Assembly (NCBI GenBank): GCA_035510465.1
Contig: DATKHC010000001.1
Span: forward strand, 6,799-70,798
Origin: Candidatus Saccharimonadales bacterium
Lineage (GTDB): Bacteria; Patescibacteriota; Saccharimonadia; Saccharimonadales; DATKHC01
Length of the DNA: 64,000 bases
Direction: 5' to 3'
The notes beneath the pieces were generated by a model. It ran no database searches. It was not told the DNA's origin and worked only from the letters and a program-made list of their open reading frames with translations. The position numbers and the translations under genes are program-made. Below, one piece after another: positions 1 to 64,000 of this stretch. Numbering within the stretch: position 1 is the first letter of the stretch; each line of letters opens with the position of its first letter.

Positions 1-111
1 ACTGACTAGATCGCCTGTCAACGAGCCCAACAGTAGATTAAGTTTAACATATTTGATTCCTGACGAACTCCATTTCTCAATAAAGTTCACAAAATCTACA
101 GCCTCAGTCAT
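1..111 (-). CDS. hypothetical protein, 5' fragment (gene runs off the left edge)
   Basis: ATG at 111-109 (minus) opens a frame (MTEAVDFVNFIEKW...) that stays open to position 1. No family recognised. Confidence 0.3.
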   Translation of the reverse strand, partial: MTEAVDFVNFIEKWSSSGIKYVKLNLLLGSLTGDLVS

Positions 112-130
112 ACTGTAGTCTGGTTATCCT

Positions 131-207
131 GCCCCGTTAGCTCAGCGGATTAGAGCGCCTCGCTTCGGACGAGGAGGTCGGGGGTCCGAATCCCTCACGG
201 GGTACCA
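131..207 (+). tRNA. tRNA-Arg (anticodon TCG)
   Basis: Cloverleaf read by eye: acceptor GCCCCGT/ACGGGGT (G1-U72), anticodon arm CCTCG-CTTCGGA-CGAGG, encoded CCA. The T-loop reads TCCGAAT. Confidence 0.9.
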
Positions 208-243
208 TAGAAATTTATACTAATCACCAAGGGAGGCACCAGT

Positions 244-534
244 ATGAGTAAATTATCTTTTGAGGAAGCTGAAAAACACCTAGATAAGCTTCCGAAGTGG
301 GAATTAGTTGATGAAACTATTCATCGAAACTATGAGTTTAAAAGTTTTGAGGATGCAATCAAATTTATTGATGCTTTGGCGAAATTCGCCAGCAAACTTA
401 ACCACCATCCAGACCTAACTAACTCATACAACAAGGTTTCCGTCAGTTTGACCACTCACTCGGCCTCTGGGTTGACTTTAAAAGACTTTGAGCTAGCAAA
501 AATAGCTGAGAAAACTGCAGAAAAATTTAGTTAG
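244..534 (+). CDS. pterin-4-alpha-carbinolamine dehydratase (PCD/DCoH family)
   Basis: 96 aa with the HHPDL motif (LNHHPDLTNSYNKVSVSLTTH) typical of PCD/DCoH. Confidence 0.85.
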   Translation: MSKLSFEEAEKHLDKLPKWELVDETIHRNYEFKSFEDAIKFIDALAKFASKLNHHPDLTNSYNKVSVSLTTHSASGLTLKDFELAKIAEKTAEKFS

Positions 535-535
535 T

Positions 536-2260
536 TTATGCCGGGGCGGCTTTTTGCTCTAAAGACTTAGCGTTGGCAGCAGGTACGGTATCTGCCGGAG
601 CTTGTTGGAGTTCAGTTTGGCGAATAGTAGGTATAAGTACGAAGAAGGTGCTGCCTTTGTTGAGTTCACTCTCAAACCAGATTCTACCTTTCAAATATTC
701 AGTTAGCCTTTTGGCTATATATAGACCCAAGCCGGTCCCACGAGTACGTCTCGTTCTGTAGTCTTCGGATCTGAAATATTTTGAAAAAATCTTCGTCTTA
801 TCCGCCCGACCAATGCCAACTCCAGTATCTTTAACCCTAATTTCCAGGTTGCCCTGGCTATCCAGATTAGCCGAGACAGTCACACTACCCTGTTCAGTAT
901 ATTTAAGCGCATTGTCTATTAGAATTTGGACTATTTCACGTATATAATCAGCAGAACTAACAATTGGTCTTAAGCTAAGACTAAAGTCTGTTATTAACTG
1001 AAGGCCGGCTGCTGTTGCTCTATCGTTATAGGTTTGGGTTATTTTTGCTAGTAGCCCAACTATATCCAAGCGTTCTATTTTGGTCTCTAAGCGCTGCTTT
1101 TCTGCACTCGCGAAGACAGTTAGGTCATTTATTAGATCTGCCAGTGACATTACGCTTTCATGAGCTTTTTCTATCATTTTTTTATCATCATCTTTAAGAT
1201 CTGTGATCATTTTAGGATTCATTAAAATTGACAAAGAAGCCTCCGCAGTCGCAATTGGAGTTCTAAGCTCATGTGAAGTTATAGATATAAACTCGCTTCT
1301 TTCCTCATCCAAAGTTTTCTGCTTTGTAATGTCTCTCAGCTGAACGATAAAACCACCTTCTCCCTCTTTGTTAATACCTAGGTTAATTGAAGTTACATTT
1401 ATATATAAATCAATTTTCTCGCCGTTCTTGCTTAGTAAGTGCATATCAGAGATCTCGAGGGTGTGGTTGGACTTACGAGCCAGCGCGAATAGATCGACAG
1501 GCTGTGAGGAATTGTCATAGATAGCCACCACATTACTAAACTGCTTGTCAATTAAGCTGGTCGGTTGATCCAACAAGCCCAATGATGAACGATTATGGAA
1601 TAGGATTTTCCCGGTTTTGTCTGCGGCAATAACCGAATCGGACATACTATTAATTAGCGAGCTAAGCTGTTCCCTTTCCAGCACTACATTTTGACTAATT
1701 TTTTGGAACTGTTGCCTAATTCCTTCGTCTACAGATCCAGCACGTTCAAAAATCCCTCCAAGCGCAATTACAAGTATCGCAGTAAAATACGGATACAAAT
1801 AACCATAACTAACTGTGGGCACCCCATCTTTAATAGTTGATATAACCACCAAAGCAACGACCGTTACAACGGATACAAGAAATGCTCCGTGACCACGATA
1901 GTAAATTGTTATAAAAAGAACCGGAGGTAGTATTAGAACAAACGGACTAAAGATAGGCACAAACCAAATCAGTAGAATAGATATAGCAAGGTTATAGACA
2001 ATCAAAGCACCCAGACCACCGCTGTTAAAGGTATCCCAGTCCTTGGTAACGGGCAGAAAGCGGCTAACCGCCTGAATAGTTATTAGACCAACGCCTATGG
2101 CAAAACCTATTAAGTCTGATGAATGAATCTGGTGATGAATGCCTTTAGTTAGGACGTAGTAGGCAATTATGGTCAGAACATAGATGGCTGTATTTACGTG
2201 AACAAGCGGATCATTAGATACCTTCTGATCAATCCGTTTAATGTTAAATTCCGGAATCAT
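536..2260 (-). CDS. membrane-bound sensor histidine kinase with a PAS-like domain
   Basis: Multi-TM N-terminus, PAS-like segment, H-box SHELRTPI, and a C-terminal HATPase region (DTGVGI, GTGLGL). Confidence 0.85.
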   Translation of the reverse strand: MIPEFNIKRIDQKVSNDPLVHVNTAIYVLTIIAYYVLTKGIHHQIHSSDLIGFAIGVGLITIQAVSRFLPVTKDWDTFNSGGLGALIVYNLAISILLIWFVPIFSPFVLILPPVLFITIYYRGHGAFLVSVVTVVALVVISTIKDGVPTVSYGYLYPYFTAILVIALGGIFERAGSVDEGIRQQFQKISQNVVLEREQLSSLINSMSDSVIAADKTGKILFHNRSSLGLLDQPTSLIDKQFSNVVAIYDNSSQPVDLFALARKSNHTLEISDMHLLSKNGEKIDLYINVTSINLGINKEGEGGFIVQLRDITKQKTLDEERSEFISITSHELRTPIATAEASLSILMNPKMITDLKDDDKKMIEKAHESVMSLADLINDLTVFASAEKQRLETKIERLDIVGLLAKITQTYNDRATAAGLQLITDFSLSLRPIVSSADYIREIVQILIDNALKYTEQGSVTVSANLDSQGNLEIRVKDTGVGIGRADKTKIFSKYFRSEDYRTRRTRGTGLGLYIAKRLTEYLKGRIWFESELNKGSTFFVLIPTIRQTELQQAPADTVPAANAKSLEQKAAPA

Positions 2261-2341
2261 GGCTTAATCATAAGCTATTTGGTCCCATACTTCTAGACTA
2301 TTAACAGGTTTAAAACCGAGTGATTGGCGGCAAAAGAATAA

Positions 2342-2902
2342 CTAGTCGGTTTGTTTTCTACGTTTGAGCGATTTGTCTTGCGTTTTGTTTATGCGTTTAG
2401 ATTGAGAAGCTAGTGTGTCGTTTAGCAGAGTCACTAGGCTTTTGGCGTGCTCAAGACTCATTCCTAACCTCGCTATAGGTTGAGGCTGAGAGTTATTAGA
2501 TGCCTGAGCACTTTGCATAAAATTCATGGTTATGCCAAAACTAGTGGAGTTTACGTGGACTTGGTCGGTATATATGACTTTGTTATCAATCGGGATCAAG
2601 ACTAGCATCGTTGGAGAAGCAGAAAGCCCAAAACCTCCAACCGTGGTTTGATCTTTGTCATAACCTGCAAGCTGCCAAAGTTTAAAAGCTTCGGAATTAT
2701 TTAGCTCGAAATGTCTAATTATAAGTATTAGAATGTCTTCGTTAGGTAGTTTTACGCCTTTTTCAATTCCAATTAGTAAGTGGGTATCAATTTCAACTGC
2801 ACCGGAAACCTCAGCCAGAGTTTCATGGCTTTTTTCGCGGAGACTTCTAATTTTATTGCCAAGTGATTTATAGGGGTACTTCGGAACAGAGTTGTTTGTC
2901 AT
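2342..2902 (-). CDS. XRE-family helix-turn-helix protein with an uncharacterised C-terminal domain
   Basis: N-terminal HTH (LRSLREKSHETLAEVSGAVEIDTHLLIGIEKG). The C-terminal half is unrecognised. Confidence 0.6.
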   Translation of the reverse strand: MTNNSVPKYPYKSLGNKIRSLREKSHETLAEVSGAVEIDTHLLIGIEKGVKLPNEDILILIIRHFELNNSEAFKLWQLAGYDKDQTTVGGFGLSASPTMLVLIPIDNKVIYTDQVHVNSTSFGITMNFMQSAQASNNSQPQPIARLGMSLEHAKSLVTLLNDTLASQSKRINKTQDKSLKRRKQTD

Positions 2903-2930
2903 CTAAAATATAATCTTACGCCGCCAACTG

Positions 2931-3980
2931 TTGGCATGCAATAATGACTTTATGAATATCTCAAAGAACGTTTCGCTTAAAAATTATTCGACTATGAAAC
3001 TTGGCGGTAACGCAAGTTACGTAGTTGAGATTGAAAACAAGGACGATCTAGTTCAAGCGTTTGATTTCGCAAAAACTAACAATTTGAAAACAATTGCTGT
3101 TGGGACAGGCAGTAACTTGGTTTGGCGAGACGAAGGTTTCGATGGCTTAATTTTGGTATGTAAAACGAAACGCTACGATGTTTTTCGAGAGGATGACACT
3201 AACTTCTATATCACAGTGGGATCAGGTGAAATTTGGGATGATATCGTAGCCCGAACAACCTCCATTAACTTAAGTGGCATCGAGCAACTGTCTTTGATAC
3301 CAGGTACAGCTGGAGCTGCTCCAGTTCAGAACGTTGGTGCATATGGTCAAGAACTGTCTAATGTTTTAGTTAGCGTGGAAGTTTTCGATCAAAAGATAGG
3401 TGAACTCGTTAATATCCGTTCAAGTGAATGTGGCTTTGGATATCGAACTAGTCGTTTTAAAACCACCGACAAAGGACGGTTTTTCATTACCAATATTGTT
3501 CTTCATTTAAATAAATCAAACCCTCAACCACCTTATTATTCCGCTCTCAAACAATACTTTGAAGAGCATAAAATAAGTGATATAACCCCCACTGTTGTCC
3601 GTGACGCCGTAATTTCGATCAGAAAATCAAAATTACCAGACGTTTCTAAGGTTGCTAATTGCGGGTCTTTTTTTACTAATCCAATAATTGATGGGTCAAA
3701 GCTTGAAATACTTCGTTCATCCTTCCCGGCAGTCCCTTATTGGGAAAATGGAGACAATAAATATAAAATATCTGCTGCCTGGCTGATCGAACAGCTTAAC
3801 TTCAAAGACTATCACGATAAAGAGACAGGCATGGCCACTTGGCCCACCCAACCACTTGTTTTTGTTAACGAACATGCCCAGTCTACTAGTGACTTACTAA
3901 AATTCGCCCAAAAAGTAAGTGGTGCTGTGGCAGCTAGGTTTGACATTCAACTTGCTCAGGAACCCGAACTGCTACCCTAA
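2931..3980 (+). CDS. murB: UDP-N-acetylenolpyruvoylglucosamine reductase
   Basis: FAD-binding MurB-like N-terminus (LKNYSTMKLGGNASY, GTGSNLV) and MurB C-terminal domain. The track start is TTG at 2931; the in-frame ATG at 2952 is the more likely start. Confidence 0.85.
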   Translation: MACNNDFMNISKNVSLKNYSTMKLGGNASYVVEIENKDDLVQAFDFAKTNNLKTIAVGTGSNLVWRDEGFDGLILVCKTKRYDVFREDDTNFYITVGSGEIWDDIVARTTSINLSGIEQLSLIPGTAGAAPVQNVGAYGQELSNVLVSVEVFDQKIGELVNIRSSECGFGYRTSRFKTTDKGRFFITNIVLHLNKSNPQPPYYSALKQYFEEHKISDITPTVVRDAVISIRKSKLPDVSKVANCGSFFTNPIIDGSKLEILRSSFPAVPYWENGDNKYKISAAWLIEQLNFKDYHDKETGMATWPTQPLVFVNEHAQSTSDLLKFAQKVSGAVAARFDIQLAQEPELLP

Positions 3981-3984
3981 ATAA

Positions 3985-5262
3985 TTACAAATCATTTGGT
4001 AGGGGAAATTGTAAACTAAACTCCGTGACAGTTTTTTTAAGTTCAGCTAGGGCTTTGGTATCTTCTCTTTTATCTATGGCTCGGCGCATCCAGTCGGCTA
4101 GAAGTGTCATGTGTTTTTCTGTCAGTCCTCTCGTCGTTATAGCAGGCGTACCAAGCCTGATGCCGCTAGGTCTAAAAGGCGGCAGTGGATCATTGGCGAC
4201 AGCGTTTTTGTTAAGCGTCAGTCCAATACTATCTAGCGCATGCTCAACAATTGAACCATCTAGGCCAAATGACTTATAAACATCGGTTAAAATCAGGTGA
4301 TTGTCTGTGCCCCCAGATATAAGCTGGAAATCTCGGCTAAGCATTTCTTTAGCTAGCGCATGAGCATTTTTAAGAATCATTGCCACATACTCCTTAAACT
4401 CAGGTTTCATAGCTTCCCCGAATGCTACTGCCTTAGCAGCAATTATGTGCATATGTGGTCCGCCTTGGATACCTGGGAAGACTGTCCTGTCGATTAACGT
4501 AGGTAGATTATCTATAGTTTTATCAACTTTTTTTAGTGGATTAGAAACGGTTCCCTGACTGAGTATTAAACCGCCTCTAGGGCCTCGTAGCGTCTTGTGG
4601 GTCGTGCTGGTGATCACATGAAAACCATAATCAAACGGGTTTTTGGCTACACCCCCAGCTATCAGACCGGCAATGTGCGCCATGTCGGCGACTAAAACAG
4701 CGTTAACTTCCCTGCCAATTTCTGCAAATTTTTGATAATTTAACTCCCTTGGGTAAGCACTAAATCCTGCCAATATAATTTTTGGTTTGTGTTCAAGCGC
4801 CAGTTGGCGAAGTTGTTCATAATCAATTTCTCCGGTCGAGGGATCTTTCATACCGTAGCGAATAAACTTAAACTGGTGAGCTAGAACGGTGACCGGAGCT
4901 CCGTGAGTCAAATGCCCACCATGACTCAGATCCATCGCCAAAATTGTATCGCCGGGTTCCATCCAGGCATGGAAAACTGCTTCATTAGCCTGAGCTCCGG
5001 AGTGAGGTTGAACATTAGCGTGATCTGCGTTAAATAACTTCTTAGCTCTATCAATTGCCAGCTGTTCGACTTTGTCCGTGTTTTCTTGACCGCCGTAGTA
5101 GCGTTTGCCCGGATAACCTTCCGAGTACTTATTTGTGAAAACACTACCCATAGCGGTTAGCACATCCCTGCTAACATAGTTTTCAGACGGTATTAACTCT
5201 AGTCCAGATTGCTGGCGCTTTAGCTCTGCTTTGATTAATCTTTCTACAATCTTGTCCTGCAT
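3985..5262 (-). CDS. glyA: serine hydroxymethyltransferase
   Basis: Full-length SHMT with the PLP-lysine region TSTTHKTLRGPRGG. Confidence 0.95.
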   Translation of the reverse strand: MQDKIVERLIKAELKRQQSGLELIPSENYVSRDVLTAMGSVFTNKYSEGYPGKRYYGGQENTDKVEQLAIDRAKKLFNADHANVQPHSGAQANEAVFHAWMEPGDTILAMDLSHGGHLTHGAPVTVLAHQFKFIRYGMKDPSTGEIDYEQLRQLALEHKPKIILAGFSAYPRELNYQKFAEIGREVNAVLVADMAHIAGLIAGGVAKNPFDYGFHVITSTTHKTLRGPRGGLILSQGTVSNPLKKVDKTIDNLPTLIDRTVFPGIQGGPHMHIIAAKAVAFGEAMKPEFKEYVAMILKNAHALAKEMLSRDFQLISGGTDNHLILTDVYKSFGLDGSIVEHALDSIGLTLNKNAVANDPLPPFRPSGIRLGTPAITTRGLTEKHMTLLADWMRRAIDKREDTKALAELKKTVTEFSLQFPLPNDL

Positions 5263-5383
5263 AGTTAAGCCTCAAAACTTTATGAATTGATTTTACCCTA
5301 GATTAGTATTCTAACAGCCTATTAACGGGAATAAAAAGCTCTCTTGCTTTATATATCATCGGAGGTATAATACGTAAGTTATT

Positions 5384-6901
5384 ATGCAAGCTAACGAAAA
5401 AATTGGCCAACTTATTTACCAAATAAGGCAAGAGCGAGGCTTAACTCAATCCGAGTTCGCCAGCAAACTTGGCACCAGCCAATCAGCCGTTAACCGAATT
5501 GAGCATGGCCGACAAAACTTAAGCCTTGATACTCTAGCTAGAATTAGCGACGTCTTAAATAAACAGCTAATTAGCTTAGAAGGTACCGCTGTTAATCTTC
5601 GTATTGAGGGAGGTCGTGAGCTACACGGAAGCGTGGCACTAAAAACTTCCAAGAACTCTGCTGTGGCACTACTTTGCGCAAGTTTACTAAATCACGGGGT
5701 AACAAGATTCAAGGCCTTTCCAAGAATTGAAGAAGTCTTTAGGATCATCGAAGTACTAGAAAGTATTGGTGTATCTGTTAAATGGCTACCAGGTAACGAT
5801 GTTGAGATCCGACGTCCAGCTAAATTGGATCTTACTCATCTGGACGCAAAAGCCGCCCGTCAAACCCGGAGTGTTTTAATGCTAATTGGGCCTCTCATTC
5901 ATGAGGCGAATAACTTTAAAATTCCTTACGCTGGCGGTTGCAAACTAGGACGAAGAACCGTTGCGCCTCACTTGTATGCCCTGGAGGAATTTGGGGTAAA
6001 TATAGTTGCAACCAGTGGTCACTACAACGTTCAGGTTCACAGAAAAAACCCAGAGCCATTTGTTATGTACCAAACTAGTAATACCGCTACTAATAATGTG
6101 CTGATGGCAGCCGCTTCAACTGCAGCCAAAACCACAGTCCAAGCCGTTAGCGGGGATTACATGGTACAAGATCTTTGTTTCTTCTTACAAAAGTTAGGAG
6201 TTAAGATTGACGGGATAGGCAGCCATTTTCTAGAAATTACTGGGGTACCAAAAATTAAAAAGAATGTTACTTTCGCCCCTTCAGAGGACCCCATTGAGGC
6301 TATGTTTTTCATAGCTGCGGCCGTCGCAACTAATTCTAAAATCACGGTTGAGAGAGTCCCTTATAAATGGATAGGTCTTGAGCTTCTAAAACTGGATAAG
6401 ATGGGCTTAAAGCTCAAACTATCTAAGCCTTACAAGGCAAATAATGGTATTGTCGATTTAACTGATATAACTGTTGGAAAACACAATGGTGAGCTAAAAG
6501 CACTGGAGGATAAAATCGAGCCAAATCTTTATCCCGGCATAAACCCCGATAATCTTCCCTACTTCGTTCCAATCGCTGCTATGTGCAAAGGCAGAACCCA
6601 GATCCAAGACTGGATGTATGAGAACCGGGCAATCTATTTCACTGAAATGACAAAAATCGGCATGCAAGTTGAACTAGCCGATCCGCATAGATTGTTTATT
6701 GACGGTCCAACTCGTTTTTCGAGAGGGGATGTAGTCTGTCCACCCGCCCTAAGACCAGCCAGTTTGCTACTAATAGGTATGTTAGCGGCTAGGGGTGTAT
6801 CAACCCTTAGAAGTGTATACACAATAAACCGTGGATATGAAGATTTGGCCGAAAGACTAAATTCTATCGGTGCTCAAATAACTGTTTTACACGAGCTCTA
6901 G
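5384..6901 (+). CDS. murA: XRE-type HTH domain fused to UDP-N-acetylglucosamine 1-carboxyvinyltransferase
   Basis: Residues 1-65 are an XRE HTH (GLTQSEFASKLGTSQSAVNRIEHG). The rest aligns with MurA: KTSKNSAV (Lys22 region), GGCKLGRR (Cys115 loop), YPGINPD (Asp305 region), and the C-terminal INRGYE. Confidence 0.85.
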   Translation: MQANEKIGQLIYQIRQERGLTQSEFASKLGTSQSAVNRIEHGRQNLSLDTLARISDVLNKQLISLEGTAVNLRIEGGRELHGSVALKTSKNSAVALLCASLLNHGVTRFKAFPRIEEVFRIIEVLESIGVSVKWLPGNDVEIRRPAKLDLTHLDAKAARQTRSVLMLIGPLIHEANNFKIPYAGGCKLGRRTVAPHLYALEEFGVNIVATSGHYNVQVHRKNPEPFVMYQTSNTATNNVLMAAASTAAKTTVQAVSGDYMVQDLCFFLQKLGVKIDGIGSHFLEITGVPKIKKNVTFAPSEDPIEAMFFIAAAVATNSKITVERVPYKWIGLELLKLDKMGLKLKLSKPYKANNGIVDLTDITVGKHNGELKALEDKIEPNLYPGINPDNLPYFVPIAAMCKGRTQIQDWMYENRAIYFTEMTKIGMQVELADPHRLFIDGPTRFSRGDVVCPPALRPASLLLIGMLAARGVSTLRSVYTINRGYEDLAERLNSIGAQITVLHEL

Positions 6902-6914
6902 TTTTAGATTTTAA

Positions 6915-6964
6915 CGCTTTCGTCCTTTTGGACTCATCAGCCTGAACATACATTCAGAGAGCAA
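6915..6964 (-). ncRNA. hammerhead ribozyme, type III topology (stem III open)
   Basis: Minus strand reads UGCUC^UCUGAA-UGUAUG-UUCAGG-CUGAUGA-GUCC-AAAA-GGAC-GAAA-GCG. Both catalytic cores are intact. Stem I is 6 bp and stem II 4 bp, both loop-closed. Stem III is 4 bp. The cleavage triplet is CUC, with C17 at 6959. Confidence 0.8.
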
Positions 6965-7052
6965 AGACAAGCAGAAAAAGTTGGTAAAGGAACAACCCAG
7001 GGGGCAGGATTGGGTTTTTCGCTTTAGTCAGCTCAATCTGCTGTCCTTGCTC
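6959..7052 (-). other. long imperfect RNA hairpin at the 3' end of the islet-1 transcript
   Basis: GAGCAAGGACAGCAGA (7052-7037) pairs with UCUGCUUGUCUUUGCUC (6975-6959). That gives 16 bp with one bulge and one G-U that is valid only on the minus strand. The inner hairpin is AACCCA/UGGGUU. Confidence 0.55.
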
Positions 7053-7095
7053 AGTACATGTCCTTCCGATAGGTTCTTTGTCTGTTGTTACCTCC

Positions 7096-7578
7096 TTAGG
7101 TAGTAGGCAAGGGACGGATTCCCTCGGGCCTGAAACTTGGCCTTGAGATGGCACGTCCTCGTTTTACGGTTCTTCCCCCGTGAGATCTCGTCGTCTTCCC
7201 GCGAGACGGTGTTGTTGGTTGCGTTGCCGCCTGATTGTTCTGTTGTTCCCCAAGCCTCCGAAGAAGCTCGTTTGCAGCAGATTGGCCATAGGCCTTGATG
7301 AAGCCCGTGAGGTGGATTTTTGTGCCTTCAAACCCGATATGGAGTTTGATTTTCCCCTTCCGGACCACTGTTACGCGGCCGCTGTGCTGCTTTGGTACGT
7401 AGCGCAGAGCTTCACCGGGTGTCATTTTCTTGAGCTCTCTTGGTACGAGGCGTCTCCTCACGTCATGCTGTCTGGTCGCGATGTCGGTCGCAATCAGAAT
7501 GGCATTCGTTCGGTGCCTTACAACTGGCTCTGGAATCTCCTTTGCGTCGGGCTCGATTTCCGATAACGTTGTCGTCAC
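7096..7578 (-). CDS. orphan hypothetical protein (160 aa, basic disordered C-terminal tail) in GC-richer islet 1
   Basis: GTG start preceded by GGGGAGAAGGG. The composition is protein-like, unlike the antisense ORF. No family recognised. Confidence 0.45.
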   Translation of the reverse strand: MTTTLSEIEPDAKEIPEPVVRHRTNAILIATDIATRQHDVRRRLVPRELKKMTPGEALRYVPKQHSGRVTVVRKGKIKLHIGFEGTKIHLTGFIKAYGQSAANELLRRLGEQQNNQAATQPTTPSRGKTTRSHGGRTVKRGRAISRPSFRPEGIRPLPTT

Positions 7579-7615
7579 GGTTTTGCCCTTCTCCCCTACC
7601 TAGGCTAACGGTGCC

Positions 7616-7702
7616 ATAGCTAAACTAAAGCTATCTGTGTTTCCTTTACACAGTGAGGTGAGGGGGAAGCCCGCAATTACTTGCGAACTTTCTTCTCACC
7701 TC
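7616..7702 (-). promoter_or_regulatory. structured 5' leader of the islet-1 ORF (three consecutive hairpins)
   Basis: Hairpins at 7655-7702 (GAGGUGAG/CUCACCUC enclosing CGCAA-GUAA-UUGCG with a GNRA loop), 7635-7653 (CUGUGU/ACACAG) and 7616-7634 (AUAGCU/AGCUAU). Confidence 0.4.
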
Positions 7703-7791
7703 ATGATTTCTGCTTGTCAAAATACATCTTTGGATACACTAGCAATATCTTCAAAACTTGAAAAATTTGTGTCTCAACAAAGAATTTAGTT

Positions 7792-7820
7792 AATCTACTC
7801 CCAACGTGCTTGTGTGTCAA
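7792..7820 (-). promoter_or_regulatory. putative promoter for the islet-1 transcript
   Basis: Minus strand reads TTGACA, 17 nt, TAGATT, immediately downstream of tRNA-His. Confidence 0.35.
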
Positions 7821-7828
7821 TAGGTCCT

Positions 7829-7903
7829 TGGGGTGTCCAAAGGGAATCGAACCCTCGTCGCCGCGACCACAGTGCGGAGCTTTACCACTAAGCTATGGAC
7901 ACC
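7829..7903 (-). tRNA. tRNA-His (anticodon GTG)
   Basis: Encoded G-1 opposite C73, acceptor GTGTCCA/TGGACAC, anticodon loop CTGTGGT, T-arm GAGGG-TTCGATT-CCCTT, encoded CCA. Confidence 0.9.
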
Positions 7904-8036
7904 AAAAATATTTCCTATTCCGTGGCCATATTATCACATACAGGCAGCCCCTTAAGAAAGACTGATAACTCAAGTCCGGAATAAAAATAAATGCTTGCAA
8001 GTACAATTTTCTAGGTATATACATATCATTAAAGGT

Positions 8037-8774
8037 ATGGGAGAAAGATTAGCAAAACTCACTAGGCCAAATAGAAGGTCAATGGTACTTAAGTCTCTAG
8101 GGGCCTTAACAGCTGTTTCGCTAGTCGGCGGCTGCGGAAGTGATATCCCAAATTTGGCTGGCTCAGTAGAGATACCAGCTAAATTTGTACCAGTAAATTG
8201 CAATAACACTTTAGAGGAAGCAGAAATTAAAGACAAGGTCGGAAGCCCAATAACACCTCCTGAAGAAGCTATAGATAAAAAAGTTTGCGAGACTGTTAAT
8301 GCCATCGGCAAACAAACCGTCAATAATAATCTTGAAAACCCTAATTTGTACCCGAACAATTCTGATTTCGGCGGGGAGATTGATTTCTTCCTCCAGACCA
8401 ACACCGGACCATATTCGGAGGTAGCATATGCGACTAACTCAAGGGGTGAGCCGATTTACTCTAAGCCACTATATACAATGGTGGGCAATCAATCAAATGG
8501 TATGAAAGGAGACATTGTAATTGTTGAGTCTTCTCCCATTACTCAGCCATTTACTCTGAATGGTACGACTGTGAACGCAACAGGTGTTCAATGGGATGAA
8601 TCTACTCAGGGGCAAGGTAGTCCTACGCCTACTAACTTTGACTCTCTAACCTTCCCGGAGTTCACTGGTGATAATCTAAGTCCTTTACAAATAGAACAAT
8701 CGGATCTGCAGTTATTGCAAATGTACCATCAAGTCTATGTGGATGAGCTTTTAATGTTGCACAATAACCATTGA
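8037..8774 (+). CDS. putative lipoprotein, function unknown
   Basis: Signal peptide with a lipobox-like SLVGGC. The track ORF starts at TTG 7995; ATG 8037 or ATG 8085 is the more plausible start. Confidence 0.55.
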   Translation: MGERLAKLTRPNRRSMVLKSLGALTAVSLVGGCGSDIPNLAGSVEIPAKFVPVNCNNTLEEAEIKDKVGSPITPPEEAIDKKVCETVNAIGKQTVNNNLENPNLYPNNSDFGGEIDFFLQTNTGPYSEVAYATNSRGEPIYSKPLYTMVGNQSNGMKGDIVIVESSPITQPFTLNGTTVNATGVQWDESTQGQGSPTPTNFDSLTFPEFTGDNLSPLQIEQSDLQLLQMYHQVYVDELLMLHNNH

Positions 8775-8784
8775 GAGGCTTTGT

Positions 8785-9102
8785 TCACTGCCAAACTCTT
8801 GACTCATTTTTCGTTTCTTTGGCCTGGAAGGCTTTTTCTAGGTCAATATCGAGTCTGTTGCATAGATCAATAAGCAGCCAAAAAACATCCGCCGCTTCTT
8901 CACTTATTTCGTGTACTTTTGATGCATGGTCAACCTTCTGACCACCGGCCTTACGAATTGCTTTGGCTAGCTCACCTATTTCTTCAATGAGCAGCGTGAA
9001 GACCTCTGACACTGTCTCTTCCCCAAAACCTCGTTCAGTGACTAACTTGCTAATCAGTTTCTGGTATTTTGGCAGCGAGTAGCCTTTATTTGAGTTGCTC
9101 AT
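8785..9102 (-). CDS. MazG-like nucleotide pyrophosphohydrolase
   Basis: 105 aa with an EEIGELAKAIRK ... EEAADVFWLLIDLCNRL pattern typical of MazG/NTP-PPase. Confidence 0.75.
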   Translation of the reverse strand: MSNSNKGYSLPKYQKLISKLVTERGFGEETVSEVFTLLIEEIGELAKAIRKAGGQKVDHASKVHEISEEAADVFWLLIDLCNRLDIDLEKAFQAKETKNESRVWQ

Positions 9103-9284
9103 TTAACTTAAATAGTACAGCTAGAGAGATAAAAAGTTTAGTTTTGATTTAGCCACTTATGCTAAACTTTCTTTCAGGAGTTTTATAGTCTTGATAGGAC
9201 TAAAACGAAAAACACTAACTAGTAAAATAGAAATAGCGGTGGGGCAACCTACCGTTTTTAAATTGGGTAGATGGGAGCGGAAAA

Positions 9285-10334
9285 ATGGTTGGTCTAATTA
9301 GCCCTGAGATTAGAGATGTTGCAGTGCCAATTGCCGGAGAACCTAAGGGCAAAAATTTGTTATCAATGCATCAACTTAACGAAGATGATATTTATATATA
9401 TCTGGAAGAGGCACAAGCTGCTTCAAGACTAGTTGATGACCCATCACTAAGAGGTATCAGGCTCTTACCGCATGCTGTTATGAAGGCGGTCATGAGACAA
9501 CCGTCGACACGTACCGGGGGTAGTATGACCACCGCCATGTTCAAGCTTGGAGGCGCTGGAGAACTTATAAGTGGTATGAGCAGTTCATCTGAAGCAAAGG
9601 GTGAGTCTTTGGCAGATTCCTGGATAGCTTTTGCTACCCAAGCCGACATCCTTGGTATACGTACGGCTGAGGATAACGGACCCGCCTTTGCTGCTAGAGT
9701 TATCGCAGAGTCAGCAGCAGCAGGTAAGTTACCCAGAACCATTCCAGTAATCAACCTAGGAGATGGTAGAAACGAACACCCAACGCAGGCACTCGGCGAC
9801 GAATTTACTATCTTCAGAAAGTTTGGGAGATTTGAGGGACTAGTATTGGCAGTCGTCGGTGATCACGAAAGATACCGCGCTCACCATTCTCTAATGATTG
9901 GTGCTGCGATGCTGGGTATGACCGTAGTGGCGGTCGAGTCGAAGGCAGCAAAAGTTCCCCCAGATCTTGTGGCAGCTATGGGAAACAAGCTTAGCCGAAC
10001 TTACGACTTGGACGAGGCTATGCGATATACTGATGCGCTATACGTAGGCCGAAAACCCGACGAGTATGCTGGCCGCAAATGGCAGGAAAAGCGGCGAGAG
10101 CGCCGACTAGACAGAGACTATAGAAAGTGGGTAATCGACAATGACAGGCTTCAGCAGATGAGTCCCAATGCCTTAGTGCTTCATCCTAGACCACGAAGGG
10201 GTGAACTTCACCCTAGTGTTGACTCAGATCCAAGAATGGGTGATGTAATGCAGATGTATAACATGATAGCTATGCGTATGGCTATTATTGCTCTGCACCT
10301 CGGTGAGTCTATCTCAGAGTATGTAATGTGCTAG
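9285..10334 (+). CDS. pyrB: aspartate carbamoyltransferase-like protein
   Basis: Carbamoyl-phosphate motif STRTG, HPTQALGD, and HPRPR near the C-terminus. Confidence 0.7.
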   Translation: MVGLISPEIRDVAVPIAGEPKGKNLLSMHQLNEDDIYIYLEEAQAASRLVDDPSLRGIRLLPHAVMKAVMRQPSTRTGGSMTTAMFKLGGAGELISGMSSSSEAKGESLADSWIAFATQADILGIRTAEDNGPAFAARVIAESAAAGKLPRTIPVINLGDGRNEHPTQALGDEFTIFRKFGRFEGLVLAVVGDHERYRAHHSLMIGAAMLGMTVVAVESKAAKVPPDLVAAMGNKLSRTYDLDEAMRYTDALYVGRKPDEYAGRKWQEKRRERRLDRDYRKWVIDNDRLQQMSPNALVLHPRPRRGELHPSVDSDPRMGDVMQMYNMIAMRMAIIALHLGESISEYVMC

Positions 10335-10416
10335 TTACTATAAGACCAAATCGATTATAAAAACCCACTCACTGGTGACGTTAATCTAAACATAACGCTA
10401 AAAGCCGAGTAGTTAA

Positions 10417-10884
10417 TTAAATATTGCCAGGGTCTATAGGTTGACGAGTGGCGCTGCTCACGTCGTTCCAAAACTTGTCCGTGGAGACATACGATTTGTT
10501 ATCTATAGTCACTCCTCGGCAACCAGTTGTCGAAGCTGTAGCAGTAAGAGATGGATTCGTGAAAGTGAATGTGTATTCAACGCCGTCGTCCATAGGGCAA
10601 TTATAAATACCAGACGGTGTAGATTTTAATGAGTCTATGTCATTTAAAATAGTAAGCGCAGAGGAACCGCTAACTTTCTTTGTAAAATTACTTACGCCTG
10701 GCTGGTTAAGTGTGTTCTCTCTTTCAATTGTTAGGCCAATTCCGGAAGAATTTTGGGATAGACTGCTGCTATTGTGGTAGTGCTTATATATAAGCCCACC
10801 AACTACTCCAAGCAAAACTATCACAAATACAGTTATTAAAACTTCAACAAGCCCAAAGCCTTGGTTATTTATTTTTTTAATCAT
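10417..10884 (-). CDS. type IV pilin-like protein
   Basis: N-terminal prepilin-type motif QGFGLVEVLITVFVIVLLG. Confidence 0.65.
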   Translation of the reverse strand: MIKKINNQGFGLVEVLITVFVIVLLGVVGGLIYKHYHNSSSLSQNSSGIGLTIERENTLNQPGVSNFTKKVSGSSALTILNDIDSLKSTPSGIYNCPMDDGVEYTFTFTNPSLTATASTTGCRGVTIDNKSYVSTDKFWNDVSSATRQPIDPGNI

Positions 10885-10907
10885 GGCTTGATTATACCTC
10901 TTGTACT

Positions 10908-10984
10908 TGGTACCCCGGGAGGGATTCGAACCCCCGACCTTGAGCTTAGAAGTCTCCTGCTCTATCCAACTGAGCTACCGGGGC
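10908..10984 (-). tRNA. tRNA-Arg (anticodon TCT)
   Basis: Acceptor GCCCCGG/CCGGGGT, D-arm GCTC..GAGC, anticodon loop CTTCTAA, T-arm GGGGG-TTCGAAT-CCCTC, CCA. The anticodon stem has only 3 Watson-Crick pairs. Confidence 0.85.
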
Positions 10985-10992
10985 AAATTAAG

Positions 10993-11067
10993 TGGTGCGG
11001 GATACCGGAATCGAACCGGTCTCTCCAACTTGGAAGGTTGGCATACGAACCACTATACGAATCCCGC
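10993..11067 (-). tRNA. tRNA-Gly (anticodon TCC)
   Basis: Acceptor GCGGGAT/ATCCCGC, anticodon arm CCAAC-CTTCCAA-GTTGG, T-arm ACCGG-TTCGATT-CCGGT, CCA. Confidence 0.85.
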
Positions 11068-11153
11068 ATCGAACATTAACTTACTTTGTGAAACGCTCGA
11101 GCGTATTATATCAAAACCTCTGTTATAATTGAGTAAACTTAAGAAAAACTCAT

Positions 11154-13013
11154 TTGAAAAACGTTTTAAAGACCGTTATTAAATTTCTAAAAGGCTATAA
11201 ATTACTTAGTTTTGTTTTGGTGTGCCTGATAGCAGGGATTGTTTTATATTCCCTCGGTTATCACGTTTTAGCCAATTGGATATTAGGCATAGCCTCTTCG
11301 ATTGCCGTAATCCCTCTAATTATTGATATGACCCAGACGATTAGAGGCGGTTCGTACGGTATCGATATCCTAGCAGCCACTGCAATTATCGCTTCTGTAA
11401 TTTTAAGACAAGACTGGGCTGCGATCATTATCGCCTTGATGCTTACTGGGGGAGAAGCGCTTGAGGACTTTGCCGAGAATCGAGCTAAGACAGAACTCAA
11501 AGCACTACTGGACAATAAACCAAAAGTTGCTCACCTGTTAAAGGGTGATAAAACCATCGATATCAAAGTCAGTGAGATTAAAATCGGCAACAAGCTTCAA
11601 ATCCTACCTGGGGAGGTTGTGCCTGTAGACTGCGTAATTATTTCCGGGGAATCAACTTTCGATGAATCTAGTTTAACCGGGGAAAGTGTACCTGTAGATA
11701 AAGACCCAGAGGATCAGATACTTAGTGGTTCTGTGAATATTTCCGGGTCTATCACCGTCAGAGCCATTAGAACTGCAGAAGATAGTCAATATGAACAAAT
11801 TCTAACTTTAGTTAGGGCTGCCTCTTCAAGTCAATCACCCTTCGTCCGACTAGCTGATCGATATAGTATTCCATTTACTGCGCTTGCCTACTTTCTGGCC
11901 ATTTCAGCTTGGTTTATATCAGGTCACCCAATTAGATTCCTAGAAGTTATCGTAGTTGCAACACCGTGTCCTCTACTTCTTGCTGCACCAATCGCGCTTA
12001 TATCGGGTATGAGTCGAGCGGCTAAAGCCGGCATTATTATAAAGAATGGTTCAGCGCTAGAAAAACTAGCCGAAATAAAATCCATCGCTTTTGATAAAAC
12101 TGGCACTCTAACTAGCGGAGAGGCAGTAGTTAGCAGTGTCCAGGTATTTAAACCATTTACAAAAACTGATGTTTTGCACTTTGCATCGGCGCTTGAACTG
12201 AATTCAAATCATGTGCTCGCCAAGGCAGTCGTAAACGAGGCTGAGGAGAATAAACTAAAACCCCGACCAGCTAAGAATGTAAAGGAAATCGCTGGACATG
12301 GTTTATCTGGAAAGGTTGCTGGGAAAGACATAGTGATAGGGCGGCTCAGCTTGATGGAAAGTTCAGGCATAGAAATGAGCAAGGAGTTCAAGCCAAAGAG
12401 TATTGAAGCGACCTCTACATTTGTGGCAGTGAATGGGAAACTTGCAGGTGTGATAAGTTTTTCGGATAAGCTACGGCCCGAGACTAAAGGTATGATCAGC
12501 CACCTAAGGAAAGCAGGGATTAAACACTTCCTGATGGTTACAGGAGACAATGAAGAGGCAGCGAAGTCTGTAGCCCAAGAACTCGGTATTGATAATTTTA
12601 TGGCAAATGCTCTCCCAGCGGATAAAATGCATTTTATCGAGAATGCTTCTGATCGCCCGGTAGCCTTTGTTGGTGATGGCGTTAACGATGCTCCTGTTCT
12701 GACACTTTCTGATGTTGGAATTGCCCTAGGAGCACGCGGATCAACTGCCGCGAGCGAGTCTGCCGACGTAGTCATAATGCTAGACGACGTTAGTAAAGTC
12801 TCGATTGCTTACGATATAGCTAAGCGTACTTTTTTCATCGCTAAACAGAGTATCCTTGTTGGTATTTTTATTAGCTTTGGCTTGATGATTATATTTGCAG
12901 GAGGACATTTTAAACCAATTGTTGGTGCCATCTTACAAGAAGTGGTTGATATTATCGTGATTTTCAACGCCCTAAGAGCACATATCGATAAAAAGAAACC
13001 TGCCACACTTTAA
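11154..13013 (+). CDS. P1B-type (heavy-metal) P-type ATPase without an N-terminal metal-binding domain
   Basis: TGES, DKTGTLT and GDGVNDAP motifs. The transmembrane motif is TPCP. TTG start. Confidence 0.85.
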   Translation: MKNVLKTVIKFLKGYKLLSFVLVCLIAGIVLYSLGYHVLANWILGIASSIAVIPLIIDMTQTIRGGSYGIDILAATAIIASVILRQDWAAIIIALMLTGGEALEDFAENRAKTELKALLDNKPKVAHLLKGDKTIDIKVSEIKIGNKLQILPGEVVPVDCVIISGESTFDESSLTGESVPVDKDPEDQILSGSVNISGSITVRAIRTAEDSQYEQILTLVRAASSSQSPFVRLADRYSIPFTALAYFLAISAWFISGHPIRFLEVIVVATPCPLLLAAPIALISGMSRAAKAGIIIKNGSALEKLAEIKSIAFDKTGTLTSGEAVVSSVQVFKPFTKTDVLHFASALELNSNHVLAKAVVNEAEENKLKPRPAKNVKEIAGHGLSGKVAGKDIVIGRLSLMESSGIEMSKEFKPKSIEATSTFVAVNGKLAGVISFSDKLRPETKGMISHLRKAGIKHFLMVTGDNEEAAKSVAQELGIDNFMANALPADKMHFIENASDRPVAFVGDGVNDAPVLTLSDVGIALGARGSTAASESADVVIMLDDVSKVSIAYDIAKRTFFIAKQSILVGIFISFGLMIIFAGGHFKPIVGAILQEVVDIIVIFNALRAHIDKKKPATL

Positions 13014-13027
13014 GCTCAATGTTCTAA

Positions 13028-13687
13028 TCAAAGAGACTTAAGTACCAGAGTGACTACTAAAGGCACGAGCAAATCGTCCGTACCAAGGGCTGCTATGTTC
13101 TCAGTTAGTGCTACAAGCACAGCCAGCATAAAGACGCCAAACCAACTAAGTAAAACCAGTTGAGGCCCGTCCACAAATTTGGCCACAGATAAAATAAGAA
13201 TCGAGGCAAGAAACGCTGATGTGGTGCCTGTCACTGACTTGGTTTGTCCAAAGACCTTATATTTATTTGAGTCACCAAATTTTCTGCCTATAAGAGCTGG
13301 GAAACCATCTGCTAAACCAAGGTTTAACATAGCAAGCGTAAAAATTAGATGCTCCGGTTTAATTAACGCCAGCACCAGTATACTGATCGGGAAAAGATAG
13401 GCTCCAAAGCTTTGTCGGCTAACTTCGTGGATGCTACCAAGTATCGCTAAACGGCTAGATAAAATAGTAATTATCAGCAGTAGAATTGCTATAAAGCCAA
13501 TCGTTTGATAACTCAGATAAAGTGGCCAAAATGCTACGAAACAAGCAATACATATGTGTACTGATTTTCGAGATATTTCATTGGGTATTCGCCACACTCG
13601 CCAGGCTATTTCGGCTAGGACAACTATTACTAAACCAACTAATCCTGTTGCGAATAATTTCAGCATATTTTCTACATTGTAACCCAA
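13028..13687 (-). CDS. polytopic membrane protein, dolichol/phytol kinase-like (CdsA superfamily)
   Basis: All-TM 219-aa protein with an SRKSVH motif. The family assignment is tentative. Confidence 0.45.
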   Translation of the reverse strand: MGYNVENMLKLFATGLVGLVIVVLAEIAWRVWRIPNEISRKSVHICIACFVAFWPLYLSYQTIGFIAILLLIITILSSRLAILGSIHEVSRQSFGAYLFPISILVLALIKPEHLIFTLAMLNLGLADGFPALIGRKFGDSNKYKVFGQTKSVTGTTSAFLASILILSVAKFVDGPQLVLLSWFGVFMLAVLVALTENIAALGTDDLLVPLVVTLVLKSL

Positions 13688-13738
13688 ATTCTACATATGA
13701 TGTCTTATAGCATAAACGTATATACTTACTTATGTTTG

Positions 13739-13815
13739 TGGTCGGGGTGGCCGGATTTGGACCGGCGACCTCAGCGTCCCGAACGCTGCGCGCTACCAAG
13801 CTGCGCCACACCCCG
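13739..13815 (-). tRNA. tRNA-Pro (anticodon CGG)
   Basis: Acceptor CGGGGTG/CACCCCG, anticodon arm CAGCG-TTCGGGA-CGCTG, CCA. Confidence 0.9.
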
Positions 13816-13860
13816 TACTTAGGTTGATAAGTAATTATATTCTCAGTTTAGGAGACAATC

Positions 13861-13882
13861 AAAAAAGCCATGGTCGCATGGC
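13861..13882 (-). terminator. rho-independent terminator (usable in both directions)
   Basis: GCCATG-GTCG-CATGGC hairpin flanked by an A-run on one side and a T-run on the other. Confidence 0.55.
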
Positions 13883-13985
13883 TTGGTTTTCGTCTTTTTT
13901 GGATCTAATTTTAAGTTATAAGATTTAACTTGAAGTTAAAACCGAAAAGATTAAGCGTTTCTTAGACTGATATTTATTTAACTAA

Positions 13986-14070
13986 CGAAAAAGTACGACA
14001 AGCAGACAGGGAGAAGAAAGGACAGTGTTGCCCAAAAAATTGTCCTTGCTATCTCCCCGCCTGTTTGTCG
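13986..14070 (-). terminator. very long imperfect hairpin plus U-tract at the 3' end of the islet-2 ORF
   Basis: CGACAAACAGGCGGGGAGAUAGCAAGGACA pairs with UGUCCUUUCUUCUCCCUGUCUGCUUGUCG. The G-U pairs are valid only on the minus strand. It is followed by UACUUUUUCG. Confidence 0.5.
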
Positions 14071-14088
14071 AGTCATCTCGATCTGAGG

Positions 14089-14364
14089 TTAATTGCTAAT
14101 GAAAGCAAGTCTCGGATCGACAATGATGTCGCCACGCGGTGTTCTTATAAACTTTGGGTCTTCTTGTTGGGTCGGCACAAATGGTACTGATTGCAAGATT
14201 GTGACTGTGTCACAGTGTTTGCAACGACCTACTAGCCGACACTCCATTTCCCCACCAAGGTGAGGTACGTCGTAACCAGGACAGTTGTGCTCGTCCTCTT
14301 CTGTGCAGAAAAGAACGACGTGATCAACCGAATGTACTACCTTGCAACCGAAGCAATCGGGCAT
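14089..14364 (-). CDS. orphan Cys-rich small protein (91 aa) in islet 2
   Basis: Eight Cys including CFGC and CKHC pairs, which looks like a zinc ribbon. AAAGGA lies upstream of the ATG. No family recognised. Confidence 0.45.
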   Translation of the reverse strand: MPDCFGCKVVHSVDHVVLFCTEEDEHNCPGYDVPHLGGEMECRLVGRCKHCDTVTILQSVPFVPTQQEDPKFIRTPRGDIIVDPRLAFISN

Positions 14365-14508
14365 TGGACTTTTACATCCTTTCTTGGCTATATCCCCAGA
14401 AGTTTTATATAGATAACAAGGAAAAGAACTAGGAATGTTCCTCTAGCTTTTCCCAAAATCTGCTTGTCAATGTTCATCGGAGCAAAGAAGCTCTACAACG
14501 AAGCTAAT

Positions 14509-14537
14509 ATGATAACACGATCTGTAATAAATGTCAA
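14509..14537 (-). promoter_or_regulatory. putative promoter for the islet-2 transcript
   Basis: Minus strand reads TTGACA, 17 nt, TATCAT, downstream of tRNA-Pro(TGG). Confidence 0.4.
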
Positions 14538-14605
14538 ACGCTAAAGCTTATGTGTGGTTTGTTTCTGAGGTAAAATATTGGTCGCTTTAACAGAGATAAA
14601 GAAAC

Positions 14606-14682
14606 TGGTCGGGGTGAGAGGACTTGAACCTCCGACCTCCGCGTCCCAAACGCGGCGCGCTAGCCAACTGCGCCACACCCCG
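14606..14682 (-). tRNA. tRNA-Pro (anticodon TGG)
   Basis: Acceptor CGGGGTG/CACCCCG, anticodon arm CCGCG-TTTGGGA-CGCGG, CCA. Confidence 0.9.
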
Positions 14683-14835
14683 TTATTTCTCATAAAATAT
14701 AGACTTATCTACCAGACACGCGAATAAAGATGTAAGCTAGATAGGGATATATTGCCGCTAGATTATAGCTTAGCAATCTATAAAAAACTAGTCCTAGCTA
14801 TAGCATTATTATCTTAAATATGATATAACTCGGTT

Positions 14836-14994
14836 ATGAAATACGCTTCAACGTTTTTTACAATCTTACTGGTTTGGGTAGCTATCATCCTGATGACCCT
14901 AACTATATCAAACTCAACCCAAGTTTTTGAATTATATTTGGCAGCTATGCTATCAAGTGTACTTTTGTTTTTGATTGGCTTCGGCAGAACTTAA
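14836..14994 (+). CDS. small two-TM membrane protein (52 aa, below the ORF-track cutoff)
   Basis: Translated by hand: MKYASTFFTILLVWVAIILMTLTISNSTQVFELYLAAMLSSVLLFLIGFGRT. It ends 8 nt before the ABC1 kinase gene. Confidence 0.4.
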   Translation: MKYASTFFTILLVWVAIILMTLTISNSTQVFELYLAAMLSSVLLFLIGFGRT

Positions 14995-15002
14995 CAAATT
15001 AA

Positions 15003-16562
15003 ATGAAACCACAAACTATCGCCTCAATAAAAAGGCATCGTACCGCTAAGATGGCAAAAGTCGCCACCCGAGCTCTATACCTTCAAAGACGTGGTAGAAG
15101 TGCTGAGATGGCTGCTTTTATTGCGAACGAAATGGTCGCTCTTGGTGGTGTATACGTAAAGTTCCTACAAGGCGTGCTGCTACAGAGTGAGTTCTTTAAA
15201 CAGTGGGACAACCCTAATCGCTATAACATCTTCGAGAACCTAGATACTGAGATGATAGATCTACCAACTCTACTACAAAAAGAGTTACCGAAATCTAAGC
15301 TGGCTCAAATTGCCCAAGTTCAACCGCAACCTTTTGCGGCTGGTAGTTTTGGACAAGTCTATTTTGGCGCTTTAAGAGACGGATCACCGATAATCATTAA
15401 GGCTCTGCGCCCCCTTGTTAGAGAAACACTTCAATACGATTTGAAATTAATAAACGTTTTTGCAAAAAAATTCTTCATTAAGTTGTTTGAGAGCAATGTA
15501 GACATTAACGCCTCTAATGCTTTGGACGAATTTAAACATTCAACTCTCAATGAGACGGATTATGTATCAGAAGCTAACTTTGCTGCCGAATATCACGAAG
15601 CCTATAAATCTCACCCAACACTGTTTATACCCAAAACTTATTTAGAACTTTGTACACCAAATATTATTGTCCAGGAATATGTCGGGGGTATCTCTGCTGC
15701 TCAACTTATAAAGTTAAAAGAGCAAGGAATTGAGCCACTAAACTACGTTTGGGAACACCTGGGTTCAAACTTGGATGAACAGTTAACAAGCTTAGGGATA
15801 GAATTCATTAAGGGGATTTTTACATTACCGAGAATTCAAGGCGACCCACACCCTGGAAACATAAAGCTGCTTGAGAATAACCGTGTTGGCATAGTCGACT
15901 TTGGTATTATTGCTCCAGCTCCGCAAGATAGCCCAGCATTTTTTGCTTTAATGGAAGAATACGCCAAATTATATGAAGGTAATTTGGATATCGAAGAACT
16001 GTTCGGGAAGTTCCTTCGTTTTTTTGCCAGCGATCTCTATAGAGCATTCCGAAGATTGCACGACATGTCAAGTCACTCGTCTGAAGACTTAACTAAGACT
16101 ATCGGGAAGATTGCCAAAAAAGCGTTCGCTGGTCATATGAATCATACGAATGCTGATAAATTGATGCATGACGATAGTATATTGAGTATAATTAACCAGG
16201 TAGTTAACCGCCAAAACCGTTTCGGAATAGTCTTAACCGTCCACTCCTCAGAAATATTAAGAGCTGCACAAACCTACATTACCTTGGTAGAGACATTGGA
16301 CCGTGGTCCTAAAGTTTTGCCAGTTGTGTTTAGGCGAGGAGTTGATGAAGTCAAAACACTTAAGCCTGAGCTTAGTGTAGAAAAACCAGTGCATATGAGC
16401 GTCACAAAAGCAGTTGATACAGTTACGCGTTGGCTAGGTAGAGTGGCCGAGCGAGACCCCCAACTATTCCAGAAATTCATGAAGCAAATTCGAGGTGGTT
16501 CAGCAGAACCCGTAGAGGAAGCAGTAGAAAAAGTAAAGGATAAGGAGACCTTAAATGTTTAA
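15003..16562 (+). CDS. ABC1/UbiB-family atypical protein kinase
   Basis: GGVYVKFLQ, AAGSFGQVY, IIIKALRP, DPHPGNI and VDFG motifs. Confidence 0.8.
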   Translation: MKPQTIASIKRHRTAKMAKVATRALYLQRRGRSAEMAAFIANEMVALGGVYVKFLQGVLLQSEFFKQWDNPNRYNIFENLDTEMIDLPTLLQKELPKSKLAQIAQVQPQPFAAGSFGQVYFGALRDGSPIIIKALRPLVRETLQYDLKLINVFAKKFFIKLFESNVDINASNALDEFKHSTLNETDYVSEANFAAEYHEAYKSHPTLFIPKTYLELCTPNIIVQEYVGGISAAQLIKLKEQGIEPLNYVWEHLGSNLDEQLTSLGIEFIKGIFTLPRIQGDPHPGNIKLLENNRVGIVDFGIIAPAPQDSPAFFALMEEYAKLYEGNLDIEELFGKFLRFFASDLYRAFRRLHDMSSHSSEDLTKTIGKIAKKAFAGHMNHTNADKLMHDDSILSIINQVVNRQNRFGIVLTVHSSEILRAAQTYITLVETLDRGPKVLPVVFRRGVDEVKTLKPELSVEKPVHMSVTKAVDTVTRWLGRVAERDPQLFQKFMKQIRGGSAEPVEEAVEKVKDKETLNV

Positions 16563-16743
16563 AGATTTCATTTTATTCATAAAGTACCCCTACACAGCCG
16601 GAGTTATTGTAACCATTTGGCTGGGTAGTGCTTGTCTTATGGCTATCAATCGAGGCTTACCGGTAATAAAAATGGTTATTATCGATATGTTTGCGACGAT
16701 CTTTATTGCCCTAGTTGGCTTTAGTGGTCGAAAAGAACCTTAA
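16555..16743 (+). CDS. small two-TM membrane protein
   Basis: Overlaps the kinase stop (ATGTTTAA). The C-terminus LVGFSGRKEP resembles that of the 52-aa upstream peptide. Confidence 0.45.
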   Translation: MFKDFILFIKYPYTAGVIVTIWLGSACLMAINRGLPVIKMVIIDMFATIFIALVGFSGRKEP

Positions 16744-17549
16744 GTCAAGATTTTTTCTTGTACCAGCTCGGCCTTCGTGCTGAGTCCAGTTTTAGGATCA
16801 ACCTCGAAAAGTAGCGCGTTAAATTGAAGTGGGCCCATATCTTCGGGTGCATTGCGTAGAATCTGATTATCGCGCCATCGTTTTATGATGATATCTGTTT
16901 TAACTCCTATAGAAGACTCTATTGTGCCACACATACCTACGTCGGTAATATGAGCTGTTCCCTTTGGCAATACAGCTGCGTCAGCTGTTGGAATATGCCA
17001 GTGGTCACCAATGACTGCCGAAACTTTACCGTCTAAGTAATACCCAATCACATATTTTTCGCTACTGTAGTCACCATGAAAGTTAACGACTGTTGCGACT
17101 TTTGGTTTACGCGACTCCGCCTTTAGAATTTGGTCTATTTTGATGAGCGGGTTATCGATCGGCTTAGATGAATCACGCCCAACTACCGCACCCAATAAGC
17201 TAACAACCAATATCTTACCCCCGTTGGTCTTTAGGTACTTATAGCCCATACCAGGAGTAGGATCTGGGTAATTTGCCGGTCGGATGATTGGGGAGTTAGG
17301 GTCATTTAATGAAGGTATGATATCTGGTTGAGCCAAGCTCCAGTTTCCGCCTGTACAAAAATCTACTCCAGCTTTTATGAGCCTTTCATAATCTCTGACG
17401 TTAATCCCCCTGCCGTCTGTTACGTTCTCGACTTGGGCAATTACTACATCTACCTGATGTTTCTTTTTTATTTTCTTTAGTAGTAGATCAACTACCTTAA
17501 GGCCTGGCTCAGCGTAGATATCACCTAGGTATAGTATTCTCATAAACAA
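16740..17549 (-). CDS. YmdB-like metallophosphoesterase
   Basis: MRILYLGDIYAEPG N-terminus and YmdB-family length, located downstream of rny. Confidence 0.8.
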   Translation of the reverse strand: MFMRILYLGDIYAEPGLKVVDLLLKKIKKKHQVDVVIAQVENVTDGRGINVRDYERLIKAGVDFCTGGNWSLAQPDIIPSLNDPNSPIIRPANYPDPTPGMGYKYLKTNGGKILVVSLLGAVVGRDSSKPIDNPLIKIDQILKAESRKPKVATVVNFHGDYSSEKYVIGYYLDGKVSAVIGDHWHIPTADAAVLPKGTAHITDVGMCGTIESSIGVKTDIIIKRWRDNQILRNAPEDMGPLQFNALLFEVDPKTGLSTKAELVQEKILT

Positions 17550-17570
17550 AAAGAAGGAGTTTGTTAAGTG

Positions 17571-19088
17571 TTATTTGGCAAACTCAGTAGCCCGAGTTTC
17601 TCGGATTACGTTTACTTTTATAGTACCCGGATACTGCATAGTGGATTCAATCTTTGTGGCTATGTCCCGGGCTAGTTTAATTGCTGACAGGTCATCGATT
17701 TGCTGAGGTCTAACAAAAATTCTAACCTCTCTTCCTGCGCTAATAGCATATGTCTTTTCAATGCCTGGAAATCCATTAGCTACATTTTCGAGCTCACGCA
17801 TTCTCTCGACAAAGTTCTCGGCACTAATATTTCGTGCACCTGGTCTAGCTGCACTAACAGCATCAACAACCCGGATTATCAAAGCTTCTGTGGTAGTTGC
17901 TTCCACGTCGTCGTGGTGAGCTTCAGCTGCGTGGGCGACTTCTTCTGGTGCACCATATTTTCGCAGCATTTCACCACTGATGTGGTGGTGCTTGCCTTCC
18001 ATCTTGTGTGTCAAAGCCTTACCAAGATCATGTACAAGTGCGGCATATTTGGTGGTTTTCACGTTTGCTCCAAGTTCCTCTGCAATCATTCCAGCCATGT
18101 GAGCCATTTCAGTTGAGTGCTTTAAGACGTTTTGCCCATAACTAGTTCTATATCTTAGTTCTCCAAGTAGCTGCAGAACTTCCTTTGGTATACCTATAAT
18201 TCCAACTTCTCTGGCTGCATCTTCTCCGGCTCTAACGATTTCCTTCTGGACATTCTTTTGAGCTTTTTCAACAATTTCTTCGATCTTGGCTGGCTGAATA
18301 CGACCATCCTTGATTAGTGTTTCAAGCGTTTGTCGTGCAACTTCCCTCCGAATCGGATCAAAAGAGCTCAGGACTATTACACCGGGTGTGTCGTCGACTA
18401 AGATGTCTACTCCCGTTGCTCTTTGCAGGGCTTGAATATTTCGACCTTCTTTGCCGATTATTCTACCTTTCATTTCCTCGTCCTCAAGCTTTACTGTTGC
18501 AATAGTTCTCTCTGCCGTAACATCTGATGCCATTCTCTCCATTGCTGACACTAAAACAGTCCCAGCTAGCTCCTCGGCGTTGTCCCGAGCTTCGTTCTGA
18601 AGTTTACCTATCAACCCAACCAGGTCTTCGCGAATATCCTTTTCGGTCATCGTGAGCAGCTTTTCAGCTGCGTCGGCCTTCGTAAGCTTAGCTATCTTTT
18701 CTAATTTATCCTGTTGGTTTTTTCTAATTGCACGGATCTCATTTTTTAGCTCTTCTACTTCATCCTCAGCTTTACGAAGAGAATCTGATCGTTTATCTAA
18801 GTTGTCTAATTTTTTGACAAATTGCTCATCACGAGCTAGCAATCTTTGCTCGGTATCTTTTAATTCTCTGCGCCTCTGAGCTTCTTCTTTTCTAGCTACA
18901 TCTGCCATGTCAGCAGCTTTAGTTTTGGCTTCATTAATTATTTTGGCGCTTTCTTTCTTGGCTTTTTCAAGTTCTCCGTTAGCCTGATTCTCAACATTGC
19001 CTAGGCGCTGTTTGGTAACAACTGTGTTTGCACCAAACCCAACACCAATACCAGCCAATGCCAATACAATGGTAACCACTGGGTTCAT
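17571..19088 (-). CDS. rny: ribonuclease Y
   Basis: N-terminal TM, coiled coil, KH domain (GRIIGKEGRNI) and HD domain (HDLGK). Confidence 0.9.
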   Translation of the reverse strand: MNPVVTIVLALAGIGVGFGANTVVTKQRLGNVENQANGELEKAKKESAKIINEAKTKAADMADVARKEEAQRRRELKDTEQRLLARDEQFVKKLDNLDKRSDSLRKAEDEVEELKNEIRAIRKNQQDKLEKIAKLTKADAAEKLLTMTEKDIREDLVGLIGKLQNEARDNAEELAGTVLVSAMERMASDVTAERTIATVKLEDEEMKGRIIGKEGRNIQALQRATGVDILVDDTPGVIVLSSFDPIRREVARQTLETLIKDGRIQPAKIEEIVEKAQKNVQKEIVRAGEDAAREVGIIGIPKEVLQLLGELRYRTSYGQNVLKHSTEMAHMAGMIAEELGANVKTTKYAALVHDLGKALTHKMEGKHHHISGEMLRKYGAPEEVAHAAEAHHDDVEATTTEALIIRVVDAVSAARPGARNISAENFVERMRELENVANGFPGIEKTYAISAGREVRIFVRPQQIDDLSAIKLARDIATKIESTMQYPGTIKVNVIRETRATEFAK

Positions 19089-19273
19089 GATAAATCCTTC
19101 CCTTTTAAACCAAGTCTATCTAACAGTCACTATCACTTCTTTAGTCAGTAGTCTTAGTTATTTGTCTAAATATAGTTAATCGATAAATTGGACTTACTCC
19201 CAAAAACAGCAGAAAATCCACTGCTAACTATAAACTTAGGCGCAAAAACCGTCAATCACAAGAATTTGATCTT

Positions 19274-19666
19274 TCAGCGTTTTGGTGGCGTTATATGGGG
19301 TGGACTACCGTAGTTTGGTAAAATTAATTCTTTAGATTTGTTATTTAATAAATTGCTTATGCCAGATGATTCCCATTTTTCACCAGAGCTTGCCGCAATA
19401 GGTGCATCTAAACCATAGGCCAAACTATTTGCGATACTTATGCCAATTCTCAACCCAGTAAAACTGCCCGGGCCCTTATACACTACTATTCCATCAATGT
19501 CATTCCATGAGAGCTTTTTAGATTCCAACACTGCTTTAATTTTGGCGTGAATGGTCTCAGCCAGCCCCGTATGGGCATGCCAGCTGAACTTTGACAATTG
19601 AGTCTTGTCGTCAAACAGTCCAATCTCTGCTTCGGGTTGATCAGTTTTGATAGTTAAGATAGTCAT
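19274..19666 (-). CDS. tsaB: tRNA t6A biosynthesis protein TsaB (short form)
   Basis: GPGSFTGLRIGISIANSLA motif. Overlaps tsaE by 4 nt. Confidence 0.75.
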   Translation of the reverse strand: MTILTIKTDQPEAEIGLFDDKTQLSKFSWHAHTGLAETIHAKIKAVLESKKLSWNDIDGIVVYKGPGSFTGLRIGISIANSLAYGLDAPIAASSGEKWESSGISNLLNNKSKELILPNYGSPPHITPPKR

Positions 19667-20121
19667 AGTCCTTTTATTAAATACTCTGTTGGTTTTGGAT
19701 AGTTAAAAGTCAGTTGCCTGGCTTTTTCATCCTTAACGCTAAACTCAATTTTAAGACGATTGTCTGGCAATAGCTTTTCAACAATACCGGCCCATTCAAC
19801 TACAATAACGGTTTTTGGATCATCAGCTGACTCAGCCAGCTCATAGGCAATCACTCCAGCATCAGCCAAACGGTAGAAATCAAAATGTTTAATAGTTAGC
19901 TCGTTTGCTGTATAAATCTTGCTAATTGTAAAACTCGGGCTGGCAACTTGATCATTACTTCCGGCTCCAGCTACTAGTCCCGAAACAAAGGTGGTCTTAC
20001 CGCCACCCAAATCACTAACAAGTTCAATAACTTCTCCGCCTTTAAGCTTTTCGCCAATTAATTTAGCGATTCGTTTAGTCTCATCCTCCGACAAGCTGTC
20101 GAGTATCCTTTTCATTAACAA
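19663..20121 (-). CDS. tsaE: tRNA t6A biosynthesis ATPase TsaE
   Basis: P-loop GDLGGGKTTF and TsaE/YjeE length. Confidence 0.8.
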   Translation of the reverse strand: MLMKRILDSLSEDETKRIAKLIGEKLKGGEVIELVSDLGGGKTTFVSGLVAGAGSNDQVASPSFTISKIYTANELTIKHFDFYRLADAGVIAYELAESADDPKTVIVVEWAGIVEKLLPDNRLKIEFSVKDEKARQLTFNYPKPTEYLIKGL

Positions 20122-20190
20122 CTAATTATAGCTAAGTCTTTGATTTTTTAGTTTTCTAAGTTAGCTACTACGGCTTTATAATAAGTAATC

Positions 20191-20730
20191 ATGTTGCTGC
20201 TTAAATCCAGTTTAGTAAATAAACCCATTCTCTCGCTTCGCACAAACGGCGTGATTGCTACAAGTACAGCAGCAATTATCAATCCCAATAATTTGAAAAT
20301 TGAGGGTGTATACGTTATTGCACGGCAAAAAAAAGAAAGTTTAATTGTGCTCTATCAAGATATTCGAAGTCTAACCAGCCAAGGCATAGTTGTTAACGAT
20401 CATGATGCCCTGAGTCAGCCGGAGATTCTTGTCAGATTACAAGAAATTTTAAAACTCCATTTTGTTTTGGAAGGTAAGCCAGTTATCACGGCTCAAAAAA
20501 GTAGAGTTGGCAGAGTCCGCGATTACGCGTTTGATAGTGAGACTTTTTATATTCAAAAAATATACGTTGGGCAAAGCCTATTAAAAAATTTCACCAGTGG
20601 CCAACTTAGTGTGGATCGCAACCAAATAATTGAGATAACTGACAAGCACGTAGTTATATCAGACCTATTGAAGAAAGCTCCCCTTGGAGCCACTAACCCA
20701 GCAAGCTCACAAGTTAGTTCAGCTGGCTAA
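20191..20730 (+). CDS. hypothetical protein (possibly PRC-barrel-like repeats)
   Basis: Two similar halves resemble PRC-barrel/YlmC-type domains. Weak call. Confidence 0.35.
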   Translation: MLLLKSSLVNKPILSLRTNGVIATSTAAIINPNNLKIEGVYVIARQKKESLIVLYQDIRSLTSQGIVVNDHDALSQPEILVRLQEILKLHFVLEGKPVITAQKSRVGRVRDYAFDSETFYIQKIYVGQSLLKNFTSGQLSVDRNQIIEITDKHVVISDLLKKAPLGATNPASSQVSSAG

Positions 20731-21316
20731 GCGCTTGTTTGATTTTATCGTAACTAAAACCTCGCCTAGATAAAAAGCTCATTAAAACCTGACTGTCCTG
20801 ATAGCGAGCAATAGTCCTTTTTCTTTCGATCAGGATTTTAATTAAACTTAGTTCATCAATCTCGGCTTCGTCGAGAACTTGAGAAATAAGCTCTGCGCTA
20901 ATATGCTTTTTTCTTAGTTCAGTTTTTATTTGAAGGATGCTGGAATGTTTTAGGTTTATTCGATTACTAACCCAGGCTCGGGAGAACTTAAGATCATCTA
21001 CTAATCCCACCCTTCCCAACCTGATAATGGTTCTGTCTATTAAATCCTGATCAAGACGTTTGCGTTTCATATAATCAACTAGCTCACCTTCACTTCGACT
21101 ACGGTGAGCTATCAAACGCAAACATGCACTATAGGTTTTCTCCTCAATACTCTGTTTTTTTAAGCTGTTGAGCTCAGAAGTTGTAATGGTCTGATCAAGT
21201 TTGATGCCCAGTTCGGCTACTTTAAGTTCTGGTAGGGAAAAGCCATATCGACCATCAATAAAAATAGAATAATAATTTGTTTGTCTTAACTGCTGCTTGA
21301 TCTGAGTGACTTTCAC
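20714..21316 (-). CDS. recX: recombination regulator RecX
   Basis: Helical-repeat protein of RecX size, directly downstream of recA. Confidence 0.75.
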   Translation of the reverse strand: MKVTQIKQQLRQTNYYSIFIDGRYGFSLPELKVAELGIKLDQTITTSELNSLKKQSIEEKTYSACLRLIAHRSRSEGELVDYMKRKRLDQDLIDRTIIRLGRVGLVDDLKFSRAWVSNRINLKHSSILQIKTELRKKHISAELISQVLDEAEIDELSLIKILIERKRTIARYQDSQVLMSFLSRRGFSYDKIKQALSQLN

Positions 21317-21344
21317 GGGTCAGACTTTTCTTTAAAGAGAATGC

Positions 21345-22367
21345 TTAGACCGCTAGAGCTTTGTCTCTAACTTCTTTGGCTAGGGCATCTAGAACCTTGG
21401 GGTGCTCCCTCAGATATTGCTTAGCTGCTTCGCGTCCTTGTCCAATCTTTTCACCCTTGTAAGCAAACCAGGCACCCGATTTCTCAATAATTTCTTGATT
21501 AACTGCGAGGTCTAGTACGTCTCCGCTATATGAAATACCTTCGTTAAACATGATGTCGAACTCAGCTTCCCTGAAAGGTGCTGCAACTTTGTTCTTAACA
21601 ACTTTGACTCTGGTACGGTTTCCGATTGCCACGTCGCCTTGTTTAATTTGGGATATCCGACGAATATCCATACGAACAGTGGCATAAAATTTTAAGGCGT
21701 TGCCGCCTGTCGTAGTTTCGGGATTACCAAACATGATACCTATTTTCATACGGATTTGATTTATGAAAATGACGGTAGATTTAGATTTACTTATTACCCC
21801 TGCTAACTTGCGCAGCGCTTGGCTCATGAGTCTAGCTTGCAGACCAGGTAGGGAGTCACCCATATCACCCTCAATTTCCGCACGTGGGACTAAAGCTGCT
21901 ACCGAATCAATTACAACTAAGTCAACCGCGTTTGATCGTACTAACGTCTCCGCAATTTCAAGAGCTTGTTCACCGTTATCAGGTTGAGAAATGAGAAGGT
22001 TATCAATATCTACGCCTATTTTTTTTGCATAGGCAGGGTCAAGCGCATGCTCTGCGTCAATAAAAGCAGCTGTGCCACCAGCTCGTTGTACGGCTGCTAT
22101 GGCGTGTAGAGTTACGGTAGTTTTACCAGAGCTTTCTGGTCCATAGATTTCGATTACTCGACCCTTAGGTAGACCGCCCCCCAGAGCAATGTCAAGACTC
22201 ACGCTTCCACTGGGGATAGTCTCAACCACAGTTTTATGCGCTTCACCAAGTTTCATTATTGAACCCTTACCAAATTGTTTTTCAATAGTATCAACAGCCA
22301 AACTAAGCGCTTGTCTCTTGCCGCTTGATTCTTTAGGATGATCCTTGGGGGTGTCTTTCGTAGCCAT
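21345..22367 (-). CDS. recA: recombinase RecA
   Basis: GPESSGKTT Walker A and full-length RecA similarity. Confidence 0.97.
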
Positions 22368-22465
22368 TTATGTTCTTAATACTGTCAATGATCTAGTTGG
22401 TAAAGTCAAGCTTTGACAAGTTAGCTATCTAGTTAGCTTCTCATTTTATATAATGAGGTCTAAGC

Positions 22466-23764
22466 ATGACCGTTAAGAATTTAAATAAGGCTGAAAAGTC
22501 GTCCGTCGGAGAGTCGATAGACCAGATTATTAAGAGGGCCGTTGGACTCAAAGCAACTTATCTTCACATTGAACCCGATAAAGAAAAGGTGGGAATGAGG
22601 CTTAGGGTTAATGGGTTACTAAGAGATTTCGGTAGTTTACCCAAAGCTCGTTTCTCAAAAATCGTCGATAGATTAAAAACCCTGGCTAACCTCAACCCCT
22701 CTGAGCGAATGATACCTCAGGAAGGCCGCTTTAAATTAGACTCCATTGGAAAGAATCTCTCCTTAAGTGTCTCTATACTGCCAACCATAGATGGAGAAAA
22801 AGTGACGATACATATATTGGACGAGATGTCTGAAGTGCTTTCGCTCAGTCAATTGGGTTACTACGGCAAAAATCTCAGTGACATTAGAGAAACCATGGCT
22901 CATGACTCTGGTTTAATCCTTGTTAGTGGACCCGCAGACAGCGGTAAATCAACCAGCATGATATCAATGCTTAGTCTAATTGATCGTTCAGCCCGAACTG
23001 TCTTTACTTTGGAAGACAAGGTTGAACAGCGTCTACCGGGAACTTTACAAACCCAGATTAATCCTAGGCTTAAACTTAATTTTGCTACGGGACTAGCTTC
23101 TATTTTGCGACAAGATGCCAACGTCATTATGCTGAGTGGGTTGGCTGATTCTAAAACAGCAGGGCTGGTTTTTAGGGCATCACGAACTAATAAACTAATA
23201 CTGAGTGGCTTGGTTGAGAACTCTATTTCTAAACTTATTTCGAGATTAAAATATCTGGGTATAGACAGAAATTCGATCGGGAGTAGCTTAAAGTTGCTGA
23301 CTAATCAACGCTTAATGCGGAAGCTTTGCTCAAAATGCAGAGTTGAAGTAAGCCTTGACCAAACCCAAATAGAAAAACTCAAAAAAATGTTTGATATCGA
23401 ATCCCGAGCAAACATCAGTTTATTAAATCAACTCGAGAATAGTTACGTATCGGAACTTAAGGATCCGGGGAAAACTGAACTATCAACTACCTCGACCCGA
23501 ATTAAAAAATTCTACCGTGCTAGCGAAGACGGCTGTAAGGAATGTGAAAGTTCGGGTTACGAAGATAGGATTGGGGTTTTTGAAGTAGTAAAAATGAGCG
23601 ATAAATTACAGAGCTTGATTTCCACAGACTCTGACTGGAGTTCAATATATGCTGCTGCACTAAGGCAGGGCACAATCCCATTAATCGTCGACGCACTCGT
23701 AAAGTCTCTGGCTGGTCAAGTTTCATTTGATGATTGCCTAAAACTTTTAAGTAGCCCACTATAA
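22466..23764 (+). CDS. GspE/PilB-family secretion/pilus ATPase (divergent motifs)
   Basis: Walker A reads SGPADSGKST, followed by RQDANVIMLSG and a C-terminal CxxC..CxxC cluster. Confidence 0.75.
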   Translation: MTVKNLNKAEKSSVGESIDQIIKRAVGLKATYLHIEPDKEKVGMRLRVNGLLRDFGSLPKARFSKIVDRLKTLANLNPSERMIPQEGRFKLDSIGKNLSLSVSILPTIDGEKVTIHILDEMSEVLSLSQLGYYGKNLSDIRETMAHDSGLILVSGPADSGKSTSMISMLSLIDRSARTVFTLEDKVEQRLPGTLQTQINPRLKLNFATGLASILRQDANVIMLSGLADSKTAGLVFRASRTNKLILSGLVENSISKLISRLKYLGIDRNSIGSSLKLLTNQRLMRKLCSKCRVEVSLDQTQIEKLKKMFDIESRANISLLNQLENSYVSELKDPGKTELSTTSTRIKKFYRASEDGCKECESSGYEDRIGVFEVVKMSDKLQSLISTDSDWSSIYAAALRQGTIPLIVDALVKSLAGQVSFDDCLKLLSSPL

Positions 23765-23811
23765 TCTTTGGTTATTCTATTTTACACTAATTAGCTTTAG
23801 CTTTTAAATAT

Positions 23812-24300
23812 ATGGTAATGAATAAACAAAAAAACCTACGAAGACCCGCATCTAATTCGAGCGGTTTCACTGTCGTTGAGCTACTTGTTATTGTCTTAAT
23901 CATTGGCATACTATCAAGCGTTCTTGTTCTAACTTACTCTGGTATTCAACAAAAACAGCACAATAATACGCGCATCAATGACATCAAATTAATTCAAACT
24001 AATCTAGAAGCCTACTTTGCGCAAAATGGCATATATCCAACTCTCACAGATATTAATAGTAATTCCTGGGTACAAACAAATATGAAGACGCTCGATTTGG
24101 GTTCTATTAGAGATCCTCAAGAAAAAAGTTCTATTCCTGCATTTTCATCAGTTCCAATTAAAACTCAGTATGCTTACCAGCCAACTGCTTCTGATGGAAC
24201 CTCACCTTGTGATAATAAAACAGTAGCCTGCGCTAAGTACGTTCTAACTGCCACACTAGAAGGTAGTACTCAGACTTTTGTCGTGAAGAGTTTAAATTAA
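23812..24300 (+). CDS. type IV pilin-like protein
   Basis: Prepilin motif [18 protein letters not shown]. Confidence 0.7.
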
Positions 24301-25328
24301 AGTAACTTGGATTGCTTGGAGTTCGGAGACCGCCTTTTACCAAGATGAGAATAGGCTTTGGGGGTAGCTTTTCTGCCCCGATTAGTTCGCTCAATTAAAC
24401 CTATCTGGAGAAGATAGGGTTCAAAGAAATCCTCGATAGTAGAATTCTCTTCAGCAATGACAGCTGCAAGTGCTTCAATTCCAACTGGCCCACCATGATA
24501 ATTTTCGATAATAGCATTGAGTAGTAGTCGATCAGCCGGTTCAAGCCCTAATTGATCAATATCGAGAAGTTCAAGGGCTTTTTGATTTATTTGGTGATCA
24601 ATAATTCCGTCCCCATTGATATCGGCATAGTCTCTGACTCTTCTGAGCAAACGGTTGGCTATTCTTGGCGTTAGTCTAGCTCTTTTGGCGAGTTCAACAG
24701 CCGCATCATTATTGATCTTTACCCCCAAAATTTTTGCAGTACGTTTAATAATACGTTCTATTTCATCAGGATTGTAAAACTCCAAACGATGAATCATACC
24801 AAATCGATCACGTAGTGGTGCGGCCAAAGTACCTGTCCGAGTAGTAGCTCCGATAATTGTAAATTTAGGTAGATCGAGTCTAAGTGATTTAGCGCTTGGT
24901 CCCTTGCCTAACATTATATCTAGCTTGAAATCTTCCATCGCACTATATAAAACTTCCTCAATTGATCGATGTAAACGGTGAATTTCATCAATAAATAAAA
25001 TGTCGCCGTCCTGGAGAGCCGTCAGTAAACTTGCTAGGTCAGCCGCCCTTTCTATTGCAGGTCCAGAAGTAATCCGAATGGTCGCACCCATCTCGTTGGC
25101 AATTACGGTTGCCAGTGTGGTCTTGCCAAGCCCCGGTGGTCCATATAGCAATACGTGATCTAGTGGTTCATCTCGTTTTTTGGCGGCGGCTATTGAAAGC
25201 ATTAAATTTTTCTTGAGCCGTTCCTGGCCAATGTAATTAGCGAAGTCTTTGGGACGTAGAGAATTGTCAAACTCAATCTCCTGATCATCATCAGGCAGTT
25301 GGTTGTTTAGAATTCTTTCGACAGTCAT
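24297..25328 (-). CDS. ruvB: Holliday junction helicase RuvB
   Basis: GPPGLGKTT and full-length RuvB similarity. Confidence 0.95.
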
Positions 25329-25332
25329 GATT

Positions 25333-25911
25333 TTATTGTCCTCTTAGGGCTGCCTTCACTCGATTTTCAGTTGAGAGTTTAGGATCTACTTTAGCAAGCG
25401 CGGTCAATGCATCGGTTGGGGTATAACCAAGTGACACCAGAGCTTGAACGGCTTCATCTTGTTGAATAGCTTCTTCTGACACTAGTAGGCCGCTTTCATC
25501 AATGTTGCTCGGCAGTCCTACTTTATTTTTTAAATCAACCACAATGCGTTCAGCCACCCTCTTACCAACCCCTGCGGCAGATTGAATCAACTTAACGTTC
25601 CCATTAGCTATAGCTATTTTGAGTTCACTTGGGGTAGCAACATTTAATATAGACAGCGCAACTTTTGGGCCGACTCCATTAACTTCAATTAACTGCTCAA
25701 ATAGGGCTTTACTGACAAGTTCTGTGAAGCCAAATAAATCATAGGTGTTTTCTCTTACGTGTTCGTATATATAAAACTTGGTTTCATCACCCACGGTTAG
25801 CTTCAAATAATTATCGAGTGGCATAAGAAGGCCATAGCCAACACCCCCAACTTCAACTACTAGAATATTTGGTAATTTCTCGGCCACCTTACCGGTGATA
25901 GTCGCTATCAT
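25333..25911 (-). CDS. ruvA: Holliday junction DNA-binding protein RuvA
   Basis: RuvA N-terminus and HhH motifs ([22 protein letters not shown]). Confidence 0.9.
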
Positions 25912-25918
25912 AAACCTA

Positions 25919-26407
25919 TTATCGCACAGTCATTAAGTGGGTAATGGCTGCAGCCAAAGCATCAGCGCAATCATCTGGTTTCGGAATTGACTGAAGTTTT
26001 AGTATTACTTTGACCATCTCCTGCATTTGGTTCTTGGTTGCCCGGCCATACGAGGTTAGAGCTTGTTTAATTTGAAGTGGGGTATACTCAAAAACCTCAA
26101 GACCAGCTCTAGCGCCAAGAGCTAAGACTACGCCTCTAGCCTGAGACACAGTCATTGCGGTTGTTATGTTTTGGGCAAAGAAAAGTTTTTCTACAGCCAT
26201 TGATGAAGGTTTAAATTCATTTATTATTTGCTCAAGGTCGGTTTGAATGTCGGCTAAACGTTCGGCGTCCGATCTATCTGGGGTTGTTCTAATAACCCCA
26301 GCATCAACCAACTTTGGTTGGTTTGACTCGTCGGTATCAATTATCCCAAAACCTAGAATGCCGGTCCCAGGGTCAATCCCTAAAATCCGACCTTTTTTAA
26401 GATTCAA
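25919..26407 (-). CDS. ruvC: Holliday junction resolvase RuvC
   Basis: ILGIDPG start and the C-terminal DAADALA-like motif. Confidence 0.9.
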   Translation of the reverse strand: MNLKKGRILGIDPGTGILGFGIIDTDESNQPKLVDAGVIRTTPDRSDAERLADIQTDLEQIINEFKPSSMAVEKLFFAQNITTAMTVSQARGVVLALGARAGLEVFEYTPLQIKQALTSYGRATKNQMQEMVKVILKLQSIPKPDDCADALAAAITHLMTVR

Positions 26408-27128
26408 GTAATTCCTCCGGGATGTCGAAGTTCGTGTAAGTATTTGTTACCTCGTCAATGTCGTCCAACGCATCAAGCAGTCTCATTATTTTTCCTGCTG
26501 CTGCTTTGTCCTCAACTTTGACCATCTGTTTTGCTACATAACTAAGCCCGGACTCAGTAATTTTTAGGCCGGCTGAACGCAGCGCAGACTCAACCTCGGA
26601 TAATTTCTTTTGATTAGTATAGACAATTGATTCGCCGGCCTCTTCGTCAACATCATCAGCCCCCGCGTCTAGAGCAGCCAAAAGTATCTCGTCTCCCTGA
26701 CCATTAATTCTCAAAACGCCTTTCCTGTCAAATAAGAATGCAACTGAACCTTTTTCGGCAATCTTGCCACCGTGTTTTGAAAAAACCAAGCGAATATTTG
26801 GGTATGTCCTATTTATATTATCAGTTGCAGCTTCAGCCATAATGGCGACTCCACCCGGGCCGTAACCCTCATATAAAACTTCCTGGATTTGCTCGCCGCC
26901 TAGTTTACCGCTCCCGCGATCAATAGACCTTTGGATATTCACAGTTGGCATGTTTGCAGTTTTGGCCTTATCGATCGCTAGTCGCAGCGAAAAGTTAGTT
27001 GCAGGATCCGTCCCTGAACGAGCAGCTATTGCTATTGCGTGTCCAAGTTTAGTAAAAAGCGCTCCGCGTTTCGAGTCGGTAGCTTCTTTTTGCCTTTTAA
27101 TAGTTGACCATTTTGAATGTCCTGACAT
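26397..27128 (-). CDS. YebC/PmpR-family transcriptional regulator
   Basis: MSGHSKWSTIKRQK N-terminus. Confidence 0.9.
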   Translation of the reverse strand: MSGHSKWSTIKRQKEATDSKRGALFTKLGHAIAIAARSGTDPATNFSLRLAIDKAKTANMPTVNIQRSIDRGSGKLGGEQIQEVLYEGYGPGGVAIMAEAATDNINRTYPNIRLVFSKHGGKIAEKGSVAFLFDRKGVLRINGQGDEILLAALDAGADDVDEEAGESIVYTNQKKLSEVESALRSAGLKITESGLSYVAKQMVKVEDKAAAGKIMRLLDALDDIDEVTNTYTNFDIPEELLES

Positions 27129-27131
27129 GAG

Positions 27132-27719
27132 CTATTCCTGGATAATCCTTTTATATTCAGGTAAGTTCAATAACTGCTCAATAGAATCTATTCCCTCAAG
27201 TAAATCCTTTGGTAGATAACGCGCTTTAAGATTGCCAACCAACTTTTTCAGCTCCGCAAGGCTGAGTTCCAAAACCTTTATCTTTTCACCTGAATCTAGG
27301 GACTGTTTTACTTGATTTTGAAAATCAGTTGCTAAAAAGACGTATACAAATAATTCAACCTTCGAGAATGGTTGAGTAATATCAATTAATTTCCAATTCT
27401 TAAACGTCATTCCGGTTTCTTCAAGCAACTCTCTTTTTGTGCCTTCAAGTTCAGTCTCGCCACTTACGTCATGGCGACCACCTGGTAAATCGTAAAAAAC
27501 ATCCGAGGAGTCTGGCTGCTGCTGCTCAAGAAGTATTATCTTATTCTCTTTTACTGCCAATGCTTTCAGAGTATCTGGCCGTCTTAACATTTCAAAAGTT
27601 TCGTAAGAATCATCAAACATTTTCTGCTGCCACTGATATGTGTCATAGATAATGCCTTTGAAAACAAGCTTGGCATTTTTAGGTACTAACTTAGCATTTG
27701 TAGGTAATATGGTTCTCAT
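27132..27719 (-). CDS. NUDIX hydrolase
   Basis: Nudix box GGRHDVSGETELEGTKRELLEETG. Confidence 0.7.
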   Translation of the reverse strand: MRTILPTNAKLVPKNAKLVFKGIIYDTYQWQQKMFDDSYETFEMLRRPDTLKALAVKENKIILLEQQQPDSSDVFYDLPGGRHDVSGETELEGTKRELLEETGMTFKNWKLIDITQPFSKVELFVYVFLATDFQNQVKQSLDSGEKIKVLELSLAELKKLVGNLKARYLPKDLLEGIDSIEQLLNLPEYKRIIQE

Positions 27720-27867
27720 TGAACAAGCCTCTATATGGTCTTTCTACTATTGTACTCGAAAAAAACCGTGTTACTTGCAGTTTGTGAGACTTAGTTTTTA
27801 TAAACTTTTTTTGTAGATTATTGAGAATGCTTGTGCAAAAGCGGATGGTTTATTAGATAATATATAC

Positions 27868-29394
27868 ATGGCCGTTAATAAGCGTCAAAAGACACCAATA
27901 AAACGTAAGTTTTTCCTGCTGAAGATTCTCGGGCTAGCACTTTATAAAAGAGTTAGATACGGACAGGCCGAAATGATGACTACTTTGGCTGATGGTTTTT
28001 TAAACCTAGGTGGAGTCTACGTGAAGTTTCTGCAAGGTGTTCTATATCAAATTCCTATGATGAAACTATGGAAGAATGAAAATCGTTTTGACGTATACGA
28101 AAATGTTCCGATTGACGACATTGATGTTGAAACTTTCTTTTTAGAAAATTTATCGAAAGAACAGTTGGGAAAAATTAGAGAGGCTTCAAAGACTCCATTC
28201 GCCTCAGGCAGTTTTGGCCAAGTTTACAAGGGGAAACTTGAGAATAACAAAGAGGTTGTTTTTAAAATATTAAGGCCAAATACCCGTAAGATACTAAAAA
28301 GTGACTTACGGCTTATCGGACTGGTCTCGCGCTTTATCGCGGGAATGTTAACGAACTGGGATGTCGATCTTCGCAAATTGGTTAAGCAGTTTATCAGTTC
28401 AACTCTACGAGAAACTGACTATATTGCCGAGGCAAGCTTCGCTAATCGTCTTTATAAATACTATATAAACAGTGACGTTATTGTTATTCCAAAAACTTAT
28501 TCGGAATTGTCAGGTAAGAACATGATAGTACAAGATTATATAGGTGGGGTATCGCTAGCACAGTTACTCAGAGACAAAGAGCGAAATCTAAACAAGCAGG
28601 ATTTGGAAAAAATTGTTCGGGACGAGACCGGCTCAAGCCTAGAATTTCAGATAGAGCGTCTGGGCGTAGAAATAAATAAAGCTATATTAAATGGTGTATC
28701 AGTCCATGGTGATCCACACCCCGGCAACATAAGACTGCTGCCAGATAACAAAATAGCCTTTATTGACTTCGGGGTGGAGACTAAGCCGATAAAATCACCA
28801 GAGGCATATTACGGTGTTATAAAAGAATTTTGGAGAGCAGAGTATTTAAACAATCCTGACCCGGGTAAAATGTTCATTTCTTATATAAGGTTTTATTCCG
28901 GTAGGTTATACGAAAGCCTAAAATTATTCTCTGAACATGCCAGTACTAAATATATGAAAGTGATTAAGATTGATGACTGGATTGCAGAGTTCGGAAATAA
29001 GCTCTTTAAATCAAAGGTAAGTCAAGAAGCCTTATTGAACGGACTGGATAAGATTAGAAACGGCGAAAGTGCTAAAGAGATATCCGTAGATAAAATAGTT
29101 AACTCAGATAACCGATTCCAGGTAGGGGTAAAGATAGAGGATGGCTCAGTTTTACGAGTTGGGGCTAACTATATGAGTCTGGCAAGCGAGCTAGGTTTTA
29201 GATCAGTCGTACCGAGAGTTTATAACCAGATAGTCCAGTACGTCGAACAATCCATGCCGCAGTTAAACTATGACAAAGAATCTGGCATGGGAATATCCGA
29301 AGCTACGGAAACGGTTTATCTGTGGTTAGAAAAAATAGCTAATAAAGACGGCGATTTATACCAAGAGATCATTAGCTATATTGGTAACTCTTAG
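27868..29394 (+). CDS. ABC1/UbiB-family atypical protein kinase (second paralogue)
   Basis: GGVYVKFLQ, ASGSFGQVY, DPHPGNI and IDFG motifs. Confidence 0.8.
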   Translation: MAVNKRQKTPIKRKFFLLKILGLALYKRVRYGQAEMMTTLADGFLNLGGVYVKFLQGVLYQIPMMKLWKNENRFDVYENVPIDDIDVETFFLENLSKEQLGKIREASKTPFASGSFGQVYKGKLENNKEVVFKILRPNTRKILKSDLRLIGLVSRFIAGMLTNWDVDLRKLVKQFISSTLRETDYIAEASFANRLYKYYINSDVIVIPKTYSELSGKNMIVQDYIGGVSLAQLLRDKERNLNKQDLEKIVRDETGSSLEFQIERLGVEINKAILNGVSVHGDPHPGNIRLLPDNKIAFIDFGVETKPIKSPEAYYGVIKEFWRAEYLNNPDPGKMFISYIRFYSGRLYESLKLFSEHASTKYMKVIKIDDWIAEFGNKLFKSKVSQEALLNGLDKIRNGESAKEISVDKIVNSDNRFQVGVKIEDGSVLRVGANYMSLASELGFRSVVPRVYNQIVQYVEQSMPQLNYDKESGMGISEATETVYLWLEKIANKDGDLYQEIISYIGNS

Positions 29395-29978
29395 CCTTTT
29401 GCTCGAGCTGTTGCTAGCGCGTCAGAATACCACTTCAGGTCTTCTAACAATTTAGTCACCGCAGCTTGTGGGCCCATCGGGTTACTCTTTAATTCCTCAT
29501 TTAGATTACCTTTTTCGTCGATCACTTCTCCCACGCGCCCCATAAAATAGAGCGCATTTGGAGTTGTGAAAGTCTGTAGTCCTGGAAGCACTCCTCTTAA
29601 ATGGGCTATGGCTTGTGAACCACCAGTAACACCGTGTGATACTAGTGCAACTGGCTTTCTCCGAAGCTGAAAAGCTACATAGTCCAAGGCATTCTTTAAG
29701 ACCGCTGAGTATGATCGATTATATTCTGGTGTCACCAAAACGAAAGCATCGCCTTGATCTAATTTAGACAAAAATTTGGCAACGACCTCATCTGGTTTTC
29801 GATTAGGATTATACTGTGGCGACATTGCTTCGTCTAAAAACGACATGTCATATTCTGCTAGGTCAATTATCTCAACCTCTGAATCGGGTAGATTCTTGGC
29901 CTCATTCGCAACCCATTTTGCTAATTTATCAGTCACTCGACCTGGTCTTGTACTACCAACAATAATCTGTAATTTCAT
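29391..29978 (-). CDS. NADPH-dependent FMN reductase family protein
   Basis: MKLQIIVGSTRPGR N-terminus and flavodoxin-like fold signature. Confidence 0.75.
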   Translation of the reverse strand: MKLQIIVGSTRPGRVTDKLAKWVANEAKNLPDSEVEIIDLAEYDMSFLDEAMSPQYNPNRKPDEVVAKFLSKLDQGDAFVLVTPEYNRSYSAVLKNALDYVAFQLRRKPVALVSHGVTGGSQAIAHLRGVLPGLQTFTTPNALYFMGRVGEVIDEKGNLNEELKSNPMGPQAAVTKLLEDLKWYSDALATARAKG

Positions 29979-30058
29979 AAAAATTCTCCTCTGATTTTGC
30001 TGTGGTATACTTTATATAGTAATATTGAGTATACAGACAATACTATATTTTGTAAAGT

Positions 30059-30397
30059 ATGAAGACTCTATCTACAAAACTCCCCATTGAAGCAAAAGCT
30101 GGCTGTATAGCGAATGCTATGCAAATAATGGGAAACAAATGGACAGCATTAATTCTGCGCGACCTGACCAAAGGCCCAATTCGTTTTCATGAAATAGAAG
30201 AGTCCGTTCAGGGCATTAATCCCCGGACACTAAGTAAAAGACTTGATGATCTAGAAAGTTACGGAATCATAACTAAACAAAGCTTCGCAGAAGTACCACC
30301 TAGAGTTGAATACACACTAACCAAGAAAGGCCAGGACCTTATACCTATTCTTAAACAAATGGCAAATTGGGGAGAGAGATATTTTACGAAAACTTGA
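30059..30397 (+). CDS. HxlR-family transcriptional regulator
   Basis: GNKWTALILRDL ... PPRVEYTLT pattern. Confidence 0.85.
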   Translation: MKTLSTKLPIEAKAGCIANAMQIMGNKWTALILRDLTKGPIRFHEIEESVQGINPRTLSKRLDDLESYGIITKQSFAEVPPRVEYTLTKKGQDLIPILKQMANWGERYFTKT

Positions 30398-30474
30398 ATC
30401 ATTCCAGACAAAAAATCGTTTATGCTACATTAATAATGTAGTGGTCCAAAATAATGTGTGGAAAGGCACCGTCT

Positions 30475-30507
30475 AGAGTTGTACTAAATTAATATCAATA
30501 CAACTCT
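30475..30507 (+). promoter_or_regulatory. 9-bp inverted repeat upstream of the MFS gene (candidate operator)
   Basis: AGAGTTGTA, 15 nt, TACAACTCT. A second palindrome, CTACAT-TAATA-ATGTAG, lies at 30424-30440. Confidence 0.35.
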
Positions 30508-30524
30508 GATATAAACAACTAAAT

Positions 30525-31982
30525 ATGGAAAAGAAAGCAACTAATCACTGGTTTATTCTGGTAATCCTTGCCTTAGCTCAGTTTATGGTGGTGCTCGATA
30601 TATCAATCGTTAATGTCATGCTACCCACCGTTCAGAAAACATTTCATTTAAGCCAGCTAAATCTTCAATGGATAATAACTGCTTATACTCTAGCTTTCGG
30701 CGGTTTCTTACTATTGGGTGGACGTGCAGCTGACCTATTCGGTCGAAGAAAAGTCTTTTTGTCAGGCGTAGTTGTGTTCACACTTGCTTCACTTGCTGAT
30801 GGCCTTTCGCAATCTGGAGGTATGCTTATAAGCCTAAGGGTAGTCCAAGGTCTAGCTGGGGCTTTTATGTCACCGGCTGCACTTTCAATCGTCCTTGTTA
30901 CATACCGTGAAGGTCATGCCCGTAATCTAGCACTCTCTGTATGGGGTGCTGTGGCAGCAGGCGGTGCTGCTGTCGGAGTACTACTTGGAGGTATCGTTAC
31001 GCAGTACCTGGGATGGCGTTGGAACTTCTTTATTAACGTACCGATTGGTATTTTAGTCATAGCTTTTGCATGGAAACTAGTACCTAGACATGAAAATGAA
31101 GAGAAAAAATCTAATCTCGATCTACCAGGAGCAGTTTCAGTAACTGTTGGATTAATGTCGCTGGTTTACGCACTCACTAATGCTCCTACTAAAGGTTGGA
31201 CATCCCACTCGTCACTTCTGTTCTTCGGGATAGCTATTGTTCTTCTGGTCTTCTTTGTTATGAATGAACTGCGAGCAAAGCACCCGCTAATGCCAATGTC
31301 GATATTTAAAATTCGTAACGTAGCAGGAGCAAATCTAATACAATTAACAGTTGCAGCCTCACTATTTTCAGTTTTCTTCTTTACGACTTTATATGTACAG
31401 GAGATTTTAGGGTATTCCCCTGTTAAGACAGGAGTAAGTTTCTTGGCATTGCCGATTGTAATCGCAATCTGCGCGACTAATGCCCCGCATTTAATAAAAA
31501 GGATCGGGTTTAGACCAATCTTGATAGTTGCCCCCTTGTTTACTGCCACAGGTCTTTTTATGCTAGGACACGTCCCAGTACATGGTCACTATTTCCATGA
31601 CCTTCTTCCAGGATTTATCCTGATGTCTATAGGACTTGGCTTCTCATTTGTCAGTATCCTAGTTGCTGCAACTTCTGGAGTAGCAGGACATTTGTCAGGC
31701 TTGGCGTCTGGACTTGTTAACACAGCTCAACAAGTTGGTGGCTCGCTTGGGCTAGCAATCCTCAGTGGAATCGCAGCATCTAGTACAGTTAGGTATATCG
31801 CGCACGCTGGGATACCAACTCAGCTTACTGCGGTTGCCGCAAGGGTTCACGGATTTCAAACTGGCTATTATGCAGCTGTCGGATTCGCGCTTTTCGCATC
31901 TCTTCTTGCTATAGTCGTACTTAGGAAGCCTAAGCAACCGGCAGGTGGAAAGTCAGAAACCGAGCCTGTTGTTGCGCTATAG
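30525..31982 (+). CDS. MFS transporter, DHA2 (14-TMS, EmrB/QacA-like)
   Basis: About 14 hydrophobic segments and the motif GGRAADLFGRRKVF. Confidence 0.85.
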   Translation: MEKKATNHWFILVILALAQFMVVLDISIVNVMLPTVQKTFHLSQLNLQWIITAYTLAFGGFLLLGGRAADLFGRRKVFLSGVVVFTLASLADGLSQSGGMLISLRVVQGLAGAFMSPAALSIVLVTYREGHARNLALSVWGAVAAGGAAVGVLLGGIVTQYLGWRWNFFINVPIGILVIAFAWKLVPRHENEEKKSNLDLPGAVSVTVGLMSLVYALTNAPTKGWTSHSSLLFFGIAIVLLVFFVMNELRAKHPLMPMSIFKIRNVAGANLIQLTVAASLFSVFFFTTLYVQEILGYSPVKTGVSFLALPIVIAICATNAPHLIKRIGFRPILIVAPLFTATGLFMLGHVPVHGHYFHDLLPGFILMSIGLGFSFVSILVAATSGVAGHLSGLASGLVNTAQQVGGSLGLAILSGIAASSTVRYIAHAGIPTQLTAVAARVHGFQTGYYAAVGFALFASLLAIVVLRKPKQPAGGKSETEPVVAL

Positions 31983-32019
31983 AATCGTTTTAAGTCTTCA
32001 CTGTTTATAGGATTTATAC

Positions 32020-32637
32020 TTACGTTGAGGTGGGTCTGTCTACTATAAGCACACCCGCAGCTTCTAACTTGGTAAATATCTCAAAGCCTGGGTCTTTTGA
32101 GTGGAGCGCTTTTGCAAGAGACGTAACCGCAGCCAATCCTACTTCGAATTCTACTTCACCTATTCCTCCGCCTTCTCCTCTGGATACTTTGTGATAATCT
32201 TCTGAGTCAGCAACCGCAAACGAGGTATTGTATCCTCTACCAGTTGGGTTACGGTAACCTATGCTAGCTATTCTTCCCATTACGCCTACGGTCCTAATAA
32301 AAGCTAGTTTTGGGTCTACATTATCCAATTCGGTCCACCTAAACCTTGCTTCAAGGCCCGGGGTTTGTGACACGTACTCTAATTTCTGATTATTCGTACG
32401 AACTAAACCGTGACCACTTGCCCCAACTTTTACAATTGCGGTTGTTAGAGCATATTTCTGTCTTCCAATATTTTTAGCTAGATATACACCAAGTAGTGTG
32501 GAAATCCACTCCTGGGAAGAAAAAGAATCATCATCCCTGAAAAAAATGGCTATCCTACTGTTTTTTTCTCTAGCTTCCAGAGGTGGCAACTTTTTAAACA
32601 TGCTTGGGATACTAACATACATGTTCGTCATTGGCAC
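32020..32637 (-). CDS. hypothetical protein
   Basis: 205-aa ORF in an apparent operon with the HD protein. No family recognised. Confidence 0.4.
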   Translation of the reverse strand: MPMTNMYVSIPSMFKKLPPLEAREKNSRIAIFFRDDDSFSSQEWISTLLGVYLAKNIGRQKYALTTAIVKVGASGHGLVRTNNQKLEYVSQTPGLEARFRWTELDNVDPKLAFIRTVGVMGRIASIGYRNPTGRGYNTSFAVADSEDYHKVSRGEGGGIGEVEFEVGLAAVTSLAKALHSKDPGFEIFTKLEAAGVLIVDRPTST

Positions 32638-32677
32638 AAGCGAAAACCATAGATTGATATAATATCCTTATGTCATT

Positions 32678-33295
32678 TCAATCCTGGGATCGATAAAAAT
32701 ACTCAGGGTGAGATTCAAATATAGCCCACAGCTCTTCAAAATACTTACCAATCTCAGGATAAGTCTGAGCTTTATTACGACTTGGGGTAAGGCCCGCTAA
32801 GAACGCTCCCTTGGTAAGTTGCTTATCAATGTATGCCTGTCCTTTATCGATACGTCTGATAACTAAGGCAATTAGCTTGTCCAGAGCATAAACAAACTTT
32901 GCTTCTTTAGTATCTTGTCGTTCGTAGGTTTCAATAGTTGAAGATATCCAAGGTAGATGCGAAAAGCGTTCGGCTATACTCTGTTGTGCAGCGACTTCGT
33001 TCTGTTTCTTTTTGGCTAGTTTATCTGCTGAATCCCAGACGGAAATATCACTGGCATATACTTCGGGAATATCATGCACAATAGCAAGCTGCGCAATTAA
33101 ACCAAGATCTAATTCAGGATCAATTTGAGAAGCAATACTACAAGCCAAAAATGCAAGCGACCAACTATGCTCAGCATCTGTCTCATCTCTGCGAATAGTG
33201 CCAGGGATGACCATATCTCGTTCTATGTGATAGAACGGTATTACTAACTCACTGACGACTTCCTCGATATCATCGTATGTGGGTTTTTCTGACAT
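32678..33295 (-). CDS. HD-domain phosphohydrolase (YfbR-like 5'-deoxynucleotidase family)
   Basis: DAEHSWSLA ... VHDIPEVYASD HD signature. Confidence 0.7.
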   Translation of the reverse strand: MSEKPTYDDIEEVVSELVIPFYHIERDMVIPGTIRRDETDAEHSWSLAFLACSIASQIDPELDLGLIAQLAIVHDIPEVYASDISVWDSADKLAKKKQNEVAAQQSIAERFSHLPWISSTIETYERQDTKEAKFVYALDKLIALVIRRIDKGQAYIDKQLTKGAFLAGLTPSRNKAQTYPEIGKYFEELWAIFESHPEYFYRSQD

Positions 33296-33339
33296 AGCTA
33301 GAGTATCGCAGAGATAACATTTAGGTAAAAGCTTAATAT

Positions 33340-33368
33340 AAAAAAAATGACCTCAATACCTAAGGTCA
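33340..33368 (-). terminator. rho-independent terminator after non-coding element copy 1
   Basis: Minus strand reads UGACCU-UAGGUAUUG-AGGUCA followed by U8. Confidence 0.65.
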
Positions 33369-33381
33369 AAATGTTTATGCT

Positions 33382-33669
33382 TGGAGGTCGGGTCTGACTA
33401 TGGGTCACCCAATTAATGGCTGAGATAACACGTTGGTACTGTCATAGCTGCTGAGTACTCCCAACACGCTTTGGCTACATATAAAGTCTGATGTGTTCGG
33501 GGCTCTTAAGGTAGAGTTATTGGTTTTTAACCGAATCTACCTTAATTAAAAGCTCTTAATAGCTAAAAGGGATGGTTCGCTGGTTCCTTACGATACTACC
33601 CTTAGTTAACGCCTACCTAGTTTGAAAGTGCAAAAGTACAACTACTATAGTAGGAGACTTTTTGAGTTT
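33382..33669 (-). ncRNA. conserved structured non-coding element, copy 1 (unclassified; candidate RNA)
   Basis: About 290 nt directly after the PIN stop codon and homologous to 35384-35679. Shows compensatory changes and a GUAA tetraloop hairpin. Ends in CCTCCA and is followed by a terminator. Confidence 0.5.
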
Positions 33670-34068
33670 TCAGTTTAAGGCAAGTGTCGTAACACAATCC
33701 CTGACACTTATGATTTTGATATTTTTATGCTCTTTAAGTTCAAGTAAAAGCTTATCACCTGTTACTAAGTAGTCAGCATTACCTTTAACACTTGTTTCTA
33801 ATATTCTGTTATCGGGTTCGTCAGTTATAACATGGAGGAAAGGCTGAAAGTATACTACATCCGCTTCACTTAGCAGCTGCTGTAGTAGTTTTATATTAGT
33901 AGGCTGAGCTTTAAATCTATCCTCAAGTATACGGGTTGTTTCAGCAATGATATATGACGATAAAACCAATCCATGCAACCCTCCTAGCGTGCTAAGCAAG
34001 AGCTGCTCTGGCAAGCCATCAAATAGCAAAGCTGAAATGATAACGTTAGTGTCAAGAACAAGACGCAT
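33670..34068 (-). CDS. PIN-domain toxin (type II TA)
   Basis: MRLVLDTNVIISAL N-terminus, later acidic residues, and a 1-nt overlap with the upstream RHH gene. Confidence 0.8.
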   Translation of the reverse strand: MRLVLDTNVIISALLFDGLPEQLLLSTLGGLHGLVLSSYIIAETTRILEDRFKAQPTNIKLLQQLLSEADVVYFQPFLHVITDEPDNRILETSVKGNADYLVTGDKLLLELKEHKNIKIISVRDCVTTLALN

Positions 34069-34304
34069 TACTTAGCTCGGTGGGCGCGGACAACTTCTAC
34101 TACTTCATCTTCACTGAGTTGCTTGCCCTTATATTGGCTACGAACTTTGCTGGTTAAGCTTTCCCATTGCTCTAGGGTAGCTAATTGCTTTCTTACCGCT
34201 AGACGAACAAAATCACTACGGCTACTTCCTTGGCGCTTAGTTTGAGCGTCAATACGCTTTACGAGCTGTTTGGGCATTGATATGTTGAAAGTTTGTGAGT
34301 TCAT
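34068..34304 (-). CDS. ribbon-helix-helix (CopG-like) antitoxin
   Basis: FNISMPKQLVKRIDAQTKRQGSSRSDFVRLAV is an RHH pattern. Confidence 0.75.
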   Translation of the reverse strand: MNSQTFNISMPKQLVKRIDAQTKRQGSSRSDFVRLAVRKQLATLEQWESLTSKVRSQYKGKQLSEDEVVEVVRAHRAK

Positions 34305-34310
34305 ACAAAC

Positions 34311-34339
34311 ATTGTATGATACTATGCTTCGGTTGTCAA
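34311..34339 (-). promoter_or_regulatory. consensus-like promoter of RHH-PIN module 1
   Basis: Minus strand reads TTGACA, 17 nt, TACAAT, ending 6 nt before the ATG. Confidence 0.6.
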
Positions 34340-34394
34340 GTAGGAAATGTAAAAGTGCAGCACCTATGTATGTGCATTTTGCAGTTTCGGGATT

Positions 34395-35204
34395 CTAATT
34401 ATAGCTAACGCTACTCAAGATTTGATTTGCAGTTTGTACTTCGCTATTGCTAAACCATGCCTGGGCTTCAGCAATACTGCTGAAGTTGAGATAGTTCCCA
34501 CCTGCACTGTTATTTAATGAACCAACATTAAGGCACTGTAAGTTGCTTGTGCTAATAGTAGATTTAGTATTTTCAAAGAAGCCAGCAGCAGACTCATCAT
34601 CATTTCCTGTAGTGTTTGTATGTGAACCAACAGTAATGCCGTTTTGCTGAACAACTGCATTTGAAGTTAGATATAAGTTTTCTGAAATATTACTACTGCT
34701 ACTGCCTTGGTAAGACGAAACTGCCTTAACTATCTTAAAGCCCGGTGTTGAAGTTGGTGAAGTTACTGATAGAACATTATCGGTATAAGTTCCTGCTGGT
34801 GGGGCAGCTAATTGTGTGCAATAAGGTTGATATTCAACCGTTACATTACCTGATGGACTGGTTATATTGGCTTCTGTAGTTGTAGGCTCTGGAGCAATAG
34901 TCCCATCAGGGTCTACGCCAACTGATTTAGTGGCCAACGACCAGTTTGATGGATATTTAAGGCACAAGCCACCATAACTAGAACAGAAGGATTTCCAACC
35001 CGTATAGGGGTTAGTTACAGTGGTTGTTTTCGTTGAGCTGTATACTGGTTTTGCGGTCGAAACTGTAGCGGCAGAAGCGCTAGTAGTCTTGTGGTGGTTC
35101 TTATAGACTAACCAACCTACCGTACCAATTAAAGCCAATATAACTATAGCCAGTATTAGTTCGACAGCACTGAATCCTGAATCATTATTGTTTAGCTTTT
35201 TCAT
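34395..35204 (-). CDS. type IV pilin-like protein (large, Ser/Thr-rich)
   Basis: Prepilin motif SGFSAVELILAIVILALIG. Confidence 0.6.
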   Translation of the reverse strand: MKKLNNNDSGFSAVELILAIVILALIGTVGWLVYKNHHKTTSASAATVSTAKPVYSSTKTTTVTNPYTGWKSFCSSYGGLCLKYPSNWSLATKSVGVDPDGTIAPEPTTTEANITSPSGNVTVEYQPYCTQLAAPPAGTYTDNVLSVTSPTSTPGFKIVKAVSSYQGSSSSNISENLYLTSNAVVQQNGITVGSHTNTTGNDDESAAGFFENTKSTISTSNLQCLNVGSLNNSAGGNYLNFSSIAEAQAWFSNSEVQTANQILSSVSYN

Positions 35205-35259
35205 TAAGACTTATCCTTTTATTAGCTTCAGTTTAGCATTATAGATTAGGTGCATAGTT

Positions 35260-35383
35260 GGGTGTAACCAGTCGTAATTTTACTGGTTGAATTTAACTGT
35301 TTAAAATCAAAAGTGTTTACACCCCATGGATAACAGATATAGAAGCGGGATAATAACAGTAAAAATTGATGATTCTGTATTTG
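35260..35383 (-). repeat. direct repeat A' (copy of the sequence that follows tRNA-Lys)
   Basis: Minus strand CAAATACAGAATCATCAATTTTT...ATCTGTTATCCATGGGGTGTAAAC...GGTTACACCCAA aligns with 37425-37549. It contains a hairpin with a compensatory G-C to U-A change. Confidence 0.6.
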
Positions 35384-35679
35384 TGGAGGTCGAGACAGAC
35401 ACCAATGTACAACCTTTAATAGCTGAAGTACTGCGCTGGCGTAGTGTCATAGGTACTGTGTACTCCCAACAAGCTTTAACTACATACAAAGTCTGATTTG
35501 TTCGGGCTTTTAAGGTGGAAGCATTGGTTTCTCATCGAGCCTACCTTAATAACACCTCTTAATAGTTAAAAGGGATAGTTCGCTGGTTCCTTACGGTACT
35601 ACCCCTAGATAACTGCCTACCGACTTTGAAAGTGCAAAAGTACAACTACTATAGTAAGAGACTTTTTGCGTTTTCAGTG
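35384..35679 (-). ncRNA. conserved structured non-coding element, copy 2 (unclassified; candidate RNA)
   Basis: Homologous to 33382-33669 and located directly after the second PIN gene. It shares a 32-nt block (TACTATAGTAGTTGTACTTTTGCACTTTCAAA) and an 18-nt block (CGTAAGGAACCAGCGAAC), both identical. Confidence 0.5.
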
Positions 35680-36075
35680 CTAGCCTAAGATTTTATTGAA
35701 AGCTGTCGGAGTAATAATTGCTGTGCTTTTATACTTTTTAAGCACTGCCAAATCTTCATCAAGCGTAACAATATAGTCTGCTTTGCCATACAATGCTGTA
35801 GCTAAAATCATATCGTCATTAGAATCACGGGATATTTTCTCGATACTTTCTAGTTTCGCTACTTCAGATACTCTTACCAATAGATTAGTTCGTGATTTAG
35901 CAGCTTGTTTTGTTAAGCCGAACTTAGATGATAAAACTGTCTCTACTTCAGCTAGGATAGGAACTGAGATGACTATTACGATATTTCTAGAACTAACAGC
36001 TTGCTTCAGTTTTAATATCTGGTCTCTGCGTGATAGCAGCGTTACTAACACACTTGTGTCGTAGACAACACGCAT
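35680..36075 (-). CDS. PIN-domain toxin (type II TA)
   Basis: MRVVYDTSVLV N-terminus and PIN acidic residues. Only distantly similar to the other PIN. Confidence 0.8.
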   Translation of the reverse strand: MRVVYDTSVLVTLLSRRDQILKLKQAVSSRNIVIVISVPILAEVETVLSSKFGLTKQAAKSRTNLLVRVSEVAKLESIEKISRDSNDDMILATALYGKADYIVTLDEDLAVLKKYKSTAIITPTAFNKILG

Positions 36076-36078
36076 AAA

Positions 36079-36345
36079 TCAACGCTTTCTAGTTGAACTT
36101 CGTACTTCTTTAACTGCCCTAAGGTAGTCTTTGTCGCTTGCATAGCCAGCTTTCTTAGCACTTGCACGAACTTCGTCAGCACCAATTGCAAGTTCTCCCC
36201 ATATATCGTTATCTTGAGCTTTTAATCGTCTCACAATAGTTTGACGAATAAACTCGCTTCTAGAGGCATAATCCACACTAGCTGCATTATCAATTTTTTT
36301 TACTAATTCTTTGGGTAGTGATATATTTATAATCTGTGTAGTCAT
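36079..36345 (-). CDS. ribbon-helix-helix (CopG-like) antitoxin
   Basis: INISLPKELVKKIDNAASVDYASRSEFIRQTI is an RHH pattern. Confidence 0.75.
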   Translation of the reverse strand: MTTQIINISLPKELVKKIDNAASVDYASRSEFIRQTIVRRLKAQDNDIWGELAIGADEVRASAKKAGYASDKDYLRAVKEVRSSTRKR

Positions 36346-36373
36346 ATAAATCCTATATTAATTACATATAATT

Positions 36374-36402
36374 ATTATATGCCTATAGTCTACTGGTGTC
36401 AA
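36374..36402 (-). promoter_or_regulatory. consensus promoter of RHH-PIN module 2
   Basis: Minus strand reads TTGACA, 17 nt, TATAAT. Confidence 0.6.
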
Positions 36403-36495
36403 TACTATGTATTGGTCCATAACATACTAAACCTGCAAATGTAAAATCGTATATTACTACTTATTAAGACTCTAACTAAGTAACTCTGGCGGGAG

Positions 36496-37389
36496 CTACT
36501 CTTGATGAAGTATCTTTGCGAATACCGATGGACCATCTTCTTTAAGTGCAGTAGCTATCTGTACAGCAGACGCTCCTGCTGATATATAGTCTTTAACATC
36601 TGTAGCTGTGCTAATACCGCCTGCTCCTATAATATAAATGTCTTTTGGCAGTAAAGAACGCAATTGCTTAACAACACCCAAGCTAATTGGTTTAAGTGCT
36701 CTACCGGCTAGCCCTACGAGCTTATCGTCATAGAACTTATTATCTTTGGCCCCACTAGTAATCGCGGCATTAGGATAAGTATTTGTGGCTGTTACGATTT
36801 GGACAATACCGGAATCAATTATTGCTTTACTCACTTCTTGCAGAATATCTGGAGGGAGGGGCGAAATTTTAACACTTATTTTTATCTTAGGTGATTGTTT
36901 GCTAATAAAAGACAAGGCGTCCTTAACTAGCGAAGCATGATACGAAATTATACGTTTCTGATGGACTCCATCCCAAACATTCGGGCAACCAAAGTTAAGT
37001 TCCACTACATCAGCACCTGATTCTTCAGCAAACCCAACCAACTCCACAAACTCAGAGTTAGAGAAACCAATAACGTTTGCAACTAATGGTTTACCCTCAC
37101 TATGTGCGATTTTTACCATCTTGGGTAAAGCCTCTTTAAAATATGGGATTCCGCCATTGGGCAGTCCGTAAGAATTGAGCGAGAAGAAATGCTCTTTATG
37201 AAGCCAGTAGTTCTTCCCTGGATTTTTATTTCGCGGCTGAACTGAGATTGAGCCAACAACTACGGCGCCCGCCGCTGAGCTTACTAAAGCATTAATATCC
37301 TTAAGGTTCTTACTGTTTATATATGCGCCGTTCATGAGAGCATTGCCAAACTTAATGCCTGCAATGTTTACGGAAGATGATAGTTTCAT
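36496..37389 (-). CDS. pyrD: dihydroorotate dehydrogenase, class 1-like
   Basis: TIM-barrel DHOD pattern with the active-site ELNFGCPNV. Confidence 0.75.
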   Translation of the reverse strand: MKLSSSVNIAGIKFGNALMNGAYINSKNLKDINALVSSAAGAVVVGSISVQPRNKNPGKNYWLHKEHFFSLNSYGLPNGGIPYFKEALPKMVKIAHSEGKPLVANVIGFSNSEFVELVGFAEESGADVVELNFGCPNVWDGVHQKRIISYHASLVKDALSFISKQSPKIKISVKISPLPPDILQEVSKAIIDSGIVQIVTATNTYPNAAITSGAKDNKFYDDKLVGLAGRALKPISLGVVKQLRSLLPKDIYIIGAGGISTATDVKDYISAGASAVQIATALKEDGPSVFAKILHQE

Positions 37390-37424
37390 AACTTAATGAT
37401 AACAAAGCCCCTAAAACTAACTAT

Positions 37425-37549
37425 TGGGGGTAACCTCCTACGATTTTTACGTTAATTTTTAAACCTTAGGAAAAGTAAAAAGTTACCCCCACTGTGTAAC
37501 AGATGTAAAAAGATGGATTGTTTAGCAAAAATTGATAGTTCTGTATTCG
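37425..37549 (-). repeat. direct repeat A (immediately downstream of tRNA-Lys)
   Basis: Minus strand CGAATACAGAACTATCAATTTTT...ATCTGTTACACAGTGGGGGTAAC...GTTACCCCCAA. The 10-bp stem is TGGGGGTAAC/GTTACCCCCA. Confidence 0.6.
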
Positions 37550-37626
37550 TGGAGGGCCCAGTGGGACTCGAACCCACGACACCCTGCTTAAAAGGCAGGT
37601 GCTCTAACCAGCTGAGCTATGGGCCC
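37550..37626 (-). tRNA. tRNA-Lys (anticodon TTT)
   Basis: Acceptor GGGCCCA/TGGGCCC, anticodon arm CCTGC-CTTTTAA-GCAGG, T-arm GTGGG-TTCGAGT-CCCAC, CCA. Confidence 0.9.
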
Positions 37627-37720
37627 AAATTTTTAGAAATTAGCTAAGACTAGCCCAGATGTCACCAATAAGATTATCTATGCTTTAATTTAAATGTCAA
37701 ACAGGAGTAGTAAAGACCCA

Positions 37721-38215
37721 TCACTTATGTTTTGATTTATGGCTAGTCTTACCTTCAAGAATTACAACCACTAAACATACCAATACACTTACTCCAATTA
37801 ACGGTATTTGATATTGTTCAAGCAGGCTCCAAAGTTTATTGTCTGTTATATGATTTTGGGCAGAAGTCGAGAGTAATGGCACAATTAAAAGTGATCCTAG
37901 TATCCCTGTTGCTATGGCTGGAAGAACTTCTAAAGGCATTTTCGATGGCCCATGGGATTTGCGAAGCAGAACAGCAATAATTATCGCCGGTGCAAGCAGT
38001 AAACCAATTTCGAATCCAGAGCTATTTACACTAAAGTTATGCGGCAATAATTTGCTGTTCAGATGGCCATCCACATATGCCATGTTTTTATTTGCGAACT
38101 CCACGAGCACACTACCACCGCATAGTCCAAAGAAGACCATCGCTGCATTTGTTCGCAGAATCAATAAAATCACGGCAACCGCAGCTACAACAATTAATAA
38201 GGTCAGATTAGCCAT
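37721..38215 (-). CDS. membrane protein, function unknown
   Basis: Multi-TM. The track ORF (to 38332) overlaps the DUF192 gene, so the internal ATG at 38215 (MANLTLLIVV...) is the more plausible start. Confidence 0.5.
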   Translation of the reverse strand: MANLTLLIVVAAVAVILLILRTNAAMVFFGLCGGSVLVEFANKNMAYVDGHLNSKLLPHNFSVNSSGFEIGLLLAPAIIIAVLLRKSHGPSKMPLEVLPAIATGILGSLLIVPLLSTSAQNHITDNKLWSLLEQYQIPLIGVSVLVCLVVVILEGKTSHKSKHK

Positions 38216-38238
38216 GAGGTTATAATAACACGAGCATT

Positions 38239-38553
38239 TTACAGAGAAAGGATCTGGCCAACTCTTAAGTCCTCTTTCCTTGCAGTACCAGCATTTAACT
38301 CTATTGTATAAGAGCTCTTCTGGGGGTCGCAAAATGCTTCAGGGTAGGTACTTTGTAAGATATTTGATTTTATCTGGTTGATTTCTCCGTTACTATCTAA
38401 CCAGATAATATCCAGCGGGAACTGCATTCCTCTCATCCAGAAACATTGATACTTAGGAGTACCAAAGACAAATAGCATACCCTGATTTGCTGGCATCGAA
38501 CTTCGTCCACCCAGTCCTTGCTGCTGTTGAGCGGTCGTCTTTGCAACCAACAT
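38239..38553 (-). CDS. DUF192-family protein
   Basis: GLGGRSSMPANQGMLFVF ... FWMRGMQFPLDIIWLD pattern. The frame stays open upstream through a TM-like segment with no canonical start codon. Confidence 0.6.
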   Translation of the reverse strand: MLVAKTTAQQQQGLGGRSSMPANQGMLFVFGTPKYQCFWMRGMQFPLDIIWLDSNGEINQIKSNILQSTYPEAFCDPQKSSYTIELNAGTARKEDLRVGQILSL

Positions 38554-38715
38554 ATTAAACGAGCTAGAACCAATCCGTACAGTTTTTGATCCCGGATCTA
38601 GGTTTTTAACTAAAATAAAAACAATCGATATGACAGCAATTACTACGACTAATAGACTAAATTATAAGTCTCCAGGTGGGATCTCACGCTCTAATTATAG
38701 CGTGAGATGGGTCTC

Positions 38716-40041
38716 TTAAACTGTTTTAGTTTGCCCAGAATTGCTAGCTTTTCTACTAACAACTATGTCTACTGTTTGTTCAACTCGCCTTATGTCAGCG
38801 AGAAGTTTGGACCTAACTTTGTTTGACAGAACTATATCGAAAACTGGTTCGTCACCTTTACTAGCAAAATCACACATTTCTCCAACCTTTTTGTAAATCT
38901 TAATGTCGGAGTAAGACTCTAGTTTACGAATCTTGTTAATGCCGCCTATGCTCTTTAGTCTACCTCTCTGGGGGGGATAGAATTTCAAGGCTACGGTATA
39001 GCACAGAACTTTTTTAGTAAGCAATGGTTTTTTGGGGATTCTGATTAGGATGTCGTTTAGAGAGTGATCTATCCCATAAGCTAACCTGTATAGATCGTGT
39101 CTAAATCCACCTATTCTAGGACCAAGCTCAATAACTTTCCAACCATCTTCCGTTTTCATTAGCTCAATGTGGGCAGTCGTACTACGAAGTCCAAGCGCCT
39201 CAATAGCTTTTTCGGCAGTTTTTCTAGCAGCTTCAACTTTATGGGGCTTAAGAAGTACAGGAGTTATTCGGTAATAGTTAAAGAAATCTTCAAATCCCAC
39301 AGAATGGCCTGTCTTAACATGAACCAAGGGCATATGATAAATTACACCTCTTTGGTTAACGTAACTATCTATTGAATACATGGTGCCATCCATATACTCC
39401 TCAACTAACACCTGCGGTTCGCCGTTACGCTTTTTCTTTTTATAGGTTTGGTTAATTTTTCTAACGGTTGTTTTTAGAGTTTTTTCTAGTTCTTCTCTGT
39501 AATAACAAATACTTACTAGCAAACTAGAGTCGAGCCCAGCTGGCTTAATAATAACCGGGAAGCCAATTCGCTTTTCAATTCTATCTAGAGTTTCAACCGA
39601 GCCATCATGCACAACTAAGAATTTTGGTGCAATATTTTTATCATAACCTCGTAGCATCTGGCGCATTTTTATTTTGTCAGTCGCCCATTCAAGTGAGAGC
39701 TCAGTCGGTGTATTGACATAAGGGACATGGGGGATTGTTTTTCTAAGTAAAGCAATATTCTTTTCCTGGCGAGTAGTAACCGCCAGTAATCGGTGATTAT
39801 AAGGAGCTAGGCAAGCCTGTATCGCGGTGTGTGAGGAAAAGTCACATTCAACTATGATTGTACGGTTATCTTTAGGTATCTTCCCTCTTATATCGGGATC
39901 TGTTATGTCAATTAAAACCAATGCGAAAAGTCTCCTGTCTAAAAGTTCAGACAGCTTACGCATTGCTTCTTTTTGCACCTCTAGATAAGACCCAACGAAT
40001 AGGACCATATCTCTTTCTTGTGCTTCTTCAAATCCTGACAT
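38716..40041 (-). CDS. ATP-grasp domain protein
   Basis: Central ATP-grasp pattern (FPVIIKPAGLDSS ... VLVEEYMDG). Confidence 0.7.
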   Translation of the reverse strand: MSGFEEAQERDMVLFVGSYLEVQKEAMRKLSELLDRRLFALVLIDITDPDIRGKIPKDNRTIIVECDFSSHTAIQACLAPYNHRLLAVTTRQEKNIALLRKTIPHVPYVNTPTELSLEWATDKIKMRQMLRGYDKNIAPKFLVVHDGSVETLDRIEKRIGFPVIIKPAGLDSSLLVSICYYREELEKTLKTTVRKINQTYKKKKRNGEPQVLVEEYMDGTMYSIDSYVNQRGVIYHMPLVHVKTGHSVGFEDFFNYYRITPVLLKPHKVEAARKTAEKAIEALGLRSTTAHIELMKTEDGWKVIELGPRIGGFRHDLYRLAYGIDHSLNDILIRIPKKPLLTKKVLCYTVALKFYPPQRGRLKSIGGINKIRKLESYSDIKIYKKVGEMCDFASKGDEPVFDIVLSNKVRSKLLADIRRVEQTVDIVVSRKASNSGQTKTV

Positions 40042-40209
40042 GACTTAATAAAAACCTATATATCTTAAATCAACAATAGGTTTTTTTACTATCTTTCCGT
40101 ATTTATTAATATTAAGGGCAGATGATATCATTATTAGTGTAAATTGTCAACCGTAAAAACTATCCCTTACAGATGACAATGAGTCTTATTGGTTTCAATT
40201 ACTTTAATT

Positions 40210-40335
40210 TCACAAGGAAAGAGAAGAGGCGTGTTTCACGTGCACGTAGGCTAATATGATAGCTATTATTAAAATAGCCAGCAACAGTAGAAGAAGCGGA
40301 ATAAAACCTGAGTTATCTTTGAGAAATTTTTTCAT
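40210..40335 (-). CDS. possible small hydrophobic peptide (41 aa)
   Basis: Translated by hand: MKKFLKDNSGFIPLLLLLLAILIIAIILAYVHVKHASSLSL. The N-terminus is pilin-signal-like. Below the track cutoff. Confidence 0.25.
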   Translation of the reverse strand: MKKFLKDNSGFIPLLLLLLAILIIAIILAYVHVKHASSLSL

Positions 40336-40429
40336 TATCCAATAAGTAATTTAAGTTTCTGCTTTTAAACTTTACCACTTTGCGCAATAGCTTTGTAGTC
40401 AATAGTTTTTTCTGGGGACGGTTTTTTAT

Positions 40430-41515
40430 TTAAGGTCTTCGTAACTGTTCTAGTAGTTCACGCTCTCGTCGACCTAGCTTAGTTGGGGTATCCACGATCA
40501 TAGTTACAATATGTGATCCTCTACCTCCACCCTTTAAATGTGGCACCCCATGACCACTTAGCTTAAAATCGGCTCCGCTCTGAGTACCAGCAGGGACTTT
40601 CATGGTAACAGGGCCATCAACTGTTTCAACTTCTATTTGGGTACCTAGTGCCGCATCGGCCATTCCTACATGCTCCTGACTTAGTATCAGATCTCCGTCA
40701 CGAGTGAAGTGTTTATCCGATTTAACTCGGATATTAACGAATAGGTCTCCTTTTGTGCCTTTTGCAACTGCTTCACCACGTTCTCTTAGGCGTATAACAG
40801 ACCCATCATCAATACCGGCCGGTATTTTCAAACTAATGTGCTGGTTTTTGACCTGAGTTCCTTTGCCATGACATACACTGCAAACTTTTTCAGGAATTTT
40901 TCCGGCACCAGAACATTTTGGACAAATACTAGCTTGTTGAATATTACCAAAGATGGTTCTAGAGACACTTACCACCTGGCCTGAACCATTGCATTGATCA
41001 CATGTTTTAAGACCGTAGCCAGGTTCGGTTGTGGTGCCTTTGCAGTGCTCACACACATCTGGCAAATTAAGCCGTAGTTCTACATCCGTTCCAAAAACTG
41101 CTTGCTCAAAGCCAATTTCAATGTTAGTTTCGACATCCCTACCTTGCTCAGGTCTCCTTTGCTGAGAACCTGACCCAAAGCCACCACCAAAGAAATTATT
41201 GAAGATATCACCTAGCCCTAGATCACCAAAATCGAAATTGACGCCTTGGGCTCCCCCGAAACCGGCTCCTCCATATCCTCCGCCGTCACTCGCGGCCGAA
41301 GATCCTACACCAGCATGCCCAAACTGATCATAGCGTTGACGTTTGCCCGGATCTTTTAAGACTTCATATGCCTCGCCTAGTTCCTTAAACTTAGTCTCGT
41401 CACCTCCTCGGTCAGGGTGATGCTCAATCGCTAAGCGACGATAAGCTTTTTTAATCTCGTCATCACTAGCATTTTTACTAATGCCCAAAATCTCGTAGTA
41501 ATCTCTTTTTGCCAT
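40430..41515 (-). CDS. dnaJ: chaperone DnaJ
   Basis: J-domain with HPD, a G/F region and four CxxCxGxG repeats. Confidence 0.95.
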
Positions 41516-41835
41516 TACTCAATCACCTCATCGAGCCAAAGTTGTGCTTTTTTAGAAATTTGGTCTACTGGTAAAGCTTGTAGCACAAACGTGTCATAGC
41601 TGTGATGAGCTCTTACGACTTTTTCAATAGACGTAAATTTTGGCTTAGTTGTTAACATTATAAGTTTAACCTCTTTTGCTTGATTAAGTTCTCCCTGCCA
41701 AGCAAATTTCGACTTTACTTCCAGAAATTCCGCACAGGCGATCAGCTTCTTGGCAAATAGATCATCAACGATATTCTGGGCTTCTTGCCAAGATCCGCAG
41801 GTTAATAGAACCTCTGTTAACTTAGCCTTTGTCAC
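41515..41835 (-). CDS. cutA: CutA divalent-cation tolerance protein
   Basis: 106 aa with a CutA1-like pattern (CAEFL..., HSYDTF). Confidence 0.75.
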
Positions 41836-43762
41836 CGTCTTCGACGACCTCTCCCTCGACTACATTGTCGTCCTTGTCGTCTTTCGGTTTATCACCAGCT
41901 GTTTCAGTTGAATCTGTTTTGCTGGCGTCTGCGCCTGATTCATCAGTTTTCGCAGATTCATACATCTTTGCACCAATTGGTGAGACTTTCTCATTTAATT
42001 CTTTAGTTGCTTTATCAATTGCTTCTTTATCAGACTTCTCATCACCGGCAACTTTTTTCGCAGCCTCGACTGCTTCAGTTAGACTTTTTGTGTCTTCCTC
42101 TGATAGTTTTTTATCATTTTCACGACGGAGTTTATCTGCCTGGTATATAGCGTTATCTAGCAGATTTCTGGCTTCAATTACTTCACGTTTTTGTTTGTCC
42201 TCATCAGCATGGGTTTCAGCATCTTTGGCCATCTTCTCAACATCGTCTTTTGACAGATTACCGCTACCAGAGATTGTGATACTTTGCTCTTTGCTAGTTC
42301 CTTTATCTTTTGCGGTAACATTTAGTATGCCGTTGGCATCAATGTTAAAGGTAACTTCAATTTGTGGAACACCGCGAGGGGCTGGTGGTATACCATCCAG
42401 AATAAATCGGCCTAAACTCTTGTTGTCGGCTGCCATTTCTCGCTCACCCTGCAACACATGAATTTCAACTTGCGGTTGATTGTCTGCAGCAGTTGAAAAT
42501 ATCTCGCTTTTCGAGGTAGGAACAGTAGTATTTCGCTCAATTAACTTGGTACTAACTCCCCCCATGGTCTCAATTCCCAGACTAAGCGGTGTTACATCAA
42601 GCAGTAGGACATCTTTAACGTCTCCTTGTAACACTCCTCCTTGGATAGCTGCACCAACAGCAACAACCTCATCTGGGTTGACGCCCTTCATTGGTTCCTG
42701 ATCAAAAATCTGTTTAACTTTCTCTTGAACAGCTGGCATTCTAGTCATTCCACCAACCAAAACTACGGCATTAATGTCTTTTGCTGTCAGCTTGGCATCT
42801 TTTAAAGCTTTCTCGCACGGGCCAGCAGTTTGATCTATTAATCCAGAGACTAGTTGTTCTAGCTTTGCTCTTGATAGTTTGTACTCAAAGTGTTTTGGAC
42901 CGTTGGCATCAGCTGTCAAGAAAGGTAGATTAATGTCTACTTCATTGGTGGTAGATAGTTCAATCTTAGCTTTTTCGGCCTCATCCCTTAACCTTTGCAT
43001 GGCAGCTTTATCAGAGGTAATATCTATGCCTTGTTCTGATTTAAATTGTTCAACTAAGTGATTAACGATGGCTCTATCAAAGTCAGCGCCACCTAGGTGA
43101 GTGTCTCCATTCGTACTCTTGACTTCAAAAACCCCATCTCCTAGCTCTAGGATTGAAACATCAAATGTTCCGCCACCGAGGTCATAAACTGCAATCTTTT
43201 CGTCCTTTTTATCGCCTTTGTCTAAGCCGTAAGCTAGAGCGGCTGCCGTTGGCTCATTTATGATTCGTTTAACTTCTAGTCCGGCTATCTTACCAGCGTC
43301 TTTAGTAGCTTGACGTTGTGAGTCGTCAAAATAAGCGGGAACCGTAATTACTGCTTCATAAATCGACTCACCGAGGAATGCCTCAGCATCTGCTTTCAGC
43401 TTTGATAGGATCATACCGCTAATTTCTTCAGGTGAGTAATCTTTGTCGGCCATTTTAACTTTAACGCCGTTTCCACTCTTAACGATTTGATAAGGCATCA
43501 GTTTGAGGTCACGTTGTACTTCCTTATCCTCAAAACGACGACCAATTAAACGCTTTACTTCAAAAATAGTATTGGTGGAATTGGTGACGGACTGCCGCCT
43601 GGCAACTTGGCCGACTAGTCTTTCACCATTCTTATTAACAGCAACGACACTTGGTGTAGTTCGGGCACCCTCGCTATTTGCGATAATTTCCGGTTTCCCG
43701 GCCTGCATTACTGCCATTGCCGAGTTAGTAGTTCCAAGATCGATCCCGATTATTTTTCCCAT
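41822..43762 (-). CDS. dnaK: chaperone DnaK (Hsp70)
   Basis: [17 protein letters not shown] and full-length Hsp70 similarity. Confidence 0.97.
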
Positions 43763-43798
43763 AATTTATATCTCCTTATACTTATTTATATATGATTC

Positions 43799-44275
43799 TT
43801 AGCTTAGTTTTACCTTGACCATGGCGTGTCTTATGACTGAATCACCAAGACTGTAACCAGGTTGAACTTCGTCGCTGACTATCTCCTCGTTGCCGTCACC
43901 TTCATCCATACTGACAGCTTCATGGAAACGAGGGTCAAAAGGCTCGCCAACAGTTTTGATTTTCTCGACACCAAGGTCTTCTAATACCTTCTCAAACTGT
44001 TTAACGATGTTTTTAATCCCGCTTATGTAGTCATTGTTCTCCAGATCTTTTGGAACGTGCTTAAGTGAACGTTCGAAATTATCGATAACCGGTAGCAGTG
44101 CTCTGACTGTGGTAGCAGTTACGAAATTCTTAAGCTCAGCTACTTGCTCTTCGTGTCGGCGACGAATATTTTGACTATCGGCTCTTTCACGTTGCAGTGC
44201 TAAAGTTAGTTCCTCAATTTGAGCTTGTAACCGTTTTAGATTAAGTTTGGGTTGATGACTGTCCTGTTTACTCAT
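43799..44275 (-). CDS. grpE: nucleotide exchange factor GrpE
   Basis: Coiled-coil N-terminus and the GrpE C-terminal pattern (FDPRFHEAV). Confidence 0.9.
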   Translation of the reverse strand: MSKQDSHQPKLNLKRLQAQIEELTLALQRERADSQNIRRRHEEQVAELKNFVTATTVRALLPVIDNFERSLKHVPKDLENNDYISGIKNIVKQFEKVLEDLGVEKIKTVGEPFDPRFHEAVSMDEGDGNEEIVSDEVQPGYSLGDSVIRHAMVKVKLS

Positions 44276-44994
44276 TAAAGTGCCGCCTCCAATGCTTCAC
44301 CTGTTCGCTTAACTAAATTCATAACGTCACGATAACTTTGTCTGGTCGGTCCGAGTGTGCCAACGTAACTGTGGTCACTGTAGGGGCTACGGAACCTACT
44401 TATGATCAGAGTACAGCCAGCTGTTCGTCCAATTGGGTTTTCGCTACCAATATAAACACTTAGAGGTTTGTTTGGAGCAGCCTCAATTAACCAAGGCTCT
44501 AAATTGTCCAGCAACCTCGCAACTTGCTGGACCTGAACACGATTAATAAACTCTGGTTGATCAAATAAATTTGATAAACCGCTCATATAAAGACTGCTAC
44601 CAATTGTAGCTAGTCCTAGGTTATGCGTAAGTTCAACTAAGGTGTCAACAGCGTTTCTAATGGTTTGTTCTGGTAAACCGCCGCCTCCAACTCGAGCCAT
44701 AATAGCCCGTTCACCCCTAAGTTCAGATGCATTGGCGTCTTTTTTCGTCATATCGTTAACGTACAAGCGATAACCTCGATCTGTTGGAATACGACCCGCG
44801 CTGGTATGAGGCTGGGTAATGTAACCCATTCGCTCGAGCTCAGCCATTTCGGCCCTAACAGTTGCACTACTGACATGAAAAAGTTTAGCAAGAAGCGAGC
44901 TGCCAACCGGGCTGGCTACTTCAGCATATTGCTCAACTATAGCTAGTAAAATCTGTTTTTGTCGTTCACTCATAATGGCACTTAAGTATACCAA
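44275..44994 (-). CDS. hrcA: heat-inducible repressor HrcA (short form)
   Basis: N-terminal winged helix (LSERQKQILLAIVEQY ... PVGS), with CIRCE upstream. Confidence 0.85.
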   Translation of the reverse strand: MVYLSAIMSERQKQILLAIVEQYAEVASPVGSSLLAKLFHVSSATVRAEMAELERMGYITQPHTSAGRIPTDRGYRLYVNDMTKKDANASELRGERAIMARVGGGGLPEQTIRNAVDTLVELTHNLGLATIGSSLYMSGLSNLFDQPEFINRVQVQQVARLLDNLEPWLIEAAPNKPLSVYIGSENPIGRTAGCTLIISRFRSPYSDHSYVGTLGPTRQSYRDVMNLVKRTGEALEAAL

Positions 44995-45011
44995 GTGCTA
45001 GTTTAGCGCTT

Positions 45012-45038
45012 TTAGCACTCAATAGTCAAGAGTGCCAG
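45012..45038 (-). promoter_or_regulatory. CIRCE operator
   Basis: TTAGCACTC-N9-GAGTGCCAG against the consensus TTAGCACTC-N9-GAGTGCTAA, 18 nt upstream of hrcA. Confidence 0.8.
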
Positions 45039-45059
45039 TTTACAATTTCTACAGATTGT

Positions 45060-45776
45060 TTATAACAATTTAACGAGTAACTTCGTCGCGACAGCTCTGC
45101 CTTCCTGTTGCGTTTCCACGCTTGATACATTAGCATCTAACAGCTCTTTTATTTTACGAACTGTTTCTTCAAATTCATTGTTAACTAAAAAAATGTAATG
45201 ATTAGCCTCAAGTGCCCCTTCTAGTTCTTCTTTTGCGCTGTTTAGGCGTCTTTCTCTTTCTTGCTCCGACATTTCTCCCCTGTTATTTAAACGTGACATC
45301 CATTCTTCAAAAGTTGGTGGCAGCAAGAAAATAGTCACGGTGTCGGATTTTAGTTTTAAAATATTTTCAGAACCCTGAACTTCAATGTCGGTTATTGCAA
45401 TCTTATTTTGAGTGGCAATTTTCAATAATTCAGTGGTATTAATCCCAGAAACTTGTTGACCATGAATTATTGCAGCTTCTAGGTAGTGGTGGTTTTTTAG
45501 ACCTTCCAGGAATTCGCGTTCACTTTTAAACCAATATTCTCTTCCGTTTTGTTCTGGTACGCCGTTGTTAACTCTAGGCTCTCTGGTGGTGTCAGATGCT
45601 AAATACTCGAATTCTCGAGACTGGGCAAGTCTAGTTATAACGGTGTTTCGGCCGACCGCAGTAGGACCTACCATCAAAATAAGTCTGGCTTGATCTAATA
45701 CCGATCTTGCTTCTGGCGAAAGATTGTGTTTAAGAAGCAAGTGCTTGAACTCAGATAGATGTTCTAGTTTTGGCAT
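45060..45776 (-). CDS. guanylate kinase-like protein with a degenerate P-loop
   Basis: GMK fold markers are present (SDTTREPR, YWFKSEREF). The P-loop reads GPTAVGRNT instead of GxxGxGK[ST]. Confidence 0.65.
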   Translation of the reverse strand: MPKLEHLSEFKHLLLKHNLSPEARSVLDQARLILMVGPTAVGRNTVITRLAQSREFEYLASDTTREPRVNNGVPEQNGREYWFKSEREFLEGLKNHHYLEAAIIHGQQVSGINTTELLKIATQNKIAITDIEVQGSENILKLKSDTVTIFLLPPTFEEWMSRLNNRGEMSEQERERRLNSAKEELEGALEANHYIFLVNNEFEETVRKIKELLDANVSSVETQQEGRAVATKLLVKLL

Positions 45777-45824
45777 TAGATCAGTTATAACAGACTAATC
45801 TCAATAAAACTACATCTTTACAAA

Positions 45825-46496
45825 CTAGTTCTTAACCAACTTGCCATCCTGTAATCTAAATGTCTTATCAGTTCGATCAACGATTGATAAGTCGTGAGTT
45901 ACGACCACTATTGTGGTGTTTTGGCTTTTAGCTAAACTTCTCAGGAGTTTAAATATTACTTCTCCAGTTTGTGAGTCTAAATTTCCAGTTGGCTCATCGG
46001 CCAAGATTAGCTTTGGTTTGTTGGCGAGCGCTCGGGCAATTGCTACTCTTTGCTGCTCACCTCCTGATAAACGGGTGGGTTTACGAGTCTGTTTATCACC
46101 TGACAATCCAACTTTGTCTAGCAGTTCCTTTGCTCGTGAAATTCGCTGTCCTTTTGGAACATGAGCAAATTCCATAGGTAACGTCACGTTCTCTAGCGCA
46201 GTCAGGTTAGGTACCAAATTATAGCTTTGGAAAACAAAACCAATACTCTTGCAGCGATACGCAATTAGGCTATGAGCGGATAATTTGGTTATGTCCTGGT
46301 CCTCAACTTCAATTTTGCCGCTAGTTGGTTTATCGAGAGCTCCGATCAAACTAAGTAGTGTGGTTTTACCACTTCCACTCTTACCTATAATGGAGGCAAA
46401 CTGGCCAGTCTCTACTTCTAAACTCACTCCATTAACTGCCGTCACATTATTGTCACCTGATTTGAAACTTTTCTTTAGATCAACAACTTTTAACAT
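45825..46496 (-). CDS. ABC transporter ATP-binding protein (MacB/LolD-like)
   Basis: [18 protein letters not shown] and ILADEPTG motifs. Confidence 0.85.
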
Positions 46497-46497
46497 C

Positions 46498-47919
46498 TTA
46501 TTCCGTCCTTAATACTTCTGCTGGCCTAATTTTTGAGATAAAGAATGCCACAAACACACTACCAACAATAGCTATAACAATGGCCCCAACAATACCGTAG
46601 ATAATTATGTCCCAACCAACTGCAGCATGAATGTTAGACAGGTTATTTTTCAAGAATCCACCAACGCCTCGACCACCACTCACGAACCTCGCCGCGCCAC
46701 CGCCGCCGCCAAAGCCACCAGCCCCACGCGTCAACCCACCTGCAGTAGGTGATGGGCTACTTGAACTGTTATTAACAAGTAGTTTCGTAATAGGATTCCC
46801 AGCAACTACCCCAAGTACGATACCTACAACTGCTCCCATAAGTGTCAATGTTACAGCCTCTGTCGCAAATTGGGTAATGACCTTTAAATCAGAAGCACCA
46901 ATAGCTTTTACGACTCCAATTTCCCGACGTCTTTCTCTTACAATCATAACCATAGTTAGCAGTATTATTACTCCGCCTGCGATAACTGCTCCGATTACAG
47001 AATAGAGTGAAACCGTTTTTACACTATTTAGGGGAGCAACTGTATTATTCGCCTCAGTTTGGGCACTTGTAACGTCGGCTGAAGAACCAAGTATATTCTT
47101 TATAGACGTTGTGGCTGAGTTTAAGTTATCTAGTGAATCAACAGTTGCAACGGCACTAGTAACGTCACCGGCTTGGTTGCTGAGTCTCTGCTCAGTTGGC
47201 AGCGACACCAAGACAGTATTAGCACTGGCCTGATCACTGCTAACCGTAAAAACTCCTGTTACGGTCATAGTTGTAGAGTAGGCAGTGAATGTAGAACCAA
47301 CTTTCAGGCTATTTTTGCTAGCCATGCTTTGACTGATCATTGCATCATTGCTATCGCTGGCACCATTTATGGCTGTGCCGCTAGTTATAGTTAGATACGT
47401 ACCATTTATGCTAGATGTATCATTAGTGCCAGTAATTGTTATAGGAGGAGTAAAGTTTGCTGGCAAACCTCCACCACCTGATATAAAGGTACGACCACCA
47501 CCTGAGCCACCACCAGTATTTATAGTTACAGGTGAGGTTAGACTTGTCTGATTAGTAGTGCTAGAAGTTGACGAGCTACCTCCGAATCCTCCAAAGGATG
47601 GTGCGGTCGAACCGATGGTTGTTAACCTATCTGTCAACGATTCTTGAACACTAACAACATGTGGCAACGACGTAACTTTAGATAGTTCAGCAGTCGTAAG
47701 TGAATTATTAACTTGGCTAAACCCGCTAAAACCAGCTGGAGCAATTGATATGGTGTTCCCGATCGAACCCTTTACAGAAGCTATTTTAGTACTAACCGCC
47801 TGATGAGCGACCAACATAGCTAGCGCTAGCCCTGTACTTAGACCAAGGATAACTACAATTGAAATGGTTCTGACACTATTTCTAAATGCGTTTCTAATTC
47901 CGCGCGATACTACATTCAT
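46498..47919 (-). CDS. FtsX/MacB-type ABC permease with Gly/Ser-rich inserts
   Basis: N-terminal TM, large periplasmic domain and a C-terminal FtsX-like TM bundle. Confidence 0.75.
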   Translation of the reverse strand: MNVVSRGIRNAFRNSVRTISIVVILGLSTGLALAMLVAHQAVSTKIASVKGSIGNTISIAPAGFSGFSQVNNSLTTAELSKVTSLPHVVSVQESLTDRLTTIGSTAPSFGGFGGSSSTSSTTNQTSLTSPVTINTGGGSGGGRTFISGGGGLPANFTPPITITGTNDTSSINGTYLTITSGTAINGASDSNDAMISQSMASKNSLKVGSTFTAYSTTMTVTGVFTVSSDQASANTVLVSLPTEQRLSNQAGDVTSAVATVDSLDNLNSATTSIKNILGSSADVTSAQTEANNTVAPLNSVKTVSLYSVIGAVIAGGVIILLTMVMIVRERRREIGVVKAIGASDLKVITQFATEAVTLTLMGAVVGIVLGVVAGNPITKLLVNNSSSSPSPTAGGLTRGAGGFGGGGGAARFVSGGRGVGGFLKNNLSNIHAAVGWDIIIYGIVGAIVIAIVGSVFVAFFISKIRPAEVLRTE

Positions 47920-48017
47920 ATGTTTTCAAATACTTCTTAAACTGTTTGGAAATATATATGCAAATACTTTAGATTATCTGAATTTTTCTATTTATATAAA
48001 ACTACGGAGCCGGGTTA

Positions 48018-49796
48018 TTAACGTTTAAGCATGGCTGTGAATGCGTCGGTTGGAATATCAACTTTGCCAAATCGTTTCATCCTAGCCTTGCCTTTTGCCT
48101 GCTTAGCCCAGAGTTTCTTCTTTCTAGAAACATCTCCTCCGTAAAGATGAGCAGTCACATCTTTTTTCAGTGAACTTATATCTTCACGAGCAATTATTTT
48201 ACTGCCAACAGCTGCTTGAAGACTCACCTTAAATAACTGTTTTGGGATAACTTCTTTTAGTTTATTGACACTGGCCCGCCCGATTGATTCTGCTTCGGAC
48301 GCATGAACAATAGTCGATAGCGCGTCAACCCTATCGCCTGCCACTAAAATATCTAGCTTAACCAAATCTGCTGTGCGGTAGTCGATTAGTTCATAGTTGA
48401 GTGAACCATATCCGCTAGTAACGCTTTTCAATTGATCGTAAAAGTTTGTTAGAAGATTTGCTAGTGGTGCTTCGAAATTAACAACCAGCAATTCGTCATC
48501 AACATAGGACAGGTTTTTTTGCTTACCCCTAGCGCTAACTAATAAGTTAAGTACGCTGCCAAGGTGAGCTTTTTGACAGACTATCTCACCCTTAACCCAG
48601 GACTCTTTTATTTCCTCAATCCGGGAGGCATCCGGGAGATCAGTCGCTGATTTAATATCAACCAGTTTGCCATTTTTCAAAATTACTTGGTAGTTAGTTG
48701 AGGGACTAGTTAGTATCAGCTCGAGGTTGTACTCACGCTCTAGCCGTTCACGAACAATTTCAAGATGAAGAAGTCCTAAAAAACCAAGTCTAAGCCCAAA
48801 ACCCAAAACAGCTGAGTTTTCAGGGGCAAACTCGAGCGCAGAATCACTTAAACTGAGTTTCTCAACTGCCGTTTTTAGTATCTGAAAATCGTCGCTACTA
48901 CTCGGAAAGAAGCCTGCATACACAAAGGGTTTGATTTTAACATATCCCGGCAGAGCCTCAGAAGCTAGTTGGCTCGGCACACCCAAAGTATCACCCACTC
49001 TGGCTTGGTTTGCGCTTTTTAGGTTAGTGACAACGTAGCCAATTTCCCCACTTACTAGTTGAGGAAGTGGATTAGGTTTGGGCGATAGTGAACCGACTTC
49101 AAGCGCAATTCCCTCCGTTTTATTCCCTAAAGTCACGATTGGATCATTTTTTTTGAGCAATCCGTCTACTAACCTAACATATAAGACTACTCCCCTGAAT
49201 TCATCAAAATAACTATCGAATATTAAAGCCCTTGTTGGTGAATCTGACTGTCCACTTGGTGGAGGTACCAAAGCTATAACTTTATCGAGAACTTGTTCGA
49301 TTCCCTCGCCAGTTTTAGCTGAAATTTTTAAAATGTCATCAGCACTACCACCCAATAAATTAATAATCTCTCGTTCGGCCTTAGCTACTTGTGCTGCTGG
49401 CAAGTCAATCTTATTGATGATCGGGATAATTTTTAAGTCTGCCTCGACGGCCAGGTAAACATTGGCCAAGGTTTGGGCCTGAATACCTTGAGTAGCATCT
49501 ACTATTAGCAGCGCGCCCTCACAAGCAGCTAAACTTCTCGATACTTCGTAGCTAAAATCGATATGCCCGGGCGTATCTATTAAATTTAATTCAAGGCCTT
49601 TATAGCTCATTTTTACAGGAGCTAGCTTGATGGTAATCCCTTTTTCGCGCTCCAGATCCATTTGGTCAAGTACTTGAGCCTTCATATGACGTTTATCGAT
49701 GGTCCCCGTGATCTCTAAAATACGGTCGGCTAAAGTGCTTTTCCCGTGATCAATATGAGCAATTATGCAGAAATTACGTATTTTTGATTGGTCCAT
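48018..49796 (-). CDS. lepA: translation elongation factor 4 (LepA)
   Basis: AHIDHGKST G-domain and full-length LepA similarity. Confidence 0.95.
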   Translation of the reverse strand: MDQSKIRNFCIIAHIDHGKSTLADRILEITGTIDKRHMKAQVLDQMDLEREKGITIKLAPVKMSYKGLELNLIDTPGHIDFSYEVSRSLAACEGALLIVDATQGIQAQTLANVYLAVEADLKIIPIINKIDLPAAQVAKAEREIINLLGGSADDILKISAKTGEGIEQVLDKVIALVPPPSGQSDSPTRALIFDSYFDEFRGVVLYVRLVDGLLKKNDPIVTLGNKTEGIALEVGSLSPKPNPLPQLVSGEIGYVVTNLKSANQARVGDTLGVPSQLASEALPGYVKIKPFVYAGFFPSSSDDFQILKTAVEKLSLSDSALEFAPENSAVLGFGLRLGFLGLLHLEIVRERLEREYNLELILTSPSTNYQVILKNGKLVDIKSATDLPDASRIEEIKESWVKGEIVCQKAHLGSVLNLLVSARGKQKNLSYVDDELLVVNFEAPLANLLTNFYDQLKSVTSGYGSLNYELIDYRTADLVKLDILVAGDRVDALSTIVHASEAESIGRASVNKLKEVIPKQLFKVSLQAAVGSKIIAREDISSLKKDVTAHLYGGDVSRKKKLWAKQAKGKARMKRFGKVDIPTDAFTAMLKR

Positions 49797-49812
49797 AGTT
49801 ATTCAGCCTAGA

Positions 49813-51405
49813 TTAGTACTCAATCCTGATTGGCCGAAGAACAATTCTTCTAATTCGGTCAATGACAGGTCTTGCCTCTTCGAGTCCAAAAATAGAGGAA
49901 GTTCCAACATGGACCATAAACGTCACGGCTGTAATTAAACTAAGTTTGGCTCCAAGGGTTACAAAACCTCTGTCGTTAATACCAAGCGGTAAGATTGAAA
50001 TCATAATATATGTGGCCACCACAGAAAAGCCAGTTACAGACATAATTTTCAAAATACCTGCCCAGAAAAAGCGATCAAAGAATTTATGATCCCTAAGCAG
50101 CATAATTATCGTTAGTATCAGAACCTCTACTGCTGCGACCGTCGATTGAGCTAAAGCAAGCCCTGCTACTCCGTAAGCATTCGGTCGTGATAGTTTGTAA
50201 GCTAGAACTATATTTAAGGCAATAACGAATAGTGATATGAAAAGAGGAGTTTTTGTGTCTTTACGAGCATAAAACCAACGAGAGATTATTGTATAAATAA
50301 TACGGAAAAAAATTGCTCCTGAGAGATAACCAAATATTAGAGAAATCTGAGGGGCGTTTCTAGAAAAGATCAACCTAGCTAAATAACCTCTTGTAAAGAA
50401 AGAGATCACTACTACCGGTGCAGCTAACCAAATCATTGCTCTGAGTATTTGTAGGAAATCACGTCTAAACAAGTCAGGCCGATTCTGAGCTAAGCGGTGA
50501 GTTAGCCTTGGAAAGACAGCTGTTGAAATGGCAGAACCAATTAACATAATTGGCACGGTTTGGAGAGCGAAGGCGTTATTGTAATAACTTACATTTCCAA
50601 CTCCTAGCCCGCGAGCAAATCGAGTGTCTGCAATAGCTTCGATTTGGTCTATGCCTTGGTCAATAGAACGAGCCGGTAGGTTTCGGAGAACGGTGTGAAA
50701 GTCACGGCTTCTCCAGAGAATTTTCGGATTCCAACTGAATTTTGTTCCTATTAGTCCAAATAAAATTATTAGAAGTTGCAGTATGGCTCCAGCCAGAGCT
50801 CCAATACCCAATCCAACCAACCCGATATTATTTTTAAACACAAAAATGCTTACAATTATGCAAGCGTTATAGAACATTGGGGCAATAGCATAAAAAAAGA
50901 ACCTACCCATACTTTGCTGCAGAGCGGTCAAAATACCGGATATTGTAAAAAGAAGCGGGTTAAATGCAAGTAGTCGCATGATTGTTACTGAGTTTTTGAG
51001 TTGCTGAGGATCCAATCCTGGCGCGACTACGTTATGAATTAAAGGTTTAGCGAAGAAAAAGATCGCTAGTCCGACTACCGCCATAACAACCGCTAATAGA
51101 TTAAGTAGGCTTACGGATAGTTCAATTGCCTTCTTTTTCTCACCCTTGTTTAACTTATCGACTAGTACTGGTATGAAAGCTACTCCAAGAGCACCCGCAG
51201 CCAAGGTATAAAAGAAAAGGTCTGGGATGTTAAAGGCTGCAAAATAGGAGTCAGTGCTGTTGGGGCCAATAGCAGAAAAGTTGGCGTTTACCAGCTTGGT
51301 TCTCATGAAACCAAGAAGCTGTGCTAAAAAAGTCGAGGATACTAAGAGCAATGCGACATTGCCCAATCCAACTTTCTGATTGGCGCGCTGAACGAGTTTA
51401 TTCAT
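49813..51405 (-). CDS. murJ: lipid II flippase MurJ (MviN)
   Basis: 14-TM MOP-family protein with an MviN-like N-terminus. Confidence 0.85.
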   Translation of the reverse strand: MNKLVQRANQKVGLGNVALLLVSSTFLAQLLGFMRTKLVNANFSAIGPNSTDSYFAAFNIPDLFFYTLAAGALGVAFIPVLVDKLNKGEKKKAIELSVSLLNLLAVVMAVVGLAIFFFAKPLIHNVVAPGLDPQQLKNSVTIMRLLAFNPLLFTISGILTALQQSMGRFFFYAIAPMFYNACIIVSIFVFKNNIGLVGLGIGALAGAILQLLIILFGLIGTKFSWNPKILWRSRDFHTVLRNLPARSIDQGIDQIEAIADTRFARGLGVGNVSYYNNAFALQTVPIMLIGSAISTAVFPRLTHRLAQNRPDLFRRDFLQILRAMIWLAAPVVVISFFTRGYLARLIFSRNAPQISLIFGYLSGAIFFRIIYTIISRWFYARKDTKTPLFISLFVIALNIVLAYKLSRPNAYGVAGLALAQSTVAAVEVLILTIIMLLRDHKFFDRFFWAGILKIMSVTGFSVVATYIMISILPLGINDRGFVTLGAKLSLITAVTFMVHVGTSSIFGLEEARPVIDRIRRIVLRPIRIEY

Positions 51406-51469
51406 TGGCTCTTATTATAGAGTCAAGATTTTGGTTTATCCAAATAAAAGGCGAGTCTTTTTTGAGATG

Positions 51470-53335
51470 CTAATAAAGTGCAGCTTCTTTGGGCATAGTG
51501 GTGCCCTTTAAGATTTCATTTACTTCGTCACCTTCAACCGTTTCTTTCTCAACTAAACGGTCCTTGAGTAGTACAAGTTTATGTTTATTCGCTCTGATGA
51601 CAAAATGGGCGCGTTTTCCAGCTTCAGTAATTAGACTTTCAACTTCGTCATCAATCACTTTGGCTGTTTCGTCTGAATAGTCTCTCTCATGAACTAAGCG
51701 ATCTAACATCATGCCCTCATCAGTATGAAAAACCTGATCACGCAGTATTTTACCCATACCTTGATTGACTATCATGTCCCTAGCTAGCTCTGCTGCTTGT
51801 TGCAAATCATTACCAGCTCCGGTAGTTACGTGATCTCGACCATAAATGACCTCCTCGGCTACTCGGCCACCAAGCATTCTTGCTAGAACATCCTTGTACT
51901 CCACGATTGAGTGATAGCTTTTATCGTCAGGTGGGATAAACCAAGTTACTCCGCCGGTATGGCCACGAGGAATAATCGTAACTTTATGAACCATGTCAGA
52001 ATCTGGCAAAACATGTCCAACAACCGCGTGTCCAGCCTCGTGATAAGCACTTAGTTCTTTTTCTTTATCTGATAATATCTTGCTCTTTCGCTCTGGACCG
52101 ATGGCTACTTTTTCGAAGGCACTAGTCACATCCGCTTGAGTTATTTCGTGATGATTATTTCGGGCTGCCAGAATTGCTGCTTCGTTAGTAATGTTTGCTA
52201 GATCAGCTCCTGATGATCCGGCTGACTTTGCCGCCAGTGCATCAAGATCAACGTTCCTAGCAAGTGGCTTTTTAGCAAAATGGACCTTTAATATCGCTAA
52301 TCTGTCTTTACGGTCAGGTAAATCAATCGTTACCCTGCGGTCAAAACGTCCAGGTCGTAGCAAAGCTGGGTCTAGTACGTCAGATCTGTTAGTAGCCGCT
52401 AAAACTATAACGTTAGTACCTTGCTCGAAGCCATCCATTTCGACCAAGATTTGATTCAGGGTTTGTTCCCTTTCGTCGTGTCCACCACCCATGCCACTAC
52501 CACGCCGTCTACCGACAGCGTCAATCTCGTCTATAAAGATGATGCACGGAGAATTCTTTTTTGCTTTGGCAAATAAATCACGGACCCGGCTTGCTCCAAC
52601 TCCAACAAACATTTCTACGAATTCAGACCCACTTATTGAGAAAAACGGTACGTTTGCTTCACCAGCCACGGCACGGGCAAGTAGTGTTTTACCTGTACCA
52701 GGTGGACCAATTAAAAGTACGCCTTTGGGTATTTTTGCCCCAACTGATTCGAACTTTTTTGGATATCTTAGAAACTCTACAATTTCTTGTAAGTCCTGTT
52801 TGGCCTCGTTTGATCCGGCAACCCCACTAAAGTTAATTCGATCTTTCTCATTGCCATATAACCTTGCCTTGCTCTTACCAAAACTAAGGGCTTGGTTGCC
52901 TTGCCCTTGTGCAGTTCGAAGCATGAAGAACAAAAGCAAACTAATTACCAGTATTGGTAGTATGTCTATGCCTACTGTGGCAATCGTGGAAGCGGTTGAC
53001 GATTGAGGCTTATATTCTAGTTGAACCTTATTGAGATTAAGACCATCGGTCTTGATATCAAGTCCAGTGCCAATATATGACTGTTCAGTGGCCTTGCTGC
53101 CACCTTTTTTAGTTACTTGCAGCTGGTTACCGTTAATGACTATCAAGTGATCCTGGCCAGCATTGGCCTGTTGAATAACTTGGGAGAGTGGAACGGTTTG
53201 AAGATTGCTGGGGTGGTTGTAGGCAGCTAGAACAATTAACGCTAAAAGAACTACCAGAGCAATAAAGCCTATATTCTTAAACCCGCGTTGCTTAGGAGTT
53301 TTCGATTGATTAGATCTAAAAGGATTTTTATCCAT
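51470..53335 (-). CDS. ftsH: ATP-dependent zinc metalloprotease FtsH
   Basis: [14 protein letters not shown] region and HEAGH zinc motif. Confidence 0.95.
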
Positions 53336-53372
53336 ACTCGAAACAAATTATACGTGTAATTAAGGATTGATG

Positions 53373-54299
53373 CTAGCGCTCTCGCTCATTGAGTGCCAAG
53401 TATTCCTTACCTATCATAATAAAGTACTGTCCATTAACGTCAACTTTTTGACCCGGGCTATAAGTTTTCAGAGCAACTGTTATATCATCTAGTAGTTTTC
53501 GGTCAAAACTTCTTAACTTATTTTGCCTTAACCAATGAATAAGAACTTCAACAGCAACTTTATGTGGTAATAGAATGAATGACTTGCGTATCAAGCCAGC
53601 CTTATCGGAATTTAATCTTAAATATTGATTGAGCTCAATCTCAAGTTGCCGATTAGTTTCAGAGGTTTGATTAATAATATCTATAAACTTGTCCTGGGAT
53701 GGTTTATCTATTTTTGGTAGCAATCGATGCCGAATATAGTTTCTCTTATATTGAACATCCTGATTTGTTGAATCTTCGTTCCAGGCAAGATTATGATCTT
53801 TCGCGTAGTCGATTAGCGTTTGTTTAGGAAAGTTGAGAAAAGGTCTCACCACATACTCACGAGAACGAAGTGAAGACAATCCACGTCTACCAGTACCCCT
53901 AAGTAAATTGAAAATGGCTGTCTCAACTAAGTCATTTTGATGATGAGCAGTGATCACAGCGTTTGCTCCAGAGGCTTTTCTGACGCTATTTAAAAATTGA
54001 TACCTATATTTTCTGGCTTCGGCTTCGCTTGCACCTTCTCCTAAATTAGCCCGGTCGAAAACAAACGGCAGTTTATAACGAGCGGCAGCCTTTTGAACGA
54101 GTTTAAGATCCTGATTAGAGTTGCCACGGATTCCGTGATCAAAATGGGCTACCACTATTTTTAGTCCAGGCTGGCTGGCTAATAGATCGAGCAGGACCAT
54201 CGAATCAACACCACCTGAGACCGCCGCTACGTAGGTACCTTTGCTTAAATTAATCTGTGGGGGGGAATTTTGCATAATCTTTCCTCGTTTTAGTATCAT
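53373..54299 (-). CDS. tilS: tRNA(Ile)-lysidine synthase
   Basis: PP-loop SGGVDS and TilS N-terminal domain. Confidence 0.85.
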   Translation of the reverse strand: MILKRGKIMQNSPPQINLSKGTYVAAVSGGVDSMVLLDLLASQPGLKIVVAHFDHGIRGNSNQDLKLVQKAAARYKLPFVFDRANLGEGASEAEARKYRYQFLNSVRKASGANAVITAHHQNDLVETAIFNLLRGTGRRGLSSLRSREYVVRPFLNFPKQTLIDYAKDHNLAWNEDSTNQDVQYKRNYIRHRLLPKIDKPSQDKFIDIINQTSETNRQLEIELNQYLRLNSDKAGLIRKSFILLPHKVAVEVLIHWLRQNKLRSFDRKLLDDITVALKTYSPGQKVDVNGQYFIMIGKEYLALNERER

Positions 54300-54337
54300 C
54301 CAAGACTGCCAATTAATCCACTTGCTATACTTTTTTT

Positions 54338-54853
54338 ATGAGACATCTTTATTTTATCCGTCACGGTCTGTCTGTTACGAACGAATTGGGTGTATATTCT
54401 GGCCAAACAGAAACACCGCTATCTGAAACCGGACGTGAGCAGTCCAGACAAGCGGGTGAAATACTTAAGAAACTGGGCATTGATACGATTGCTTCATCTC
54501 CACTTAGTCGCGCACTAGAAACAGCAGAGATAATTGCAGACGTGCTTAGTTACCCAAAAGATAAAATTTACGTAAGTAAGCTGCTGACTGAGCGTGAACT
54601 GGGTGTACTTGAGGGCCAGCCCTACGAAGTGGGCCTGGCTGATGATGACAAGATCAAAGGCATAGAGCTTTCAGTAGATTTATTTGCCCGAGCTAAAAAC
54701 GCATTGCAGTGGTTGGACAGTCTAGATGGTGAAACGATTTTAGTTGTCAGCCACGGAGCCGTTGGCCGAGCTATTAGACACAGTATACCGGGAGGCTATA
54801 AGTTTGAGGACCCCAGAAAATTTAAAAACGGCGAAGTGGTGAAGCTGATATAG
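54338..54853 (+). CDS. histidine phosphatase family protein (PGAM-like)
   Basis: RHG motif (YFIRHGLS) and a later SHG. Confidence 0.8.
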   Translation: MRHLYFIRHGLSVTNELGVYSGQTETPLSETGREQSRQAGEILKKLGIDTIASSPLSRALETAEIIADVLSYPKDKIYVSKLLTERELGVLEGQPYEVGLADDDKIKGIELSVDLFARAKNALQWLDSLDGETILVVSHGAVGRAIRHSIPGGYKFEDPRKFKNGEVVKLI

Positions 54854-54917
54854 CTTATTTCGCCCTCAGCAAACTAGTAATAAATACGCTAAGAATGTTA
54901 TAACTTACTAGAGTTGA

Positions 54918-54994
54918 GGCGGCGTAGCTCAGTTGGTTAGAGCGCGGGACTCATAAGCCCGAGGTCATAGGTTCAATTCCTATCGCCGCTACCA
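54918..54994 (+). tRNA. tRNA-Met, elongator type (anticodon CAT)
   Basis: Acceptor GGCGGCG/CGCCGCT, anticodon loop CTCATAA, T-arm ATAGG-TTCAATT-CCTAT, CCA. The body resembles elongator Met, but Met versus Ile2 cannot be proven from sequence alone. Confidence 0.8.
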
Positions 54995-55032
54995 TATTTG
55001 ACTATTAGTAAAGCTTATGCTATACTAATAAC

Positions 55033-55626
55033 ATGTCAGAAAAACCAAAATCAAATCAAAACACCAGCCCAGAGAAAATTGCTGAGTTATTACACGACCC
55101 TGCTTTTAAAACCATGCTTGAGGGTCACACTGGAGAATATATAAGCTCTGGGTTAATGACTTACTACGGTAAAAGCATTAAACACAATAATAAAAGATTT
55201 GAAGATGAGCCTGATTTCTTAAAAGTGTTTCTGGCAAAGCACAATGATGAAGAGCAACTAGACAAGATAAAAGAGTCGCATGATGAACATCACGAAGTGG
55301 CCAGTGAATCACTGCGAGTTGAAGGTCCATTATTAGTAACCAGACATTTTCAAGAGCCCAATGATGCTGGAGTAGCTAAGACTTGGTACGGTCTTGAAAG
55401 ATATAACCCAACTGATGGTAATCCATTACCTTTATCACACTTTTTTGTCTGTGAGGTCGGTGATGACGGAAGCGTTGAATGCGGAATAGACCAGCCAGCT
55501 GATTTTGTTCCAGACGCACAATTACGCGAGTTTGCTGAAATGCTTGATCGACACTTTGATCAACAAGTTCAAGCAGGCTTAGTTATTGATGTTCCTGTGA
55601 AGTTCAGTATTAAAGGTATAGTGTAG
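55033..55626 (+). CDS. hypothetical protein (first cassette after tRNA-Met)
   Basis: 197-aa acidic ORF with TTGACT, 17 nt, TATACT upstream. No family recognised. Confidence 0.45.
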   Translation: MSEKPKSNQNTSPEKIAELLHDPAFKTMLEGHTGEYISSGLMTYYGKSIKHNNKRFEDEPDFLKVFLAKHNDEEQLDKIKESHDEHHEVASESLRVEGPLLVTRHFQEPNDAGVAKTWYGLERYNPTDGNPLPLSHFFVCEVGDDGSVECGIDQPADFVPDAQLREFAEMLDRHFDQQVQAGLVIDVPVKFSIKGIV

Positions 55627-55707
55627 GTCACATCTAGTTATAAGCTGCTCAACAGGTTCAATACCTCGCGATTAGGCTTTCGAACAAGTCTTACTCCTGG
55701 TTTGATT

Positions 55708-55777
55708 CACTATTTCCCACATCGCAATCAATTCAAGTTTGAGTTGGTTCCATTTCGTCCAACTCGTCTCTACCATA
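55708..55777 (+). repeat. 70-bp cassette-boundary direct repeat R1
   Basis: CACTATTTCCCACATCGCAATCA...TTGGTTCCATTTCGTCC...CTCTACCATA aligns with R2 and R3. Confidence 0.65.
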
Positions 55778-55785
55778 AAATCCTC

Positions 55786-55814
55786 TTGACATAAGTGGTC
55801 AGTGTGATTACAAT
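55786..55814 (+). promoter_or_regulatory. promoter of mazEF-like module
   Basis: TTGACA, 17 nt, TACAAT, directly after R1. Confidence 0.6.
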
Positions 55815-55824
55815 AGTAATTACT

Positions 55825-56061
55825 ATGCAGTCAACTATAATTCAAATCGGTAATTCTAAAGGTGTACGTCTACCCAAGGATGTTCTAACCCTAAGTGGTA
55901 TTAAAAAAGACATTGATATAAAGGTCAAACGAGGTGAAATAAAAATAGTCCCTATAAAGGAAAGTAAAAATATTGATGACTTCGCTATTGCTTCTGAGGA
56001 GTCGTTTGCTAAAGACTGGCTACGACCTGAGGAGGAAGAGGCATGGAAAGCTTATCAATAG
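55825..56061 (+). CDS. AbrB/MazE-family antitoxin
   Basis: MQSTIIQIGNSKGVRLPKDVL is a SpoVT/AbrB pattern. The track start 55795 lies inside the promoter, so ATG 55825 is preferred. Confidence 0.75.
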   Translation: MQSTIIQIGNSKGVRLPKDVLTLSGIKKDIDIKVKRGEIKIVPIKESKNIDDFAIASEESFAKDWLRPEEEEAWKAYQ

Positions 56062-56378
56062 GCCAAGTAGTCTTAGCTACCTTCCCTTTTTCAGACTTAA
56101 CGGCAACAAAACTTAGGCCGTGTTTGGTTATTGGCCTAGCTGAGTTTAATGATGTTTTATTGTGCCAAATAACAAGTAAGAACTATGGCAGTAGAAAAGC
56201 AATAATGTTAGCTATGAGCGATTTTGATCAAGGAGAACTCGTACGTGATAGTTTTGTTCGCCCAAACAAAATAGCTACATTAGATAAAAGCAAAATAAAA
56301 CGAACCTTAGGGACAATTAGCAGCAACAAGCTGGATGAGGTTAAAGAAAGGCTGAAAAGTATTCTTGAGATAAGTTAA
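56043..56378 (+). CDS. MazF/PemK-family toxin
   Basis: GQVVLATFPFSDLTATKLRPCLVI pattern. Overlaps the antitoxin gene. Confidence 0.8.
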   Translation: MESLSIGQVVLATFPFSDLTATKLRPCLVIGLAEFNDVLLCQITSKNYGSRKAIMLAMSDFDQGELVRDSFVRPNKIATLDKSKIKRTLGTISSNKLDEVKERLKSILEIS

Positions 56379-56419
56379 AAAGCTTCTGATTTTAAACTTT
56401 GTTCTTCTCTAATTTGTTT

Positions 56420-56489
56420 CACTATCTGCCACATTGCTATCAGTTCTCTCTTTATTTGATTCCAATTCGTTCCTACCACGCCTACCATA
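56420..56489 (+). repeat. 70-bp cassette-boundary direct repeat R2
   Basis: CACTATCTGCCACATTGCTATCAG...TTGATTCCAATTCGTTCCTACCACGCCTACCATA. Confidence 0.65.
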
Positions 56490-56518
56490 TTGACATGTTA
56501 AGTAATGTTTGATACCAT
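56490..56518 (+). promoter_or_regulatory. promoter of HTH-PIN module
   Basis: TTGACA, 17 nt, TACCAT, directly after R2. Confidence 0.55.
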
Positions 56519-56524
56519 ATAGTC

Positions 56525-56791
56525 ATGTCTAATAACATTATTCCTGATAAAGTATATACTCCTGAGCAAGTCGCAACTATGTTGCAGCTCTCTAAAAATA
56601 CTGTCTACGAATTGATCAGCAGAGGTGAACTTGTCGCTAAACGTTTCGGTAGAGTTTATCGAGTGCCTGCTAGCTCACTCAATTTTATCTTTACTGGTCT
56701 AGACGCCGACTTATACAATGCCGAGCAGATTGATTTGGCGTCCATAGATAAAGTTCACAAAGAACTGGCAGCAGTACGTAAAGGTTCGTAA
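56525..56791 (+). CDS. excisionase-family (MerR-like) HTH protein, probable antitoxin
   Basis: YTPEQVATMLQLSKNTVYELISRGEL is an HTH_17-type pattern. The next gene, a PIN toxin, starts 1 nt after the stop. Confidence 0.65.
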   Translation: MSNNIIPDKVYTPEQVATMLQLSKNTVYELISRGELVAKRFGRVYRVPASSLNFIFTGLDADLYNAEQIDLASIDKVHKELAAVRKGS

Positions 56792-56792
56792 T

Positions 56793-57230
56793 ATGACCTT
56801 CATTAGACCAATAAGGGTCTTTGTTGACACAGATGTAATAATATCTTCCCTTATTTCTAAGTCTGGTGCCGCTTTTGCTCTTATATCCCATACAGAGCAG
56901 GTAAAGCTCTATATATCAAACTATTCTGTATTAGAGTTTAATAAAGTTGTTGACAGACTCCACCTTCAACAAGAGGTGTTGCACAATGTCATTAAAAACC
57001 AATTAACCTCTGTTAAGATTGACCAGACATACAAAAAAGTGCAGATACGGTTTGCTGATTACGTTCGAGACCCCGATGATGCCCATGTCGCTGCTGGTGC
57101 CATGGAAGCTAAGGCTTCATTTTTAGTATCATATAATGTTCGGCATTTTAATGCTGAGAAACTAAGACAAGATTTTCAAATTATCCTTTTAACACCTGGT
57201 TTATTTTTGCAATACCTACGTAGTTTATAG
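56793..57230 (+). CDS. PIN-domain toxin
   Basis: VFVDTDVIISSL N-terminus and later DPDDAHV. Confidence 0.75.
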   Translation: MTFIRPIRVFVDTDVIISSLISKSGAAFALISHTEQVKLYISNYSVLEFNKVVDRLHLQQEVLHNVIKNQLTSVKIDQTYKKVQIRFADYVRDPDDAHVAAGAMEAKASFLVSYNVRHFNAEKLRQDFQIILLTPGLFLQYLRSL

Positions 57231-57249
57231 CCTCTCCCCTAACAGTCTT

Positions 57250-57319
57250 AACTATTTGCCACATCGTTATCAGTTCTCGTTTAATTTGGTTCCAATTCGT
57301 TCCTATCAGACCTACCACG
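57250..57319 (+). repeat. 70-bp cassette-boundary direct repeat R3
   Basis: AACTATTTGCCACATCGTTATCAG...TTGGTTCCAATTCGTTCCTATCAGACCTACCACG. The 3' part resembles the tRNA-Met 3' end. Confidence 0.65.
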
Positions 57320-57356
57320 ACTTTTATTTTTACAATTAAGGCTATAGAGTTAAATA

Positions 57357-58298
57357 ATGGCATATCAACCATACTTTTCTTCATATAGACCAAGCACACC
57401 ATCTTCGAACCCTAAGAAGCAAACAAAGAAAAAAACCAAAAAGACCCATAAGAAAGTCTTTTGGGCAGTTTTAGTACTGTTGATAGTGTTTTTTTTCGTG
57501 TTTTTTGGTAATAAAAAACCGTTATCGGACGTGACAAATACAATCGTAAAAATTAACCCAATCCAGAAAAAGACCACTCCACCAGCCCCCTCTCTCAACC
57601 TTACTCTGCTCAGCAACCAAATTAATGGTGTTATCACTGCAAACAGCGGTATAGATTTCTCCGTGAGCACTATAGATTTAAGTAATGGGCAACTAGAACA
57701 CTACGGTGACTCGGGTACTTTTTTAGCTGCCAGCACAAGTAAAGTTATTACGGCAGAGGATTTCCTAAAACAGGTCGAGCTTGGTAATGAAAGTTTAACC
57801 GAGACAATAAACGGCAGTTCTGCAGAACATGAAATCCAACAAATGATAGTCGTAAGTAATGATAACGCCTGGGATGCATTAAATAATGAACTAGGTTACA
57901 ACCAACTTGAAACTTACGCCTCTCAAATTGGTATCCCAGATTTTGATTCTGATGCTAATTCACTAACGTCCAACGACATAGCTGTAGCATTACAAAAACT
58001 ATACCAAGGCCAGCTATTAAACTCTAACGACACCCAACTCTTATTATCATATCTGTCAGAAGCCAACTATCGGCAATATATACTCCCAGCAATACCATCA
58101 GGTTATATGGTTTATCATAAAGTTGGATTTTATGAAGACTACGTTCACGACGCGGTTATTATAAACAAAGGCAATCAAACAATTGTTTTAGTAATCTTTA
58201 CTAATGGTAACGGTACGTACAATTGGACTCTTAGGGCACAGTTAATGCAACAAATTACTAAATACGTACTAGCTACTTACTTTACTAGTTCTTCTTAG
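57357..58298 (+). CDS. membrane-anchored class A beta-lactamase-like serine hydrolase
   Basis: N-terminal TM, SxxK (ASTSKV), SxN (VSNDN) and a KTG-like HKVG. Confidence 0.6.
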   Translation: MAYQPYFSSYRPSTPSSNPKKQTKKKTKKTHKKVFWAVLVLLIVFFFVFFGNKKPLSDVTNTIVKINPIQKKTTPPAPSLNLTLLSNQINGVITANSGIDFSVSTIDLSNGQLEHYGDSGTFLAASTSKVITAEDFLKQVELGNESLTETINGSSAEHEIQQMIVVSNDNAWDALNNELGYNQLETYASQIGIPDFDSDANSLTSNDIAVALQKLYQGQLLNSNDTQLLLSYLSEANYRQYILPAIPSGYMVYHKVGFYEDYVHDAVIINKGNQTIVLVIFTNGNGTYNWTLRAQLMQQITKYVLATYFTSSS

Positions 58299-59041
58299 CT
58301 TTCGATTTTCTTAAAACGCCAGACTGCAAATGCAATTAGAACTACTGCTGTAATACTAAGGACTATAAAATCCTTCAGATAACCATAGTGTGTTTGGTTT
58401 ATCAAACTAGTCCTCATGGCGTCAACCGCATAACTGATTGGGTTAACATTAGCTACGTAGCGCAGTACCTTAGGAGCCGTGTTTAGAGGATAAAGTGAGC
58501 CTGATAAAAAGAAAAGTGGGAATATTAAGAATTGGTTGATAGCCTGAAATCCTTGGAAGTCGTTCACGATTGCTCCGATACCTGAGCTAAAACTAGCCAG
58601 TGCTATAGCCAGCAAGCCTAGAACTAGGATTGACACTAATACCATGGCCCAGTTATATGGCCTGAAACCGATCATCAAAGCTAGAATAAAGACCAAAACT
58701 CCCTGGAAAACTGCAGTTGTCGCTCCGCCAAGTGCTCCTCCCAGCATAATTTTTGTTCGAGTAACGGGAGCCACTAAAGTCTCTTTTAAAAATCCAAACT
58801 GTTTGTCAAAAATAATGTTTATACCAAAGAAGATAGCTGAGAACAAAACGGTCTGAGCCATTACTCCTGGAACCAAAAAGTGTATATAGTCCCCGTGTCC
58901 GGCTGCTTTAAAAACCGAACCCAAACCGTAACCAAGTGCAAATAATAGTAGTAAGGGTTGACCAATCGCCCCAATTAATCTTGAAGGTGATCTAAAATAA
59001 CGTTTAAGTTGTCTTAGCCAAAGAATATGAATGACTCTCAT
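58295..59041 (-). CDS. ABC-2 type transporter permease
   Basis: Six-TM ABC-2 pattern. Overlaps the ATPase gene. Confidence 0.8.
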   Translation of the reverse strand: MRVIHILWLRQLKRYFRSPSRLIGAIGQPLLLLFALGYGLGSVFKAAGHGDYIHFLVPGVMAQTVLFSAIFFGINIIFDKQFGFLKETLVAPVTRTKIMLGGALGGATTAVFQGVLVFILALMIGFRPYNWAMVLVSILVLGLLAIALASFSSGIGAIVNDFQGFQAINQFLIFPLFFLSGSLYPLNTAPKVLRYVANVNPISYAVDAMRTSLINQTHYGYLKDFIVLSITAVVLIAFAVWRFKKIES

Positions 59042-59862
59042 TACCTTCTCCTCGCCCGGTTACGAAGACGCATACGGTCTGACGAATTTGCTTCTTCGTC
59101 TCTTATCTCTCTCCCCGTTAAAGCCAAATATGCTTCTTCGAGACTTGTAGTTCCGGTCTGCTTTTCTAGTTGTTTGGAAGTACCTGATGAAATGATCTTG
59201 CCGTGGTCAATAATCGATATTCTTTGAGCAACTGCCTCTGCTTCTTCTAAATAATGCGTGGTAAAGAAAATGGTAGTTCCGTTTTGTTTGTTGATCTTTT
59301 TTACATAATCCCAAAGTAGGGTTCGAGTTTGTGTGTCAAGACCTATCGTTGGTTCATCCAAGAAAAGGATTTTTGGAGAGTGCAGGAAACCTCTTGCTAT
59401 CTCGAGTCTTCTTTTCATCCCGCCGGAAAATTGACGAACCCGGTGGTCTTTGCGTTCCCACAAATCAACTAGTTTGAGTAGTTCGTGAATATGTGATTTA
59501 GCTGATCCCCTGCTCATGCCATATAAAACTGCATGTAACTCCATATTCTCATAGGCAGTTAACTCATCATCAACACTTGGGTCCTGAAAGACAATTCCAA
59601 AAGACTTACGCACATTCTCTTGATCATGCATGACATCGTAGCCAGCTAAACTGAGCTCCCCGGAGGTTGGTACAAGTAGTGTCGTTAACATTTTGATGGT
59701 AGTACTTTTGCCGGCTCCGTTTGGCCCTAAAAATGCAAATATTTCAGCTTTTTCCACCTCAAACGTAATATCATCAACAGCCACAAAGTCGCCGAATTTT
59801 TTAGTTAGGTTGTTCGCTTTAATAATGCCACTCATCAACAAGACATTATAACTTGAATTCAT
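59041..59862 (-). CDS. ABC transporter ATP-binding protein (DrrA-like)
   Basis: GPNGAGKST, FSGGMKRRL and LFLDEPT motifs. Confidence 0.85.
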   Translation of the reverse strand: MNSSYNVLLMSGIIKANNLTKKFGDFVAVDDITFEVEKAEIFAFLGPNGAGKSTTIKMLTTLLVPTSGELSLAGYDVMHDQENVRKSFGIVFQDPSVDDELTAYENMELHAVLYGMSRGSAKSHIHELLKLVDLWERKDHRVRQFSGGMKRRLEIARGFLHSPKILFLDEPTIGLDTQTRTLLWDYVKKINKQNGTTIFFTTHYLEEAEAVAQRISIIDHGKIISSGTSKQLEKQTGTTSLEEAYLALTGREIRDEEANSSDRMRLRNRARRR

Positions 59863-59948
59863 AATTCTTGTTGTGTTGATAAATTCAGTAAAAGTCTTTA
59901 CCTAAAACGGTTGTGTTTAGATAATCTTTGGGCAATACTTAAATAAGT

Positions 59949-60725
59949 ATGGATGATCAGAATCAACCTCCATCAAATGATCAGGTGGAAAATTTAAACA
60001 GTACGCCAGATTCTTCGGGCAGTACACCTCCTAGCTCCAACGAACCAATTGGTAGTTCTCCTGACGACCATGTTGCCTCACCGTTTAGCGTACCGCCAAA
60101 CGAAATCAGTACCGAAACTCCTAAAGATCCAAAACTCTCTAGCCCAATTTCAGATAATAAAATTCAAGTTCACAAACAAGGATTTATGCCACTGGTTCTT
60201 ACCATAATAGCTGTAATAATTTTTATTGGGACCGTTTATGGGGTTTATGGTTGGCAACATCAGAGTGTTAGCAAACTGAACTCTCAACTGTCAGCAGCTA
60301 ACTCAAATGTCAGTTCCCTAAAGACCAGTTTGGCCAACGCTAAAACCACAGCCAGCGCGCCCAATACCGTAAAGATAGCGCCACTAGGGATTAGTTTAGT
60401 TGTCCCGAGTAACTTGGCTAATCTTACTTACGTAGCAAACGCTCAAGGTAGTGTCGTTAACGTATCGTCACAAACTCTGACCGATCTTGATCCCGCCTGC
60501 ACAGCAACCAGCTCAGGTACCAACGCACTAGGTGATTTATCGAAAGTAACTGGTAACTATAGCTCATCTACTAGCGTTACATTGGTTAAACAATTCTCCG
60601 GTTACTATATTGGTTATAGTGCTGCAAAAACCCCGTGCTCGACCGTTTCTCAAGTTAATAGTTTAGTCACCACACTAACGACTTCACTAAAAACCAGTTT
60701 TTCATCAGCAAGTTCAACTGATTAG
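59949..60725 (+). CDS. hypothetical membrane-anchored Ser/Thr-rich protein
   Basis: Disordered N-terminus, a single TM, and an extracellular S/T-rich domain. Confidence 0.45.
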   Translation: MDDQNQPPSNDQVENLNSTPDSSGSTPPSSNEPIGSSPDDHVASPFSVPPNEISTETPKDPKLSSPISDNKIQVHKQGFMPLVLTIIAVIIFIGTVYGVYGWQHQSVSKLNSQLSAANSNVSSLKTSLANAKTTASAPNTVKIAPLGISLVVPSNLANLTYVANAQGSVVNVSSQTLTDLDPACTATSSGTNALGDLSKVTGNYSSSTSVTLVKQFSGYYIGYSAAKTPCSTVSQVNSLVTTLTTSLKTSFSSASSTD

Positions 60726-60976
60726 TTTAAAAAACTAACTTTTAGAAAGCTCAGTGTTCTTCTAAGACTCTATCAATCTTTGTTATTTCTGGGTTAGAAC
60801 TAGGGATCAGTTCGAATACAAGCCCCGAGGGCAAAGTAATTAATGACATTTTGTTTTCCTTTTTTGTTTTCTTATTAAAGGTTACCTATCATTATGCATA
60901 ATCTTGCGTAAATGTCAATATAAGGTTATCTTGACTACTTGCATACTTCTCTGTTATTCTAAGCATTATTAATTAT

Positions 60977-61051
60977 CGCGGGGTGGAGCAGCGGCAGCTC
61001 GCGTGGCTCATAACCACGAGGTCACAGGTTCGAGTCCTGTCCCCGCTACCA
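60977..61051 (+). tRNA. initiator tRNA-fMet (anticodon CAT)
   Basis: CGCGGGGTGGAGCAGC start with a C1-U72 mismatch, anticodon arm CGTGG-CTCATAA-CCACG, CCA. Confidence 0.85.
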
Positions 61052-61063
61052 TGAGTATTTTTG

Positions 61064-61086
61064 GCCTCTATGCTAAGAGGCTTTTT
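61064..61086 (+). terminator. rho-independent terminator after tRNA-fMet
   Basis: GCCTCT-ATGCTA-AGAGGC followed by TTTTT. Confidence 0.7.
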
Positions 61087-61111
61087 CATTTAAGTTTGTT
61101 ATGATTACTTC

Positions 61112-61837
61112 GTGGAAACGGTTGTCAAAATAAAGAATCTATCAGTTACACTAGGCAGTCACTTTCGAGCACTTAAAAACATAAATCTCGATCTGCCCGC
61201 GGGTAAAACGATCGGTTTCATTGGACCATCTGGTGCTGGAAAAACTACCTTGATACGTGGGATAGTTGGGAGTCTACGTGCTACATCAGGAGAGATAAAC
61301 GTTTTTAACGAAAAAGCCGGTTCGGCTAATTTGCGTAAACAAGTTAGCTACATGACTCAGGAGTTATCAGTCTACCCTGATCTCACGGTGAAAGAGAATC
61401 TCAAGTATTTCGTAACTATGGCTGGTCAGCCAAGGAGAAAAACAGAAGCAGTAGTATCAGAAGTTCTGGAGACAGTAGATCTTACCAGCAAATCTGCCAG
61501 TTTAGTGCGAGATCTCTCAAGTGGCCAAAAACAAAGAGTGTCTTTAGCCATAGCCCTAATAGGTTCGCCAAAACTATTAGTTTTGGATGAGCCTACCGTC
61601 GGTTTAGACCCGGTACTTCGTAAAAAACTTTGGAATTTATTTGCCGATTTGGCTAACAACGGAGCAACCTTAATTATCTCCAGCCATTCAATGGATGAGG
61701 CTGAGAGGTGTGACGATTTAGTCCTCATAAGAGATGGTCGGCTAATTGCTCATAGTTCACCAAAAAAGCTGCTACAGCGTACTGGAACTAAAACAATCGA
61801 AGAAAGTTTTTTAAAGTTAGTCGGAGACAAGGAGTGA
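61112..61837 (+). CDS. ABC transporter ATP-binding protein
   Basis: GPSGAGKTT, LSSGQKQRV and LVLDEPT motifs. GTG start. Confidence 0.85.
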   Translation: METVVKIKNLSVTLGSHFRALKNINLDLPAGKTIGFIGPSGAGKTTLIRGIVGSLRATSGEINVFNEKAGSANLRKQVSYMTQELSVYPDLTVKENLKYFVTMAGQPRRKTEAVVSEVLETVDLTSKSASLVRDLSSGQKQRVSLAIALIGSPKLLVLDEPTVGLDPVLRKKLWNLFADLANNGATLIISSHSMDEAERCDDLVLIRDGRLIAHSSPKKLLQRTGTKTIEESFLKLVGDKE

Positions 61838-62574
61838 GCATTAGAAAAACGCTTGCTACGTCAGCCCGTGTGCTTAGGCAGCTGCGCCATGACCCACGTA
61901 CTCTAGCTTTAATATTTGTTGTGCCGCCGGTACTTCTGACTATCCTGAAATATGTTTTTCAAGGTGATTCGGGGGTCTTCGGCCATATTTCTCCAATGCT
62001 ACTGGGTATTTTCCCAATGATCATGATGTTTCTTGTAACATCCATAGTTACCTTGAGAGAGAGAACTAGCGGCACATTAAATAGACTTATGACTATGCCT
62101 TTGTCCAAGCCCGATTTTATTTTTGGATACGCTATCGCCTTTTGCATACTAGGTTTGTTTCAAGCATTGATCTCCTGCGGGGTTATGCTTGGCTTGCTCA
62201 ACGTTATAGTTTTAGGAGGCGCACTATCAACTATCATAGCTGCTGTTTTGGCAGCGTTTTTAGGTACAGCCCTAGGTCTTTTCACGAGTGCTTTTGCGAC
62301 AAGCGAGTTCCAGGCTGTTCAATTTTTGCCAGCTTTCATTTTCCCCCAACTTTTGGTTTGTGGGCTGTTTATCGCACGCTCTGGAATGGCTAAACCACTG
62401 CGGTGGTTTTCTGACATAATGCCACTAACCTACAGCGTAGACGCGATGAGACGAGTCACCACTGACTCCTCGTGGACAGGCACATTAACCAGAGATTTAG
62501 TTGTTGTTGCGGCCTTTGCTGTAGTCGCGTTGGTTCTAGGATCCGCCACCATTCGCAGACAAGAAAAGACTTAA
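61834..62574 (+). CDS. ABC-2 type transporter permease
   Basis: Six-TM ABC-2 pattern. Overlaps the ATPase gene by 4 nt. Confidence 0.8.
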   Translation: MSIRKTLATSARVLRQLRHDPRTLALIFVVPPVLLTILKYVFQGDSGVFGHISPMLLGIFPMIMMFLVTSIVTLRERTSGTLNRLMTMPLSKPDFIFGYAIAFCILGLFQALISCGVMLGLLNVIVLGGALSTIIAAVLAAFLGTALGLFTSAFATSEFQAVQFLPAFIFPQLLVCGLFIARSGMAKPLRWFSDIMPLTYSVDAMRRVTTDSSWTGTLTRDLVVVAAFAVVALVLGSATIRRQEKT

Positions 62575-63020
62575 TCCTGGTTTCTATGGAAGTAGAAATT
62601 CATCCAAGCTTCAAAATTACTTTGATAGAGAGGTTTTGGGGGAGGGTTCTGGGATTGCGAATTGGTGTTACTCGGTAAAATTGCCAGTTGTGCCAGCGCA
62701 AGTGATGTTTGCACATTTAGAACCTTTTCTCCCGGCTCAGCTTTCCCGAGTAATTGCCTAGCCTCTAGTTCAAGGTATTCATTGGTATTGTAATACTGGT
62801 TCTGTAGCTGCAGATTATTGTTTTGCAGGGACTGGTTCTGATTTTGTTCCTGAAGGGCGGATATCTGTTTTTGAAGTGAGTAGTTAGTTTCTACCGCACC
62901 TATACCACTCCAGGTTACTAAAATAACAATGACACCAAAAACCGCCAGACCAATAGCTCTTATATCCTGAAATTGCTTGATCACAGATTGTAATTTTGTT
63001 ATTTTTGATTTTTCTGACAT
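62571..63020 (-). CDS. septum formation initiator (FtsB/DivIC-like)
   Basis: N-terminal TM, Q/N-rich coiled coil, and YLELEARQLLGKAEPGEKV. Confidence 0.65.
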   Translation of the reverse strand: MSEKSKITKLQSVIKQFQDIRAIGLAVFGVIVILVTWSGIGAVETNYSLQKQISALQEQNQNQSLQNNNLQLQNQYYNTNEYLELEARQLLGKAEPGEKVLNVQTSLALAQLAILPSNTNSQSQNPPPKPLYQSNFEAWMNFYFHRNQD

Positions 63021-63044
63021 CTTAACTGTATTTTAACAAATCCT

Positions 63045-63121
63045 TGGTGGGGCTGGTTGGATTCGAACCAACGACCAATCGGTTATGAGCCGACTGCTCT
63101 AAACCACTGAGCTACAGCCCC
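63045..63121 (-). tRNA. tRNA with CAT anticodon, probably tRNA-Ile2 (lysidine-modified)
   Basis: Acceptor GGGGCTG/CAGCCCC, anticodon loop CTCATAA. The variable loop and T-arm (TTGGTCGTTGGTTCGAATCCAAC) resemble ileX-type tRNAs. The Ile2 versus Met call is an inference. Confidence 0.75.
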
Positions 63122-63234
63122 AGACTGAAGTGAGTATAACAGATTGAGTGGTCAAAACGTCAGGCTGAACGGACGCAAAATAAAAATAGCACCTTTTACA
63201 GTGCTATTTTCAACTAAATTGTCTTTTATTTAGA

Positions 63235-63432
63235 CTATTTTCGCTTCAGTGTTAGGAAACCGTTTCGTGGGTTTTCGTTTACTGAGTAGCCGCTTGGTAA
63301 CTCGTTTACCGTCTCTGGGCGCTCGTCCTTACTAAAATAGTAGATAGTTTGTTTTTTACCACCACGGAGTGTGACGTCTTTTGAATTCAAAAAATATGTC
63401 ACCCCTTTTGAGTTTGTGTGCTTGTAAGCCAT
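63235..63432 (-). CDS. small hypothetical protein
   Basis: MAYKHTNSKGVTYFLN... preceded by AGAGGGAGAG. The upstream promoter (TTGACA, TATGGT) makes the track start 63474 unlikely. Confidence 0.5.
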   Translation of the reverse strand: MAYKHTNSKGVTYFLNSKDVTLRGGKKQTIYYFSKDERPETVNELPSGYSVNENPRNGFLTLKRK

Positions 63433-63670
63433 TATTACAACTCTCCCTCTCTTGTAATTAGTAATTGTACTCATACCATACTCTCGGCAGTTTTATCTTG
63501 TCAACCGGTTTTTTACAAAAGAACACCTTATCTTATACGAAAACCCACATTTAACAACTACAGAGTTGTAGTTATATTGGCAATGCCCATACGTTGATAT
63601 TGTGATCAAAACGGTTATGTATTACACTGTTAGCATTCAATAAAAGACGAAAGACGGGGAATTTTTAGTA

Positions 63671-64000
63671 TGGATATTGGCTTAAAACCGAAAATCGAAC
63701 AGCCGGTCCAACATCATAACCACTACTCCGAGCTAGCTAAAAGCACTGGCGGAGGAGAGGATCATCCTACGAAGAGTAAAAGAACCAAAGGAAATTTATA
63801 CGGGATGAGGTTTCTAACGTCCCTGTTACTCTTGGGTATCGCGGCTATAGTAGTTATGACAATTGCCTTTTTGGCAGTCGGGCGATATGTATATGGAGAG
63901 AACACATACGTCAATAAAAATGAATACCAGGCTGTTTTTGTTAATGTAACTGGCAGCAGTGGCGGCCAGGCCTACTTCGGGCATATATCTTCAATTTCTC
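63671..64000 (+). CDS. hypothetical membrane protein, 5' fragment (runs off the right edge)
   Basis: ATG at 63671, frame open to the window end, with one TM (FLTSLLLLGIAAIVVMTIAFLAV). Confidence 0.4.

Follow-up and report, generated by a model that had tools for sequence, protein, structure and literature searches.

Repeats beside a Saccharimonadales tRNA-Met gene are probably insertion scars holding the displaced 3' end of a serine recombinase gene

Gene content of the tRNA-Met locus

The window analyzed here, a stretch of 64,000 nt, derives from a Candidatus Saccharimonadales bacterium (GCA_035510465.1, contig DATKHC010000001.1, positions 6,799–70,798, forward strand; GTDB lineage Bacteria; Patescibacteriota; Saccharimonadia; Saccharimonadales; DATKHC01). 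Within it, a tRNA-Met gene is followed by three direct repeats (R1, R2 and R3) that separate modules of unrelated genes (Table 1). This layout had been described in an earlier note made from the sequence alone, and it was confirmed by repeat, core and profile searches. On one side the array adjoins histidine phosphatase and TilS genes, and on its other side a beta-lactamase-like gene and an ABC transporter gene. Cassette 1 carries ORF197, which had no match in Pfam and none in PADLOC. For the remaining genes the assignments of the note agreed with Pfam (MazE-like, PemK/MazF, HTH_17, PIN_3 and Beta-lactamase2). The note had also regarded part of the cargo as toxin-antitoxin (TA) modules. Indeed, the MazE-like/PemK and HTH_17/PIN_3 pairs combine family domains in adjacent genes that overlap or abut, as is the case for type II TA systems.

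The four best promoter-like sites within positions 54800–57500, with 10–11 of 12 consensus positions, are those listed in Table 1, and each begins 3–12 nt past the tRNA end or past a repeat; the note had proposed promoters just after the repeats. The distal flank probably represents what originally lay downstream of the tRNA, or else an older cassette in which no scar can be detected. The same arrangement of the distal flank was present on another contig of the same species (L049).

Table 1 Features of the tRNA-Met locus in the 64,000-nt window (LSR, large serine recombinase; strand relative to the window).
Feature	Position	Strand	Basis
tRNA-Met(CAT), putative integration target; 3' half as B' half-site	54918..54994	+	ARAGORN; Rfam 70.4 bits
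Junction core CTACCA (minus strand TGGTAG), tRNA 3' end; identical hexamer ends R1, R2 and R3	54989..54994	.	Direct sequence reading
Cassette 1 promoter-like site TTGACT-17-TATACT, TG extension	54998..55026	+	10/12 consensus positions
ORF197, cassette 1 cargo	55033..55626	+	ORF list
T-arm-like motif past the R1 stop, AGGTATTGAACC	55655..55671	-	12/13 identical to own tRNA antisense T-arm, z = 4.1
R1, probable attL-type scar: core, P' half-site and 34-codon LSR 3'-end relic, MVETSWTKWNQLKLELIAMWEIVNQTRSKTCSKA*	55672..55776	-	HMM score 58
Cassette 2 promoter-like site TTGACA-17-TACAAT	55786..55814	+	11/12 consensus positions
MazE-like antitoxin; alternative GTG start 55795	55825..56061	+	Pfam PF04014, E 4.8e-5, just short of the Pfam cut-off
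MazF/PemK toxin	56043..56378	+	Pfam PF02452, E 1.3e-15
R2, probable attL-type scar	56375..56488	-	HMM score 72
Cassette 3 promoter-like site TTGACA-17-TACCAT	56490..56518	+	10/12 consensus positions
HTH_17 (excisionase-type HTH) protein, putative antitoxin partner of PIN	56525..56791	+	Pfam PF12728, E 7.1e-13
PIN_3 domain protein	56793..57230	+	Pfam PF13470, E 8.7e-16
R3, outermost probable attL-type scar	57181..57318	-	HMM score 64
Distal flank: promoter-like site (57329-57358) and beta-lactamase-family gene (57357-58298)	57329..58298	+	Pfam Beta-lactamase2, E 8.7e-26

Coding character of the repeats

Repeat searches returned one three-copy family (55691–55775, 56403–56487 and 57233–57317), the outer copies of which are 65% and 79% identical to the middle one. 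An 18-nt degenerate core occurred at three places in the window, all within these repeats, versus 0.48 expected by chance, and a profile search of the six-frame translated window found only R1, R2 and R3. The repeats of 70 nt reported in the note are real, but the conserved unit is longer and extends on the minus strand from 55776 to 55672, from 56488 to 56375 and from 57318 to 57181. The hexamer CTACCA that ends the tRNA gene also ends R1 (55770–55775), R2 (56482–56487) and R3 (57312–57317), and any further likeness to the tRNA T-arm is due to a shifted TTGAACC-like motif.

On the minus strand, each repeat can be read as an open frame ~34 codons long, in which conservation has a period of 3; no other frame is open in all three copies. 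Substitutions between R2 and R3 are distributed 7/2/11 over the codon positions, with ten synonymous and seven non-synonymous codon changes. In 38 good R copies, the information content over codons 10–29 is 1.47/1.72/0.95 bits for the three codon positions, and arginine and leucine codons switch between codon families. R is thus coding sequence on the minus strand. In codons 1–9 (1.41/1.72/1.57 bits) the third position is not relaxed, which indicates an additional constraint at the DNA level on this part. The tails of the outer two copies diverge: R2 is replaced past approximately codon 29 (..REEQSLKSEAF*) and overlaps the mazF stop codon, and this EQSL variant accompanies the MazEF cassette in other genomes as well; R3 starts with GTG as codon 1, and its tail, divergent beyond approximately codon 29, reaches into the 3' end of the PIN gene. 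The T-arm-like motif past the R1 stop codon is a conserved feature: full-length R copies have it, and so do the free circles described below.

An attC site or hairpin as the nature of R was rejected after DNA folding of R1–R3 on both strands (z −1.2 to +1.8 versus shuffles). The location of R at the cassette 3' end on the transcribed strand, the CTACCA end shared with the tRNA and the presence of two TTGAACC T-arm-like motifs per unit would also suit a structured or tRNA-like RNA on the plus strand, such as a signal for 3' processing of the cassette mRNA. We consider this highly improbable, as R had no Rfam match and folded no better than shuffled sequence, and both the period-3 conservation and the synonymous codon-family switches belong to the minus-strand frame.

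Arrays, recombinases and circular contigs in related genomes

Across 37 loci from Saccharimonadales genomes, R formed arrays of one to nine copies in a single orientation. The copies lay 3' of an oppositely oriented tRNA, for the most part no more than a few kb away, and in most loci this tRNA was a homologue of the tRNA-Met in the window. No R copy was found away from a tRNA or LSR context in these loci, and R is therefore no generic element upstream of unrelated genes, an outcome that would have spoken against the earlier interpretation. Cassettes measured 0.5–1.2 kb, 60 of 78 cassette ORFs shared one orientation, and TA cassettes were frequent. As anticipated for a locus that gains and loses cassettes, their content and order varied among relatives. 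The MazEF cassette occurred in five genomes (recurring in L001, L024, L028 and L035) at the first, second or fifth position of the array, and the HTH-PIN cassette in four (recurring in L001, L022 and L023). Decay of R increased with distance from the tRNA (rho = −0.32, p = 0.026). Between two hosts (L020 and L021), the element block was 95% identical, and the flanks were 69–76% identical.

In at least 12 of the related loci (L002–L005, L008, L010, L020, L021, L025, L027, L035 and L041), an LSR gene directly abuts the array tRNA and an R copy lies at the far end of the element, representing the integrated state. The LSR never sits inside an array. The observation in the earlier note that no integrase is linked to the repeats thus holds for the window, where tblastn found no LSR and the best profile match had E = 0.1, but not for these relatives; the array in the window can accordingly at most be a relic or cargo carried passively. 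LSR pseudogene fragments between cassettes were not detected by tblastn and profile search either. Nearly all homologues of the recombinase matched Pfam PF00239, in line with a resolvase-type catalytic domain at the N-terminus that has a serine nucleophile, and matches to PF07508 and PF13408 agree with a recombinase and a zinc-ribbon domain at the C-terminus. The catalytic motif YTRVSTKEQ is present, R9 and S11 being invariant across 46 sequences. A phmmer search retrieved 3guv and the catalytic domain of the TP901-1 integrase. The AF2 model (pLDDT 83) contains long paired helices (345–392 and 398–441) that form a coiled-coil, and Foldseek aligned it over ~510 columns to the serine integrase–att complexes 9dxd and 9dxh, and also to Bxb1, PhiC31 and 4kis. 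The recombinase of the related loci and circles hence belongs to the LSR family. Upstream of the LSR gene lies a conserved ORF of ~50 aa with a KEARKLLGK motif and no Pfam match, which is a candidate partner.

These results bear on the suggestion, also made in the earlier note, of an integron-like array without attC-type hairpins, and on the related reading of R as attC and of the tRNA end as attI of a sedentary integron or CALIN. The co-oriented cassettes (60/78 ORFs), the repeated site, the fixed anchor and the frequent TA cassettes would all fit such a system, and the lack of hairpin potential in R was correctly noted. However, this very lack on both strands, the coding nature of R, the association with an LSR instead of the tyrosine recombinase IntI, the absence of IntI among the array neighbors listed above and the separate promoter of each cassette make an integron extremely unlikely.

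The ORF of the tRNA-abutting LSR runs in frame through the antisense 3' end of the tRNA, its codon phase matching that of R. Proteins of this integrated form comprise 510–516 aa with all domains kept, the tail alone being exchanged. Among 110 full-length LSR homologues, 91 had antisense-tRNA tails and 8 had R-like tails. Using a chimeric query, we found the predicted fusion of LSR and repeat peptide, namely LSRs of 532–534 aa that end in the R peptide (C-terminus of P0024, ...NSH-LVGMVESNWNQIKRELITMWQIVNEIRKESPVTV). The fused proteins are encoded on circularly permuted contigs of 4.1–6.3 kb. Three of these contigs, from three samples (L043, L044 and L045), have terminal overlaps of k-mer length and represent, with 0 mismatches, the same 4,499-bp sequence in permuted form, and two more (L046 and L048) have terminal overlaps of k−1. 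Three circles contain a single R each. Head-to-tail tandem copies assemble alike and may also yield contigs of circular appearance. Of the circular junctions sought for cassettes, LSR-R circles were thus seen, but searches found neither a circle of an LSR-less cassette nor an empty site.

The fused proteins also bear on whether R could be an independent small gene, that is, a 34-aa family (regulator or TA partner) duplicated with each cassette and divergently expressed. Such a gene would explain why 44 of 61 copies start with ATG or TTG, why the stop falls exactly at codon 35 in 38/61 and the first 29 codons are stop-free in 50/61, and why 21 database proteins of 32–71 aa were called independently. 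Further, R1 has a GAGGA-like Shine-Dalgarno sequence 4–5 nt ahead of its ATG, and dN/dS among the R copies of orthologous LSR-less MazEF cassettes was 0.09–0.53, which is unexpected for pure relics. Yet in the free form the LSR ends, in frame, in the R sequence, and the apparent start codon, placed by the base that precedes TGGTAG, lies within the LSR gene as a Leu, Met or Val codon. Moreover, 15/61 copies begin with a non-start codon and 11/61 have early stops, R2 and R3 lack a Shine-Dalgarno sequence, codons 1–9 are constrained as DNA, and R was not found outside the tRNA/LSR context. We therefore regard an independent gene as improbable.

The first 6–7 nt of R co-vary with the target tRNA. 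The TGGTAG of tRNA-Met is paired with TGGTAG-GCGTG in R, the TGGTGA of tRNA-Glu with TGGTGA-GCTTG (L025 and L027), and the TGGTTGC of a second tRNA-Met with TGGTTGC-ATTGG (L041), and this shared core of 6–7 nt bounds the crossover. The end of a T(G)GAACY motif lies at +25 in 26 of the 28 target tRNAs; in R it is found at +30, in 37 of 45 copies. Among att sites of LSRs, attB has its ZD motif 5 bp closer to the center than attP does (PMC3783163), and, judging from the motif positions, the offset between tRNAs and R is this attB/attP shift; the comparison covers the right half-sites B' and P' only, and no conserved left half-site (P or B) was identified.

Proposed origin of the arrays and comparison with known systems

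Taken together, the core co-variation, the LSR frame running through the tRNA and the fused free form lead us to read R as the tRNA core followed by the P' half-site of attP and a displaced 34-codon end of the LSR gene. It is likely that each R is an attL-type scar (B-o-P', the distal junction) of a small LSR-family element inserted at the 3' end of tRNA-Met, and that the arrays arose by repeated insertion at an LSR attB. The sequential att-site duplication proposed in the earlier note was essentially right, given the arrays of one to nine copies in one orientation on the 3' side of tRNAs. A duplicated tRNA 3' end as the source of R was rejected: just 6–7 nt are common to both, and the remainder corresponds to the recombinase half-site and the 3' coding end of the LSR gene.

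According to this model, attP would be part of the LSR gene, within its 3' end. The ORF of the free form crosses the TGGTAG core, ~24 nt of P' half-site and ~25 more codons, and the part from the core onward encodes a 34-residue tail that is predicted to be helical. Integration would attach the LSR gene body to the tRNA, so that the ORF finishes on ~14 antisense-tRNA codons, its stop being the TGA in the anticodon loop read antisense. The native 34-codon end would be moved to the far side of the element and there constitute what had been seen as a 70-nt repeat. The crossover dinucleotide may be located at about positions 5–6 of the core. Further events at the same tRNA would displace older material outward, the tRNA-adjacent cassette being the newest, and the outcome would be an array of short promoter-led cassettes (ORF197, MazEF and HTH-PIN), each with its own R at the end-point.

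Since the LSR is never internal and the circles contain a single R, simple stacking of complete elements does not explain cleanly bounded cassettes without an LSR. These may have been left behind or acquired when an LSR element was excised with the tRNA junction and an alternative R as its end points, and homologous exchange among R copies may have assisted this capture and shedding. Canonical LSRs recombine only attP with attB, or attL with attR in the presence of a recombination directionality factor (RDF) (PMC3783163), and insertion beside a resident cassette would require that the LSR tolerates an arbitrary left half-site. The inactivity of canonical LSRs on attP-like and attL-like pairs (PMC3783163) is one reason to consider that the R copies are LSR att scars, but that the LSR-less arrays were shaped mainly by element decay and homologous recombination between R copies of ~100 nt. 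The R copies are 65–90% identical over this length, which suffices for exchange, the 95% identical block of L020 and L021 starts in a flanking gene ~295 nt beyond R and not at the core, and cassette circles were not found. On the other hand, cassette boundaries are clean, with a strong promoter-like site 3–12 nt past each core in the window, LSR pseudogene fragments are absent between cassettes, and homology between genomes breaks near the ATGGTAG core, as in R1 of the window and R1757 of L035, whose left flanks match but whose R bodies differ. We regard a dominant role of decay and homologous recombination, in place of site-specific capture and shedding of cassettes, as possible but rather unlikely.

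Under the repeated-insertion model, recombination would rewrite the recombinase, exchanging a 34-residue tail under purifying selection for ~14 antisense-tRNA residues. Because integration is the task of the free form and excision that of the integrated form, we tentatively suggest, with considerable doubt, that this swap could act as a switch, encoded by the element itself, of directionality or stability. The tail might be an intramolecular coiled-coil modulator or a C-terminal degron ending in V-x-V, and it would act together with a separate RDF or in its place. As a corollary, LSR-less cassettes would be mobilizable only as long as their R encodes a working tail and P' site, which would account for the dN/dS below 1 in these copies.

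Gene exchange in the Saccharibacteria lineage is poorly known. The elements proposed here would represent a compact, LSR-driven and tRNA-targeting mobile system of 4–6 kb in an ultra-small, host-dependent lineage, and the loci show accessory genes, with TA modules conspicuous among these, accumulating beside one tRNA. Recurrent unannotated "hypothetical 34-aa proteins" of Saccharibacteria would be explained as scars of recombinase genes. The LSR gene would also be a natural case of a gene spanning its own attP, with an enzyme that differs between the free and the integrated state; if the tail controls direction or stability, this would be relevant to serine integrase engineering.

A literature search found no account of the LSR-tail scar arrangement, and several known systems share parts of it. 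Tycheposons, in which 910 of 937 elements have tyrosine recombinases and scars are partial tRNAs, likewise integrate site-specifically at tRNA 3' ends, displace older elements outward, leave att scars and remnants, and form a cargo island beside the tRNA with elements far more transient than the islands (Hackl et al., bioRxiv 10.1101/2020.12.28.424599). In contrast to tycheposons, the enzyme here is an LSR, and what is repeated from the tRNA is limited to 6–7 nt. The scar consists of the recombinase gene's displaced 3' end, the small cassettes span 0.5–1.2 kb and the hosts are Saccharibacteria. Integrons and CALINs, the latter being clusters of attC sites without an integron integrase, resemble the R arrays in their short co-oriented cassettes, fixed anchor, terminal recombination site and common TA cassettes. 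They differ in that the R arrays have no adjoining IntI, no attC hairpins and a promoter per cassette, and in that the site between cassettes is of the double-strand LSR type and contains coding sequence.

In SCCmec, the LSRs CcrAB and CcrC act at the 3' end of rlmH and generate repeats of ~15–20 bp, and some modules use the recombinase in trans. SCCmec thereby shares with the R arrays an LSR-driven mechanism, a fixed chromosomal site, tandem elements, short direct repeats and recombinase-less modules, but its target is a protein gene instead of a tRNA, and ccr does not span attP, so that the protein is unaltered by integration. The archaeal SSV1 system has its attP in the ORF of a tyrosine integrase, and integration splits this gene into two non-functional parts. 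Like SSV1, the R elements have attP in the recombinase coding sequence, target a tRNA and rewrite the gene upon integration; here, however, no LSR domain is lost, and the exchange is confined to a linker-tethered tail of 34 residues, which ~14 tRNA-antisense residues replace. Mycobacteriophages of clusters G, N and P, which use a tyrosine integrase, carry attP inside the repressor gene, and integration removes a degradation tag. In these phages, as in the R elements, integration at a tRNA alters a C-terminus, so that the free and integrated protein forms differ, but the phages remodel the repressor, whereas the R elements would remodel the recombinase itself.

The repeat array and its relatives

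A repeat search of the window returned a single family of three copies (R1 to R3; coordinates in the table), in which the two outer copies are 65% and 79% identical to the middle copy. An 18-nt degenerate core had three matches in the 64-kb window, all at R1–R3, against a chance expectation of 0.48. The repeats which the earlier note had placed on the 3' side of tRNA-Met were thus borne out, and Pfam analysis agreed with its list of the genes between them: MazE-like and PemK/MazF, then HTH_17 and PIN_3, followed by a Beta-lactamase2-family gene, while ORF197 had no match in Pfam. The promoters proposed to follow each repeat were also recovered, as the top four promoter-like sites of the region match 10–11 of 12 consensus positions and lie 3–12 nt past the tRNA end and past each repeat. 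The statement that no integrase is linked to the array holds for the window, where tblastn found no large serine recombinase (LSR) and the best profile match reached only E = 0.1. In contrast, the suggested integron-like array was rejected, because neither strand of R folded better than shuffled sequence (z −1.2 to +1.8), R is coding sequence, and the recombinase linked to such arrays in relatives is an LSR. An RNA element was discarded as well, since Rfam gave no matches at R and there was no excess folding.

Coordinates of features in the window and in related contigs
Feature	Sequence	Position (strand)	Remark
tRNA-Met(CAT)	window	54918-54994	integration target
R1	window	55691-55775	
R2	window	56403-56487	
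R3	window	57233-57317	
Post-stop T-arm-like motif	window	55655-55671 (-)	R1 vs own tRNA 12/13 positions
AAGCATAAGC	window	55015-55022	spacer and TG-extended -10 of promoter following tRNA
AAGCATAAGC	L001	6001	
AAGCATAAGC	L015	5503, 9975	
AAGCATAAGC	L035	1048	
TilS (tRNA-Ile lysidine synthetase)	window	53373-54299	~0.6 kb upstream of targeted tRNA
Other CAT-anticodon tRNA genes	window	60977-61051, 63045-63121	with the target, three within ~8 kb
ATAGTCAGACCCGACCTCCA	window	33382-33401 (-)	single occurrence in window
~50-aa ORF upstream of LSR	L002	8731-8883	
~50-aa ORF upstream of LSR	L043	1677-1829	
~50-aa ORF upstream of LSR	L048	1632-1790	
~50-aa ORF upstream of LSR	L021	13705-13887	
IS30-like transposase and HEPN_AbiU2 genes	L046	5343-6353	
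Element block	L020	9713-16582	
Element block	L021	9711-15511	

A context scan restricted to one genome per species yielded 37 loci, of which almost all belong to MAGs of Candidatus Saccharimonadales or Saccharibacteria; R copies and tRNAs were mapped in every locus. R had a single orientation throughout. In most cases a tRNA of opposite orientation, with R on its 3' side, was no more than a few kb away; this was tRNA-Glu in L025 and L027 and tRNA-Met in the majority of loci. The arrays comprised one to nine R copies spaced 0.5–1.2 kb apart, the largest being L015 with nine and L001 and L040 with six each. The cargo of 61 small cassettes was diverse and included PemK, PIN, CopG, Zeta and HTH_17 domains, GNAT acetyltransferases, HAD and alpha/beta hydrolases, small kinases, and membrane or pilin-like proteins; many cassette ORFs had no Pfam match, and 60 of 78 were encoded on the strand opposite to R. 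The sequence AAGCATAAGC (GCTTATGCTT on the tRNA strand) recurs at many cassette starts, separated from the junction core by 3–4 nt. It probably belongs to a promoter and not to a recombinase site, and the TTGACA hexamers beside the junctions look like promoter parts, too.

The comparison of relatives for cassette gain and loss, as proposed earlier, revealed a MazEF cassette in five genomes (72–82% nucleotide identity) that varies in position: it adjoins the tRNA in L028, takes the second slot in the window and the fifth in L001. Four genomes contained the HTH-PIN cassette. Wherever R abuts the 3' end of mazF it carries the same variant tail (..REEQSL..), which indicates that R and the cassette whose 3' end it adjoins move together. 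Conversely, the promoter-end flank of the next cassette is homologous between R1 of the window and the repeat R1757 of L035 although their R bodies differ, and this places the breakpoint near the ATGGTAG core.

Coding sequence and att junction in the repeat

On the minus strand a single frame is open in all three R copies, whose first codon is ATG or GTG, the reverse complement of the CTACCAT or CTACCAC end. R2 and R3 differ in this frame by 7, 2 and 11 substitutions at the three codon positions, with 10 synonymous and 7 non-synonymous codon changes, compared to at most 5 synonymous changes in every other frame. A plus-strand peptide was rejected, as its frame is open only in part and shows few synonymous changes. 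A profile of the three peptides matched 21 database proteins of 32–71 aa, typically 34 aa, with the near-invariant core MVGV.GTNWNQIKRELI.MWQIVKQVREE. Among 61 distinct R DNA copies, 38 had a stop exactly at codon 35; the first codon was not a start in 15 and an early stop was present in 11. Codons 10–29 contain 1.47, 1.72 and 0.95 bits at the three positions, and the Arg and Leu codon families switch. In codons 1–9 (1.41, 1.72 and 1.57 bits) the third position is not relaxed, which points to an additional DNA-level constraint there. The R copies of the five orthologous MazEF cassettes had dN/dS values of 0.09–0.53, and two of them contained premature stops and two lacked a start codon; hence, some constraint has persisted and some decay is visible.

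The identity of this peptide emerged at the tRNA. L002–L005 have a Resolvase-family gene (515 aa) that extends over the 3' end of the tRNA, and tblastn detected LSR homologues in the same position in L008, L010, L020, L021, L025, L027, L035 and L041, and additional homologues in L026 and L034. All tRNA-abutting homologues continue in frame through the antisense tRNA 3' end (for example ...NNSD-LVAATGLEPVTFGL*) and stop at the TGA of the antisense anticodon loop, and the codon phase xTG GTA G.. is common to these genes and R. In most loci the antisense tRNA-Met end TGGTAG corresponds to the R start TGGTAG-GCGTG, at the tRNA-Glu loci L025 and L027 TGGTGA corresponds to TGGTGA-GCTTG, and at another tRNA-Met in L041 TGGTTGC corresponds to TGGTTGC-ATTGG. 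As the first 6–7 nt of R follow the target tRNA, R is an att junction: its left edge is the tRNA end and the remainder comes from the element. The resemblance to the tRNA 3' end described in the earlier note therefore stands for the first 6–7 nt, whereas the rest of R is element-derived.

Several further features were observed around these junctions. Downstream of the R stop codon lies the conserved motif GCGGGTGTTATTGAACC. A second T-arm-like motif, (AGGWA)TTGAACC, occurs ~3–20 nt past the stop of full-length R copies at other loci and in circular-looking contigs; it scored z > 2 in 47% of 38 copies versus 3% of control flanks, and could be an accessory site or the relic of a longer tRNA copy in attP. 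A 14-nt palindrome, GCCNN-CGAA-NNGGC, is located in the LSR 3' coding end ~17–30 nt before the TGGTAG core in L043, L046, L010, L041 and L002, and is missing from some clades (L008, L020, L021). It shows compensatory changes (GCCTCCGAAGAGGC versus GCCGACGAATCGGC) and encodes A-S-E-E-A or A-D-E-S-A. Directly upstream of the LSR, integrated and circular elements share a conserved ORF of ~50 aa (43–55% identity, invariant KEARKLLGK motif) without a match in Pfam, which is a candidate directionality factor or regulator. Elsewhere in the window, ATAGTCAGACCCGACCTCCA, called copy 1 of a PIN-associated element in the earlier note, is followed by AGCATAAAC and a TTGAC-like hexamer. This layout resembles the junction-plus-promoter of the R array, and the site may be the scar of another element.

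The free form and the enzyme

An attP located within the recombinase gene predicts that, after excision, the LSR runs on in frame into R. A chimeric query of LSR residues 1–501 and the R peptide retrieved 749 homologues at E ≤ 1e-30. Among the best 120 of these, most were 510–516 aa long and ended in antisense-tRNA-encoded tails, and P0024, P0026, P0027 and P0041 (532–534 aa) ended in the R peptide, e.g. ...NSH-LVGMVESNWNQIKRELITMWQIVNEIRKESPVTV; the 110 full-length homologues comprised 91 with tRNA-type tails and 8 with an R-like helix. The appearance of the fused forms demoted the reading of R as a stand-alone small gene. The fused forms were found on short contigs. Three of these, from different samples (L043, L044 and L045; terminal overlaps of 141, 141 and 55 nt), represent the same 4,499-bp sequence in circular permutation and show 0 mismatches, and L046 (6.3 kb) and L048 (4.1 kb) have 30-nt terminal overlaps. 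Every circular-looking contig has a single R, and it is fused to the LSR. Tandem copies arranged head to tail would assemble like circles, and the attP-type junction exists in either case. Pfam and PADLOC searches of the circle cargo recognised no replication gene and, beyond an HTH_38-containing IS30-like transposase gene and a HEPN_AbiU2 gene on L046, gave weak matches only. Judging from these two genes, insertion sequences and defence cargo enter the elements themselves.

The enzyme has Resolvase, Recombinase and Zn_ribbon_recom domains (Pfam), its YTRVSTKEQ motif has R9 and S11 invariant in 46 sequences, and phmmer matched resolvase-family and TP901-1 integrase catalytic domains. The AlphaFold model of P0024 (mean pLDDT 83) predicts a catalytic domain, a long helix E, a recombinase domain and a zinc-ribbon region with a two-helix coiled coil (345–392 and 398–441). 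With Foldseek, ~510 columns of the model aligned to serine integrase–att complexes, and it also matched Bxb1, PhiC31 and the LI integrase–DNA complex 4kis. The crossover falls exactly in residues ~491–504, which are disordered in the model (pLDDT below 50), and the R-encoded tail is predicted as one helix (505–528, pLDDT ~72). More distant relatives (P0050, P0113, P0127 and P0138) have other free-form tails with a W-x-x-(I/L) helix start, e.g. ..GLGWNTLHESIVELDRKLEELGL.., and a swappable helical tail may hence be general in the tRNA-targeting LSR clade. That the tail swap serves as a self-encoded switch of directionality or stability is a tentative idea, which we regard as rather improbable.

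The ZD motif of an LSR attB site is 5 bp closer to the centre than that of attP, and the RD motif position is unchanged (PMC3783163). Counted from the T of TGGT, the T(G)GAACY end was at +25 in most target tRNAs (26 of 28) and at +30 in most R copies (37 of 45), so that R resembles a P' half-site and the tRNA end a B' half-site. Taking half-sites of ~25 and 20 bp, we infer a site centre at approximately positions 5–6 of the core. By-eye comparison found no shared motif or conserved left (P or B) half-site.

Array formation and related systems

The LSR, where present, always adjoins the tRNA, and R decay grows with distance from the tRNA (mean within-array rho = −0.32, permutation p = 0.026). 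Elements would integrate at the tRNA irrespective of what adjoins its 3' side. An element that excised by way of the tRNA junction and the R of some other unit would capture resident cassettes or leave cargo behind, yielding LSR-less units with clean junction-promoter-gene-R boundaries. Such an origin of the LSR-less cassettes is hypothetical: canonical LSRs do not use pairs of a tRNA junction and an alternative R (PMC3783163), and the three circles L043–L045 with one R each also speak against it. Four short R-ORF-only contigs, considered as free circles of LSR-less cassettes, had no terminal overlap and look chromosomal. Exact-match scans of one metagenome collection gave 0 matches, both for the R body found in the 4,499-bp circle and for an empty tRNA-to-flank junction of the window.

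The MAGs L020 and L021 share an element block with 95% identity between host flanks of 69–76%, indicating recent horizontal transfer. Within this block a middle cargo segment of 1–2 kb is replaced; the left edge of the block lies within a flanking zeta-toxin-like gene, which indicates homologous exchange as well.

The window itself has three cassettes and as many scars. Of these, R1 represents the SWTKWNQLKLE subtype at full length and has the post-stop motif. R2 and R3 belong to the GTNWNQIKRE subtype, and their last codons have given way to the 3' ends of the mazF and PIN genes. The same arrangement is present in same-species contigs from other samples (L049–L051), and the most fitting reading is a cargo array that is fixed or dormant. 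These short-read assemblies break at the repeats (L049 ends 20 nt past R3, and L050 and L051 likewise stop at or near R copies), and R arrays are thus probably under-represented or fragmented in MAGs.

No description of this LSR-R system was found in the literature searched. SCC elements form tandem LSR-driven islands. In tycheposons, successive integration at a tRNA leaves scars and remnants that form an island (bioRxiv 10.1101/2020.12.28.424599). The arrays described here have the general process in common with both: successive integration at a tRNA with tycheposons, and tandem LSR-driven islands with SCC elements. Unlike in those systems, attP lies within the LSR's own ORF, the scar consists of the recombinase gene's displaced end, and the enzyme C-terminus differs between the free and the integrated state. 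For such a state-dependent C-terminus, SSV1-type integrases and integration-dependent immunity come closest; in both cases the enzyme is a tyrosine recombinase, whereas here it is an LSR.
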